Shown here: piece after piece, positions 1-62,891 of the stretch
Layout of the letters: the number at the start of each line of letters is the position of its first letter
Numbering within the stretch: position 1 is the stretch's first letter
Source: Candidatus Woesearchaeota archaeon
GTDB lineage: Archaea > Nanobdellota > Nanobdellia > Woesearchaeales > GW2011-AR9
Assembly (NCBI GenBank): GCA_023265685.1
Contig: JAHFSP010000004.1
Coordinates: 1 to 62,891, forward strand
Length of the DNA stretch: 62,891 nt
Reading direction: 5' to 3'
Translations under genes and position numbers: made by a program
Notes under the pieces: generated by a model
What the model was told of the DNA's origin: nothing
Databases searched by the model: none
What the model saw: only the letters and a program-made list of their open reading frames with translations

Positions 1-8501: not shown

Positions 8502-8831
8502 ATGGAATGTTACAACTGTGGAAAAGAAGAGTTCGTAAAGAAAAAGGTTGAATACATGCAGTTAGGTATCTCGCTGGGGAGATTTGACGCTCTTGTCTGC
8601 CCCGCATGTGGAGAAACACTCTTTGAAGGATCTGTAAGTAAACAGATAGAACGGAAAGCAAAAGATGCAGGTATCTGGGGTTTAGCTAGAAAGACCCATA
8701 TTGGAACCTCAGGTTCTTCGTTGGATGTAAAAGTACCTAAAACTATAGTTGATTTTTTAAGTCTTAAGAAAGGCCAAGAAGTAATTATTGAGCCAACAAG
8801 TAAAAATAAAATAGAAATAAGAATTGTCTGA
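8502..8831 (+). CDS. YgiT/MqsA-type zinc finger fused to AbrB/MazE DNA-binding domain (antitoxin-like)
   Basis: CYNC...CPACGE zinc finger; GTSGSSLDVKVPKTIVDFLSLKKGQEV AbrB motif; AGGTGA RBS before the ATG at 8502. Confidence 0.8.
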   Translation: MECYNCGKEEFVKKKVEYMQLGISLGRFDALVCPACGETLFEGSVSKQIERKAKDAGIWGLARKTHIGTSGSSLDVKVPKTIVDFLSLKKGQEVIIEPTSKNKIEIRIV

Positions 8832-8832
8832 T

Positions 8833-9018
8833 CTACTCTTCGTTTTCTAGTTCTTCGATGGCTTTTTCAAATTCTTGTTCGGAGATGACTTTTTTCTTCA
8901 TGAGAAGTTTGATTAACGCGTTGAGTAAAAGGGTGTTTTCATCGACAATTTCGTCGGTGGTCATTTCTTCATCGTCATCAATTTCTTCATTATCGTGGTT
9001 ATGGTTGTTTTGTGGCAT
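8833..9018 (-). CDS. Small acidic hypothetical protein
   Basis: GGAGGA RBS before the ATG at 9018; LLNALIKLLMKKKVISEQEF helical motif. Confidence 0.65.
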   Translation of the reverse strand: MPQNNHNHDNEEIDDDEEMTTDEIVDENTLLLNALIKLLMKKKVISEQEFEKAIEELENEE

Positions 9019-9099
9019 GGTATTTTCCTCCAATTGGGGACTTTTATAGGGAGTGGTTAATAAAGGTTGTTGAAGATTTGAAATCTTCACTTTTTGATC

Positions 9100-9324
9100 T
9101 TAATCTTGTACTTTAATGATTCTCATGGGGCAATTATGGGCAATATGTAATGATAATTCTTTATCGATTTCGCTGATTTTACAAATAGTGACTGCCCCTT
9201 TAGTTATACCTCCTTTTAATGTGGCTTTTGCGTCATCTGCTGAGATTTGCCAATGGATGGGGTCTTGTTCGCTACAAACATTACAACCTATACAACGTGT
9301 CCTATAATGGATAAGTGTGGGCAT
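9100..9324 (-). CDS. Ferredoxin (single-cluster type)
   Basis: CIGCNVC...CPMRII; start overlaps the end of the U32 gene. Confidence 0.8.
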   Translation of the reverse strand: MPTLIHYRTRCIGCNVCSEQDPIHWQISADDAKATLKGGITKGAVTICKISEIDKELSLHIAHNCPMRIIKVQD

Positions 9325-10561
9325 TAGTTTTTGATCTCCAAACATAGACTTTGTCATTTTTTCTCACTTTGTGTATAAATGGAAAAGTTACTAAAGAGCC
9401 TTGTGATGCTGAAATTACTTGCTGGTCATGTATACAAAGATCGATGATCTCTGCTTGTACAACGCCAGTCGTAGGTCCAGTGATAAGAACGGTCTCGCCT
9501 GTTTTTATACTGGAGGCCTCAATAATTACTTGAGCAATTTTTATTTTTGGATAATAATTATCTACTTTTCCAATGTATTTTTTTTCATGTGTAGCTTGTG
9601 AACCATACGAATTACTCCATTCACCCAATTGCTTGCCAAGGTAGTATCCTCCTTGCCAGAATCCACGATTATAAACCTGTGAAAGACGATGGGTCCAGCC
9701 TTCAATTTTTTGGGGCGTGTATGTTCCTTGCTGATACGCGTTGAGTGCTTCTTTGTACACACTAACTGTAGTGTAAACATATTCTGGTCCTTTTCCACGT
9801 CCCTCAATTTTAAAAATAGAAACGCCACTTTCTATGAGTTTGTCAATAAAACCAATGGTGCAAAGATCTTTGGGTGACATGATATATTTGTTGTCTATCA
9901 TTAATTCATCACCTGTTTCTTCGTCTGTTATTTTGTACGATCGACGACAATTTTGAAGACAGGCGCCACGGTTGGCAGAGGCATTATAGGTTGCAAGACT
10001 CATGTAACACTTTCCGGAAATTGCTACACATAGTGCACCATGGATGAAAATTTCTACCGTTACAAGCTGATGTGATGGGCCAGTTATGTTTTGATGTTTT
10101 ATTTGCTGAACTATTTTAGTGATTTGGTCTATTGTAAGCTCACGTGCTAATACAACTGTGTCGGCAAATTGTGCATAGAATTTAACTGCTTGAATATTGC
10201 TGATGTTGGCTTGTGTTGAGAGATGAACTGTGAGATTAATTGATTTGGCGTATATCATTGCTGCAATATCAGCACAGATAACAGCTGTCACTCCGGCTTT
10301 TTTTGCGGCATCACAAATACTTTGCATTAATGTGAGATCATGATCATAGAGTATGGTGTTTAATGTGAGGTAGGTTTTAATGTTGCTTTTTTTGCATTCT
10401 TTGATAATTTTTGTTAGATCTTTGATGGTGAAATTATTTGTTGCTCGCGCGCGCATGTTGAGTTGTTCGATACCAAAATATACTGCATCAGTTTTAGCCT
10501 GAATTGCTGCTGCTAGCGCTTCAAATGATCCTACTGGCGCCATAATTTCGAGTTGGTTCAT
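9302..10561 (-). CDS. Peptidase U32 family protein (TrhP/RlhA-like RNA hydroxylase)
   Basis: EIMAPVGS, HLSTQAN, VLAREL, EIFIHGALCVAISGKCYMS, NRGACLQNCRR, MSPKDL, FKIEGR; C-terminal beta-barrel. Confidence 0.92.
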   Translation of the reverse strand: MNQLEIMAPVGSFEALAAAIQAKTDAVYFGIEQLNMRARATNNFTIKDLTKIIKECKKSNIKTYLTLNTILYDHDLTLMQSICDAAKKAGVTAVICADIAAMIYAKSINLTVHLSTQANISNIQAVKFYAQFADTVVLARELTIDQITKIVQQIKHQNITGPSHQLVTVEIFIHGALCVAISGKCYMSLATYNASANRGACLQNCRRSYKITDEETGDELMIDNKYIMSPKDLCTIGFIDKLIESGVSIFKIEGRGKGPEYVYTTVSVYKEALNAYQQGTYTPQKIEGWTHRLSQVYNRGFWQGGYYLGKQLGEWSNSYGSQATHEKKYIGKVDNYYPKIKIAQVIIEASSIKTGETVLITGPTTGVVQAEIIDLCIHDQQVISASQGSLVTFPFIHKVRKNDKVYVWRSKTNAHTYPL

Positions 10562-10661
10562 TACTTGTTCATTTTAGGGATAATTTTATAATATTTTGGA
10601 TAGAAAAAGAAGTATTTTTTTGGTTACTAACTTTTTTAAATACGCTGAAAGTTGAACGATT

Positions 10662-11801
10662 ATGCTTACACTTAATAAATATCACTCTTATAACTCAAAT
10701 GATCTCTCTAAAGGGTGTGAAATGTGTGTACGTGGAGAAAAATTAGTTTTATTTGTGACTGGTGTGTGTCCGCGAAAGTGTTATTTTTGTCCTTTATCTG
10801 ATGCAAAATATGGCAAAGATGTGAGTTTTGCAAATGAACGTTCGTTGAAATCCGCACAAGATCTTGTCAAAGAGGCAGAGTTAATGGATGCCAAAGGCGC
10901 AGGTATTACAGGTGGAGACCCACTTATTAAAATTGATAGAACATTAGATTATATTAAAAATCTTAAAGAACGGTTTGGAGTGCAGTTTCATATTCATCTT
11001 TATACTTCGTTTAATCTTGTCAGTGAGAAGGTGATGCAAATGCTTTATCAAGCAGGTCTTGATGAAATTCGTTTTCATCCCGATTTAGAGAGTAAAAATT
11101 TTTGGAAAAATGTGATTATTGCACGAAAATTTCCTTGGTTGATAGGTATTGAGGTACCAATAATCCCAACTAAGAAGCAGGAATTGTGCGAAATGATTGA
11201 TTTTTTTTGTGATAAAGTTGATTTTATGAATCTTAATGAGTTAGAGAGGGCGGATAACGAGCTTTCTAAAACTGATGAGATGGGCTTTAAGTCTAAAGGT
11301 CAGTTTAGTTATGCGATACAGGGTTCAGTTGAGCTGGGATTAGAACTTATTGAATATGCGCATACAAAGAAAGCAACGCTTCCAATACATCTTTGTACGG
11401 CAAAACTTAAAGATGCCACACAACTTACAAAAAGACTAGAAAGGGAATCACATGGAATGAAACGAGATTTTGATCGAGTTGAGGATGATGGGCTTTTAGT
11501 ACGCGGGGCGTTGTATTTGCCGGAATTAGTTCCTGGATTTGGATATCGTGTGAAGTTAGCAGAAGTTGAGAAAGAACCTTTTGTTGAGCAACTTCGGGAT
11601 TTGATGAAGAAAATTCAGGACAGGGTATCTCTTAAAGAGAATGAATATTTTCTGGATATGGAGAAGCCACGGATCTTACTTGGCGTGAAGAATTTGCGTG
11701 TTCATAAAGTGTTCTTTCATTCATTGGGGCTTTTGACTGCGATTGTAAAAGAATTACCTACGGCGGATCAGTTGGAAATTGAAGTGGAGTTCTTAGCGTA
11801 A
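10662..11801 (+). CDS. Archaeal radical SAM protein (uncharacterised, COG2108-like)
   Basis: GCEMCVRGEKLVLFVTGVCPRKCYFCPLS, GITGGDP, DEIRFHP. Confidence 0.85.
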   Translation: MLTLNKYHSYNSNDLSKGCEMCVRGEKLVLFVTGVCPRKCYFCPLSDAKYGKDVSFANERSLKSAQDLVKEAELMDAKGAGITGGDPLIKIDRTLDYIKNLKERFGVQFHIHLYTSFNLVSEKVMQMLYQAGLDEIRFHPDLESKNFWKNVIIARKFPWLIGIEVPIIPTKKQELCEMIDFFCDKVDFMNLNELERADNELSKTDEMGFKSKGQFSYAIQGSVELGLELIEYAHTKKATLPIHLCTAKLKDATQLTKRLERESHGMKRDFDRVEDDGLLVRGALYLPELVPGFGYRVKLAEVEKEPFVEQLRDLMKKIQDRVSLKENEYFLDMEKPRILLGVKNLRVHKVFFHSLGLLTAIVKELPTADQLEIEVEFLA

Positions 11802-11937
11802 AATTTTGTTAATATTTTTGAAAAAGAAAGAGGCATTGTTTGCTTGTGGAAGTTTTTGATACGTGTATTCTCCTCGTTTCCGCTTTTCCATAGAGAAAAT
11901 TCCTAAGAGTGCATCTGCTAAGGCGGTAAAAAATTGA

Positions 11938-12023
11938 ACTTAACACCTATTTCACGAACTCAATGCGGGAAATAGTCTCTACTGGGGAGTTTCGCGAAAT
12001 GTTTATGCTGTGAATAGTTGTAA
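11938..12023 (+). other. attC-like imperfect inverted repeat upstream of integrase
   Basis: ACTTAAC (fits RYYYAAC) at 11938-11944; ATTTCACGAACTC (11949-11961) pairs with GAGTTTCGCGAAAT (11987-12000) with one extrahelical base. No canonical GTTRRRY at the expected position. Confidence 0.4.
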
Positions 12024-12030
12024 TGGTCTT

Positions 12031-12807
12031 ATGGATGTTGATCCAATAATTCGTTTGCAGCAGGAATTGGTCTTAAGAGGTTATTCGCCAAAAACCAAAA
12101 TGAAGTATCAAGAGGTTGTACGTAAATATCTAACCTCAAAAAATTCTGTGAGGGATTATCTTCTCTCTCAATCGAACAAAAGTAGATCAACAATAAGAGG
12201 AACGTATTTTGCGCTTCGATTCTATTATCAATATATTCTCCAGCAGGATTTCAAAGAACAAATTCCTCTAGCAAAGAAAGAACAAAAACTCCCCACTGTG
12301 TTAAGTAAGGAAGCGATTCAGAAAATGTTATCGGTAACGATACACCCCCGGCACAAACTGATCATCTGTTTACTGTATTATGCTGGTCTTAGGTTGAATG
12401 AAGTATTAAATTTAAAATGGAGTGACATTGATTTTGATCGAGTGACCATACATATCAAACAAGGCAAGGGAAGTAAAGATCGAATTGTTTTTCTTCATGA
12501 AAAGCTTAAAGAAGCACTTCTCTCTATTGGAATCAACAAGCAAGGATTAATTCTCATTTCAGAAAGAGGGAACCCCTATGATGAGCGTACGGTACAAAAA
12601 ATCATCCAAAATGCTTGTGTAAAAGCAGAAATTAAAACGAGAGCAACCCCACATACTCTACGCCACAGTTTCGCAACCCATCTTCTTGAAGCAGGTGTTG
12701 ATATTCGTTATATTCAGGAATTACTTGGGCATAAGGATTTGAAAACAACACAGATTTATACACATGTTGCAAACAAGGAGATTAAGAATTTTGCCAAGTT
12801 GCTCTAA
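12031..12807 (+). CDS. Tyrosine recombinase, integron-integrase-like/XerD-like (lacks IntI-specific insertion)
   Basis: LRGYSPKT...Y N-terminal SAM-like domain; YYAGLRLNE (R), GKGSKDR (K), HTLRHSFATHLLEAG (HxxR), LLGH, TTQIYTHV (catalytic Y). Confidence 0.92.
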   Translation: MDVDPIIRLQQELVLRGYSPKTKMKYQEVVRKYLTSKNSVRDYLLSQSNKSRSTIRGTYFALRFYYQYILQQDFKEQIPLAKKEQKLPTVLSKEAIQKMLSVTIHPRHKLIICLLYYAGLRLNEVLNLKWSDIDFDRVTIHIKQGKGSKDRIVFLHEKLKEALLSIGINKQGLILISERGNPYDERTVQKIIQNACVKAEIKTRATPHTLRHSFATHLLEAGVDIRYIQELLGHKDLKTTQIYTHVANKEIKNFAKLL

Positions 12808-12985
12808 ATTGAAGAAAAACCTAAGAGAAGTGGTGATATTACCTGGGGTTTAGATTGTGAATAGGAAAAATATTTTTGTCTAGTGACATTTTTCTCTCTG
12901 AAACTCACAAAAACTGTGGTTTTTGGCGAGGTTATCCTAGATGAAAAAAAAAGAGAATTCTAGAAAAAAGAGACTAATGAAAAAA

Positions 12986-13567
12986 TTAGAAGAAAATGTC
13001 TTCTTTAGTAAAACGTATTTTTGGTCTTGCAACATCCGCTGCATAACCGATAGGGCATAGAGCAGTCGGAACGAGGTTAGAGGGTAAATGGAGTATTTTG
13101 CTGTATTCCTCTGCGTTAAAACCCTCCATGGGGCATGAATCAAAGCCAAGATATTTAGCACCATTAATTGCATTGGCAAGAGCAAGATAGACTTGTCGCT
13201 GTGCCCAGGATTTAGCCTGTTCATGTGAGAGTGATTGAGCAAATCCTTTCATCATATCAACATAACCCTGTGCTTGTGGATCAAGCATTTTTTCTAATTT
13301 GAGAATATTATGCATGATATCGGTATTAGCACAGAATACGAGCAAGTGAGAACAGGTAGTGATTTGTGGTTGGTTCCAAGAGAATGGTGCAAGCTTTTCT
13401 TTTGTTGCATGATCAGTGATAACTTTGATTTTCCAAGGTTGGATGTTAAATGATGATGGTGCAAGACGTATTAAATCAAGTAATTCATCTATTTTTTGTT
13501 GAGGGATTGGTTTTGTATCAAAAAATTTTGTTGCAAAACGGTTCTGTACGATATCTTTGAATTCCAT
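12986..13567 (-). CDS. Nitroreductase-family NAD(P)H-dependent FMN oxidoreductase
   Basis: RFATKFFD, LAPSSFNIQPW, DSCPMEGF. Confidence 0.92.
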   Translation of the reverse strand: MEFKDIVQNRFATKFFDTKPIPQQKIDELLDLIRLAPSSFNIQPWKIKVITDHATKEKLAPFSWNQPQITTCSHLLVFCANTDIMHNILKLEKMLDPQAQGYVDMMKGFAQSLSHEQAKSWAQRQVYLALANAINGAKYLGFDSCPMEGFNAEEYSKILHLPSNLVPTALCPIGYAADVARPKIRFTKEDIFF

Positions 13568-13647
13568 AATGTTTTGGGGGTAATGTTTGTTTATAAGAAT
13601 TATGCAGATGAAGGGTGAGTGAAGATAAAGTGGGAGAGGTTGAATGA

Positions 13648-14115
13648 TTAGTTGTTTTCTGATTTTTTGACATTATTAAAAAGTTCCTTCATCGTTTTGT
13701 TGAGCAGGGGATGGTAGGTGTTGGGAGCTATTTCTAACAATGGTGCTAAAACAAATTCTCGTTCGTGGAGTAAGGGGTGGGGGAGAATGAGTGCTTTTTG
13801 ATTTATGACTTTATCTTGGTATAATAATAGGTCAAGATCAATGATGCGAGGAGCGTATTTTACAGTTCGAATTCTGCCTATTTTTTTTTCGATATCAAGA
13901 AGGAATGTTAGTAATTCTTCTGGAGATAATGTCGTTTGAACTTCAATAATTTGATTGAGATATAGTGGTTGGTCTGGGTTGTAAAGGGGTTGCGTTTCGT
14001 GGATTGAAGACGTGTTTACAATTTTACAATAAGATTGTATTAGATTGAGAGCTTGATAGAGATTTTTTTCTCTATTACCTACATTTGATCCCAATCCTAT
14101 GAAAATTCCAACCAT
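13648..14115 (-). CDS. folK: 6-hydroxymethyl-7,8-dihydropterin pyrophosphokinase (HPPK)
   Basis: IGLGSNVG, YLNQ, APRIIDLDLL, LPHPLLHEREFVLAPL. Confidence 0.95.
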   Translation of the reverse strand: MVGIFIGLGSNVGNREKNLYQALNLIQSYCKIVNTSSIHETQPLYNPDQPLYLNQIIEVQTTLSPEELLTFLLDIEKKIGRIRTVKYAPRIIDLDLLLYQDKVINQKALILPHPLLHEREFVLAPLLEIAPNTYHPLLNKTMKELFNNVKKSENN

Positions 14116-14144
14116 AAAATCGCCCCTAATATTACTTTATTATT

Positions 14145-14555
14145 TTAATGATGAATACGAGTTATATCAACAGCACAGTAGGTTACATTTTTGTGTTGCA
14201 GAGCTTGTGGTTTTTTGATGATGATTCTTACTTGAAGACATGGGAATTGTTGTAGGAGAAGTGTGGCAATGTTTTCGGCTATGGTTTCAATGAGTTTATG
14301 TTTGTGGGTTTCTACATAATTTTTAATGAGAGTGTGAACTTCTTCATAATTGATAGTTCTGGTGATAGAGTCAGTTATTGCAGCGTTTTTGATGTTAGTG
14401 TAGAGTTCAATGTCCATTGAGATCTCTTGCGAATTTTTTTGTTCATTCTTGGTAATGCCAATATGTACTTTAAATCTAGCATCGTGAAGGATTATCTTGT
14501 CGGGGATACTCTTTACTGATTCGATGTTTTTTGGGGAGATTTTATTTCCAGTCAT
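14145..14555 (-). CDS. folB: Dihydroneopterin aldolase (bacterial type)
   Basis: DKIIL...HIGIT..EQ...Q, TINYEEV, LIETIAENIA, IIIKKP. Confidence 0.9.
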   Translation of the reverse strand: MTGNKISPKNIESVKSIPDKIILHDARFKVHIGITKNEQKNSQEISMDIELYTNIKNAAITDSITRTINYEEVHTLIKNYVETHKHKLIETIAENIATLLLQQFPCLQVRIIIKKPQALQHKNVTYCAVDITRIHH

Positions 14556-14557
14556 GG

Positions 14558-16234
14558 TTAAAATAGTTTTACCATATAGGGGCCTTCTTTATGGTAGCCT
14601 AATTTATTTTTATAATATTCGCGTACACCGACGCCAGAAATGACAACCATTTTAGTTTTGCCGTTGTCACGTGCAATTTCTTCTGCTTTTTGCATGAGTC
14701 TTTGACCCCAACCACGATGTTGTACTGGTCCATCATCAGCAAGAGCAGTTGCAGTGCCATACACGTGAAGTTCTCTGATCAATGCGCTTGTTGAGGTGAT
14801 TTCTGATCGGAGGTATTGTGTTGGGAAACGGAGACGAACAAACCCGACAAGAATATCGTTTTGTGTGTCTTGTGCACTGATGAAAAATTCTGTACCACTC
14901 GATGCTTCATATTGCACAATTTTTAGTTCTACTCTATCCCAATTAACTTTACGGCCCATGGGTTCTCGACAGCGAATACAGCGACATTCAACTTTATAGT
15001 TTTCAAAGAGATATTGCCGGAAGTTGGTCATCTCGACGCCGGCTGCCCATTGTTTTGTTGGAACGTCACGTTGAATACGCATGATGCGGCAGTATTCTGG
15101 CACGATTTTTTTGAATTCGAGAATACGTTCTGCTGCTTCTTGTGCTCCTATTGGGGTGAATTTACCTTGTTCATATTGATAGTAGAGAGCAGTACCTTTA
15201 CTAACCATACAAGGATAAATTTTTAGCATGTCAGGGCGATAATCAGGATTAGTAAAGAGCTGTTTCATTCCTTCAATGTCACGCTGTTTGTCTGTGAGAG
15301 GAAGACCAGGCATGTAATGACCAGTAATTTTAAATCCGAGATCTTTGAGAACTTGAATGGAAGTTATAGTATCTTGAGCAGTGTGGCCACGATGAACATA
15401 TTTGAGAACATCATCGTACACACTTTGAATTCCTAACTCAACCCGTGTACAACCCAATTTGAGCATTTCGTTGCCGTGGTTGAATAATCCCCAATCGGGT
15501 TTGGTTTCAATACATAAACCGATACATCTCACTTTTGCAGTTTCATTGCGTTCTTGTTCGTGTTCTAGAGTGCAGGTGCCTTTGAGTGTGAGGATGTGTT
15601 GTTGAACTCGATTAGTTCGCTCTTGGTCAAGGTGTGATGACATGGGTAACTCGAAGAAGTCTTTGAATTTTTTATAGTTGAATTGGTCTTTGTCAAAGAA
15701 GAGTTCGCTAAAATCGTTGAGCGCTTTGAATGTGTATTTAATAAAATTTTCTTGATATTTTTGTTCCATTGCAGGAAATGTGCCACCTTGTACGATGATT
15801 TCTACTTTTTCAAAATTATGACCAAGTAGAAGATATTGTTCAAGACGATTAAAGACGATTAAGTAAGGGTCATAATTATTACGCATGGCGCGCATAGTGG
15901 AGGGTTCTTTACCCGTATACGACATAGGCACGTCACCAAAAAAACTTCCTGGACCACCAGGGCAATAAGTACATTTTCCATGTGGACACGGAGCTGGCGC
16001 GGTCATCATTGCTAATGGTGCAACACCGGAGATACTTCTCACAGGTTTGGTGAGAAGTTGGGATTTGACATTGTCGATTTGATCTTCGGGGATGTTAAGA
16101 AGAATTTCGATATTAGTGGGTGTGCGTTTTAGATGGTGTTTGAGAGCAAGATCTCTTTTGAGTTTACTTAGTTCAGGCTCCGTGTGTTTTTTTGTTTTGA
16201 GGTGAGTGAGGAGCTCTAGGTAAAACGCGTTCAT
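14558..16234 (-). CDS. elp3: Elp3 tRNA U34 acetyltransferase (radical SAM + GNAT)
   Basis: VRSISGVAP, PCPHGKCTYCPGG, ETKPDW, RVELGIQS, LKIYPC, RIQRD, IRELHVYG, QHRGWG. Confidence 0.96.
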   Translation of the reverse strand: MNAFYLELLTHLKTKKHTEPELSKLKRDLALKHHLKRTPTNIEILLNIPEDQIDNVKSQLLTKPVRSISGVAPLAMMTAPAPCPHGKCTYCPGGPGSFFGDVPMSYTGKEPSTMRAMRNNYDPYLIVFNRLEQYLLLGHNFEKVEIIVQGGTFPAMEQKYQENFIKYTFKALNDFSELFFDKDQFNYKKFKDFFELPMSSHLDQERTNRVQQHILTLKGTCTLEHEQERNETAKVRCIGLCIETKPDWGLFNHGNEMLKLGCTRVELGIQSVYDDVLKYVHRGHTAQDTITSIQVLKDLGFKITGHYMPGLPLTDKQRDIEGMKQLFTNPDYRPDMLKIYPCMVSKGTALYYQYEQGKFTPIGAQEAAERILEFKKIVPEYCRIMRIQRDVPTKQWAAGVEMTNFRQYLFENYKVECRCIRCREPMGRKVNWDRVELKIVQYEASSGTEFFISAQDTQNDILVGFVRLRFPTQYLRSEITSTSALIRELHVYGTATALADDGPVQHRGWGQRLMQKAEEIARDNGKTKMVVISGVGVREYYKNKLGYHKEGPYMVKLF

Positions 16235-16338
16235 GAGTTGTTGGAAGAGCAGTTTTTTAAGAATGTTATGGAGAGAATTAGATTTTTTTGTGGATTATTT
16301 TTTCTGGATTTATTCTTTTTTTCTTTATTCTCGTTTCT

Positions 16339-17469
16339 TTATTCTTTCTTACTCCTATACAAATAACCACCAATGGTGATAATGAGAATGGCGAATATTG
16401 CTAGGTTATTCCATTCAGGTGCAAGTGCAGGATTGCTTCCGATAGTAATAATACGGGTTTCTATCGAGCCTTGTGCATTTAGGTTGTTGAATGCATCAAA
16501 TGTGTGGGCGTAGCTGCCGTTGTTTAATTCGTTGGTGGTGTTTTTGGATTGGTTGATAAAAACGTACCATTGGGTTTGATTGTATCGTTCGATGTTGGAG
16601 GTGAATTCTTGGTAGATTTCTTGATTGGAAAGGCTACGGTTCCATACGTGGACCTCGTCAACGAGTCCATCGTAAAATTGTGTGCCAGCCCAGCTGTTTG
16701 TACCAAGGTAAAATGGTGCTGGATCGTCGGCCATTCTGGATACAATGGTTGCAGTGTTGTTCTCAAGATTTCCGTCGACGAACACGGAAAAGTTGCCATC
16801 AAAACGAAATGCAACATGATACCAGCGGTTGTTGCTGAGTACGCTTCGGGTGTATATATCGCCAAAGGTACTCCCGTTGCCTATGAGAAATTTAAGCTGT
16901 CCTGAACTTCCCCCACAACTCTGACCTTCATAAATTGCAAAACCTTTGGTTGTAGTAAGATCACCTTTACCAAGTATCCCTGCACAGTTTTTGGTAGTAT
17001 CACGTTTCATCCACAACGAGGCAGTGAGGTTGCGCCCTGTGAGATTAATGTTGTTGGAGATATTGAGATAGTCATCAACACCATCAAAGTCGAAGGCACT
17101 TTCATAGCGTCCAGAAAGAGTGTAATTAGTGACGTTTGTGGATACTGAGGTGAGGTTGTAAATGCTGCTGTCTGCAACGTACGAACTATTCTCAAATAAA
17201 CTACTACGGTTGTTTAAATTGAGCAAGAGAATTAACGAATGACTGTAATAATCGTAGCTAGTTGGTGATGAGGCGTTCCAACTAAACGTTAATTTTCGAA
17301 GAGCTGGCTCAACTATTGAGATGTTAATCTGAAATGTTTTGTTGATATTGAGGTAAGTATTGTGTGGGGATGTGGGGTTTTCATAGGTTATTAGGGGTGA
17401 TGCGAGAGCACTGTACGTGTAACAAAGTACTAATAGGGTGAGAACTGTCCAAAACCTCTTTTTTATCAT
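16339..17469 (-). CDS. Secreted LamG-like (concanavalin) domain surface protein with PEF-CTERM-like anchor
   Basis: Signal peptide; FDFDGVDDY, WYHVAF, GLVDEVHVWNRSLS; C-terminal PEWN + TM + RSKKE; many N-x-S/T sequons. Confidence 0.85.
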   Translation of the reverse strand: MIKKRFWTVLTLLVLCYTYSALASPLITYENPTSPHNTYLNINKTFQINISIVEPALRKLTFSWNASSPTSYDYYSHSLILLLNLNNRSSLFENSSYVADSSIYNLTSVSTNVTNYTLSGRYESAFDFDGVDDYLNISNNINLTGRNLTASLWMKRDTTKNCAGILGKGDLTTTKGFAIYEGQSCGGSSGQLKFLIGNGSTFGDIYTRSVLSNNRWYHVAFRFDGNFSVFVDGNLENNTATIVSRMADDPAPFYLGTNSWAGTQFYDGLVDEVHVWNRSLSNQEIYQEFTSNIERYNQTQWYVFINQSKNTTNELNNGSYAHTFDAFNNLNAQGSIETRIITIGSNPALAPEWNNLAIFAILIITIGGYLYRSKKE

Positions 17470-17561
17470 CTATGGATCGGATAAGCAAAATTGGTTATAT
17501 AAATATTTCTTAGATGGTCTTTTAGGAAAATCTTATTAAATCTTGGAGCAAGTAAGACCCT

Positions 17562-18407
17562 ATGAAATCTATCGCAGTTATTGGTACTGGGATTATGGGC
17601 CATGGGATTGCCACCAATTTCCTTGCTAAAGGGTACAACGTTTTTGTGTGGAATAGGTCTGCTGTGAAAGTGGGTGATTTGGTTGCAAAGGGAGCAGTTA
17701 ATTGTGCTTCTCCTTCTGAGGCGACTTTGAATGCGGATATTATCTTTGAAGTGACGGCAAATGATGAATCGTCGCGTGAAGTCTGGTGTGGTAAAAAAGG
17801 AATTCTTGCTGTTGCTAAGAGTTCACAATTTTTGATTACCTGTGCTACTCTTTCTCTATCTTGGACTGAGGAGTTAGTAACTCTTTGTTCTCAGAGAAAA
17901 ATAGTGTTTTTTGATATGCCAATGACGGGAAGTCGTTTCGGTGCGGAATCTGGGCAACTTACATTATTAGTTGGTGGTAATGAGAAAAAATTAGAGATAA
18001 TTCGTACTGACCTTAAAGCTATTGCTGCTGATGTTCTTTATTTTGGTAAAACTGGTAACGGTATGAAGTACAAACTAATACTCAATACTCTTCAGGCGAT
18101 CCATCTTGCAGGATTTGGTGAGACGATGCGAATGGCTGAGGAGTTAAATTTGGATGTTACTAAAGTTGGAAATGCACTTGCGGAGAAACCAGGCGGAGTT
18201 GTGACAAAAATGGCTTGGAGAGATTATCAAGTTGAACCAGTAAAGGTTAATTTTTCTGTTGAGTTGATTACTAAAGATTTGAAATATATGCAGCAAGCAA
18301 ATGAAAGAGCTAGCCCATTATTAGATGCAGCGTTGAAAGTGTACCAAGGTGCTGTGAAGAAAGGCTATGGGAAAAATGATTGGACGAAAATTAACAAAGT
18401 GGAATAG
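17562..18407 (+). CDS. NAD(P)-dependent beta-hydroxyacid dehydrogenase (3-hydroxyisobutyrate DH family)
   Basis: IAVIGTGIMG, DMPMTG, GNGMKYKLILN, FSVELITKDL. Confidence 0.88.
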   Translation: MKSIAVIGTGIMGHGIATNFLAKGYNVFVWNRSAVKVGDLVAKGAVNCASPSEATLNADIIFEVTANDESSREVWCGKKGILAVAKSSQFLITCATLSLSWTEELVTLCSQRKIVFFDMPMTGSRFGAESGQLTLLVGGNEKKLEIIRTDLKAIAADVLYFGKTGNGMKYKLILNTLQAIHLAGFGETMRMAEELNLDVTKVGNALAEKPGGVVTKMAWRDYQVEPVKVNFSVELITKDLKYMQQANERASPLLDAALKVYQGAVKKGYGKNDWTKINKVE

Positions 18408-18424
18408 GATAGGTAAAGGAAACC

Positions 18425-18432
18425 TTTATAAA
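18425..18432 (+). promoter_or_regulatory. Putative TATA box of rpl21e operon
   Basis: TTTATAAA ending 23 nt before the ATG at 18456. Confidence 0.55.
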
Positions 18433-18455
18433 CCAACCCTAAATCTACTCAGAAC

Positions 18456-18746
18456 ATGGCAAAGCGTATCGGTTCTTCAATGCGTAAAACTCGCTATAAG
18501 CTCAAGAAACACTATCGTAGCCGCGGTAAGTTGTCGTTGAGTCGTTATTTTCAAGAGTTTGCTCAAGGAGATAAAGTAAATTTGATTATTAATTCAAGTG
18601 TTGTTACAGGACGGTTTTATCCTCGATTTCATGGACTAACTGGAACAGTTACTGGTGTCATGAAAGGCGCTTGTTATGAAGTTGTTATCAACGATAAGAA
18701 CAAACAAAAAACGTTCTATATCCATCCAATTCATCTTAGTAAATAA
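18456..18746 (+). CDS. rpl21e: 50S ribosomal protein L21e
   Basis: RKTRYKL, GRFYPRFHGLTGTV, HPIHL. Confidence 0.95.
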   Translation: MAKRIGSSMRKTRYKLKKHYRSRGKLSLSRYFQEFAQGDKVNLIINSSVVTGRFYPRFHGLTGTVTGVMKGACYEVVINDKNKQKTFYIHPIHLSK

Positions 18747-18762
18747 ATTAAATATGCACACA

Positions 18763-19110
18763 ATGGTAAATCCACAATTTATTGAAGAGAAACCCGTGAG
18801 TATTTCTGAGGTAAAAGAGATTCTTGCCCATGCTGAGAAGCGTGATAGTGCGTTAGGATATCGTGCTACTCGTACCAAAGATTTTATTGAAGGATTATCA
18901 ACAGTTCTTAGTAAATCTCAACGTGAAGAACTTTCTAAAAAACTTTCTGATCTTAATCTTACTCGCCTACGTGACGAACATATCATTAAAATTCTTGACT
19001 TCTGCCCAGCAACGATGGGGGAACTTAAAGCAGTTCTTGCTGCGTATCCTCTGAGTATGCCTAAGTCAGATCAAGAAGCAATTGTCCAAGCCGTTAAAGA
19101 GTGTATGTAA
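18763..19110 (+). CDS. rpoF: RNA polymerase subunit F (Rpo4)
   Basis: EEKPVSISEVKEIL...IIKILDFCP...ELKAVL; conserved position after rpl21e. Confidence 0.88.
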   Translation: MVNPQFIEEKPVSISEVKEILAHAEKRDSALGYRATRTKDFIEGLSTVLSKSQREELSKKLSDLNLTRLRDEHIIKILDFCPATMGELKAVLAAYPLSMPKSDQEAIVQAVKECM

Positions 19111-19204
19111 GAACGGCCCTGCTGCCTGTTTTGGTAGCTTGAGTTAGCTTAGCTTTTATTCTATGAGAGGAACCTTTATTAACTCGGCTTTATTTCTCAG
19201 CTGT

Positions 19205-19765
19205 ATGGAACAGCCACAAAAAAGTGAGAAAGAAGATCAAGCAATTGTACTTGATTTTCTGCCACACGGCTATCCTTTTGAACAGGCAGCTATGAAAACG
19301 CCTATTGTACAAGCTTTAGGTACGGCTCATTTAAGTTTATTAGAATTAATTCCTAAGAAAGGCATTTTCTTACAGCCTCATCAAGAAGTGTACATTGGTG
19401 AAGGAAAGCGTGAAGAGATCCATCATATTAAAGGTCGGATTCCTGCAGATAAGTTAACCACGACTGCTCATACGGAGTTGCATCATGCTGTGGAGAAAAT
19501 GGTTAATGATGACGAAGCACGTTTTATTACATTCTTTAACAAGGCACAACCTCTTTCGATGCGTATGCACCAGCTAGAATTGTTGCCAGGTCTTGGTAAA
19601 AAACACATGTGGGAGATTATTGAAGCACGTAAAGCTCGACCATTCGCAAGTTTTGCAGATTTGAAAGAGCGCGTTAAATTATTGCCTGATCCAACCCAGA
19701 CAGTTGTCAAACGTATTTTATCTGAGATTGAAGGTAAAGAGAAATACATGTTATTTGTGAAGTAG
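19205..19765 (+). CDS. DUF655-family putative RNA-binding protein
   Basis: VLDFLPHGYP, LELLPGLGKK, FASFADLKERV; conserved rpl21e-rpoF-DUF655 gene order. Confidence 0.9.
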   Translation: MEQPQKSEKEDQAIVLDFLPHGYPFEQAAMKTPIVQALGTAHLSLLELIPKKGIFLQPHQEVYIGEGKREEIHHIKGRIPADKLTTTAHTELHHAVEKMVNDDEARFITFFNKAQPLSMRMHQLELLPGLGKKHMWEIIEARKARPFASFADLKERVKLLPDPTQTVVKRILSEIEGKEKYMLFVK

Positions 19766-19790
19766 GGATTTGTTAATTTCTGATCTGAAT

Positions 19791-20036
19791 TTAAAAACCA
19801 ACGCGTCCGTAATCCGTTTCACATTTAAGAACAACTTCTAATCCACGTACTGCCTCAATGGTGTTAGTAGGAGCACGTATAGTTAGAACAGGTTGACTAA
19901 GCATAGGAGCGACAATTTTCACACCCTGAATATCTCCCAACGCATTTCTAACTTGTTCAGGAATGATGCCGTAAGGTGCTTGGGATGAACTTTTATAGCG
20001 AACATAAATAACCTGTTCTTGATTAGGATCATACAT
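19791..20036 (-). CDS. Small hypothetical protein
   Basis: 81-aa ORF; possibly a ferredoxin-like/inhibitor-I9-like alpha-beta fold, unverified. Confidence 0.55.
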   Translation of the reverse strand: MYDPNQEQVIYVRYKSSSQAPYGIIPEQVRNALGDIQGVKIVAPMLSQPVLTIRAPTNTIEAVRGLEVVLKCETDYGRVGF

Positions 20037-20078
20037 GTATCGAATTGTTAATATCCTCTTTAAGAATTTATCTCTTTT

Positions 20079-20525
20079 TTAGGTCCTATACTGCGGAGGT
20101 TGTGTGCGATACTTTTCAAACGTAGGGAACATACTTTCTAATTTCATATCTGTGCGACGTCGGGTTTCGTATTCATCAGGAGTATGACCACATTCATGGA
20201 GATCGACTTCCATTTTGAACTTGTCAGTGAGGTCTTCACGTAGATGGACTTGACCAGTTCCACGATAGGTGAAACCATAGAGGCCTTGGTTGCCTTCATG
20301 AGGGAAATGGCACACATGTGCCGGTGCCGTAAATTTAAGCGTGTCACGGCGTTCTTTTTCAACACGTGTAGATTCATGGTGAGGTTGTGTGTAGCTGGTG
20401 GGAAGCAAACGTTCACGTTCTTGTTGATGTTGATACGAGATCGAAGCAAGGGGTGCGAAGAGTGAGAGAATGTAGGGTGAGAAGGAAGAGTTGTACTCGT
20501 TGTATTCTGAGACATCTTGGGACAT
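20079..20525 (-). CDS. Hypothetical protein with minimal HExxH zincin-like motif
   Basis: GLYGFTY...VHLREDL...VDLHECGH. Confidence 0.6.
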   Translation of the reverse strand: MSQDVSEYNEYNSSFSPYILSLFAPLASISYQHQQERERLLPTSYTQPHHESTRVEKERRDTLKFTAPAHVCHFPHEGNQGLYGFTYRGTGQVHLREDLTDKFKMEVDLHECGHTPDEYETRRRTDMKLESMFPTFEKYRTQPPQYRT

Positions 20526-20637
20526 AGTCTTTTCAGAAGGAATTTTTAAATTTAAATTTTATGGGAAAGATTGAGACATAAATGTCAAGAAGTGAATGTG
20601 ATACATAGGGTTGAGAGAGAAACAAGATTACCAGGAA

Positions 20638-21123
20638 TTACCACTGGAATTTCCAGCGTTGGGAGTTCTTTTTTTCTTCAACTAAGGTATCCATACCAGC
20701 ATTTTGCGCCAATTTAAGATATTCTTTGCAGATCATTTTGAGACGTAGACCATTGATATCAACGTCATTTTGGAGGGCTTCGTAGAGATCAATGAGTTGA
20801 TCGAGTTCTCGGCCTTGAGCGTGAAGATTGATTTTAAGAATGTTTTCTTTGGCGACATGGCGCTCTTTTTCAAGATCTTCGAGCTTGTTAAGCTTGACAA
20901 TTATTGCTTTCGTATCAGCGTGCCACTCTTGAAGACAACTACGAATCGCATCAAGATCTTCAAGAATATCTACTTTAGGTTGTGCTTGCGGTGTTTTGAA
21001 GAGTTTTTGCCACCATTTGCGCTCGTAGAGTTTAGGCATAGCTGAAGGATTGTTTTTTGAGATATAAAGGTTTTGTATGGGTAATTTCAACCTGTTGAAT
21101 TCTGAAATTATTTCGCTAACCAC
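20638..21123 (-). CDS. Hypothetical coiled-coil protein (start may be 21039)
   Basis: Helical 161-aa ORF, no motif recognised. Confidence 0.6.
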   Translation of the reverse strand: MVSEIISEFNRLKLPIQNLYISKNNPSAMPKLYERKWWQKLFKTPQAQPKVDILEDLDAIRSCLQEWHADTKAIIVKLNKLEDLEKERHVAKENILKINLHAQGRELDQLIDLYEALQNDVDINGLRLKMICKEYLKLAQNAGMDTLVEEKKNSQRWKFQW

Positions 21124-21163
21124 ATCAAAAATGTTTAAATAGTATTTGAGATGTATTTTTTCT

Positions 21164-21643
21164 ATGCCAAAATTTCGAGCTCCTAAGAAATATGGAGAGT
21201 ATCAGCAGAAGATTTGTGGGTTTTGTCCAAAAATTGCGACAACCAAGAATGAACAGGGGTTAGAAGTTTGTGTTTATCATGTAAAACAAGTCATGGATGA
21301 TATTAAGTGTTTGTGTGGTCGCTGGTTGGAGATTCGAAGTGGGAAATTTGGTGCGTTCTTTAATTGTATTAATTGTGGTAATATTAATTATACTAAAGCT
21401 ATGGAAATGAAAGAGGTTATGATTGCAAAGCAAGAGAAAGTAAAAACTTCTACTATTTTGTTACATTCTATCGAACAAACGTCCACACAACCAACTGGTT
21501 ATCTTTCTTCATTGACTGCGTCTTCGGGGAAGGTACAGAATAAACCTGCAGTAAAACCGGTCAGGCGAGTGATGACTGCGGATGATGACGATGATGATAG
21601 TCGTGTGACGACGATTTCTTCACGTGATGTTGATTATTTTTAG
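21164..21643 (+). CDS. Zinc-ribbon-containing hypothetical protein
   Basis: CGFC...C..H and CLCG...GKFGAFFNCINCG (topoisomerase Zn-ribbon-like). Confidence 0.7.
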   Translation: MPKFRAPKKYGEYQQKICGFCPKIATTKNEQGLEVCVYHVKQVMDDIKCLCGRWLEIRSGKFGAFFNCINCGNINYTKAMEMKEVMIAKQEKVKTSTILLHSIEQTSTQPTGYLSSLTASSGKVQNKPAVKPVRRVMTADDDDDDSRVTTISSRDVDYF

Positions 21644-21695
21644 AAGGAGAGAGTTGGTAAATTATTGAAAATAGTTATGTTGATTAATTATCTGA

Positions 21696-22457
21696 TTATG
21701 CTGCTCTTTCGAGAAGTCTTCCTAGTTTTTCTGCACCTTGTTTATCTAATTGGCCTACTTTTTTAAGAAATTGAGGGTTTGCTGCAGCAACAAACGGAAG
21801 ACCACGATAGAGAGTGTGTTTTCCAGCAGCATCTTCGAAGCTTAAATCCATGCCAAATCCAACGAGCCAATGGTGACCAACGTTAATTGCGGCATGATAA
21901 TCATACGATACGCCTTGGTGTGAATTTGTGAGTTGATATTGAGATTTTCCAGGTTTTTGAGCAAGACTAACCATACGTAGACTTTTTGGATGTCTTTGAG
22001 TATAGTACTGTAGAAGGTGATGTGCGGTTGCTCCTTCGTCAACAAGATCTTCAACGAGAAGGATATGACGGCTTTGAGGATTAATCATCGGTTCCTGGGA
22101 GATGTTGAGAGTTGAGCTTGCGTGAAGATGTTCACCATAGCGAGATACTTTGATTGAGTCTGGAGTGATATACATACCTTGGTCTTGTAAAGCCCACACA
22201 ATTCGACCATGAGTTGGAGTTGCTCCATTAAGAACGTTGATGACCACAAGATCAGTTATTCCTCGGCTCTGATAATCATGATATAATGCACCCGAGAGTA
22301 AATCTAATTGCCGACTAATTTGTTCTTGAGAGATAACTACAGCTGCGAGATGGTCTGCAATTTTGTCAGCATCTAAAACGGCAATGGAATTTTGCCGCAT
22401 ATACCCTACAACATCGATATTGAGAAAACGAGTAAGATCGTAAGGGCTATACTCCAT
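21696..22457 (-). CDS. Hypoxanthine-guanine phosphoribosyltransferase-like PRTase
   Basis: INVLNGA, LLVEDLVDEGAT (PRPP loop), WLVGFGMD, YRGLPFV. Confidence 0.8.
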   Translation of the reverse strand: MEYSPYDLTRFLNIDVVGYMRQNSIAVLDADKIADHLAAVVISQEQISRQLDLLSGALYHDYQSRGITDLVVINVLNGATPTHGRIVWALQDQGMYITPDSIKVSRYGEHLHASSTLNISQEPMINPQSRHILLVEDLVDEGATAHHLLQYYTQRHPKSLRMVSLAQKPGKSQYQLTNSHQGVSYDYHAAINVGHHWLVGFGMDLSFEDAAGKHTLYRGLPFVAAANPQFLKKVGQLDKQGAEKLGRLLERAA

Positions 22458-22621
22458 GTCTTTTGAAAATGAAAAGGATTTTTAAATTTTTGGATGGTGG
22501 AATGTTAAACTTATTAGGCACTAATTAGGTGGTACTTTTTAGGTAATTTTAAACTCCGTGAGAATTACTCGATAAGAATTATAAGAAAACCTTTAAAAAG
22601 ATACACTTTAAAGTAGTAAAT

Positions 22622-22981
22622 ATGAATAAGAAAGGTATGGGATTAGCTATTGTTGCGGGAATTTTGGCGTTAACGATTTTGGCTATTTACATCATTGGAG
22701 TTGCGACACGTGAGTGTAATAATAATAAAGATTGTTCTGAAAATTCTTACTGTGGAAGTGATTATAGTTGTCATGAATATCCTTCCCAGATTATCGTTAA
22801 AGATTACAAATTTTTAGGGAGTTCGCTGATTTTAGGAATTTGTCTTATTATTGCGGCGTATGTGTATCGTTCCGGTAAGCTCCCTCCAATTAAAGAACCG
22901 ATTAAGCATACGATTCACGAAGTGAAAGAGTTGTTGCCTAAAGATGAGGGTCATAGCAGTCATGAGCATGAACATCATTAG
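22622..22981 (+). CDS. Small membrane protein with Cys-rich loop and His-rich tail
   Basis: Two TM segments flanking CNNNKDC...YC...SC; tail GHSSHEHEHH. Confidence 0.7.
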   Translation: MNKKGMGLAIVAGILALTILAIYIIGVATRECNNNKDCSENSYCGSDYSCHEYPSQIIVKDYKFLGSSLILGICLIIAAYVYRSGKLPPIKEPIKHTIHEVKELLPKDEGHSSHEHEHH

Positions 22982-23054
22982 AATCAGTAGATAATTAGTA
23001 TGAATGAGCTGGATAAAAAATGGGGTAAAAAACCCAAAAAATTCTTTGAAAGAC

Positions 23055-23162
23055 TTATTGATCAACACAAATGCCTAATTTCTGGCACATTTGTTTTTGA
23101 TTGTTTGTTAATTTTTTATAATTTTTAGAGACGTACTCTTCAAATTCTCGATCTATATCCAT
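23055..23162 (-). CDS. Small ORF (35 aa), not in the supplied track
   Basis: GAGGTG RBS upstream; translates MDIDREFEEYVSKNYKKLTNNQKQMCQKLGICVDQ. Confidence 0.45.
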   Translation of the reverse strand: MDIDREFEEYVSKNYKKLTNNQKQMCQKLGICVDQ

Positions 23163-23410
23163 CTATACACCACCTCTATACTTCCTACTTTGTTTTTATC
23201 TTTTTTAAACACCTGTTTTTACTCATTTCTCCCATATTCCTAATCTCACAACAGGTATATAAAATTTCGTCATCACTGTGCTGAGTGACTTAGCGTTATT
23301 TGATAAAAGATTTTGAGCAGTGTTCAGGTGTTAGGAAAAAAACGAAAGATTTTGGTAAGATAAGAAATAGATGCAAAATCTATAAAAAGAGTTTCATAAA
23401 ATAGAAAAAT

Positions 23411-24433
23411 ATGAATACAGATTCTGATCATTTCGTATTGGTTGATCATCTTAGAAAAATTTTGACACACAATGTACGTCTCTCTCTTGATACGGAAGTA
23501 ATTCTCGTGTATGATGAAGAGTGTTCACTTAGCACAAAACTAGCTCAAGGATATAAAGAAATCGTTAAAGATTACCCACACAGGATTATTAAATTTGAAA
23601 GTTCGATGGGTGAAGAACTTAAAAAAGAATTTTTGAACGTGTCTAAGGGGATTACTGTAATTCTTGTTCAAACGACAAGCTTTCGTATTTCTGAGTATCG
23701 AATCCGTCTTGATCTTAATAACCAAGGGGCGTTTGTAATTGAACATAGTCATCTTAATTTGATTAAACCTGAGGAAGAGGAAACGTATCTGAAGTGTTTA
23801 ACGTATGATCATGAACGATATAAGACCATTTGTGATCACGTAAGTCCTCTGCTTCGAAAAGCTGCTAGGGTGGAGGTCGTGTCTTTTGATGGTTCAGTTA
23901 TGCGTTATGATGGGCCGTTTGACGAGATTTATTATAACATTGGCGATATTCAAAAGACGTTGGGGAGTTTTTACCCTATTGGAGAATTTTTCACTGAACT
24001 GCTTGATTTAAAAAAAGTGAATGGGACATTTCAGATTTACGCCTATCCTTCTATGCACCATGAAACTATTATTGAAACACCGTTTCACATTCATGTTCAG
24101 GAAGGATCTATTGTCTCGCATGATGGGCCACCACGCTTTGAAGAGATTATGGATTTAATTCAAACAGAGAATAGTGATCGAAGAGTTCCTCTTCGTGAGA
24201 TGGGTTTTGGACTTAATAGATTTATTGGGAAGAAACGTCCGTTAGGATATGTAGGGTCGCATGAACGCCAATTAGGATTTCATGTCTCGTTAGGTTTGAA
24301 GCATGGAATTTATCGCAAGAAATTGCCTCATTCGGTTCAACAACGGTTTCATATTGATTTGTTTATTGATGTTATGAAAATTCTGATTGATGGCGTAATC
24401 GTATTTGAGAATGGCGAGTATAAACCGTTTTAA
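23411..24433 (+). CDS. Peptidase M29/aminopeptidase-like metallo-hydrolase (divergent)
   Basis: PIGEFF, REMGFGLN, ERQLGFHVSLG, HIDLFID, IVFENGEY. Confidence 0.65.
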   Translation: MNTDSDHFVLVDHLRKILTHNVRLSLDTEVILVYDEECSLSTKLAQGYKEIVKDYPHRIIKFESSMGEELKKEFLNVSKGITVILVQTTSFRISEYRIRLDLNNQGAFVIEHSHLNLIKPEEEETYLKCLTYDHERYKTICDHVSPLLRKAARVEVVSFDGSVMRYDGPFDEIYYNIGDIQKTLGSFYPIGEFFTELLDLKKVNGTFQIYAYPSMHHETIIETPFHIHVQEGSIVSHDGPPRFEEIMDLIQTENSDRRVPLREMGFGLNRFIGKKRPLGYVGSHERQLGFHVSLGLKHGIYRKKLPHSVQQRFHIDLFIDVMKILIDGVIVFENGEYKPF

Positions 24434-24434
24434 T

Positions 24435-25628
24435 TTACATTTGAAATTCGCTGAGATTTCGCTGACGTTGGTTTTCTTTTAGAAGTTGGCTCTCTTTCAA
24501 GAGAAGTTGTAGATCAAAACTAAATTTACGTTTGATTAGTTCTTGAGCATATCGTAAGAGTAATTCTTTACTTGCAAACGTAACGGGTGGTTGTGAAAGG
24601 CTTTTTCGCGTGGCTTCGCGACAGACCCATACACCTAGTGGGAGGTTATATTCTTGCGTAATGAAACGTAGAGCAAGAACAGACCCTTGATGCTTATGCT
24701 CTTTGAGATTTTCAAGAATAGGTAACCGGCAGGCATAATATCCCCCGGCTGTCTCGTCTGCGTAATTGCTTCTTCCTTCATAACTTTCGTAATCTGTTGA
24801 ATATTTATAACCCTCTTTTGACCAAGGGTTTGAATCTAACTCAAGATATGTTTCAAAAATTTCATAGCGAAAATTATCTGCGAGATAGAGGATTAAGTAA
24901 TAATTACCCCATCCTCCTCCAAAGTAGGCTTGGTAATCTGTTTGAGGGTAATTTTTAATTTCTTTGATAAGTTGTTTGCCAATGGCATCATCAACGGCAG
25001 TAATTGACCAGCGTGTGGGAACAAGCTTGCGATTTTTTTTAAGCCCTAATGAACCTACCGAGAGAACTTTGTTAAGTGCTGATTCTTCAAAGCCATTGTT
25101 GTAAAGGGAAAGGAGGGCGTCTGATGCTTTAAGGTCAGTGTCATGTACAGCTCTTTCGAGATGTTGGTCTACTTTAACATTGCTCGTAATCTGAGCTTTG
25201 GCAACCTGTGCTTGAGGACCAAATGGGGTGACGTCACTTTCTGGTTTAAGATTGAGTTCTGGTTTTTTGAGGAGGTGGATCTCGAGCTCGGGGGTTTGTT
25301 TGGCCATACCAACTTCTTGGACAGTTTGGATGAAGCGATTTTGTAGTTGTTTGACGTTGCCTTGTGATCGTGAATTAACGAGACCGTAGCGTAAACTCGC
25401 AACAGAGCCAATAGCGAAGTTTCCTTTGCTCCAGAGTTTTGGTGAGTCATAGTATGAAGTATCACCAGAGAATTGTGGGCTAAGAATACCAACATTGACA
25501 TTAGGATAATTGTATCGTCCGATAAATGGTGCGGGAGCAGAACCCTGGAAATCAGTCTTATATTCTTTATTTACTTTGAGATGAGGAATTTGTTCGATGT
25601 CTTTGTATTTTACACGTTGGATGTGCAT
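24435..25628 (-). CDS. nreA: Nre-family DNA repair protein with C-terminal PIP box
   Basis: PFIGRYNYPNV, LVPTRWSITAVD, GGYYACRL, LGVWVCRE; C-terminal QRNLSEF. Confidence 0.9.
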   Translation of the reverse strand: MHIQRVKYKDIEQIPHLKVNKEYKTDFQGSAPAPFIGRYNYPNVNVGILSPQFSGDTSYYDSPKLWSKGNFAIGSVASLRYGLVNSRSQGNVKQLQNRFIQTVQEVGMAKQTPELEIHLLKKPELNLKPESDVTPFGPQAQVAKAQITSNVKVDQHLERAVHDTDLKASDALLSLYNNGFEESALNKVLSVGSLGLKKNRKLVPTRWSITAVDDAIGKQLIKEIKNYPQTDYQAYFGGGWGNYYLILYLADNFRYEIFETYLELDSNPWSKEGYKYSTDYESYEGRSNYADETAGGYYACRLPILENLKEHKHQGSVLALRFITQEYNLPLGVWVCREATRKSLSQPPVTFASKELLLRYAQELIKRKFSFDLQLLLKESQLLKENQRQRNLSEFQM

Positions 25629-25705
25629 TTATAGTTGGGAGAAGTACTGATTTAAATAATTAAGGGGGACTTGACTAGTGGAGTTTAGGTTATTTTTAGG
25701 TTAAT

Positions 25706-25963
25706 TTACTTTCCCCATCGCCATCGTGGTTTTTCTCCGGTCTTATAACAAATCCAGATGAGAAGGCTTGTGAGGATAAGACACCAGATGATGAAGATAA
25801 TGAATGTAAGAGGAGTTGGAGTATAACTTTGAATTAGATGAGTGAAGCGCACTGTGCTGATGACGTACGTAAGTATGAAGATGCCTAAAATTAACCAGCC
25901 TTGCCAGGTTGCGGGTGTCCATCCCCAGCCGTATGTTTTTGCTTTGAACCAGATTTTTTGCAT
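25706..25963 (-). CDS. Small Trp-rich membrane protein
   Basis: WFKAKTYGWGWTPATWQGW, two TM segments, GEKPRWRWG. Confidence 0.75.
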   Translation of the reverse strand: MQKIWFKAKTYGWGWTPATWQGWLILGIFILTYVISTVRFTHLIQSYTPTPLTFIIFIIWCLILTSLLIWICYKTGEKPRWRWGK

Positions 25964-26003
25964 TGTTTTTTACTCGTTTTATTCTTTTGCTAATATTCTT
26001 TTA

Positions 26004-27086
26004 CTATTCTTTTACTAATTTTTCAACTTTCTGGACTAGTTCTGGTTGGATATAACTATTAACAGTAACGGTAAAATGTTGTTGCCATTCGCCCTTTTTC
26101 TTATCGAATTTCTTATGTCCAAGCGCTTGAGCAATAGAAAGATAGAGTTGGTTACGTTGTTGAGGGGTGATGTTTTTTTTGTGTGTAAGGAATTTTTCTA
26201 CTTGGGAGGTGGCGTAATAGGAACGCACAATATGAGGATAGAATTCACATCCGCAGTATTTCATGAAGGCATTTTTGAAGTCAGCTTCGTTGATAGGGTG
26301 GCCTTGTTTTTCAAAGATAAAATCAGATGATTTTTTGTGTTTGATGAGATCTTTAAGTCGAGCGACATAGTTTATGGGGAAAATTTTGCTGATATTTATC
26401 GGAACTCCATCTTTTCCAAGATAATTAAATGAGACAGTGTTACCATCTATTTTAAGATCTTTTTTGGTAATAGTAGTAAGTCCTTTGTGACCATGTGTCC
26501 GATAATATATCTCATTGCCTACTCTCATATAGGTAGTGAGAAGAGTATACATGGGTAGAGCCATAGTATCTTTTTGGTTCTCAAGTGCTTTGGTTACATC
26601 GTTAAGTAAGCGAGGATAATATTTTGCAAACTCTTGGACTTTGTGATACTTGCGTGAGCGGTGTTGCTGGCGTTTGGTAATGGTGTATATATATGACCAG
26701 GTTCCACCACGGTTCTGGTAGAGAACGTCCCAGTGGTCATGTGAATCTTCATCATGAATCATAAGATGCGGTGAGAAGAGTGAGAAAGCTTTTTCTAATT
26801 TCTCGCCATTGGGAAGGATGTTTATTCGCGCACCTTGTTCGCGACCTTCAGATGAAAGTTGACCTTTGAGGAAATGTGAATCTATTGTGTCGATAAGGGT
26901 TGAAAGGCGATTGTGTGATTTGAAGAGTTTGACAACGTTGAGAAGTTGAGGGAATTGTTTTGATGATTTTTTCCAGCCGGATTTGGTCTTTTCATACGCT
27001 TGAAGATCTTTTACGTTGACTCTTATTGTACCTAATGTAGTTTGTGTTTTGGTTTTTGGCGTCTTTTCTTTTTTGGGAGGAGTCAT
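26004..27086 (-). CDS. DNA topoisomerase IB (small bacterial/viral type)
   Basis: MRVGNE (R), GLTT, YLGKDG (K), HIVRSY (R), ALGH (H), NSYIQP (catalytic Y). True start is likely the ATG at 27086, coupled to the kef stop. Confidence 0.88.
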   Translation of the reverse strand: MTPPKKEKTPKTKTQTTLGTIRVNVKDLQAYEKTKSGWKKSSKQFPQLLNVVKLFKSHNRLSTLIDTIDSHFLKGQLSSEGREQGARINILPNGEKLEKAFSLFSPHLMIHDEDSHDHWDVLYQNRGGTWSYIYTITKRQQHRSRKYHKVQEFAKYYPRLLNDVTKALENQKDTMALPMYTLLTTYMRVGNEIYYRTHGHKGLTTITKKDLKIDGNTVSFNYLGKDGVPINISKIFPINYVARLKDLIKHKKSSDFIFEKQGHPINEADFKNAFMKYCGCEFYPHIVRSYYATSQVEKFLTHKKNITPQQRNQLYLSIAQALGHKKFDKKKGEWQQHFTVTVNSYIQPELVQKVEKLVKE

Positions 27087-27087
27087 T

Positions 27088-28815
27088 TTATCTTCTTCCC
27101 TCTGGTTTTGGGTGCTCGTGTCCAAGCCCTTTACGTTGATGAAGATCATTAATATGGTGTCGGCGTTCTTTACTAAATTTGGTGAGATCAAATTTAAATT
27201 CTTCAATCATAGAAGAAATGTGTTTTCCTCCTAAGAAATGAGGCATGATAACATAGGTTGCTCCTGCTTCATAAAGGTCTAGGGTTTCATCAATTTGATG
27301 GGAGATAACGGTAATGATCGTATTTTTATTGATTGATCGAATTTTACGAATAAGAAGAAGGTTAGTGTCTTTGGAAGGAATGGTGGAGATAGCCATTTTA
27401 CATGATGAAAAATCAAGCTCATCTAATAATTCCATATCTTCAACGTCGCCATATTTACAGGAATAATTCATTTTTGTTAATTTTTCAATAATTGCAGGAT
27501 CGTAATCTATAACGAGAAATTTTTTACCGATTTTTTCAACTGATTTGAGCACATCAAACCCGATGCGATTGTAACCAAAAAGTATGATGTCTGGTCTCTT
27601 TTCAATTTTAGATCCGAGCTCATCACATTTCTTACCTTTTTTTTCAAGTAAAGAGAGGAAAGGAGCTACTATCGGATAAATTTTGTTAGAGTATAAAACA
27701 AAATAGGAAGAGATTGTAATAGTGATGAGGCCAATGAATGTTACCATTGAAACTATCTCTTGATTGAGATGGCCAGTTTTGACACCTAACGATACGAGAA
27801 CAAATGAAAACTCACTTACTTGAGCTATGGCAAGACCAGTAAGAAAACTATTACGTTTAGTATACCCTAGCAACGACATAATGATTATGACAATAAGAGG
27901 GTTACCTAGTAGGATGAAAAATGAGAGCATGAGAATAGGAATGATATACACAGAAAGATCGGCGAAGACCATCTGGGAACCCATGAGTACAAAAAACAAA
28001 ACAATGAAAAAATCTCTTAACGGTCGGATTTTAGCGCTAATTTCCGGACTGTAAGGTGAGAAAGATAGGGTGATGCCAGCAAGGAGGGCACCTGCTTCTA
28101 TGGATATGTTAAAATAGTAAAATAATGCTGCAAGACTAAAACACCAGCCAATGGAGAATAAGAGAAGGAATTCTTGAGAACGAGCAATTGTAGTTGTGAG
28201 ACGAGGTAGGATAAGCCAGCTTAAGAGTGCGATGATAACGACGGCAGCAAAACTGTAGAGAATAGAAGGGCTGTTGGAAACGATGTCTGAAGAAGAAGTT
28301 GTAACGGGTAGAGTAGATAGAAAGATGAGAAGAATGATGGCAATGAGGTCTTGGACAACGAGAAAACCCATTGTAATGCGGGCGTAGAGGGTTTCTAATT
28401 CTTTTTTGTCTGAAAGTAATTTCATGACGATGATAGTACTACTAAATGTAAGGGCGATACCAATGTAGAGTGAGGTAATTGTGGAGAATCCAAGAAGAAT
28501 GCAGATGCCAAAACCAGCAAGAGAGGTAAAGATAACTTGACCAAGACCACCAATAATTGATACTTTTCCTACTTCTTTAATGACTTTAGGATTAAGACCA
28601 AGGCCTACAATGAAAAGGAGAAAAGCTATTCCCATGTGCCCAAAGGCAAGAACGGTATCAGTTGAATGAACAAAATTAAATACTAAAGGACCTACAAGAA
28701 TACCTGAAAGAATATAGCCTATTATGAGAGGTTGTTTGAGGAATTTGACTATACCTGAGACAACAAGGGTAATAGCAAAAAGGAGTGCAAACTCCACAAA
28801 AACATCGACAACCAT
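27088..28815 (-). CDS. CPA2/Kef-type cation:proton antiporter with TrkA-N (KTN) domain
   Basis: FLLFIVGL, FSSTIIVMK, VQDL, LRDFF..LFF, QVSEFSF; IILFGYNRIG, YGD in the C-terminus. Confidence 0.92.
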   Translation of the reverse strand: MVVDVFVEFALLFAITLVVSGIVKFLKQPLIIGYILSGILVGPLVFNFVHSTDTVLAFGHMGIAFLLFIVGLGLNPKVIKEVGKVSIIGGLGQVIFTSLAGFGICILLGFSTITSLYIGIALTFSSTIIVMKLLSDKKELETLYARITMGFLVVQDLIAIILLIFLSTLPVTTSSSDIVSNSPSILYSFAAVVIIALLSWLILPRLTTTIARSQEFLLLFSIGWCFSLAALFYYFNISIEAGALLAGITLSFSPYSPEISAKIRPLRDFFIVLFFVLMGSQMVFADLSVYIIPILMLSFFILLGNPLIVIIIMSLLGYTKRNSFLTGLAIAQVSEFSFVLVSLGVKTGHLNQEIVSMVTFIGLITITISSYFVLYSNKIYPIVAPFLSLLEKKGKKCDELGSKIEKRPDIILFGYNRIGFDVLKSVEKIGKKFLVIDYDPAIIEKLTKMNYSCKYGDVEDMELLDELDFSSCKMAISTIPSKDTNLLLIRKIRSINKNTIITVISHQIDETLDLYEAGATYVIMPHFLGGKHISSMIEEFKFDLTKFSKERRHHINDLHQRKGLGHEHPKPEGRR

Positions 28816-28896
28816 TCACGTACCTCTTTTTGGCTGGAAAGAGGGATTTATAGTTTAAAAAGGCTTGGTTTCTTGAAGGTTTGGGGGAAAACTATT

Positions 28897-29064
28897 ATGC
28901 AAAAAGAAAAATATTTTTTAGCCATCAACTTCTTTGTAATCTTTTTAATATCTTTTTTAATTGGAGGCTGTACAGAGCTTGCATTGATGCTCAAAGCTGC
29001 TGGTGTTGAATGTCTTGATCCCATGAATATGTTAATTGATGAGCTCGTTCAAAGATTTAGATAA
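28897..29064 (+). CDS. Possible small secreted/lipoprotein-like peptide
   Basis: Hydrophobic N-terminus ending FLIGGC; 55 aa. Confidence 0.35.
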   Translation: MQKEKYFLAINFFVIFLISFLIGGCTELALMLKAAGVECLDPMNMLIDELVQRFR

Positions 29065-29084
29065 TACAAAGAAAAATGAAATAT

Positions 29085-29339
29085 TCATCGCTGTTGTCGC
29101 TTCGCCTGATCAAACAAGACACGCCAGACATTAACAATAAAACTTGAGGGTAAATTGCCCTTGTTCGCAAGCAGACGTTGAATTATCTCGTTTTCTCGGT
29201 CTGTTTGTTCAATGGGTTGCGTAGTGGTTTGTTTTATTTTTCCTACTTTTTCCACTAATTCCATACGACGTTTTAGTTGTTGAAGAATATTGTTGTCTAC
29301 TAAATCTATTTCTTTACGTACTGTTTCTACATTTTCCAT
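29085..29339 (-). CDS. Stand-alone chorismate mutase (AroQ type)
   Basis: VRKEIDLVDNNILQQLKRRMELVEKVGKIK...RENEII. Confidence 0.85.
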   Translation of the reverse strand: MENVETVRKEIDLVDNNILQQLKRRMELVEKVGKIKQTTTQPIEQTDRENEIIQRLLANKGNLPSSFIVNVWRVLFDQAKRQQR

Positions 29340-29457
29340 ACTCTCACCCTCTTTTGATTTTGTTATTATTTTTTAATTATTTTAATTCTGATAGCTGCTT
29401 TTCTTTATAAAAATGATGAGAATGAACAAGTTAAGTTAGAGAAGAAAAATAGAAGAT

Positions 29458-30435
29458 TTACTCTAATCCTAACTCACGAACGAGTTGCTTGCATTTCTTT
29501 GGAGTGAGTCGTTCGAGAACTTTTACTGCTCTGATAATTCCTTCCATTTGTTCGACTTTTTCCTTTCTGTATCCCTCGCCGAGTCTTTTTGAATTGGCTC
29601 CATTTACGGTAGGTACCTGCCCTACAAGCCAGTAAAATAAACGTTGTTGGTCCGCAAGACCTCTTTCGTACTGAAGATTTGTAGGAGAACTTCCATTGAC
29701 AACTCGTACTGTCTCTCTTTTTAATGCGCCATACCCTTCTGATCCAATTTGATGAACTCCCCAAATACTCACAAAAGCTTGAACACGTTGGGGAAGATCT
29801 ATTTGAGAATCAATAACGCGTTGGACGTTTTCTTTGGTGAGGGGAGGTGGAACATAGGATGGTTGATCAGGTGAAAAACACTCAGTATAGGCGAGAGTTT
29901 TATCTGCCTCTTGAAGACCGAATAAATAACTCTTTGTAGTAAGATATGCCATTACTTTTTTAAAATTCTTGAGATATTTATCTTCATCTAAAATTCTTCC
30001 AAACTGGTCAACGATTCTAGGTAAGACTTGGTATGTAGGTGAAGAGGTAAATGAACCATCTGCTTCAATCAGACCTGCTAAATAGTTAAGTTCGACTATT
30101 CTGATATCTGAAGGTAGTCTTAGTGTAAGTGAAGTGCAAAACGAAAATAGGGTTGCACGTTGTTGATTTTGTATATCTGTGGATTGTTGAGCAAGATCGT
30201 AATTTGAAAGAATCCCGTGAGCCATCGATGCGAGTCGATTATAAAGTGTTCTGATTTCATTTTCATTTTGTGATGAACCTAATGCTGATTGTAACGGATT
30301 CCTAAATGTGATTAGATCGCAATCACGATACTCACAAAGGTCATTGATAGTCAAGTCCGTACTAGTTGGTTGATAGAGACTGAACTGTGAAACATGTTGA
30401 TCAATTAGAGCTGTGAGGGTATTCATTTGGAACAA
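29458..30435 (-). CDS. Hypothetical protein containing a LAGLIDADG-like motif
   Basis: YLAGLIEADGSF at 30049-30084; remainder unrecognised. Confidence 0.55.
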   Translation of the reverse strand: MFQMNTLTALIDQHVSQFSLYQPTSTDLTINDLCEYRDCDLITFRNPLQSALGSSQNENEIRTLYNRLASMAHGILSNYDLAQQSTDIQNQQRATLFSFCTSLTLRLPSDIRIVELNYLAGLIEADGSFTSSPTYQVLPRIVDQFGRILDEDKYLKNFKKVMAYLTTKSYLFGLQEADKTLAYTECFSPDQPSYVPPPLTKENVQRVIDSQIDLPQRVQAFVSIWGVHQIGSEGYGALKRETVRVVNGSSPTNLQYERGLADQQRLFYWLVGQVPTVNGANSKRLGEGYRKEKVEQMEGIIRAVKVLERLTPKKCKQLVRELGLE

Positions 30436-30510
30436 AAAACTCTGCTCTTTTTATAAAAAGGACGGTTATAGAAAAATTAGCTTAAGAGGTTATTCTTTTT
30501 CTGTTCATTC

Positions 30511-31590
30511 TTACTCATCATCTAAATCACTGTCTTTGTCTACTGGGTTAGTGAACGTTTTAAGATATATGTGAAGTTTTTCTCTCATTTCTTGTTTGTA
30601 TTTTTCTTCAATGGATAATCTGTCAATTTCGGCATAGAAGTCTATTTCAGGAAGAGTGGTGAGATTGCTGGTAAAGACCCTTCTTTGATCTAAGATGTAT
30701 CTTGTTACGAGATGAGCTTTTTTTGTGCCAAATTGTTTTGTGGCAGGGAATTTGGTGATGGCGTTAGCTCCTGCTTGCATGAGGTAACCTACTTCTTCAC
30801 AGCGTCGCAGGTTTGTTCCGGCTATAATTTCTAGAGTTGGAAAGCGAATGCGTAGATGAGCAATCCATTCGAGATATTGGTCAACTGATGGGCCTTGAGT
30901 GAATGGTGTGCCTTTCACTGGTTTGAGAGCATAAATTGTTATTCGATCGAGTTGATGCTTTTCAATGAAATCAAAGAGGTATTGTATGTCATTAATGGTG
31001 TCTCCAAGACCAACGATAACAGCAATACTTTTCTTGAATCCTACGAGTTGAGAGAACATCGTATCGTATGGTGCGATTGGTTTGTTGGGGCATACATCTT
31101 TATGGATTTCTGGGTGAAGTGTTTCCATAGATGCACAAATGCCTTTAACGTAGGGACGGAAGAGTTCAAGTTGCGCGGGAGGAATAACACCAATATTGAG
31201 CCAAATTTTCTCACCATAAACGGCGCTGACGTTTTTGATGTATTCTAAAAGTTCTGATGCGGGCATCATGCCATAACCCCCAGTAAGAAATTCAATACGC
31301 CAATTAAATATTTTACAAAAGAAAGCTTCGAGCAAGGCTGACCCAATAGATCGTTTGGAATCAGGTGCGTGTTGTACTTTATGGTGTTGAGTTGAACGAA
31401 AACAAAAAGTACAGTCTCCAATAGAACAGTACCAACTTAAAAAAATACAACGTCCATACCAGGTTTTTCCGTTGAAGTTTTTTTGATAGATTTTTGACGC
31501 TTGATTTAGAAGTTTCTGGGTTTCTGGAGATAGAGAGATGTCTTGTGCATGAATGAAATGAGAAGAGTCGTAGAATTGGTGAGCGATCAT
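30511..31590 (-). CDS. Biotin-synthase-like radical SAM protein (archaeal type)
   Basis: IFLSWYCSIGDCTFC (CxxxxC-xxC cluster motif), FLTGGY, SMET, YALKPVKGTP. Confidence 0.8.
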   Translation of the reverse strand: MIAHQFYDSSHFIHAQDISLSPETQKLLNQASKIYQKNFNGKTWYGRCIFLSWYCSIGDCTFCFRSTQHHKVQHAPDSKRSIGSALLEAFFCKIFNWRIEFLTGGYGMMPASELLEYIKNVSAVYGEKIWLNIGVIPPAQLELFRPYVKGICASMETLHPEIHKDVCPNKPIAPYDTMFSQLVGFKKSIAVIVGLGDTINDIQYLFDFIEKHQLDRITIYALKPVKGTPFTQGPSVDQYLEWIAHLRIRFPTLEIIAGTNLRRCEEVGYLMQAGANAITKFPATKQFGTKKAHLVTRYILDQRRVFTSNLTTLPEIDFYAEIDRLSIEEKYKQEMREKLHIYLKTFTNPVDKDSDLDDE

Positions 31591-31644
31591 GAGGTCTACG
31601 GATTAGTGATTATTTATAAAAATGGAGGAAGAATTTAAGATTTA

Positions 31645-31974
31645 AATAAACTCAGAAATCCTGAAACAAGAAAATCTATGATTTTCTGTTCAGAAAACTG
31701 ATCTTTGTCAGTTTTCAAGAATCGCTTACCCATCGTTCGCTTCGCTCACTGTGCAGCACAAGAAATACAACAGCGATTGTATTTCTGTGCAGAAATGAGA
31801 TCTCTTTCTCATTTCTTGCAAGCTGCGGGGTATTCGGCGATTTCTAAGAAACGGATTTCTGGTTATTACTCGCCCATATCGTTGCAGAGCAACGGGGTAC
31901 AAGAAAATGCGAAACTACTCATTTTCTGCACAGAAAGGCGAAGTCTTTCTTGTATTAGACCCAGCGAGTAATAA
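31645..31974 (+). repeat. Structured palindromic dispersed element, copy 2, with three nested twin-hairpin inserts
   Basis: Colinear with the reverse complement of 2025-2182; inserts at 31667-31719, 31759-31818 and 31900-31952. Confidence 0.9.
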
Positions 31975-32010
31975 AAGTGAAATCAGTGAGGTGAAATGAG
32001 TGAATAAGAC

Positions 32011-32373
32011 TTATATTACTTTTATTATTCCACTATACATTCCCATCGAGCAGGTTAGCGTGAACGTACCTTGTTTGGTTGGTGTAAACTGATAATTCCC
32101 TCTGGAAAGGTCAGCACGTATACCTAATTCTTTTTGTACAATAGAACTACTGCATCCACGCAGTGATCCATCATTTTGTAAGATTACTGGTTCGTTGAGA
32201 TTGAGCATTATATCTTTGTATTTATTTCCTGCTAGGCCAACATCAACGAGTTTACCTTCCACAGAGGAAGTATCTTTGACTATGTTTCCAGTTAATGGAC
32301 CTTTAAAGTAAAGTGCCATACTAATTATGCTCACAATCAAGATTCCGATCATAGCCCACGTAAATTTATCCAT
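32011..32373 (-). CDS. Membrane-anchored cupredoxin-domain protein
   Basis: N-terminal TM; GCSSSIV, FTPTKQGTFTLTCSMGMYSG. Confidence 0.85.
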   Translation of the reverse strand: MDKFTWAMIGILIVSIISMALYFKGPLTGNIVKDTSSVEGKLVDVGLAGNKYKDIMLNLNEPVILQNDGSLRGCSSSIVQKELGIRADLSRGNYQFTPTKQGTFTLTCSMGMYSGIIKVI

Positions 32374-32461
32374 AATATCACCTTTATCATGCCATATTTG
32401 TCTTATCGCATTTATCTGATTTCTTACAATTGTTGTACGATCTTGATTATTACTTTATAAC

Positions 32462-32671
32462 CTAGAGCATTACTTTATATTTTCCAATCGCTTCGATTTC
32501 TTTCTTGACTTTAGCCATATCAAGTTTGCCTTCGTGATCGATAACAACTTTGCCGGTCTTGAAATCTGCTGTGCTTGAATTTACTCCAGGGACCTCACTT
32601 ACAACATCTTCGATTAATATTTTGCATGATTGACAATGGGTCCCTTGTACAGTTATAGTTGTTTTTGTCAT
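32462..32671 (-). CDS. copZ: Copper chaperone (HMA domain)
   Basis: GTHCQSC metal-binding loop, 69 aa. Confidence 0.85.
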   Translation of the reverse strand: MTKTTITVQGTHCQSCKILIEDVVSEVPGVNSSTADFKTGKVVIDHEGKLDMAKVKKEIEAIGKYKVML

Positions 32672-32735
32672 GTTTTTACCTCTTTATTACTGATTATTAA
32701 GATTATTTTAGGCTACATTTGATGCTAAATTTTTC

Positions 32736-34109
32736 TTATGGTATCACATTAAATGTTCCTGGACCAGCCATGCCCATGCCACAGGTAAATTGAATTTTGC
32801 CGGCTTTTTGAGGTGTGAATTTGACAGTAGTGGTAGTAGTTGTTGAGAGTCGCTGTGTAATTCCTAGTTGGGGGATGGCAATTACTTGAGTACATCCCGT
32901 TGCCTTTGTTCCATCAATACGCCATTCAACTGGTACGCCTTGCTTGAGGGTAAATTCTAAAGGTACATAGTCTATTCCTTCTACCGCCATTTCAATAGTT
33001 TGGATGCCATTTACTGTGGGCACACTAGGGGCACTAAGAGTGCCGTCTTGGCTAAATGTAATGCTTGCTCGTACGAGGGTGTAGCCTGAGGAAATACTTA
33101 CCACGCCAAAGAAAATAACAACAACTGCGGCAATCGTCATGAAGTGGCGCTGGAATGATTTCTTTTTGATACTTGAGAGCGCACCAATTCCAATAAATGA
33201 AGGAAGCGTTCCAAGTGAGAATGTTAACATTGTAAGCATACCTATCCAGGGGTTTGCGGTACCCAAGACATAGAGTTGCAGTGCTTGCGTAAAGCCACAA
33301 GGGAGGAAAAATGTTGCTGCACCAACTAAAAATGAGGTAGTACCGTGTTTGGGAGTTTCATTTTCACTGCTTTTATGAATTTTATGCGCGATCCATTTTG
33401 GCATCTTAATTTTGACGTGATCGAGCCAAGGAATGATATGGAGCATCTGTACGCCAATAATGATCATCAATGAACTTACAACTATGGTAATTACTCCTGA
33501 GACTGCTGAAGAAAGGGTAATTAATGATCCAAGATAGCCAATGGCGGCACCAAAGAGAGTGTAAGAGAGGATTCTGCCTATATTAAAGAAAATATGTGGC
33601 CGGAAGCGTTGAAACGTTGTTAAGTTTGGGTGAGCTTCGTTGAATTTCGTTGAAAGCGCAAGAAGTAAACCACCCGATACTGCTAAACAGGTTGAGGTTG
33701 CAGCAATAAGTCCTAAAACAAAAATGAATCCATAACTCATGCTGTCTGTAACTGCTAATGCCGGAATGAATTTAAATTTTTGAAGAATTAAGTATATTCC
33801 AATTAAGATAAGTACTACTGCGCTAATTTCAAAGTAGCGTTTTGATTTTGAAGTTTCTGATTGTAGTTTACTGGATGATGATTTGTTGCCATCACTGCAT
33901 TCAATATCATGAAGAGTATACCCCTTTTCTTGTACTGCCCGATGTAAAGATTGAGAGGGTACAGATTCGTCACACTCAACAACCGCTTGTTCTTTGACTT
34001 TATCAACATTGACGTGGTGCACACCGGAAACTTTCTGGAGAGCACGTTCTATGACAATCTCACAACTGGCACAATGCATGCCTTTAATGGAATAAGTACA
34101 TTTTTTCAT
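32736..34109 (-). CDS. HMA + DsbD_2/TauE-like membrane domain + cupredoxin protein
   Basis: [27 protein letters not shown]-terminal FTCGMGM. Confidence 0.88.
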   Translation of the reverse strand: MKKCTYSIKGMHCASCEIVIERALQKVSGVHHVNVDKVKEQAVVECDESVPSQSLHRAVQEKGYTLHDIECSDGNKSSSSKLQSETSKSKRYFEISAVVLILIGIYLILQKFKFIPALAVTDSMSYGFIFVLGLIAATSTCLAVSGGLLLALSTKFNEAHPNLTTFQRFRPHIFFNIGRILSYTLFGAAIGYLGSLITLSSAVSGVITIVVSSLMIIIGVQMLHIIPWLDHVKIKMPKWIAHKIHKSSENETPKHGTTSFLVGAATFFLPCGFTQALQLYVLGTANPWIGMLTMLTFSLGTLPSFIGIGALSSIKKKSFQRHFMTIAAVVVIFFGVVSISSGYTLVRASITFSQDGTLSAPSVPTVNGIQTIEMAVEGIDYVPLEFTLKQGVPVEWRIDGTKATGCTQVIAIPQLGITQRLSTTTTTTVKFTPQKAGKIQFTCGMGMAGPGTFNVIP

Positions 34110-34133
34110 TTGGAGTTACCTTTTTTATCTTTT

Positions 34134-34388
34134 TTATTTATCTTTTTTATTTTTTGATTTTGGTGACGTTGATGAATGTGAGACTGATTTATCAACATTT
34201 TTTTTGTTAATATTTTCTTTAGAAAGAGCTTCTCTTTGAGGTAGTAATTTGGTTATCCAGACAAATGCAAGGATAGTAAGAGCGATCAAGAATAGTACAG
34301 CTATAACCATAAAAAACCAACCCCATCCCATACCAAATCCAAACCCGCCATACATCCCACATCCAGTTGATATTGTTTCATATGCCAT
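34134..34388 (-). CDS. Small Gly/Met-rich membrane protein
   Basis: GCGMYGGFGFGMGWGW + one TM; GGAGG RBS. Confidence 0.7.
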   Translation of the reverse strand: MAYETISTGCGMYGGFGFGMGWGWFFMVIAVLFLIALTILAFVWITKLLPQREALSKENINKKNVDKSVSHSSTSPKSKNKKDK

Positions 34389-34445
34389 GTTTTTTCCTCC
34401 CAAGATTTTTAGGTTTTATAGTTTTAGGTATTTAAGTTTGAGTTT

Positions 34446-36626
34446 TTAGAGTTTTTTTCTTTTTAATAATAATGCATTGGTTATAACACTTACTGAACTT
34501 AATGCCATGGCGCCTCCTGCAATAATGGGACTAAGCATCCATCCAGTAAATGGGTAGAGTACGCCTGCGGCAATAGGAATTCCAAGGATGTTGTAGAAGA
34601 GTGCCCAAAACATATTTTGTTTGATTTTGGTCATAGTTAGACGACTCAAGCGAATGGCGCGGGCTACATCAACAAGGCTATTTTTCATTAAGACAATGTT
34701 ACCACTTTCCATAGCCACATCAGTTCCTGAACCCATGGCAATGCCAATATCTGCTTGTGCAAGTGCAGGTGCATCATTAATACCATCGCCGACCATCGCA
34801 ACTTTTTTGCCGCCGCGCTGTAGTTTTTTTACGTAGCCTGCTTTGTCTTCAGGAAGAACTTGGGCAAAGAATTTTTCTATGCCAACTTTTGCTGCAATGG
34901 CTTTTGCGGTGCGCTCGTTATCACCTGTGATCATGTAGGGAATAATACCCATCTTTTTGAGAAGAGCAACAGCTTTTGGCGAATCTTCTTTTATTTCGTC
35001 AGCAACAGCAATAATTCCAATAAGACGACGACCTTCGGCCACCATCATTGCAGTCTTTCCTGCTTCTTCAAGAGCCGTTATTGTTGATTCAAATGGGGTT
35101 AATAATATGCCATTTTTTTTCATTAATGCAGTGTTACCGATCGAATAGTGTCGCGTACCAACACTTGCTTCTACGCCATATCCTGGAATGGTGTTGAATG
35201 TGCGCACCATTTGAAAAGTACATTTTTCATTCGTTGCTTTATTGACAATTGCCTCGGCTAATGGATGTTCTGATTTTTTCTCAATGCTGGCAGCAATAAC
35301 GAGAAGGTCTTTTTCGCTAATTCCTTTAATGGGAACTATGTCAGTGACTTCAGGCTTGCCTTTGGTGAGCGTACCGGTTTTATCGAAGATGACGTATTTG
35401 AGTTTGTGTGCGGTTTCAAGTGCGTCACCGCCCTTGATTAGAATTCCGTGCTGTGCACCAAGGCCTGTTCCGACCATAATTGCAGTGGGTGTTGCGAGGC
35501 CAAGTGCACAAGGACAGGCAATCACTAATACTGCTACTGCGGCAATGACGGCAAAACTAGTCTGTGCGTTGGCAATAGAGAACCAGATGGTGAATGTGAC
35601 GAGAGCGATGAATATGACGATGGGAACAAAATAGGCAGAGATCTGATCTGCAAAACGTTGAATGGGGGCTTTTTTAGTTTGCGCGTCTTCAATAAGCATG
35701 ACTATTCTTGCAAGCGTGGTGTTGTTACCGACTTTGGTCGCTTTGAATGTGAAGTTGCCATGTTTGTTGATAGTTGAACCAATAACTTGATCACCATTCT
35801 TTTTTTCTACAGGAATACTTTCTCCGGTGACCATGCTTTCGTCAATGGATGAATTTCCGTTGGTAATTATACCATCAACGGGAATTTTCTCTCCAGGTTT
35901 GACTATGACCAGATCTCCTACAACTACGGTATCAATAGAAATTTGTTGTTCTTTGCCGTTACGAACAACGGTTGCAGTTTTGGCACCAAGTTTCATGAGT
36001 TTGGCTATTGCTTGGCTCGTTCTACCTTTTGCGAGAGCTTCAAGATATTTACCAAGAAGAACAAGGGTGATGAGTACTGCTGAGACTTCAAAATATTGAT
36101 CTCCCATGGGATTAAACAAGACCACGTAGACAGAATAGAAATAGGCAGCACTTGTTCCTAATGCAATTAATGAATCCATGTTTGCGGATTTATTCTTGAG
36201 GGAAGCCCACGCACCTTGGTAAAAAATGCGGCCAACGTAAAATTGAACTGGTGTTGAGAGCACCAACAGAATCCAAAGACGATATGGAAGATCCATAAGG
36301 AGCATACCAATTAAAAGTGCAGGAACTGAGAAGATCGCACTCATGATAACTGTTTGTTTAAGTTTTTGAATTTCTTTCTTTTTGAGTTGTGCTTCGTTTT
36401 GGTGAGAAGACCCGTCAAAGACCATAGCTTCATAGCCTTTGCCTTTCACAGCGTGAATTAAATCATCTACTTTTGTTGATTTTTCATCAAATTCAACAGC
36501 TGCTTTTTCTGTGGAGTAGTTTACAACAGCTGATTTGACACCGGGAACTTTGGTGAGTGCTCTCGTAAGTAGGGTTGAGCAACTGGCACAGTGCATGCCT
36601 GAAATTTTAAGTGTGGTTTTTATCAT
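34446..36626 (-). CDS. copA: Cu(I)-translocating P1B-type ATPase
   Basis: [47 protein letters not shown]. Confidence 0.96.
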
Positions 36627-37225
36627 TATGATTTTACCCCTACTGTTTTAAGTGCGAAAAAATAATGTCGTTTTTGTCTGATTTGTGTGAGTCCTACGTT
36701 TTCAAAGAGGACCCTAAATTCGTTCTTACTATTGATCTTCACATGCCCCGGCTCGAAGCGATGAAACAGTTGATGAATATTTTTGAATGAAAAATTGATG
36801 TCGCAGATTATTACTTTGCCCATTTTTTTTGTTACTCGTACGAGTTCTTGGAGTGCTTTTTGCTGATCATAATAATGATGGAACGCTTCTGTTGAGATAA
36901 CATAATCAAAACTATTTTCTTTAAACGGTAAGTGGTGGACGTCTGCTTTTTGAATGGTTGCGTTCTCTTTGAGTTTAGCTTGAGCTACTTCGACCATCTG
37001 TTGAGAATAATCAATACCATGCAAATCTTTATGGCTTCGTTTAGAAAGTTCTAGAAGTAAATTACCCGTACCACAACTTACATCAAGTATGCTACCTTCT
37101 GTTTTGATTTCATGTAAAGCTGGTTTATAAAATTTCTTCATCCAAAATTGGGTTAGTCGCTTGTCGTACTTTGCTGCTCCATGGTCAAAAAAATGTTCAT
37201 TTTCGTGCAAATTGTGTTCATGCAT
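36626..37225 (-). CDS. Class I SAM-dependent methyltransferase
   Basis: [23 protein letters not shown]; GGAGGT RBS before the ATG at 37225. Confidence 0.88.
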
Positions 37226-37580
37226 GATGATTGTGACCTCCATTTGAAGCGGGTTCTTGATGATAGTGATGATGTTTATGCTCTTGGAGAACATGTACGC
37301 AATATTGTGACATATGATTGTCAATGAGTTCTATTAATGGTTTGATGGTGTTTTGATTAAGGGAATAGATGCGTTGTTTACCTTGTGGTTCGACAAAAAC
37401 CATCCCACATTGCTCAAGACGTTTAAGGTTGTGAGAGACCATGGTTTGTTCGAAACCGGTGGATTGACAGATTTGTGTTACGTTTTTTGGGCCGTTGCGA
37501 AGTGCGATGAGAATGACTAAGCGGTTGGGATTGGCTAGGGAACCAAAAAAGAGTTCATAGGTTTCCGGTTGGTGAATCAT
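37218..37580 (-). CDS. ArsR/SmtB-family transcriptional regulator with His-rich tail
   Basis: LANPNRLVIL, QTMVSHNLKRL, RIYSL; tail HKHHHYH...HNHHA. Confidence 0.9.
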   Translation of the reverse strand: MIHQPETYELFFGSLANPNRLVILIALRNGPKNVTQICQSTGFEQTMVSHNLKRLEQCGMVFVEPQGKQRIYSLNQNTIKPLIELIDNHMSQYCVHVLQEHKHHHYHQEPASNGGHNHHA

Positions 37581-37633
37581 ATATGAACAACATATCATAT
37601 GATATTTAAATCTTGTGAAAGTAACGTGAACTA

Positions 37634-38605
37634 CTAAAGTAAAGAAATTTGTGCAGAATTAGAAAAACTAGGTAGAGAAAGGGAAACTGGGCTAGCCGGT
37701 GGTGTATATTGGGGGGGAGCGACATCAGAAATATATGGTCCTTGTTGTCGCGGGCCGGCTAGCCCAATTCCCGTAACTATGTCTGTATTAACGAGTCTAA
37801 CACCCTCACTCCCTCGTTCGTATTGACGATGAATTAGCGCAATTTGTTTTTCAGGAACTACATATTGGTCATTAGGTAGATCTGGAATATGTGAAAAGTA
37901 TGCATCTTCTGCGAAACCGTGTTCTCCCCATCGTGTTACTCGAGGAACGCCTAATGTATTTTGGAATAAGTTATATCCATATGCAGTGAGTTTGATTTGA
38001 CAGACATCAACGTTGACATGACTCTTGCCAATTTTACCGCTGTATGCTCGAGCGATAAGAGCAGCAGTGAGTGTTTTGGTACCTATTTCACCCAATTCTT
38101 CAAGACTAAGTGGACTAGTTCTTCCATACATGAAAAAGTCAGGGGGAATAAGTTCTGGGAGTTCTTGACGTACATTTCGTATATACTTACCGTCATTACC
38201 AAACTGTTGAATACGGGCGGTAGCTCGTTTTCCATCTACATCAACATGAGCATAACCCCCATCTTTACTCGTTCTCTCAATCAAAAATCTAGCAAAGGTT
38301 TCGTAGTCAGGTGTTGGTGTAAATTGAGGTTCCACTAAATCAGTAATAGCTTCCCCACTACGTAAAAGTTGAATAAGATTTTCGCCATCTACTGCAACCA
38401 TAGCCCCAACTAACCCTTTTATCGAATGATTTTCTTCGCCAGCTAGTAATATAGCACCTTTGCTTGGGACAAAATGACCTTCTTGGATAAATGGGAGACA
38501 GTGAGCTAGATTATACTGAGTGTTTAATCGCACTAGATTTCTAAAAGTACGAGAGGGGGACATTCCCTCAAACTCTACTGCTACCAAATCACCTATCTCA
38601 CCCAT
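37634..38605 (-). CDS. Hypothetical protein, possible divergent diadenylate-cyclase-like fold
   Basis: GAILL, KDGGYAHV and IGTKTLTAALIA loosely parallel the DAC DGA and GTRHRAA motifs. Confidence 0.5.
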   Translation of the reverse strand: MGEIGDLVAVEFEGMSPSRTFRNLVRLNTQYNLAHCLPFIQEGHFVPSKGAILLAGEENHSIKGLVGAMVAVDGENLIQLLRSGEAITDLVEPQFTPTPDYETFARFLIERTSKDGGYAHVDVDGKRATARIQQFGNDGKYIRNVRQELPELIPPDFFMYGRTSPLSLEELGEIGTKTLTAALIARAYSGKIGKSHVNVDVCQIKLTAYGYNLFQNTLGVPRVTRWGEHGFAEDAYFSHIPDLPNDQYVVPEKQIALIHRQYERGSEGVRLVNTDIVTGIGLAGPRQQGPYISDVAPPQYTPPASPVSLSLPSFSNSAQISLL

Positions 38606-38713
38606 GATCAACTAGTATACAAATACCTATATTTATTCTTATCGGTTAGATTTTTTTATAATTATCCTAAAAATACGAAAAATTTATTAATAAATAAAAA
38701 AATATTATTGAAA

Positions 38714-39721
38714 ATGGCTAAAGTTGATAACACTTTGATGTACTTACTTACCGAGAACGCACGAATGAGTCTTAAAGAGTTGGCACAAGAACTGCGTAAA
38801 AGCCCTCAAAGATTGAAGTACTCTATCTCTATTTTACAGAAAGAAAATTATTTACTCGAACCATACAGCGTGATTGATTATTCTTACTTTGGTTTGCTAT
38901 TGTTTCGGGTTTATTTTAAAGGAGCATATGTGAGTGAAGCCGAAAAGACCAAAATTGTGGAGGAACTTAAGAGTAACCCGTTTATTGTGTCTGTTTATGA
39001 GCTTACGGGAGAATATGATTTGATCGCGGAGTTTGCTTCTCCTAACCCCTCTAAATTTAACAAGGAACTTAAGAAACTCACTAGGCAAATACCTACGTTG
39101 GATAACTACAAAATCTTACTTAACCTGGTTAGCCACCTTTCTCCAAAACATTACTTGACTAAAGATGAACGACTTCAAAACATCCATACAGAACGAATCG
39201 TGGGGGGCGATAGACCGCGCGAGGAGTTTGCGGCTAAAGAACTTGATGTAATGAGAGAACTTGTCCTTAAACCTACCATTCGGCTTACAGAGCTTTCCAA
39301 GAAGTCAGGATTGAATGTTAAAACTGCCAAATCAGTGGTGATTTCGTTGATGAAACGTAATATCCTTAAGGGATTTCGGTATGCAGTTAACTTTGAGAAG
39401 TTGGGTATAGCTAAGGCGCGGTTGTTTCTGCGGCTGCATAATCTTAGCCCAGAAAGAGAGGCACAATTGATGGAATATCTGCTACGCTGTGAGAATGTGG
39501 TAATGGTCCATAAAACAGTAGGAGATTGGGATTTAGAGATTGATGTGGAATCGTTTGATAAGAACAATACACGCATTATTCTGACTAAATTGCGCGAGGA
39601 TTTTAAAGATCTTATTGAGAGGTCAACCGTGATGGAATTTTATAGTTATTACAAACATTCCTACCTTCCCATGAACGTGTTTGAAGATCAGAGCCTGAGT
39701 ATTATTGGAACTATAGGGTAA
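38714..39721 (+). CDS. Tandem (double) Lrp/AsnC-family transcriptional regulator
   Basis: Two HTH-AsnC repeats (ENARMSLKELA; KPTIRLTELS) with VYELTGEYDL and HKTVGDWDLEI. Confidence 0.88.
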   Translation: MAKVDNTLMYLLTENARMSLKELAQELRKSPQRLKYSISILQKENYLLEPYSVIDYSYFGLLLFRVYFKGAYVSEAEKTKIVEELKSNPFIVSVYELTGEYDLIAEFASPNPSKFNKELKKLTRQIPTLDNYKILLNLVSHLSPKHYLTKDERLQNIHTERIVGGDRPREEFAAKELDVMRELVLKPTIRLTELSKKSGLNVKTAKSVVISLMKRNILKGFRYAVNFEKLGIAKARLFLRLHNLSPEREAQLMEYLLRCENVVMVHKTVGDWDLEIDVESFDKNNTRIILTKLREDFKDLIERSTVMEFYSYYKHSYLPMNVFEDQSLSIIGTIG

Positions 39722-39742
39722 AATTAACGATAATATTTGAAA

Positions 39743-40062
39743 ATGGCTCTTTAACAAGAAGACGGGATTACTTTAGAAGGTTATTATTGGAATCGTTGTG
39801 ATCATTTTTCTTGCTGCTGGCACGTTATTGTACCTAGGGCATGGCTTACAGGATGTGAGTTATCAGAGCTTGAATTCAAATTGATAGGAGTGTTGGGCTG
39901 CGTTCTTTTACACTTGAGGCAGAATTGACGTTACATAACCCCCCTGACCTTTCTGTACCTGTGCGAGAAGTGACTTATGATATTATTGAGAAAGGAAGTG
40001 GCGAGATTAAACATTATCTGATAAAGGCTACACCCCCAAAATTAGGTGCACTCTTGGACTAA
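39743..40062 (+). pseudogene. Disrupted TM + LEA_2/WHy-like protein gene
   Basis: Fragments across three frames: ATG at 39743, TM helix VIIGIVVIIFLAAGTLLYLG after an in-frame TAG at 39774, then FTLEAELTLHNPPDLSVPVREVTYDII ending TAA at 40060-40062. Confidence 0.55.
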
Positions 40063-40104
40063 GAGAAACAATTTTTGAAGAATGAATGAAAAAAGATAAA
40101 ATAT

Positions 40105-40356
40105 TTATTTCATGCTATCTTCAAAATCTTGAGCACAGGTGCGTGAGCAAAATGAGTAAGGTTCCCCTTCAATTTCTTTATTGACTCTTTTTTCTTCAGA
40201 GATGGATGCACCACATTCAGCACATTCTTTAGCTTCTTCTTCATCAAGGTAGCCACGCATAAATCCATCTTCTTGAGATGAAATTTCATCTTCTTCTACG
40301 CTTACTTCTTCTTCGTTAACTTCATCTGATTCTGAGTCATATTCATTATCTTTCAT
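40105..40356 (-). CDS. Small acidic protein with TRASH/YHS-like Cys motif
   Basis: CAECG...YSFCSRTC. Confidence 0.75.
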   Translation of the reverse strand: MKDNEYDSESDEVNEEEVSVEEDEISSQEDGFMRGYLDEEEAKECAECGASISEEKRVNKEIEGEPYSFCSRTCAQDFEDSMK

Positions 40357-40484
40357 GGGTATATTCCTCTTGTGATCTCTTTTTAAGCTTTTTCCTTATG
40401 GTATATATACATCTGCCTGATTTGAGAGTTGTTAGGCCTGTCTTAAATTGATTTCCCTTTCTAAGAGCAACAACCTGAGAGCTA

Positions 40485-41633
40485 TTAATTAGGATTGTAG
40501 TATGCTTCTTTAATGAGGCGTTTGATCCTATTGATGGATCGCTCCCAAGAATAAGAATAGACAATAGTACGCCGGGCGTTATTTCCTAAATAAGCTCGAG
40601 TGTTTGGTTGGGTGCGTAATTTTTCTAATTTTGCGGCTAAAAATGTTGAATTTGATGCAGGGAAAAAAACGCCATTATGGTCTTTGTTAATGTAATGAGC
40701 TATGAACCCAACCTTTGTTGCGAGAACGGGAAGACCGACAGACATGGCTTCAAGAGTTGCAAGAGATGTTGTTTCGGTAAGAGAAGGCATCACAAATATA
40801 TCCATGGCTTGTAGATAATCTTGTACGTTAGAAACGAAACCGGTCACCACGCAATTGGCGGGAAATTCTAAAAGTCTTTTTTGATGTAAAGAGCCATCGC
40901 CTACCAGAAGTAAGACTAATTCTTCAGGTTGATTTAATTTTGAAAAAGCATCTAGAAGAATTTCAATGTTTTTCTCACTTGAGATTCTCCCTACGTATCC
41001 CACTACAAATTTCGTTGGATCGATGCCTACTTTCTTTTTTGCTGCGATTTTGTCAATAACTGGTTTGAACCTAACAATATCAATTCCTAATTTAGCAATG
41101 TACATTGGTGTTCTAACTCCTTTAGAGTTATACACGACTTGAAGATCTTTATAGGGGATAAGAAGACGGTGGGCACGATTATAACATAGAACAGAAATAC
41201 GAAGGAAAAAAAAACGTACTAGAGGTTGAAGGACTTTGGAGAAAAATGTAGGGAAGGCTTCCCAAGGGATTACATGAGTATACACTACGCATTTTTTGTC
41301 ATATTTGTGAGCATACCAAATAGCAAAATAACTTATCAACCCAGGTCCTTGTACAAAAACACATTCAGTATTTTGTATTGCTTGTTTAAGGAGCCGGAAA
41401 TTGTGTGTTGAGAATTGGAGATTTGGATATCCTGAGAGGGAAAAAATACGAGAGGGACGAAGAAAAGTTACGGGATACGTTGATGCTGGTCGTGTGCCAA
41501 GATCAGGAACAAGTAGTGAGATAGAGAATTCTTCATGAGCACGACGCATGAATTCTTCTATGAAGCGTAACGTGCCATCTACTTTAGGATAATAGGTGTC
41601 AGCAACGATAAGGAGCTTTGGTTTGGAGATCAT
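40485..41633 (-). CDS. Glycosyltransferase family 4
   Basis: ADTYYPKVDG, YVGRISSEKN, FVMPSLTETTSLATLEAMSVG. Confidence 0.92.
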   Translation of the reverse strand: MISKPKLLIVADTYYPKVDGTLRFIEEFMRRAHEEFSISLLVPDLGTRPASTYPVTFLRPSRIFSLSGYPNLQFSTHNFRLLKQAIQNTECVFVQGPGLISYFAIWYAHKYDKKCVVYTHVIPWEAFPTFFSKVLQPLVRFFFLRISVLCYNRAHRLLIPYKDLQVVYNSKGVRTPMYIAKLGIDIVRFKPVIDKIAAKKKVGIDPTKFVVGYVGRISSEKNIEILLDAFSKLNQPEELVLLLVGDGSLHQKRLLEFPANCVVTGFVSNVQDYLQAMDIFVMPSLTETTSLATLEAMSVGLPVLATKVGFIAHYINKDHNGVFFPASNSTFLAAKLEKLRTQPNTRAYLGNNARRTIVYSYSWERSINRIKRLIKEAYYNPN

Positions 41634-41701
41634 GGTAGCTTGAGATTTTTGGTCAGTAAGTGATGGGGTTGTTGGTGAGGATTTTTAGATTAACGAATTC
41701 A

Positions 41702-42352
41702 TTAACGAATTCGAAAAAAGTGTTCGCCAAAACGTTTGCTAATCTTGAATCCGTCTTTGATAGCACGGTAGAGTAATAAGATGAATGGATAGGCGACATG
41801 TAATTTTTGTGAACGAAATGTTTTGAGTGCAGCGAGTTTGGTTTTAAATGTAGATGAGATGTCAACATATAATGAAGGGTAGCGAGTCTGTAATGAGATT
41901 GGATTCCAAATAGAATAAATGTAGAGTTCAGGTTTGGTTGGGAAGGAACATTTTTCCCATACTTCCAGGGTAATAGCGTAGACCGACTTATGATCTGGAT
42001 GAGGATCTTCAGGGCTATGGGTGAAGATTTTGGTGGGTTTTTCTTTTTCAATGAGTTGAAGAAGTTGAGTGTCTATTTGTTTGTCTTTATATTCTTCAAG
42101 AAATTTAAATTCTTTGAGATCATAGATTATAGTTTGACTTTTAAGAATTTTACAGGCCTCGAGCGTTTCTTTAGTACGAATTTTTTGAATTATTCCTTCC
42201 TTAAGCCAGGGATGAGATTTTTCTCCATATGAAAAAACAATAGCAATTACTTTTTTTCCTTGTTGAGTATATTGTTTAATGGTGCCACCAGCACCAATAA
42301 CAAAATCATCTGAATGGGCACTACAAACAAGAATTGTTTCTACTTTTTTCAT
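41702..42352 (-). CDS. PIG-L/LmbE-family N-acetylglucosaminyl deacetylase
   Basis: SAHSDDFVIGAGGTI, HPDH, KLAALKTFRSQ; start at the ATG at 42352. Confidence 0.9.
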   Translation of the reverse strand: MKKVETILVCSAHSDDFVIGAGGTIKQYTQQGKKVIAIVFSYGEKSHPWLKEGIIQKIRTKETLEACKILKSQTIIYDLKEFKFLEEYKDKQIDTQLLQLIEKEKPTKIFTHSPEDPHPDHKSVYAITLEVWEKCSFPTKPELYIYSIWNPISLQTRYPSLYVDISSTFKTKLAALKTFRSQKLHVAYPFILLLYRAIKDGFKISKRFGEHFFRIR

Positions 42353-42393
42353 TGTAGGTAGAAAAGAAAATGAGATATAAGAAGGTTTGGATT

Positions 42394-42999
42394 CTATCTG
42401 AGGTATTGGGCTTCTAATGCTTTTGCAGTACGAGACGCTTTTGCTTTTGACATAAACCCTACATTCATAGTACCTTGCATACATTGATAACCCTCATTTG
42501 TGTTGGTGAAGTTAGCACCTATTGCTACAAAGAATTGGCCATGATCCATTTCACGCAATGAAACAACACCGAGATGATCACCATTGGGAAATATTTCTGT
42601 AATATCAGAACATTCTCTCCCTGATTGGTTAGTTCTTTCTAGGTTAGGTCCTTTTGATTGACTAAGTGCAATACGGGGTGGGGCTAAATTAGTTCGTAAA
42701 TCATGGATTGCCATGTACAATGGATTTATGTTTCTTGCAGATGCTTGAGGACCTTGAAGAAAAACAGCATATCCACCACTGATACTCATTCGACTCGCAT
42801 CTTGGCGAGGGTCTAATTCAAGATATAAGGTTAATGTAGTCTCGCGATTAATTACATTGTAGATAACACTTCCTGCTTTTACGTGATTTGAGACTAAAAT
42901 AGTATAATCTTGAGCATCAGGAAAATCGGGACCATTGAGATCATCAGCCCGTAGAAAATCTTGAAGTACACCGTTAACATTTGAAAGCAGGTGAGTCAT
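42394..42999 (-). CDS. Hypothetical protein
   Basis: 201-aa ORF, no motif recognised. Confidence 0.55.
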   Translation of the reverse strand: MTHLLSNVNGVLQDFLRADDLNGPDFPDAQDYTILVSNHVKAGSVIYNVINRETTLTLYLELDPRQDASRMSISGGYAVFLQGPQASARNINPLYMAIHDLRTNLAPPRIALSQSKGPNLERTNQSGRECSDITEIFPNGDHLGVVSLREMDHGQFFVAIGANFTNTNEGYQCMQGTMNVGFMSKAKASRTAKALEAQYLR

Positions 43000-43131
43000 A
43001 TGTAATCTTGTGGACTTGTATGTAGTGGTATATAAAGTCTATGGATCTAATTGAGAGCTATTTTTTTGTTCTTGACTACTGATGATTGACCATGATTAAA
43101 TTTAAAAACACATCAACAATGGAAGAATACT

Positions 43132-45336
43132 ATGAAAATACTCACTATTCATGCGGACTATATCGAATTTGAAGCAAAAAAGAAGGCATTTGCCAAAGCG
43201 GAAGAAGGAATTAAAGAGGGTAAACAACGCGTCGAAGAATGTCTTGTTGTGTTTAGTGCTGTTGAGAAGCGCGATGAAGTTGACCTTGCTGGAGTTGAAG
43301 CACGCTATTGTAAAGAAGTTGAGGATATTGCTGGGCAGGTTAAGGCTTCCAAGATAGTGTTATATCCCTATGCGCATCTTAGTAATGCGCTTGCTGCTCC
43401 TCAATTTGCAGAAGAATTTTTGAAAAAAGTAGAGAAGATGTTGAGTGGGAAATATAAAGTATTTCGAGCGCCGTTTGGATGGTATAAATCATTTACTGTA
43501 TCTTGTAAGGGACATCCTCTTTCAGAATTAAGTCGCGAGTTTGGACCAGAGAGTAAAGAAGAAAAGAAAAGTGAGACTGCTGGGTTGAAGCGTGAAGCGA
43601 AAGATGAATCGTTTGTCATGGAAGAAAAAAAGTTGGGATCTGCAGAGAAGGTGAGACTTTCTGCTGCACTTCTTAGTGCGGCGGTGTTACGTCGATTGTA
43701 TCCTACTGCTAAAATGGGTGGATGTGGGTTTTATCAAGATCAAGCGTTTGTGGATATGTCTGGATTGAAGTTGAAGAATGAAGATTTGCCACGTATTGAA
43801 AAAGAAGTGGCGAAAGCAATTTCACAGGGAGCATCGTTTGCGAAAGTGGCGGTGAAAGAGGTTACTGGTACGCTTCAGCAGGAGATTGTACATGATCTGG
43901 GCACTAAGGCTAGCGGCTATAAACTCAATGATTTTACATTTACTTCTCAATATAAAGATCCTTTTGTGGGTTCTTTGAAGGAGATTGGCGCATTTAAGAT
44001 TGTTCATTTAGCGAGTGCGTATTGGAAGAATAATGCCAATAATGAACAGTTGACACGTTTGTATGTTGTGGCGTTTGGGTCAGTTGGCGAGATGGAGAAA
44101 TGGATGAAAGAGCGAGAAGATGCTGAGAATCGTTCACATTTGAAGATTGGTAAGGAAATGGGATTGTTCGTTGTTTCTGAGTTAGTAGGACCAGGTTTGC
44201 CATTGCTTGCACCCAGAGGGATGATTATTCGTCAGGAAATTATTAATTATTTATGGTCGTTACATAAGGATAAAGGCTATCAGCAAGTGTGGACTCCTCA
44301 TATTGCTCGTGATTTATTATATAAGACGTCAGGTCATTGGGATAAGTTTGGTGATGAGTTGTTTAAGGTTAAAGGTAAAGTTGATGATTTTGTTTTAAAA
44401 CCAATGAACTGCCCACACCATATGCAGATTTATGATGCATTTAATCATAGCTACAAAGACATGCCGGTGCGTTTCTTTGAGCCAGCAACAGTGTACCGTG
44501 ATGAGAAGTCCGGACAATTGACTGGTTTAAGTCGTGTTCGGGCCATTACACAAGATGATGGACACTTGTTTTGTCGTGTTTCACAGATCACCCAAGAGGT
44601 AGGAACTATTGTTGGTGTGATTAGTGAATTTTATCACACGTTGGGAATGGATACAGATTATTGGGTTTCATTGTCTGTGCGTGGCGAGGACAAATCAAAA
44701 TATTTAGGAACAGATGAAGTATGGAAGACGGCTGAGGCAGCTTTAGAGAAAGCCGCTAAGGAACACAAGTTGCCGTATAAGAAACGAGAAGGGGAAGCAG
44801 CATTCTACGGCCCTAAATTAGATTTTATGTTTAAAGATGCATTAGGCCGGGAGTGGCAACTCTCTACGATCCAGTGTGATTTTAATTTGCCTGAGCGGTT
44901 TAATTTATCGTATATGAATGAAGAAGGGAAGAAAGAGCGGCCTGTTGTTATTCATCGTGCAATTTCTGGATCTTTGGAACGGTTTATGTCTGTACTTATT
45001 GAGCATTTTGCAGGGAAGTTTCCTCTTTGGTTAAATCCTGTACAAGTGAAAGTTGTCACGGTCAATGATTCACATAAGGAGTTTGCTGCTTCTGTGGCTG
45101 GGTTACTGCGACGCCATGATCTACGTGTTGAAGTAGATGATCGTGTGGAGAGCATTGGCAAGAAGGTTCGTGACGCTCAGATGGAGAGAGTGAATTATAT
45201 CGTCACCGTTGGTGATAAAGAAGTTACTGGTGGCGTATTGGCAGTGCGAAGTCGTCGCGGTGAAGTTCGATTTGATGTGCCTGTTGATGCGTTTGTGAAA
45301 GAGCTGTGTAAAGAGAGGGATGAGAGAAGAGTTTGA
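43132..45336 (+). CDS. thrS: Threonine--tRNA ligase with archaeal editing domain plus degenerate bacterial-type editing domain
   Basis: LYPYAHLS and RAPFGWYK...CKGHPLSELSR (archaeal editing domain); SAYW...LTRLY (N2-like); KPMNCPHH, RDE..G.L.GLSRVR..TQDDGH, GEAAFYGPKLD, IHRAISGSLERF. Confidence 0.95.
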   Translation: MKILTIHADYIEFEAKKKAFAKAEEGIKEGKQRVEECLVVFSAVEKRDEVDLAGVEARYCKEVEDIAGQVKASKIVLYPYAHLSNALAAPQFAEEFLKKVEKMLSGKYKVFRAPFGWYKSFTVSCKGHPLSELSREFGPESKEEKKSETAGLKREAKDESFVMEEKKLGSAEKVRLSAALLSAAVLRRLYPTAKMGGCGFYQDQAFVDMSGLKLKNEDLPRIEKEVAKAISQGASFAKVAVKEVTGTLQQEIVHDLGTKASGYKLNDFTFTSQYKDPFVGSLKEIGAFKIVHLASAYWKNNANNEQLTRLYVVAFGSVGEMEKWMKEREDAENRSHLKIGKEMGLFVVSELVGPGLPLLAPRGMIIRQEIINYLWSLHKDKGYQQVWTPHIARDLLYKTSGHWDKFGDELFKVKGKVDDFVLKPMNCPHHMQIYDAFNHSYKDMPVRFFEPATVYRDEKSGQLTGLSRVRAITQDDGHLFCRVSQITQEVGTIVGVISEFYHTLGMDTDYWVSLSVRGEDKSKYLGTDEVWKTAEAALEKAAKEHKLPYKKREGEAAFYGPKLDFMFKDALGREWQLSTIQCDFNLPERFNLSYMNEEGKKERPVVIHRAISGSLERFMSVLIEHFAGKFPLWLNPVQVKVVTVNDSHKEFAASVAGLLRRHDLRVEVDDRVESIGKKVRDAQMERVNYIVTVGDKEVTGGVLAVRSRRGEVRFDVPVDAFVKELCKERDERRV

Positions 45337-45338
45337 CG

Positions 45339-45989
45339 TTATTTTTTTATTTTACTGACTACCATTGCTAATATAACTAAATGAAAGATTGCGCTACACA
45401 TTATTTCAAATAGTGTTAAATATCTTGTAACATAACCAGATATCTGAAAATCTTCTTGTAAACCGGTATGGAAACTATAAAACATGAGTGAGCTATAATA
45501 AGTATTTTTTGTTAGTTCTTTTCCATCGAGATTTTTGTCCAAGAGGGTTATATGTCCAAAAATAGTGAATAAAACAGCAAAAAAGAAGATAATTTGCAGG
45601 GCAGATCCAATATAAGTAATGATCATTGCGGAGAGATTATTCGAATTCAGAAAATGCTTTATACCATCAAATACTAAAAAAAACATAATTCCAATAAAAG
45701 AGATTGTCATTAATGGACTAGAAGCTTGCGATCCTATTGTTAATTTAACCATCGAAGACAAAAATATTCCTATCAATAAGATTATGTTGATTATAAACAA
45801 AAGCTGGAGTGGTTTAGGGTAAGAGGAGTAGTGGACAGACAGATTAAGAATCATAAAAAAAATACATAAAAAAAGAGTTGTAACTAAAACTAGTTCATAT
45901 TTAAAATAGTTTAAAATTGTAGAAATAAACAAACAAAGTAAGAAAATATAAAAACTCCAATTTTTAAAATAGTGAGGTATTATTTCCAT
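45339..45989 (-). CDS. Membrane protein, possible ion-channel-like domain
   Basis: Multiple TMs; YYSSLMFYSFHTG followed by a TM resembles a pore-loop region; very AT-rich. Confidence 0.55.
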   Translation of the reverse strand: MEIIPHYFKNWSFYIFLLCLFISTILNYFKYELVLVTTLFLCIFFMILNLSVHYSSYPKPLQLLFIINIILLIGIFLSSMVKLTIGSQASSPLMTISFIGIMFFLVFDGIKHFLNSNNLSAMIITYIGSALQIIFFFAVLFTIFGHITLLDKNLDGKELTKNTYYSSLMFYSFHTGLQEDFQISGYVTRYLTLFEIMCSAIFHLVILAMVVSKIKK

Positions 45990-45990
45990 C

Positions 45991-46542
45991 TTACACTAAC
46001 TCTCCTTTAAACCCAACTTTCTCGGGGACTTTTATGTCATCGATGGGGTCGTTGCCGATGACGAGGCAGTCGATGGAGAGGCGGTGGACTTTGATGAGCT
46101 GGCGCCAGAATCGGATGTCGGATTTGGGGTATCCTGCTTCTTCGGCACTGAAGATGAAGTCGACAGGGAGTTTGTAGCGTTTGATGTAGAGAAGGATGGT
46201 GCGGGTGAATGAATTAGAGACGATGCCGATTTTTTTTCCTGCGACAACTGCTTTGTTCATGCGGGCGATAATTTCTTTATTGGCAAGATCTGTGGTGGTA
46301 ATTTTTGGACCGAGAATATCATAGTATTCTTCAATGAGGTCAAAGTGTTTACATAGTTGGGCGGTGTCAAATCTTCCTTTTGAATTTTTACGTATACCGG
46401 CGTTGGTTGCTTCAAGTTCTATTTGGACTAAGGATAGTTCTTGTTTTTGTTGAATTGTGGACAAAACGTCATCGTAGATCTCATGATAAATAGAGGGATC
46501 GATGATTGTACCATCAAGATCAAAGAGATAGACATTTGTCAT
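45991..46542 (-). CDS. HAD-superfamily hydrolase
   Basis: LFDLDGTI, IVSN, K, IGNDPIDD. Confidence 0.9.
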   Translation of the reverse strand: MTNVYLFDLDGTIIDPSIYHEIYDDVLSTIQQKQELSLVQIELEATNAGIRKNSKGRFDTAQLCKHFDLIEEYYDILGPKITTTDLANKEIIARMNKAVVAGKKIGIVSNSFTRTILLYIKRYKLPVDFIFSAEEAGYPKSDIRFWRQLIKVHRLSIDCLVIGNDPIDDIKVPEKVGFKGELV

Positions 46543-46724
46543 AATAGAGAGATAATTTTCATCGTATAAAAAAGTTCGGTGTCTCTAAACAATAGAGAAA
46601 GATGGTTAAATATTGTGAAAAGTCTATTTCGAACAAGAGAATACAAATTAAAATATAAGAATGTCACGATACTTCTTCCATCAAGGTTAAATAAGAAACG
46701 CCTCTTAATTGGAGTATAATCCAT
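46539..46724 (-). CDS. Possible small ORF coupled to the HAD gene
   Basis: 4-bp stop/start overlap with the HAD gene; no motif. Confidence 0.25.
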   Translation of the reverse strand: MDYTPIKRRFLFNLDGRSIVTFLYFNLYSLVRNRLFTIFNHLSLLFRDTELFYTMKIISLL

Positions 46725-46826
46725 TGGGTTACGGATTTTTTTTTCATTGTCTAAATCTAAATTACTTTATAATCCTAAACTATTTTCAGGCTAAACTCTT
46801 TTATAGAAACCACTCATTAAAGACCC

Positions 46827-47585
46827 ATGACACTCTACCTCATTGGTTTAGGATTACAAGATCAGAAAGATATCACTCTTAAAGGATTAGAAACGGTTAG
46901 GAGATGTAGTAAAATCTATGCAGAATCGTACACTTCTCTTTTACAATGCTCATTTGAAGATCTTGAAAGATTCTATGGAAAACAAATTATCGTTGCAAAT
47001 CGTCAAATGTCTGAACAGGGCGATCTTAAAATTATTGAGGAAGCTAAACATCAAGATGTTGCTTTCTTAATTATAGGGGATCCATTTTCAGCAACCACAC
47101 ACGTGGAATTATTTCGTCTTGCAAAAGAACAGCAGGTAGAGGTAAAAGTCATCCACAACGCATCTATTCTCACCTCAGTAGGTATCGTAGGGCTTCAACT
47201 CTATAAATATGGAAGAATTGCCTCAATTCCGTTTATTGAAGATCATCCTCATCTTGAAACACCGTATCGGCTTTTACAACAAAATCAATATCTGGATATG
47301 CATACACTCTTTCTTCTTGATCTTAAACCAGAAGAAAAACGGTTCATGACAATTCCCCAAGCATTAGAGATTCTTGAAGGTATTGAACTACGAAAAAAAG
47401 AAAATCTCATTAAATCTACTATGATTGTGGTTGGTTGTGCCCGCCTAGGATGGGACAATTACAAAATCAAAGCTGGAACTATTGATGAGGTTAAGAAGTT
47501 TGATTTTGGTCCACCACCTCACTGCTTGATTATTCCTTCTAAACTACATTTCGTTGAAGACGAAATGATCCAAATGTGGAAATGA
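46827..47585 (+). CDS. dph5: Diphthine synthase
   Basis: LYLIGLGL, ESYTS, GDPFSATTH, HNASI, HTLFLLD, PPHCLIIP..LHFVE. Confidence 0.95.
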   Translation: MTLYLIGLGLQDQKDITLKGLETVRRCSKIYAESYTSLLQCSFEDLERFYGKQIIVANRQMSEQGDLKIIEEAKHQDVAFLIIGDPFSATTHVELFRLAKEQQVEVKVIHNASILTSVGIVGLQLYKYGRIASIPFIEDHPHLETPYRLLQQNQYLDMHTLFLLDLKPEEKRFMTIPQALEILEGIELRKKENLIKSTMIVVGCARLGWDNYKIKAGTIDEVKKFDFGPPPHCLIIPSKLHFVEDEMIQMWK

Positions 47586-47627
47586 AATCAAATAGAAAGT
47601 AACTACTTTTTTCTATAAAACCATAAA

Positions 47628-48644
47628 ATGATCCCTCGACCAATTACTCAAAAAAATATAGACCATATTTTTAGAGATATATCGGCAACCGAGGAAGTTT
47701 CATTTTTTCAAAACCGTCCAACCAGTGATCAAGCAGGTTTCTATCTCCACCGTCTTGCAACTCGACCTGCATTAGCAAGTATTGTTACAAATATACTCAA
47801 CACCTATCTTCAACGAGCAGCTACCATCGTTGAGTTTGGCTCGGGTGCACAAGGTAGTTTGTATAACCTTCTCGTTCCAGAGGCTCTAAAAGAAAACTAC
47901 CACCAATATGATATTAATCCCCATTTTGTAGAATTTAATCAACAGTTTACATTCGAATTACACATGCCAAAACAACCTCAAAAACAAAAAGACCTAGACA
48001 CTCAAAAACCATTCATTGCAGTAGGTAATATTTATGAAATGCCGTTAGCAGATCAATCTCAAGATGCAGTAGTTGGCTTAAGTTCATGGGATAGTATTAT
48101 TGACTTTGAACAATCTTTTCGAGAAGTACAACGAGTTCTCAAATTAGGTGGATTTTTTATTCATTTTCAAGATATACGTCCAGCTGATGCACCATTGATT
48201 AAAGTCGAAGTAGAAAAACGAAAACAAAAAAGTGCTTCGCCTGTTCAAGCAATATATTTTATAGAGAATTCTGAACAAAGTGTGTTTCGAGTTGAAAATC
48301 ACGTACTCTACGCTTTGGAATCCTGCGATGATTCTTTTGAATTACTTCCGTTAAGCAGATATCTTACAAATCATCTGGCGCGAGTTGCACAAGGACAAGG
48401 ACTACGAGTTAATATCAATGAAAGAATAACTTATGCCATCACAAGTTCATGCCGTGATTATTATAACGGTTACAAGGTAATAAATGTAGATCATCCTCAG
48501 GGAAATATATTTATCAGTGAACCGGGCTTAGCACTTTCGATCAAAAAAGATCCTCAATACGAAGCGAGTGTTCTTCCATTACAAAGAAAAAGAATATTCA
48601 CTCAAGCAACCATTGATGTAATTGTGGCACAAAAAGGGTTATAA
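47628..48644 (+). CDS. Class I SAM-dependent methyltransferase (divergent)
   Basis: IVEFGSG, YDINP, GNIYEMPLADQSQDAVV, VLKLGGFFI. Confidence 0.75.
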   Translation: MIPRPITQKNIDHIFRDISATEEVSFFQNRPTSDQAGFYLHRLATRPALASIVTNILNTYLQRAATIVEFGSGAQGSLYNLLVPEALKENYHQYDINPHFVEFNQQFTFELHMPKQPQKQKDLDTQKPFIAVGNIYEMPLADQSQDAVVGLSSWDSIIDFEQSFREVQRVLKLGGFFIHFQDIRPADAPLIKVEVEKRKQKSASPVQAIYFIENSEQSVFRVENHVLYALESCDDSFELLPLSRYLTNHLARVAQGQGLRVNINERITYAITSSCRDYYNGYKVINVDHPQGNIFISEPGLALSIKKDPQYEASVLPLQRKRIFTQATIDVIVAQKGL

Positions 48645-48666
48645 GTACCATTTTATCTCATTGATT

Positions 48667-49458
48667 TCATCCTTGATGCCTAGCAATCTTAAAATCATTC
48701 ATCACTTCCCACGTCGCTAGTGCATCAAGTGACCCCACAGGCACGTTTCTACCAGCAACAGAAGAAATCCACGATTGCGTCTGTGTAACATCACGAGAAG
48801 TAAACATTCCTTTCAAATATCGCTTTAAATTTATCTCAGCTGGAACAAAGGGATGAGGATATCGATGCATCGCCTGTCCAAATAAAACTGGCCCTGCAAT
48901 TGCTCTCTCAAGATCTTTTCCAAAAACATACACCTCTGGTTGCGGATGAAGTATTTCTTCACGTTCCTCTGCTCCTAACAACGCAAACCGTTCTTGATGT
49001 AATTTTTCTAATTCCATCACTTCATCAATTTTAATTAGTAGTCGTGTTCGACGATCAGGATCTTGAAAATCAACAAAACAATAGGATTCATCACGAATTC
49101 TAATTTTCTCTGACTCCAACCATTCTAAAGATTTAATACTTGACTCCATCGTCCAACTCGGTCGAGAACCATACCCTAAGTAGTTTACATAAAATCGCCA
49201 GTTATTATTTTCTCGTGCATCAGGATACTCTGAAACTGAAACGTGATATGCACAAAAGAAGTATGTGTACAATTGATGTTCACCACTAAACGGAACCGTT
49301 CCCGACGCAATTGCCAGACGAGGGGCTTGTAATTTACCTGACATCTCAACTCCTCGACGAGTTCCATGACCTGTCACATGAGTATATTTGATATCAAAAA
49401 TTCCTGTTCCACGCAACGCATCAACTTCCCCTGGAACATCTTTAAATTCTAATACCAT
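48667..49458 (-). CDS. Hypothetical protein, possible ADP-ribosyltransferase-like fold
   Basis: GHGT near the N-terminus, YFF, late PEVYVF...VPAEI; weak resemblance only. Confidence 0.5.
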   Translation of the reverse strand: MVLEFKDVPGEVDALRGTGIFDIKYTHVTGHGTRRGVEMSGKLQAPRLAIASGTVPFSGEHQLYTYFFCAYHVSVSEYPDARENNNWRFYVNYLGYGSRPSWTMESSIKSLEWLESEKIRIRDESYCFVDFQDPDRRTRLLIKIDEVMELEKLHQERFALLGAEEREEILHPQPEVYVFGKDLERAIAGPVLFGQAMHRYPHPFVPAEINLKRYLKGMFTSRDVTQTQSWISSVAGRNVPVGSLDALATWEVMNDFKIARHQG

Positions 49459-49528
49459 AATTAAAACCACCTAAAATATAATCCTAAACACCAACTAATT
49501 CTATTTCAATTATAACTTTTCTTCAAAT

Positions 49529-50248
49529 TTACCGTGCTGTATAATCCGTATCTCGAGTAATTCCATACGCTTGTTCCATCATAAAAAAAGTTGCCCGATT
49601 GAACTGAATCCACAAGTCAAATTTACGTTTCTGAATAAAACTTGTCGTAAATCTATCTCCAGAGACAGTATGATATTGAATATCAACAAATGTTTCCTGA
49701 GCTTCCATATCGGTGAGCATTTCTGATTCAACATCACTCATTCGGGCATTTCCCGTCCAATATTCTTCCGTAGCTTCAAAAGATGAGCCGCTCTTTCCTT
49801 TACTTGGCCCATACCATAACATTTCATAATCTAGGGCAGGATCAGCACCATACGCCTGACTAAGATGATGTTCACCCATTGCGTACTCGATATTAATTAC
49901 TGGCGTAGTACTTTCTGAATCAGTATCATTAATCTCAGACATTTCATCAATTTCTTCTTCTAATTCTCCTTTCTTGATAGACGAGCCGTCAACGATTTCG
50001 GGATTTTTTGCAGAAGAACGCAAAAAAGAATGTTTGATAAGAAGCTCTTTACTCCTCGGTAAATGTAAAGATGAAGAGGAAAGGCTAACAGATATTTTTC
50101 CTTTCCCCTCCAAATGCGGTGCGTGCTGTTTCTGAGAAACCATCTCTAATACCGTAGTGTCCACTAGTGGAAGAGACAAAAGTACTCTTCGAAGCGAACA
50201 AAAACGATAATAGGCAGGTAAAACCCGCGCGATAGTTTCTTCAAGCAA
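49529..50248 (-). CDS. Hypothetical acidic protein (start uncertain)
   Basis: Long ORF; putative TTG start after a GGTG RBS; no motif. Confidence 0.55.
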   Translation of the reverse strand: MLEETIARVLPAYYRFCSLRRVLLSLPLVDTTVLEMVSQKQHAPHLEGKGKISVSLSSSSLHLPRSKELLIKHSFLRSSAKNPEIVDGSSIKKGELEEEIDEMSEINDTDSESTTPVINIEYAMGEHHLSQAYGADPALDYEMLWYGPSKGKSGSSFEATEEYWTGNARMSDVESEMLTDMEAQETFVDIQYHTVSGDRFTTSFIQKRKFDLWIQFNRATFFMMEQAYGITRDTDYTAR

Positions 50249-50367
50249 CGTACACCGCCCCCCTAAAATTCTTAGCACGAATGCGGTTATATAAATGTTG
50301 CTGATTGCATCTGAGTGGTAAAAATTAGTCCACAAATTTAATAAGCAGATAATCAAAATCTACAATA

Positions 50368-50694
50368 ATGAATATCGAAGTCATTCCATCACAAGCACGT
50401 CGTCTAAGTATCAAAGAGAACAACGTAGAAACAGGTCACGCCTATATTTATATTATTCAAAACGGACTTCATGCAAAACCGTATGCTCTTCTCGAAGACG
50501 TCTTTGTAGAAGAAACACATCGTAGTAAAGGTCTGGGAACACAATTAGTAAAAGCAGCAATTGAAGAAGCAAAAAAACTACATTGTACAAAGATTATCGG
50601 TACAAGCAGATACAGTCGTCCAAGCGTACATGAATGGTATACCAAATTAGGTTTTGAAGATTACGGCAAAGAATTCAGAATGAATCTGCAATGA
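50368..50694 (+). CDS. GNAT-family acetyltransferase
   Basis: LEDVFVEETHRSKGLGTQLV, WYTKLGF. Confidence 0.9.
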   Translation: MNIEVIPSQARRLSIKENNVETGHAYIYIIQNGLHAKPYALLEDVFVEETHRSKGLGTQLVKAAIEEAKKLHCTKIIGTSRYSRPSVHEWYTKLGFEDYGKEFRMNLQ

Positions 50695-50731
50695 ATTCAG
50701 AAAAATACTAACGAGGTATATCGGTATATTC

Positions 50732-51967
50732 TTACAACTTCAACTCATATCCTTCATCATGTGCAGCCTTGCGTAACCAACCTTTCTCATCTTTTATAAC
50801 CTCATCAAAATGAAGATTTTTACGTATATTAGGGACTTCTACCATCTGCCAATCAGAAATTCGTCCATTTTCTAAAGACACTTTCACGTACCGTTTATCT
50901 TTTGGTTTAAGTAACCGTGTCTCCTCTTCAAAGATATATTCATCGCGCCACGTGTCTGGATGGATAAACACACGACCCGCGTGCTCTTCAACGTACCAAC
51001 GATGAATATGGCCTAATACATGAATTTGATGAGTTTCAATACGTTTCCAACGTTGTTTACGCTGAAAGACAGCCATAACCTCATCAACATCCCAATGTGT
51101 ATCTTTAAAACGACGATAAATTTCCCGAAACAATTCTGTAGGGACCCAATATGTTGGATCACGAAAATATCGTAACGGGTAATATAAAAAACATTTAAAC
51201 AAATATTCGAATGACCGCTTGTTAAGTTTATGTACTACTACTCGGTGATGCGAAAACATCAAAGGCCATGGTTTAATTCGCTCAGAGAAAGGATGTTCTT
51301 CTTTCATCGTCATAAAATTACTAATTAAACTAAATGATACCCAAGGGATGTTAAGGATTCGTTCACCTTTAAAATCTAAAAATAGTTTTTTCTTATTCAC
51401 TTTATTCAAAAAATCATGCTGATGGCCATGCTCGACATAGACTCCAAATTGATCATAGCGAAATGTAAAGTGGATTGAATCTCTAGTTTTATCTTTATTT
51501 TTCAGAAGGTTCCTAATTTTACGCTGAACCTGTGAAAAAACCAAATCCGGATCGTGGTTTCCAATAATAAAATAAAGCCGATTTTCTTTTTTTTTAACAA
51601 AGACACTCAGAGCTTCAAAAACTCTGGTATGAGATAAGTACATCTGCTCTAATTTTGACAGAGAAATCTGGGCAGTTATGTGTCGCGGATAAGTTCTAAT
51701 ACCATTCACCACATATGGGCATTTGAGAAAATCGAATGTATCTCCATTAAGAATCAGATCAACAGGTATATTTTGTGTAGCAAAACCCAAAATTAAAGTA
51801 GAAAAACGTGCATCTGCGATAAAATCATCGGTAATGGTTCCTCCCCCCATTTCCACATCTCCCACTATAATAACCTCTCGTTTTTGCGCCACTGGAGAAA
51901 TTTTTACTTTCATTTTTGTCTTCATCAATTGCCAAGAAAGATTCAAGTGTTTAAAAATGCTTTTCAA
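50732..51967 (-). CDS. Calcineurin-like metallophosphoesterase
   Basis: GDVE, LNGDTFDF, IGNHD, EHGH, GHIH. Confidence 0.82.
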   Translation of the reverse strand: MKSIFKHLNLSWQLMKTKMKVKISPVAQKREVIIVGDVEMGGGTITDDFIADARFSTLILGFATQNIPVDLILNGDTFDFLKCPYVVNGIRTYPRHITAQISLSKLEQMYLSHTRVFEALSVFVKKKENRLYFIIGNHDPDLVFSQVQRKIRNLLKNKDKTRDSIHFTFRYDQFGVYVEHGHQHDFLNKVNKKKLFLDFKGERILNIPWVSFSLISNFMTMKEEHPFSERIKPWPLMFSHHRVVVHKLNKRSFEYLFKCFLYYPLRYFRDPTYWVPTELFREIYRRFKDTHWDVDEVMAVFQRKQRWKRIETHQIHVLGHIHRWYVEEHAGRVFIHPDTWRDEYIFEEETRLLKPKDKRYVKVSLENGRISDWQMVEVPNIRKNLHFDEVIKDEKGWLRKAAHDEGYELKL

Positions 51968-52030
51968 AATGATTATTCAAAAGGATATTTTCAAAAAGGT
52001 TATAAATCATGACTGCTTCGTAGTACTTTT

Positions 52031-52414
52031 ATGGCTGAAAAGAAATATGTGTGGTTTAAGCAAAGTGTTAAATTAGATGAAAAAATTAACGCAACCCATG
52101 ACCCACTCAAAGACTGGCATCCTGATCCTAAAGGGTATTTTCTTGTTCGAGTGGATCACATCAAAAAACGAATTGAAGTGGGATATGTCACTAATCAGCA
52201 TGTGATTAGCAAAGCCATCTATGGGAAAAATGCTATGGATCTCTATCACACTATAGTTCATCACAAACTGATCACCCGTCTTGAACACGCCGCTTATCTC
52301 GGAAAAGAATTTTACAAAGCAGAGTTATGTTTACGTTACGGCAAAGAGTATAAACAAGAATTGCCAATTCAATTAAAAGATAAAGAGGTCATCAAGTTGA
52401 AGATTAATAGTTAG
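52031..52414 (+). CDS. Stand-alone DUF4346 protein (domain found on archaeal DHPS-like proteins)
   Basis: DPKGYFLV, IYGKNA, RLEHAAYLGKEFYKAE...Y.Q. Confidence 0.85.
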   Translation: MAEKKYVWFKQSVKLDEKINATHDPLKDWHPDPKGYFLVRVDHIKKRIEVGYVTNQHVISKAIYGKNAMDLYHTIVHHKLITRLEHAAYLGKEFYKAELCLRYGKEYKQELPIQLKDKEVIKLKINS

Positions 52415-52431
52415 GATGACTATGAAAAGGT

Positions 52432-53283
52432 TCAGGCATCAAAACAGTTTATATTATCTTGTTTGTGCTCCATATTCAATCTAAATGAGGAAAGTCTAAG
52501 AAGTAATTCTTCACAGGCATCACTAAATGCAACAATAGTATGTTCCACATTGACACCGTAAAATAATTTCAGCCCTTCGTTTGTAAGACATAGTGATGAA
52601 ACTTTAAATGTATTCCCAACGGAATTTAAGATAGTAGGTCGTGAATCATTAAACATAAATCTTGCTAACGAACGCTCTCTGATTCTACTTTGAATACTCT
52701 CATCTTGTTCATCAGTTAAAATGGGAAAAAGTGCATACATTTTATTAAATTCAAATGTATCTTTAGATAATGATTGGTTCTCTTGCTTGTAAGCACCTTT
52801 AGAGGAAACTAATCTCCATCCTAATGTTGTTAACCAACTAGGCAAATCTCGTTGTATCAATAGTAGTTCATATCGTCGAAATTGTTCAAATGGGTCGTTT
52901 GGATCGTAGATATTCGATTCTATGATCTGCATCATTCTACGTGGGGTGAATTCTTCTCCCAGAATTTCTGCAAGATCCTCTTGTAGTCGTGTTGTTTGAC
53001 CTGTGCGGTGAGCAAAGTCAAGTTGAATACGTTGTTGTGTTTCTTCAAGAATCGTTGTTTTGGAACGAATTCCCACACGATATAATCCTCTGATCCCTTT
53101 TAGATCATAATTAACAGCACCTTGAGAAAAAGGCCTATTTTCATCTCCTTCCGCAACACTAAAAGCTCGGCGTCCTAGTTCGTTATCTAAATAAGTAGTG
53201 GCCTCGCGTAAACGAGGTAACGCAGTTGCAACATTAAAGGGAGTAGTAAGTGAAAATGAACAAACATATAAATCCAGGACCAT
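52432..53283 (-). CDS. Hypothetical protein
   Basis: About 283-aa ORF, no motif recognised. Confidence 0.6.
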   Translation of the reverse strand: MVLDLYVCSFSLTTPFNVATALPRLREATTYLDNELGRRAFSVAEGDENRPFSQGAVNYDLKGIRGLYRVGIRSKTTILEETQQRIQLDFAHRTGQTTRLQEDLAEILGEEFTPRRMMQIIESNIYDPNDPFEQFRRYELLLIQRDLPSWLTTLGWRLVSSKGAYKQENQSLSKDTFEFNKMYALFPILTDEQDESIQSRIRERSLARFMFNDSRPTILNSVGNTFKVSSLCLTNEGLKLFYGVNVEHTIVAFSDACEELLLRLSSFRLNMEHKQDNINCFDA

Positions 53284-53426
53284 ATTCACGCTTTTTAACC
53301 TCTTCTTTTTAACCCTTTCCTCTTATTTTCTACAGAGCCGTTCTCTTCACAACTTTTATAAAGCCACTAAGCACGATTAAACTGACAAAAAATCAAATAA
53401 GTCTTCAAACAATGAGGGTATTTATC

Positions 53427-54002
53427 ATGGAACAAAACAAAATTGCTATTGGGGAACCAGCACCAGAATTTTCAACAAAAGCATTTCATAACGACAAGAT
53501 TATAGACCTAAAACTTAGCAACTACAAAGGCAAATGGATTGTACTTGCGTTCTACCCTGCAGACTTCACATTCATCTGTCCAACAGAATTAGTAAGTCTA
53601 GCAGAACACTATGATCAATTTAAAAAACTCAATACAGAAATTTTAAGTGTAAGTACGGACACTGCATTTTCACATAAAGCCTGGTGGGATAATTCTCCTT
53701 CCATTCGAAAAATAACTTATCCCATGATGGCTGACCCCACAGGTAACATTTGTCGTGCATATGGTACCTATATCGAAACCGAAGGTCTTAGTCTGCGAGG
53801 AACATTTATTATTGATCCTGATGGAATTCTCAAATCTATGGATGTACATGATAATAGTATTGGACGTAATACTGCTGAAATCATTCGTAAATTACAAGCA
53901 GCACAATATGTTCGTCAAAATGGTGGTGAAGTCTGTCCTGCTAACTGGCAACCTGGAACAAAAACTCTCCGGCCTGGGTTAGATCTCGTCGGAAAAATTT
54001 AG
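53427..54002 (+). CDS. ahpC: Typical 2-Cys peroxiredoxin
   Basis: FYPADFTFICPTE, RGTFIIDP, GEVCPANW. Confidence 0.95.
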   Translation: MEQNKIAIGEPAPEFSTKAFHNDKIIDLKLSNYKGKWIVLAFYPADFTFICPTELVSLAEHYDQFKKLNTEILSVSTDTAFSHKAWWDNSPSIRKITYPMMADPTGNICRAYGTYIETEGLSLRGTFIIDPDGILKSMDVHDNSIGRNTAEIIRKLQAAQYVRQNGGEVCPANWQPGTKTLRPGLDLVGKI

Positions 54003-54020
54003 AAAATGAGGAAAAACAAC

Positions 54021-54638
54021 ATGACCTTACCAACAAACTTAGGACCATATGAAGCAAAAAACTTTGATCACTTACTTGGTGTTACTGGTTTCTCTGAGAC
54101 TTTACTCAAAAACCATTTTACTCTTTACCAGGGCTATGTTACAAACACCAACAAACTTCGTGATATACTTACTGCTCTAGTTAAAGAAGGTAAAATAGCA
54201 ACGCCAGAATTTGCTGAACTTACTCGTCGTTTCGGATGGGAATTTAACGGTATGCGTCTACATGAAATCTATTTTTCCAACATGACCAAAAATCATCATG
54301 TGCTGGATCATTCGTCACCTCTTGCAAAAAGAATTATTGCTACCTGGGGCTCAATTGAAACCTGGGAAAAAGAATTACGCGGCATTTGTGCAATGCGTGG
54401 AATCGGCTGGGCCGTTTTGTATTATGATATTTTTACTGGCAAACTTTCTAATTGTTGGATTAATGAACATGATGTCGGCCATTTAACCACCTGTGCACCA
54501 TTACTTGTAGTTGATGTTTTTGAGCATGCGTTTATGACTGATTACGGACTTAAACGTGCAGAATACATTGAAGCTATGTTTAAAGTCATTGATTACCAAG
54601 AAGTCGAACGCCGATACACAATGGTTGGTGGCAAGTAG
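54021..54638 (+). CDS. sod: Fe/Mn superoxide dismutase family protein
   Basis: Ligands in NHFTLY, LHEIYF and DVFEHAF; GIGWAVL. Confidence 0.88.
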   Translation: MTLPTNLGPYEAKNFDHLLGVTGFSETLLKNHFTLYQGYVTNTNKLRDILTALVKEGKIATPEFAELTRRFGWEFNGMRLHEIYFSNMTKNHHVLDHSSPLAKRIIATWGSIETWEKELRGICAMRGIGWAVLYYDIFTGKLSNCWINEHDVGHLTTCAPLLVVDVFEHAFMTDYGLKRAEYIEAMFKVIDYQEVERRYTMVGGK

Positions 54639-54670
54639 CAATATTTTTTAACTTTCTCTATTTTTATTTA

Positions 54671-55135
54671 TCAGTCAACTTTTTCTTCTAAAACAGTTTT
54701 AGGTGTGTCAGTTTTGGTCTTAACTCTCTCAATAAAAGTCTGAAGATCATAGGGTCGTCGTAGCTCAAGTCCACTTCCTAACATATCATCTACTAATTGG
54801 TTCACATTATTTACTCTTCCATAAATCTCAACAGGTCTATGGGGATCAGGAACAAGAACTGTACAACCTCCAAGATGATAAACTCGCTCTCCCGACATAA
54901 CTGGGTATCTATCTTTACGATGAAAAACCGGTTCTATTCCTAATTTCTCAAAATAAGTATTTACCTCTTGAATATCTATCTCTACAGGAGGTTTTCCATA
55001 CACCCTACCCTCTAATTTGACATGAACTAAAGTGTCATCAGGCGAACCTTCGTGTGAAACACGTATTATATTTTGTGTATTAGTTCGTCCTACAAGTGCG
55101 GCAAGAACGTTGGAAAAATAATCTTTAAATGCCAT
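54671..55135 (-). CDS. Hypothetical protein
   Basis: 154-aa ORF, no motif recognised. Confidence 0.55.
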   Translation of the reverse strand: MAFKDYFSNVLAALVGRTNTQNIIRVSHEGSPDDTLVHVKLEGRVYGKPPVEIDIQEVNTYFEKLGIEPVFHRKDRYPVMSGERVYHLGGCTVLVPDPHRPVEIYGRVNNVNQLVDDMLGSGLELRRPYDLQTFIERVKTKTDTPKTVLEEKVD

Positions 55136-55198
55136 AAATTAACATACTAAATACCTGTTTTTAAATATTTAGCTACTCACAACATCATTCGTGAAATC

Positions 55199-56926
55199 CT
55201 ACTCAATCTCTTTGATCATTTTAGCGATTGAATCAAATCCTTTTTGCCAAAATGCTTCAGAACAAATATCCACGCCCAATTCTTTAGATACCTTGAGTGG
55301 TGCTTCGCTTCCACCCGTAGATAACATCGTAATTATTTTTCCTACCATCATTTGACCCTTCTCTTGATACATCTCATACAACGCAAGGGTCAGCAAATTT
55401 CCAAACGCATAGGCATAGCAATAAAATGGGGTATGGAAAATATGGGGTATGTATAACCATTCATACGAAAATAACTCATCTACTTCAACATGAGGTCCGA
55501 GTTGTGCTCGTAACATTGCAAGGTACTTCACACTAATCTCTTCAAAGGTTTTTCCTTCTTTTATCATCTCATGTGCCATGATTTCAAAACGTACAAAACC
55601 GGCTTGTCGAATGATTGTTGCATAAATATCATCCAAATGAGTAAACATCATCTGTGAAGCCATTGTTGGGTTAATAGATCGTACCTTTTGTGCTAATAAC
55701 ATCTCGCTAAACACTGACGCTGTCTCTGCTAATGGTAAACAAGCAGAATGAGTAAACTCAGTCTGACCTGATGAGAGTACCGAATGAACACCGTGACCTA
55801 ATTCGTGTGCTAATGTTGATACGTCACGATATTTACTGGTATAACTTAGTAATACATAGGGAGTAATGTCTGTTGAGACTGTACTACAAAATGCGCCAGA
55901 ACGCTTCTTAGGCCCAATAGATGAATGAATATGATTACCATCAATAATTTTTCGAGCAGCAGTTCCAAATTCAGAAGAAAAACCATCAAATGTTTCTAGA
56001 ACAAGTTTAATTGCTGAATCATAACTAATTTTTGCTTTCTCTTCGTGTAATGGTGCATAAATGTCAAATCGGCGTAATTTCTTTAGCCCCAGTTTACGTC
56101 TCTTAATATCAAAGAAATGATGAAACAGTTTTTCATTACGTTCACAGACTTTTAATAATGTGTCAACGGCTTTATCGGGCAGATCATTATCAATATTACG
56201 GACCTGGATGGGTGTTTTATAGCCCCGTAAATTAATTTGCTCTGCACGCCAATCTAGCGCGATATTTTTGTAAATTTCTCCAAGAACATCAACGTGTTTC
56301 TTGTAGGGGGATAATAAAGTCCTATATGTGTTCTCGCGAACGTTTGGCGAACTAGAACGCACAAATGTAACTAACTCTTCTTGAGTATACTTCTTACCTT
56401 CAACAACATATTCAAAATGACTCGTTGTTAATTCATAAAGTGTATTGAGGGCTGATCCACCTGTTACATCTTTGGTGTTGATAATTTTTTCCTCTTTTTC
56501 ACTCAATGTATATCTCTTGGTTTTACGGATAGTTTCAAGGTAATAATGATATTTTCCACTTGCTTTAATCAGCTCTTGTGCTTTATGTTTAGATAGATCC
56601 TTAAACCAGAAGCTAAAAAACAATAAACGATTACCATACTCAGTTAACGTAGTCTCTATCTTTGATGATGCCGCGAGCATAGCTTGATCAGACACATCTT
56701 CACACTGTTTAAGATGATAATACGATGCAAATTTTTCAATATGTTTTCGCAACTCTTCAAACTCTCGTAATAGTGATAAGAACACGGTAGGTTTAATGGT
56801 TGGTGAAAGAATTTTTCGTTTAGACTCAAGATTTCGTACTTTTTTCTCTACTGCATGCAGCTGACTCTCTACACCCCCCATCTTCAACGCTGAAAGATCC
56901 CATGTGCCTTCTTTGTATACTTTCAT
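55199..56926 (-). CDS. pepF: M3-family oligoendopeptidase F
   Basis: KRSGAFC, TLAHELGHGVH, AETASVFSE, IPHIFHTPFYCYAYAFG. Confidence 0.93.
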   Translation of the reverse strand: MKVYKEGTWDLSALKMGGVESQLHAVEKKVRNLESKRKILSPTIKPTVFLSLLREFEELRKHIEKFASYYHLKQCEDVSDQAMLAASSKIETTLTEYGNRLLFFSFWFKDLSKHKAQELIKASGKYHYYLETIRKTKRYTLSEKEEKIINTKDVTGGSALNTLYELTTSHFEYVVEGKKYTQEELVTFVRSSSPNVRENTYRTLLSPYKKHVDVLGEIYKNIALDWRAEQINLRGYKTPIQVRNIDNDLPDKAVDTLLKVCERNEKLFHHFFDIKRRKLGLKKLRRFDIYAPLHEEKAKISYDSAIKLVLETFDGFSSEFGTAARKIIDGNHIHSSIGPKKRSGAFCSTVSTDITPYVLLSYTSKYRDVSTLAHELGHGVHSVLSSGQTEFTHSACLPLAETASVFSEMLLAQKVRSINPTMASQMMFTHLDDIYATIIRQAGFVRFEIMAHEMIKEGKTFEEISVKYLAMLRAQLGPHVEVDELFSYEWLYIPHIFHTPFYCYAYAFGNLLTLALYEMYQEKGQMMVGKIITMLSTGGSEAPLKVSKELGVDICSEAFWQKGFDSIAKMIKEIE

Positions 56927-57035
56927 ATAAAAAAGACTTATTTTACGTTATATAAAGGTTACGAGGGCGCTGAATTGGTGTCTTTACTGGCAACGCAACA
57001 TTACCTTTAAGAACCCTAAAATCTTCCTTCCACCA

Positions 57036-58289
57036 ATGAAAAGAGGCATCGAAAACAAGCTGCATCATGAGCTACTCTACTCTTCTAAACGCATCAATCT
57101 CTTCAAATCCATTCCTCTCAATAATCAAGGGTTTACGTTACTTGATCTTCCCAGCAAAATTCAACACGAAGTCATGAATCAATGTACCGATCTTGAACTT
57201 AATAAAATTCTCAACTATCTGGATCCAGACCAAATCACCGATCTTCTTCAACTTCTCGAAGACAAAAGGCAACGCTCCTTACTTAAAAAAATGAATCAAG
57301 AAAATTCAGATAAAGTAACTATCTTACTCAAATTCGATCCCAAAACGGCAGCAGGATTAATGAGTCTGGAATATATTGAAATTAGCAAAAATCTTACTAT
57401 TGAAAAAGTTGCCGACAGACTTCGTAACCATGAACAACGAGCTGGAAAAGTGCCCACTCTTCTCGTCGTTGAAAATGGCTTTTTACAAGGTGAACTCCCG
57501 ATGCACGCAGTAGCCATGGCTGATCGAAAAGAAAAAATTACCAAATACATCTCACCATTACCCACTATCTCAGCAAACCAAGATCATGATAAAATTCTTG
57601 AAATATTTCGCCATCACAAACATACAAAAATTATTGTTCTCAATCAAGATAAAAGTATTTTAGGAGTTATCTATCCTGATGATGTTCTTCAACTCATAGA
57701 CAAACGCGAAGGTCGTAACCTCAAAAAAGCAGCTGGTGTTCACGATGAAGAAGAAGTCTACGACTCATTTCTTAAAAAAGTCAAATACCGCTGGGGCTGG
57801 TTAGTCATCAACCTCGCCACTGCCTTTCTTGCAGCATCAGTTGTAAGCTTGTTTGAGGATACCATCTCAAAATATGTCTTACTCGCAGCGTTTATGCCTA
57901 TTATTGCAGGAATGGGGGGTAATGCTGCAACTCAAACCATGGCTGTTTTTGTTCGTGGTATTGCCCTTAAAGAAATCGAGCTCAATAAATACGCCATCGA
58001 AGCTATCAGCAACGAAGTTACTGCCGGAGTGATAAACGGATTTATTACGGGAGGTATTGCTGCAGTAGTTGCTCTCTATTGGGACAAAAATCCCATGCTG
58101 GGTGTTGTGGTAGGATGTGGCGTTTTAATCAACATGATGGTCGCTGGCTTTTTCGGCGCGCTCATTCCTCTCATCATGAAAAAACTAGGCAAAGATCCAG
58201 CATCCTCTGCCACTATTTTCATCACCACTGCAACCGATGTTTTAGGATTCTTAGCATTCTTAGGATTAGCAACGTATTTGTTGTTGTAG
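57036..58289 (+). CDS. mgtE: Magnesium transporter MgtE
   Basis: TAAGLMS, CBS pair, RWGWL, PIIAGMGGNAATQT, DPASS...TTATD. Confidence 0.95.
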   Translation: MKRGIENKLHHELLYSSKRINLFKSIPLNNQGFTLLDLPSKIQHEVMNQCTDLELNKILNYLDPDQITDLLQLLEDKRQRSLLKKMNQENSDKVTILLKFDPKTAAGLMSLEYIEISKNLTIEKVADRLRNHEQRAGKVPTLLVVENGFLQGELPMHAVAMADRKEKITKYISPLPTISANQDHDKILEIFRHHKHTKIIVLNQDKSILGVIYPDDVLQLIDKREGRNLKKAAGVHDEEEVYDSFLKKVKYRWGWLVINLATAFLAASVVSLFEDTISKYVLLAAFMPIIAGMGGNAATQTMAVFVRGIALKEIELNKYAIEAISNEVTAGVINGFITGGIAAVVALYWDKNPMLGVVVGCGVLINMMVAGFFGALIPLIMKKLGKDPASSATIFITTATDVLGFLAFLGLATYLLL

Positions 58290-58321
58290 ATTAATTTGAG
58301 AGAATGTTAATTTTACTGTTC

Positions 58322-58972
58322 CTAGTATTTAATTCTTCCAGAGTTTATAATAAAATCTGCCTTTACTCGTTCCGTTTCATAAAGAAGATTATCATTAGCC
58401 TCAAATGCTTCAAAGTAAAAAGCACGTAGTTCATCAGTAATACCTCTATTACGTGTTGCGAGATTATGGTGTCTACTTATGGGATTTACAATATGTACTC
58501 TGTACGTTGTAAATTGAGAATCAACCTGACAGGCAGTTACCAGTGCACCATTGAATGTTTCAGTCCAATCTTTAAGTGATTTCACTTTGGCCCTATAACC
58601 ATCTTCATTTGCCCAAAACTCATCTATAAGAAGAATATTGGGGGTAGGTAATAAATAAGAAAGAATAGTGCTTTTTCCAGACGCAGGTTTTCCTGTCATC
58701 CCAACAATATGGCCATCTAACAAATGGCCCCTAATATTTTTTATTCCTTCATCCAAGGGCACTGCTAGGTCTACACTATCAATTAAGTCTTTAAGACCAG
58801 TACAAGCGTAAAATTTGTTGAGTTCATTCAAAGCATCTGCTACTCCGCTATCATCCCTATGAATGGCTGCGACCACGAGAAACCGAGAATTACTAAGCGC
58901 ACCGCTAATCTTATCTTGTTCTATTCCTAGTTGTTCAAGATTCCTACGTGCAACAGTATACTCATTAGACAT
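58322..58972 (-). CDS. P-loop kinase-like protein
   Basis: VGMTGKPASGKST Walker A, LLIDE, KADFII. Confidence 0.7.
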   Translation of the reverse strand: MSNEYTVARRNLEQLGIEQDKISGALSNSRFLVVAAIHRDDSGVADALNELNKFYACTGLKDLIDSVDLAVPLDEGIKNIRGHLLDGHIVGMTGKPASGKSTILSYLLPTPNILLIDEFWANEDGYRAKVKSLKDWTETFNGALVTACQVDSQFTTYRVHIVNPISRHHNLATRNRGITDELRAFYFEAFEANDNLLYETERVKADFIINSGRIKY

Positions 58973-59149
58973 AAGATGCCCAGAAACAAAATGTACTTTT
59001 AAATCTTTCTAATGGTGTCACTATTTAGTAGTTTCAAATAGATTTTATAATTTTTTAGACTTTTTTACCATTTCTAAATTCGTAACATTCTACAATCACA
59101 GCCTTACCCATTCTATACCTTTAAAAAGAGACTAAGAACTCTTCGCTTT

Positions 59150-60559
59150 ATGACAAACAGCAATCACGATCATCACGCGCAAGGAAAAGATCTCTCTACA
59201 GATCTCACCAAAGGTCCAATTCTTAACCAACTCTGGTCTCTTGCTTGGCCAATGATGCTCTCCGTTTTCTTCTACACACTCTACAATCTTGTTGATGCAT
59301 ATTGGGTAAGTAAAATTTCTCCACAAGCCATTGCTGCTGTTGGCATTTCTCAAGTAACATTAATGATTACCATGTCCATTGGCTTTGGTATAACGGTGGG
59401 ATCCGGAGTAATCATGTCCATGAATATCGGTGCAAAAAACCATAAAGAAGCAGAACGTATCTTAGGTCAATCATTTGTTCTTGCGATCATTTTAGGAATT
59501 GTTTTTACCATCATCTCATTAGCATTTCGTAATGAACTCCTCATCGCCTCAGGTGCCGCAGGAGCAATCTTTGAACCCGCAAAAGAATACTTCAATATTG
59601 TTGCGGGAGGCTCAGTACTTCTTTTTTTACTTATCAACATCATGTTTGCATTTAATGCGCAGGGAGACACTAACACCCTCACCAAACTCTTTGCTCTCTC
59701 TACGCTTGTTAATCTCGTCTTAGATCCCATCATGATCTTCGGATGGCTTGGCTTTCCTGCAATGGGTATTGCTGGTGCTGCCGTTGCAACACTCATCTCT
59801 CAACTTGTCTTCATTGTTATAGCGATTCGTTCTCTTGGTGGAAAACACCGTAGCATCCGATTTCATTTTAGTAATCTCACATTCAAATGGGAATCAGTCA
59901 AAGCAGTTCTCAAAATTGGATTGCCAGCAGCGCTCACACAAGTAATCTACCCTGTAGGACTTGCTGCCCTCACCTATCTCACGGCATTACGCTTCCTTGA
60001 ACCAGGCACTATTGCATTAAGTCTTGGCTTGCGTGTTGAATTTTTTGCATTCCTTCCTGCTGTAGGGTTCGGCTTTGCTGCCATGGCCATGATCGGCCAA
60101 AATCTAGGAGCCGGTAATCTCAACCGCGCAAAAGAAGTCTTATCCAAAGCTCTCAAATATGGTTTTTGTGCTGCCGCAGGACTTGGCGTTCTCGTTGCTA
60201 TTTTTGCTGTCCCAATCGTGCACGCGTTTACCACTGATCCTCAAGTTGTCAAAGACACAGTATCATATCTACGAATCGTTGCGCTACTTAGCTATGGATT
60301 ACTCGCTCTAGCTATGATCGAAGCAAGTGCCTTTCAAGCACTCGGAAAATCCTGGCCAGGATTCTGGATTTTCTTTCTACGCTTTGTCGTCATAACTCTT
60401 CCCCTCACCTACATCTTAACAAGCGTGTTGGATTACCCCATTATTGCCGTATGGATCTCCATTGTCATCGGAAGCCTCATCTCTGCAGTGATTGGATACT
60501 TCTGGATCCGCAACCACATGACCAAAAAAGACTTAGAACAAGTACCCGTTCATGCGTGA
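59150..60559 (+). CDS. MATE-family efflux transporter
   Basis: LTKGPIL..LWSLAWP, YNLVD, NLVLDPIMIFG, GIAGAAVAT, 12 TMs. Confidence 0.95.
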   Translation: MTNSNHDHHAQGKDLSTDLTKGPILNQLWSLAWPMMLSVFFYTLYNLVDAYWVSKISPQAIAAVGISQVTLMITMSIGFGITVGSGVIMSMNIGAKNHKEAERILGQSFVLAIILGIVFTIISLAFRNELLIASGAAGAIFEPAKEYFNIVAGGSVLLFLLINIMFAFNAQGDTNTLTKLFALSTLVNLVLDPIMIFGWLGFPAMGIAGAAVATLISQLVFIVIAIRSLGGKHRSIRFHFSNLTFKWESVKAVLKIGLPAALTQVIYPVGLAALTYLTALRFLEPGTIALSLGLRVEFFAFLPAVGFGFAAMAMIGQNLGAGNLNRAKEVLSKALKYGFCAAAGLGVLVAIFAVPIVHAFTTDPQVVKDTVSYLRIVALLSYGLLALAMIEASAFQALGKSWPGFWIFFLRFVVITLPLTYILTSVLDYPIIAVWISIVIGSLISAVIGYFWIRNHMTKKDLEQVPVHA

Positions 60560-60628
60560 GAATTTTTTTAAATTTCTTTCACTTCTTAATTATTAGAAAA
60601 AATTAAATTTTTACAAAAAACCAATTAC

Positions 60629-61213
60629 TTACTGACCTAACTTTCTCAATCCTTTATTATTAAATTCCATGGCAAACGCTCGCAGATAATGAAAAACACC
60701 TTCTCCACCATCGCGAAGATTATGCGTATACCAAGTATGAAAGCTCATTGTATCATCTTCGATAGAGAAAGCGTATTGTTGTGCTACCTCTTGCGGTAAT
60801 GGATGTGGCGTCCTTCCAGGATAAATTTCAAATTCTCGTGGTGTACTTGGCAAAAGATCAATACTTACAGACCCAAGTTCAAGAGTAAACTGGTTAGTGG
60901 CCGGCTGGATATGAGATTGTATTCTTGTGTAAGGTATTTCACGTTGATCATTCCCATCAATGATTCCAGTATCTTTAACTGTCAAACCTAAATTAGTGCC
61001 TAACATTCTCTCAATAGTAGAAATATCTCTACGAAGAGCTTCAGGCATTCCCGCACGTACCTCGCCAATAAAGTCAGAATCGAGACGTAAAGCAGAGCCA
61101 TATACTAACGGATGAATGGGGATTTGAGACGGATATAAAATTGGCCTTCCCATAACTATGCCCCTTCTTTCAGGATCAACGAAATACTCTGGCAATAATG
61201 GAGATATGTCCAT
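60629..61213 (-). CDS. Hypothetical protein
   Basis: About 194-aa ORF, no motif recognised. Confidence 0.55.
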   Translation of the reverse strand: MDISPLLPEYFVDPERRGIVMGRPILYPSQIPIHPLVYGSALRLDSDFIGEVRAGMPEALRRDISTIERMLGTNLGLTVKDTGIIDGNDQREIPYTRIQSHIQPATNQFTLELGSVSIDLLPSTPREFEIYPGRTPHPLPQEVAQQYAFSIEDDTMSFHTWYTHNLRDGGEGVFHYLRAFAMEFNNKGLRKLGQ

Positions 61214-61338
61214 AATCAATTTTAGAATAGTTTCTTTAAAAAACCTCTCTGCGTTAAGATTGACCCTTAATTTTTAATAAATCTAACAATTCTAATTTTA
61301 GAGAAAGATTTATAATATTCTAAAATTAAGAATAACAC

Positions 61339-61521
61339 ATGAATTTTGGACATACAATTTTAGGTCTTGCATTAAGTTTTTTAGGTTTTATTGTGATGGG
61401 ATTGAGTTTCTTTGCTTTCTTGATCCACTTTTTAGTAGGTCTCATAGTTGTTCTAATTGGTGCTGCACTTTTTCTTTATGGGATCGGTTTAGCAAGAAGT
61501 GGTGCAGGAATTCATTTTTAG
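61339..61521 (+). CDS. Small two-TM membrane protein
   Basis: 60 aa, almost entirely hydrophobic; TATA-like TTTATAAT upstream. Confidence 0.6.
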   Translation: MNFGHTILGLALSFLGFIVMGLSFFAFLIHFLVGLIVVLIGAALFLYGIGLARSGAGIHF

Positions 61522-61563
61522 GTATTTTTTCTTCCAATCTAAGCCCCGAACGGCAATTTTTCC

Positions 61564-61627
61564 ATCTTCCAGAATGTTTATATTACATCCATTAAATCTC
61601 AAAACCAATGGTTGAACTTATTGTTAC
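61564..61627 (+). repeat. 64-bp direct repeat copy 1 (promoter + first 7 codons)
   Basis: 57/64 identical to 62074-62137. Confidence 0.92.
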
Positions 61628-62024
61628 TGCTTTATTGTATCTTTTTTTAATACCTGCAGTTCTCTTGTTCCTATCTAGATATCTTCATGAGAATGCTCAT
61701 TATATTGTTCTAAAAAAGTATTTTGTTAAAGCTAAATTTCCAAAATTTAACTTTTTCAGTGTGAATAAAGGCAGTTTCGTAGAAGTCATAGATAATGATG
61801 CATACGATAAATTAGAATGGAAAAGAAAAGTGTGTGTCTCATTGGCAGGATTAATTACAGATTTTCTTCTTAGCTTAATTTTTTTAACAATCTATTATTA
61901 TTTTAAAGTAGATCTTTGGTTGTATTGCGGCCTATTTTCTGTAATATTCTACACTTTTATTGGTACCCTAGCAGGAAGAGATAGGGTTCAATTTCTAAAA
62001 GCTATAAGAGAAAGAAACCAGTAA
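61608..62024 (+). CDS. Small M50-like membrane zinc metalloprotease
   Basis: YLHENAH (HExxH) after a TM, KVCVSLAG (LAGP-like), late GRD. Confidence 0.65.
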   Translation: MVELIVTALLYLFLIPAVLLFLSRYLHENAHYIVLKKYFVKAKFPKFNFFSVNKGSFVEVIDNDAYDKLEWKRKVCVSLAGLITDFLLSLIFLTIYYYFKVDLWLYCGLFSVIFYTFIGTLAGRDRVQFLKAIRERNQ

Positions 62025-62073
62025 TAAAAATTACTCCTATTTTTACTTATCCAATGCTTGTCTCCAAACAAAG

Positions 62074-62137
62074 ATCTTCCAGAACATTTATATTACATCC
62101 ACTAAATTCCAAAACCAATGGTTGAACTCATTGTCAC
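62074..62137 (+). repeat. 64-bp direct repeat copy 2 (topA promoter + first 7 codons)
   Basis: 57/64 identical to 61564-61627; TATA TTTATATT at 62087-62094. Confidence 0.92.
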
Positions 62138-62891
62138 AGAAAAACCCAGCTCCGCAGCAAAAGTAGCACAAGCTCTCGCAGATGGTAAACCGGTTCAAAA
62201 GAAAAGTAAACAAGCAACCTATTTTGAAATTACTCATAATGGTAAAGACATCATTGTTACCTCAGCTGTTGGCCATCTCTACGGCCTCGTCGAAGAAAAC
62301 AAAAAGAGTTGGGCCTATCCAGTATTTGATGTTAAGTGGGAAGCATCTTACAAAAGTGGTAAAGAACTCGCCTACGTCAAAGATTACATTGATAACATTG
62401 AAGCGCTCGCCAAAAAAGCAACCGAGTTTACGATTGCCTGCGATTACGATGTTGAAGGAGAAGTTATTGGCTACAACGTTGTACGATTTGCCTGTAAAAA
62501 GAAAGACGCCAATCGGATGAAATTCTCCACGCTCACCAAACCAGATCTTGTGGAAGCCTACGAACAAAAAGTCAAACATCTTGATTGGGGTCAAGCCTAT
62601 GCCGGAGAAACTCGTCATAAATTAGATTGGTTCTACGGAATTAATCTCTCTCGTGCGTTAACAGCAAGTGTAAAAGCAGCAGGATCATTTAAAGTCATGT
62701 CTGTAGGTCGTGTCCAAGGTCCAGCTCTTAAACTTCTCGTTGATCGAGAACGTGAAATTCAAGCCTTCGTACCAGAACCTTTTTGGCTCATCCAACTTCT
62801 CGGCGATTTCAAAAAAATTGATATCGAAGCTTTTCATGAAGCCGATAAAATTTTTGACAAAAACGAAGTCGAAAGAATTCTCAAAACAATC
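62118..62891 (+). CDS. topA: DNA topoisomerase I (type IA), 5' part, runs off the window (absent from the ORF track)
   Basis: My translation: MVELIVTEKPSSAAKVAQAL...SAVGHLY...ACDYDVEGEVIG...FSTLT...DWFYGINLSR...SVGRVQGPAL (Toprim and IA motifs). Confidence 0.95.
   Translation, partial: MVELIVTEKPSSAAKVAQALADGKPVQKKSKQATYFEITHNGKDIIVTSAVGHLYGLVEENKKSWAYPVFDVKWEASYKSGKELAYVKDYIDNIEALAKKATEFTIACDYDVEGEVIGYNVVRFACKKKDANRMKFSTLTKPDLVEAYEQKVKHLDWGQAYAGETRHKLDWFYGINLSRALTASVKAAGSFKVMSVGRVQGPALKLLVDREREIQAFVPEPFWLIQLLGDFKKIDIEAFHEADKIFDKNEVERILKTI

Follow-up and report, generated by a model that had tools for sequence, protein, structure and literature searches.

An Apparently Undescribed Twin-Hairpin Element of Roughly 60 Bases in One Family of Woesearchaeales, with a Central Dinucleotide That Mostly Mirrors Its Target

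The stretch of DNA analyzed here (62,891 nucleotides, hereafter the window) contains three copies of a short element made of two hairpins, and integrated copies of this element mostly have the layout U-unit-U'-inverted unit-U, in which U is the target dinucleotide that is single in the empty site and U' is its reverse complement. The family of these twin-hairpin elements (hereafter twins) is real, abundant, and confined to one family of the Woesearchaeales. The genomes of DPANN archaea are among the smallest of any cells and are thought to contain little selfish DNA; here, a single DPANN family carries an element far below the classical MITE size, in dozens of copies per genome. We found no paper in the literature describing such elements in DPANN archaea, no part of the window matches Rfam 15 at or above the gathering score, and a twin-hairpin element of roughly 60 bases is apparently undescribed. 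Its layout points to an unknown insertion mechanism that may read the shape of DNA.

The Host Repeat, Its Three Inserts, and the Anatomy of the Element

The window comes from a Woesearchaeota MAG (DPANN) of 1.28 Mb in 55 contigs, with 39% GC and 90.6% completeness, which is referred to as G000; for a P-type ATPase encoded in the window, the nearest relatives all come from Woesearchaeota or Nanoarchaeota MAGs. Alignment and a repeat finder delimit a long, composite copy of a host repeat at 31645–31974 that consists of a 158-bp MITE and three twins, and alignment places an insert-free copy in the opposite orientation at 2025–2182. The forward strand at 31630–31990 matches the reverse strand at 2010–2200 in four collinear blocks of 90–96% identity with the three inserts between them, and the difference in length is fully explained (330 − 158 = 172 = (53 + 2) + (60 + 2) + (53 + 2)). 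The preliminary description of this DNA had read three insertions with 2-bp duplications here; matches of a covariance model built from seven copies of 58–60 nt begin and end at exactly the positions it gave, in agreement with the same arithmetic.

Insert 1 (31667–31719, 53 bp; 41.9 bits, E = 5e-6) is shortened and decayed, with the right end TTTTCAAG; its center, TT, lies at 31689–31690 and its AA flanks at 31665–31666 and 31720–31721, in an internal loop of the host fold. The canonical insert 2 (31759–31818, 60 bp; 86.8 bits, E = 5e-16) has the center TG at 31788–31789 and CA flanks at 31757–31758 and 31819–31820, and occupies the apical loop of the host hairpin CCGCAGC/GCTGCGG. Insert 3 (31900–31952, 53 bp; 43.3 bits), the second hairpin of which is short, has the center CA at 31929–31930 and TA flanks at 31898–31899 and 31953–31954, and sits in the loop of the host hairpin GGGT-ATTAG-ACCC, a position at which genome G063 carries different twins (L124/L125). 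The covariance-model E values of the shortened inserts 1 and 3 are about 3e-6 to 5e-6. Each of the flanking dinucleotides AA, CA, and TA is single in the short copy at 2025–2182, and the center is the exact reverse complement of the flanks in inserts 1 and 2 and one transition away from it in insert 3. The grammar previously proposed for all three, CAAGAAA-hairpin-TTTCTG-NN-CAGAAA-hairpin-TTTCTTG, is real and, judged by the model E values, far above chance, with inserts 1 and 3 as shortened versions of it.

The host repeat is separate from, and larger than, the twin. It contains two modules of the form "TAATACCCCG + hairpin" in direct orientation that resemble the LE and RE of an IS200-like element at C51:79327–79867, the Y1 transposase gene of which lies at C51:79415–79777 (PF01797, E = 9e-29), and TAATACCCCGCAGCTTGCTGCGG is found at both ends of the element around this gene as well as twice, in direct orientation, in the host repeat. 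Because these LE/RE hairpin modules are shared with a Y1-transposase element of the same genome, the host repeat is an IS200/IS605-derived MITE. The genome contains the long form in at least four full copies with 98–99% identity, on C9, C48 (3895–4225), C34 (1253–1585), and C51 (7245–7575), with further pieces at contig ends on C20 and C15, and the covariance model matches the three inserts in every composite copy; the short form is found on C9 and spanning the contig ends of C22/C25. The host repeat kept multiplying after gaining its three inserts. When folded as single-stranded DNA, the short form reaches −39.1 kcal/mol (z = −7.9 vs. shuffled controls) and the long form −73.4 kcal/mol (z = −9.7); in the predicted folds the host helices remain intact despite the inserts, which occupy unpaired parts.

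A full twin is 58–60 bp long, has the terminal inverted repeats CAAGAAA...TTTCTTG, and is non-coding and multi-copy, and therefore meets the criterion for a short MITE. Its unit can be written as 5'-CA-AGAAA-(5 variable bp)-loop MAACKA-(5 bp)-TTTCT-G-3' with one A bulged. The loop of the first hairpin is CAACGA or AAACTA and that of the second is TAGTTT or TCGTTG, and because the loops of the two hairpins are mutually reverse-complementary, the element consists of two units of one kind in inverted orientation. Its grammar is the same on both strands. The stems are drawn from a limited repertoire (ATACGA, ATGAAG, ATGAGA, AACAAA, AATAAG, and others), the members of which are combined in many ways, and stems 1 and 2 are unlike in every copy (e.g., TACAA vs. 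TGAGA).

Stem pairing was quantified in 108 distinct aligned copies, which provide 2160 stem cells at 20 pairs. Standard pairs account for 99.2% of these cells, with only 7 G-U and 17 unpaired cells, whereas shuffles are 80.6% paired and slid structures 45–58%; double-sided changes occur at 16 of the 20 pairs, in 395 cells. The five foot pairs (AGAAA/TTTCT) and the 6-nt loop are conserved, and the variation lies in the five distal pairs. The earlier statement that stems vary freely but still pair therefore needs qualification, in that the pairing is upheld and the freedom is not, the stems being limited palindromic modules between a conserved foot and loop. Near-perfect Watson–Crick stems without wobble, together with a strand-identical grammar, point to a constraint on DNA rather than RNA, the source of which is either a need for both strands to fold or the copying of one arm from its partner.

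Distribution, Target Sites, and the Search for an Enzyme

In the GTDB family to which the source genome belongs, the covariance model (E ≤ 1e-8) identified twins in 50 of 81 genomes, or 37 of 58 genera, with the highest counts at about 28–35 elements per genome, whereas none of the 119 genomes sampled from other families of the order has a match (E ≤ 1e-9). The preliminary description had proposed to look for the unit outside the host repeat, and there it is indeed found, both across the family and as solo copies in the source genome (e.g., on C39, C32, C55, C42 [two], C7, C15, and C13). Twin copies are intergenic: 0 of 20 lie within a long open frame, although such frames cover 81% of the neighboring DNA. 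Related grammars, CATGAAA...TTTCATG and CACAGTGAAA..., were also noticed.

Six filled sites could be matched to empty ones. In addition to the three inserts of the window, the sites of which are all empty in host-repeat copies of G001 (same genus) and G008, a host-repeat copy in G021 has two twins elsewhere, where dinucleotides that are single in the G000 sequence are duplicated as AG/AG and TG/TG, and G063 contains a nested pair, the inner twin of which has CA/CA flanks and lies precisely at the CA center of an outer twin that is uninterrupted in G086. Because the sites are empty in G001 and G008 and the G021 inserts lie elsewhere, the short host form is ancestral. Flanks are identical at 46 of 47 independent sites; the proposal of an ultra-small mobile unit that duplicates 2 bp thus finds support in empty and filled sites, in solo copies, and in the flanks. 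The companion proposal, that the unit targets a larger palindromic element, survives as a tendency and fails as a rule; the enrichment of twins for hairpin loops is weak (p = 0.025), although all five inserts seen in the host family are in unpaired parts of its fold.

Reconstructed empty sites have a symmetric consensus (T-rich, G, R|YR|Y, C, A-rich) that resembles the central site of the twin itself. Certain positions in host repeats have been struck repeatedly by different twins (L129/L130/L152; L160/L154; L094/L164; insert 3 vs. L124/L125). Comparison of orthologous sites in G000 and G001 revealed one at which only one of the two has an entire 230-bp composite, and no clean case of polymorphism of a twin alone. 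In these MAGs identical twin copies are seen only as passengers of larger repeats, and recent movement of the twin itself is therefore not shown.

A further check proposed in the preliminary description, for a co-occurring transposase, RT, or HUH gene, gave no significant association. Among 80 genomes, 49 of them element-bearing and 31 element-free, Y1 HUH genes (PF01797) are present in 22 of the bearing and 9 of the free genomes (odds ratio 2.0, p = 0.17), resolvase genes (PF00239) in 20 and 7 (odds ratio 2.4, p = 0.14), and RT genes (PF00078) in 23 and 11 (odds ratio 1.6, p = 0.36); IS630-type DDE genes (PF13358) are found in nine of the 80 genomes and not in that of the window. The high-copy genomes G091 and G095 lack Y1-HUH, resolvase, and RT genes. 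A serine recombinase and HNH pair is encoded at 4465–5825 of the window, and the serine recombinase is counted among the resolvase matches. Only once does a Y1 gene lie near a twin (G063 C97), at a distance of about 900 bp and without shared hairpins. Among the four protein families tried (Y1-HUH, resolvase, RT, and DDE_3), and in MAGs that are incomplete, we identified no enzyme and saw no autonomous element with the same ends. The IS200-like copies on C21/C24 have an end motif, TTTCTGAGCAAGAAA, that resembles the twin junction; it is not a match to the model, and the resemblance is regarded as a coincidence. Because the element is confined to one taxonomic family, the factor that moves it is likely specific to that family, whether encoded by the host or by a plasmid or virus.

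The Central Dinucleotide and the Mechanism of Insertion

The relation between center and flanks had been missed in the preliminary description. In a set of 47 independent sites, the center is the reverse complement of the flank at 39, as opposed to a permutation mean of 10.0 and a maximum of 22 in 20,000 permutations. Homologous sites were removed more strictly for this set than for an earlier census, in which the rule held at 55 of 66 sites with 15.2 expected. The rule is seen for the flank/center combinations CA/TG, TG/CA, TA/TA, CG/CG, AA/TT, TT/AA, CT/AG, and AG/CT, with U mostly YR, and is broken at eight of the 47 sites. As U and U' are complementary, C:G and U:U' pairs can lengthen each hairpin stem, with a single A left bulged, and a circular form of the element would fold as a continuous rod.

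Evidence on whether the center is inherited or written anew pulls both ways. Among 20 pairs of near-identical twins at unrelated sites (three or fewer differences in the 58 other positions), center and flanks differ in 14, and one lineage with nearly the same hairpins (L099, L121, L154, L148, and L149) has the flanks TG, CA, CG, TA, and CG, respectively. Other sets keep the center while the flanks differ: the identical elements L148 and L149 both have the center TG, with flanks TA/TA and CG/CG; the copies on C32 and C55 of G000 have the center TA, with flanks CA/CA and TA/TA; and one host site has TG/TG flanks in G086 and TT/TT flanks in G057, with CA or TA as the center. The simplest reading of these sets, which occupy homologous host positions, is that one element was independently inserted into hot-spot positions that differ in their dinucleotide. 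It follows from this reading that the flanks come from the target and the center is brought by the element, usually but not necessarily in complementary form. The retention of the center where flanks differ favors a model in which the center pairs as a splint or guide and leaves target-templated synthesis as the main rival.

Our preferred reading, which we hold with moderate confidence, is that twins are a non-autonomous DNA element of about 58–60 bp that is inserted at a 2-nt stagger, with pairing between target and center in a folded intermediate. The mechanism is inferred from sequence patterns alone. The element would move as DNA, and in trans, by means of a dimeric protein that is presumed to recognize the conserved foot and loop of each hairpin and not the sequence of the stem. 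The target would be opened with a 2-nt stagger, and in a folded intermediate, which may be single-stranded or a cruciform, each target overhang would pair with the central dinucleotide. This pairing would extend the hairpin stem and position the ends for joining in the manner of a 2-nt splint or guide, so that targets matching the center would be preferred without being required, and gap repair would then produce the 2-bp duplication. Two observations sit poorly with such a splint: the center changes much faster than a simply inherited guide should, and a pairing of 2 nt is very short as a determinant of specificity. Two other schemes were rejected on paper, a double-stranded circle, for which 62 bp is too small, and an exchange with a hairpin-ended dumbbell, which would break the chromosome.

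Target-templated synthesis, which strikes us as unlikely, supposes instead that the center is written at each insertion. Two hairpin units that are carried together would become attached to both 3' ends of a break with a 2-nt stagger, each unit would snap back and be extended by 2 nt on the overhang, and the new complementary ends would anneal and be extended; such a process resembles synthesis-dependent microhomology-mediated end joining and would yield the order sense, hairpin, antisense, hairpin, sense by construction. It would suit the center being the fastest-changing part of the element and yet nearly always matching the flanks, the varied flanks of the L099 lineage, the many different pairs in which hairpin modules combine, and the occurrence of both the CA and TG classes in the same element orientation (18 vs. 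8 in a by-eye tally without copies from the same host site; raw counts 24 and 9), and the perfect palindromes without G-T intermediates would fit arms copied from each other. The three sets described above keep their center where both flanks differ, however; the same hairpin pair recurs at unrelated sites, which indicates that a twin moves as one piece; no center longer than 2 nt was found; and neither an enzyme nor a free hairpin intermediate is known for such a reaction. A wider claim remains possible, although unlikely: that the Woesearchaeales possess a mechanism of mobile DNA undescribed in any domain, by which pairs of shape-recognized hairpin modules would be attached to both ends of a 2-nt staggered break and joined through a reverse-complement copy of the target, the element rewriting its center with each jump, snap-back copying keeping the stems palindromic, and the 2-nt case being the minimal member of a wider class.

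The remaining explanations draw on known types of element or on RNA. It is in our judgment unlikely that twins are REPIN-like and are mobilized by a Y1 HUH transposase (RAYT or IS200/IS605 type) that acts as a dimer on two hairpins in single-stranded DNA, with hairpin-foot bases that pair with the cleavage and target site as do the guides of IS608. Two inverted, extragenic hairpins recognized by their structure do match REPINs (PMC3116915), Y1 genes are present in 31 of the 80 genomes of the family, three of them in the genome studied here, and the favored host repeat is itself IS200/IS605-derived; IS608 is, moreover, said to pick its target by pairing between hairpin foot and cleavage site. 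On the other hand, 27 of the 49 element-bearing genomes have no Y1 gene, including the high-copy genomes G065, G086, G082, and G095 and the near-complete G001; no twin-type hairpins are present at the ends of any of the three Y1 elements that were inspected (one on C51 and a C21/C24 pair in G000, and one in G063, where the nearest twin is the one about 900 bp away); IS200/IS605 elements and REPINs have no target duplication and a fixed target word; and a twin, with stems that lack mutual complementarity, could not form the long REPIN hairpin. We consider it improbable that twins are ordinary MITEs belonging to an IS630/Tc1-mariner-like or IS5-like DDE transposon that duplicates 2 bp, with hairpins that are merely terminal inverted repeats and a central complementarity that is incidental. 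Small size, terminal inverted repeats, 2-bp duplication, and a symmetric target consensus would all be expected of such a MITE, and the Correia elements of Neisseria reportedly also duplicate 2 bp (TA), but neither the center-flank complementarity (39 of 47 vs. 10 expected) nor the covariation of internal stems is predicted, no longer element with the same ends was seen, and the scarce IS630-type DDE genes are absent from most high-copy genomes as well as from this one. The modular RNA that the preliminary description offered as an alternative, with the host repeat as a non-coding RNA gene that gains hairpin pairs and twins selected or processed as RNA, has fared worse and now appears very improbable: the stability of both folds, the intact host helices, and the covarying stems would all be in keeping with it, but G-U pairs are nearly absent (7 of 2160 cells), both strands share one grammar, copies occur in both orientations, in unrelated contexts, and nested in one another, and the window has no Rfam match. 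An archaeal bulge-helix-bulge intron was rejected on inspection only, without a dedicated search: the exon-like flanks are unrelated between sites while the ends of the element are constant, and the exon-intron pairing that this motif requires at both boundaries, a helix, 3-nt bulge, 4-bp helix, 3-nt bulge, and helix, therefore cannot form in general. Finally, the preliminary description had named as its own refutation a long ancestral form from which the short one arose by deletion between 2-bp microhomologies. The long form does outnumber the short in this genome (at least four to five vs. two to three copies), but insert-free host copies are present in G001, G008, and other genera, G021 has its inserts at different positions, inserts exist on their own in 50 genomes, and three precise deletions in one copy are implausible; we give this possibility practically no credence.

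Whichever of the two leading readings applies, the layout offers a sequence-level handle on mechanism, in that either a 2-nt internal splint would select the target or the target would be copied in inverted form during insertion, and we know of no prokaryotic repeat family that uses either. The double-sided Watson–Crick changes in the stems make the family a clean natural case for the recognition of DNA hairpin shape by a protein, and the enzyme, if found, could provide a compact tool for inserting DNA by structure recognition. Twins also break assemblies at contig ends and interrupt other mobile elements and occasionally genes, and could serve as lineage markers within the Woesearchaeales.

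Comparison with Known Systems

IS608 reportedly chooses its target through pairing of the hairpin foot with the cleavage site. The layout of twins is closest to that of REPINs and their inferred pairing logic closest to the guide sequences of IS608. As is inferred for twins, the hairpins of IS200/IS605 elements (IS608, ISDra2) are read by shape, and their foot bases pair with the cleavage or target site, so that a different target is used once these bases are altered. The LE and RE hairpins have the direct orientation, however, whereas the units of a twin are inverted, and IS200/IS605 elements use a fixed word of 4–5 nt on one side without duplication, in contrast to 2 nt on both sides in a strand-symmetric arrangement. 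An IS200/IS605-derived MITE (PATE) was rejected as an identity for the twin, the units of which are inverted and the target dinucleotide of which is variable and duplicated.

REPINs are bacterial REP doublets that form hairpins and are associated with RAYT Y1-HUH transposases (Bertels and Rainey 2011, PMC3116915). Like twins, they are tiny, non-coding, extragenic repeats composed of two inverted palindromic units that are recognized by structure and that cluster and nest, and a two-hairpin "clover" fold has been proposed as the form seen by the enzyme (PMC3116915). In a REPIN, both REPs repeat a single sequence and together fold into one long hairpin, whereas the two stems of a twin differ; REPINs have neither a target duplication nor a target-matched center, and twins have both; and each REPIN family adjoins a single-copy RAYT gene, none of which was found for twins. 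Judged by the features of REPINs, twins therefore have the inverted palindromes and lack both the long single hairpin and a cognate flanking Y1 gene (27 of 49 without PF01797), and they form an archaeal (DPANN) and not a bacterial family. The Correia elements of Neisseria (NEMIS/CREE) resemble twins in being non-autonomous and mostly intergenic, with inverted ends, a 2-bp duplication, and no known host transposase gene, but they are 100–155 bp long, form one long hairpin, and always use TA, whereas twins are 58–60 bp with two hairpins, a variable YR dinucleotide, and a matched center.

Small dispersed repeats, SDR1–8, are reportedly found in the Nostocaceae, and we know of no sense/antisense/sense target signature reported for them. 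These repeats (cited in PMC5861425) share with twins a very small size of tens of nucleotides, a conserved structure with compensatory changes, and restriction to a lineage, and they are described as nested in MITEs, in palindromes (HIP1), and in their own copies, as twins also nest. They differ from the two-hairpin twins of DPANN in being single units of 21–27 nt in cyanobacteria that are proposed to move through RNA. Membership of twins in this group was rejected, as was a cyanobacterial origin of the window: HIP1 is not enriched, and the nearest relatives of the window gene are Woesearchaeota MAGs. Mobile double-hairpin elements are also said to occur in mitochondria, and no center-flank rule is known to us for them. 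These elements and the GC clusters of fungi and algae (e.g., PMC5910586) are, like twins, short two-hairpin mobile repeats of small genomes without a known enzyme, and some have short target duplications; they are organellar, and their sequences are unrelated to twins. Twins join a class already known, that of miniature non-autonomous mobile repeats, and their signature may be that of a new insertion mechanism.

Copies of the composite and host repeats elsewhere in the genome

A copy of the composite repeat, that is, the 158-bp IS200/IS605-derived host MITE carrying three twins, is also located on contig C40 of the source genome (14203-14378), where it has lost approximately 150 bp internally. 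At the deletion junction the second hairpin of twin 1 is fused to the host segment GGATTTCTGG, and the endpoints of the deletion are apparently similar GATTTCT motifs. The ends of contigs C15, C20, C22 and C25 from the same genome fall within copies of the host repeat, and the host repeat family is one cause of the fragmentation of this assembly.

The solo twin on C39 is enclosed by a second repeat of approximately 230 bp (C39:25100-25330) with the inverted ends GTCCTAAG...CTTAGGAC. The entire composite of this repeat and its twin is missing at the orthologous site in G001, a genome of the same genus, and this site is occupied by a (TAA)n microsatellite.

Enzyme genes and IS200-like ends

The minus strand of the window carries a pair of overlapping genes (4465-5825), which encode a serine recombinase of 249 aa with Resolvase and Recombinase domains and a 204-aa protein in which an HNH nuclease replaces the resolvase domain. 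Approximately one-quarter of the genomes of the GTDB family each carry a single, highly similar resolvase (E about 1e-42). A second IS200-like element with Y1 genes is found in the source genome (C21:181-540 and C24:7614-7973), and one of its ends (C21:1-60 and C24:8120-8160) contains TTTCTGAGCAAGAAA, which is similar to the junction grammar of the twins; this end gave no match to the covariance model that defines twins. In two other genomes, G051 (C43:2229-3231) and G080 (C2:5478-6655), a gene encoding a reverse transcriptase of approximately 400 aa, a DGR-like size, has a twin 300-500 bp upstream. This proximity may reflect chance or a favoured non-coding landing zone.

Other features of the window

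The gene for a P-type copper ATPase (34446-36626) is 2178 bp long, and the corresponding matches in several other Woesearchaeota (relatives L009, L010, L046, L056 and L066) are 400-900 bp longer, which suggests insertions within the gene in these relatives, either an intein or a translated repeat. Two 64-nt direct repeats with 89% identity (61564-61627 and 62074-62137; family D1 of the repeat scan) lie 510 bp apart.

Sister grammars with altered feet

Twin-like grammars with changed feet, CATGAAA...TTTCATG and CACAGTGAAA...TTTCACTG, were identified in three other genomes, namely G021 (locus L003 on C46, about 1440-1530), G002 (L113 and L139-L145) and G044 (L237-L240). Given these sister grammars, the twin belongs to a broader twin-hairpin superfamily in which the terminal and central boxes co-vary.
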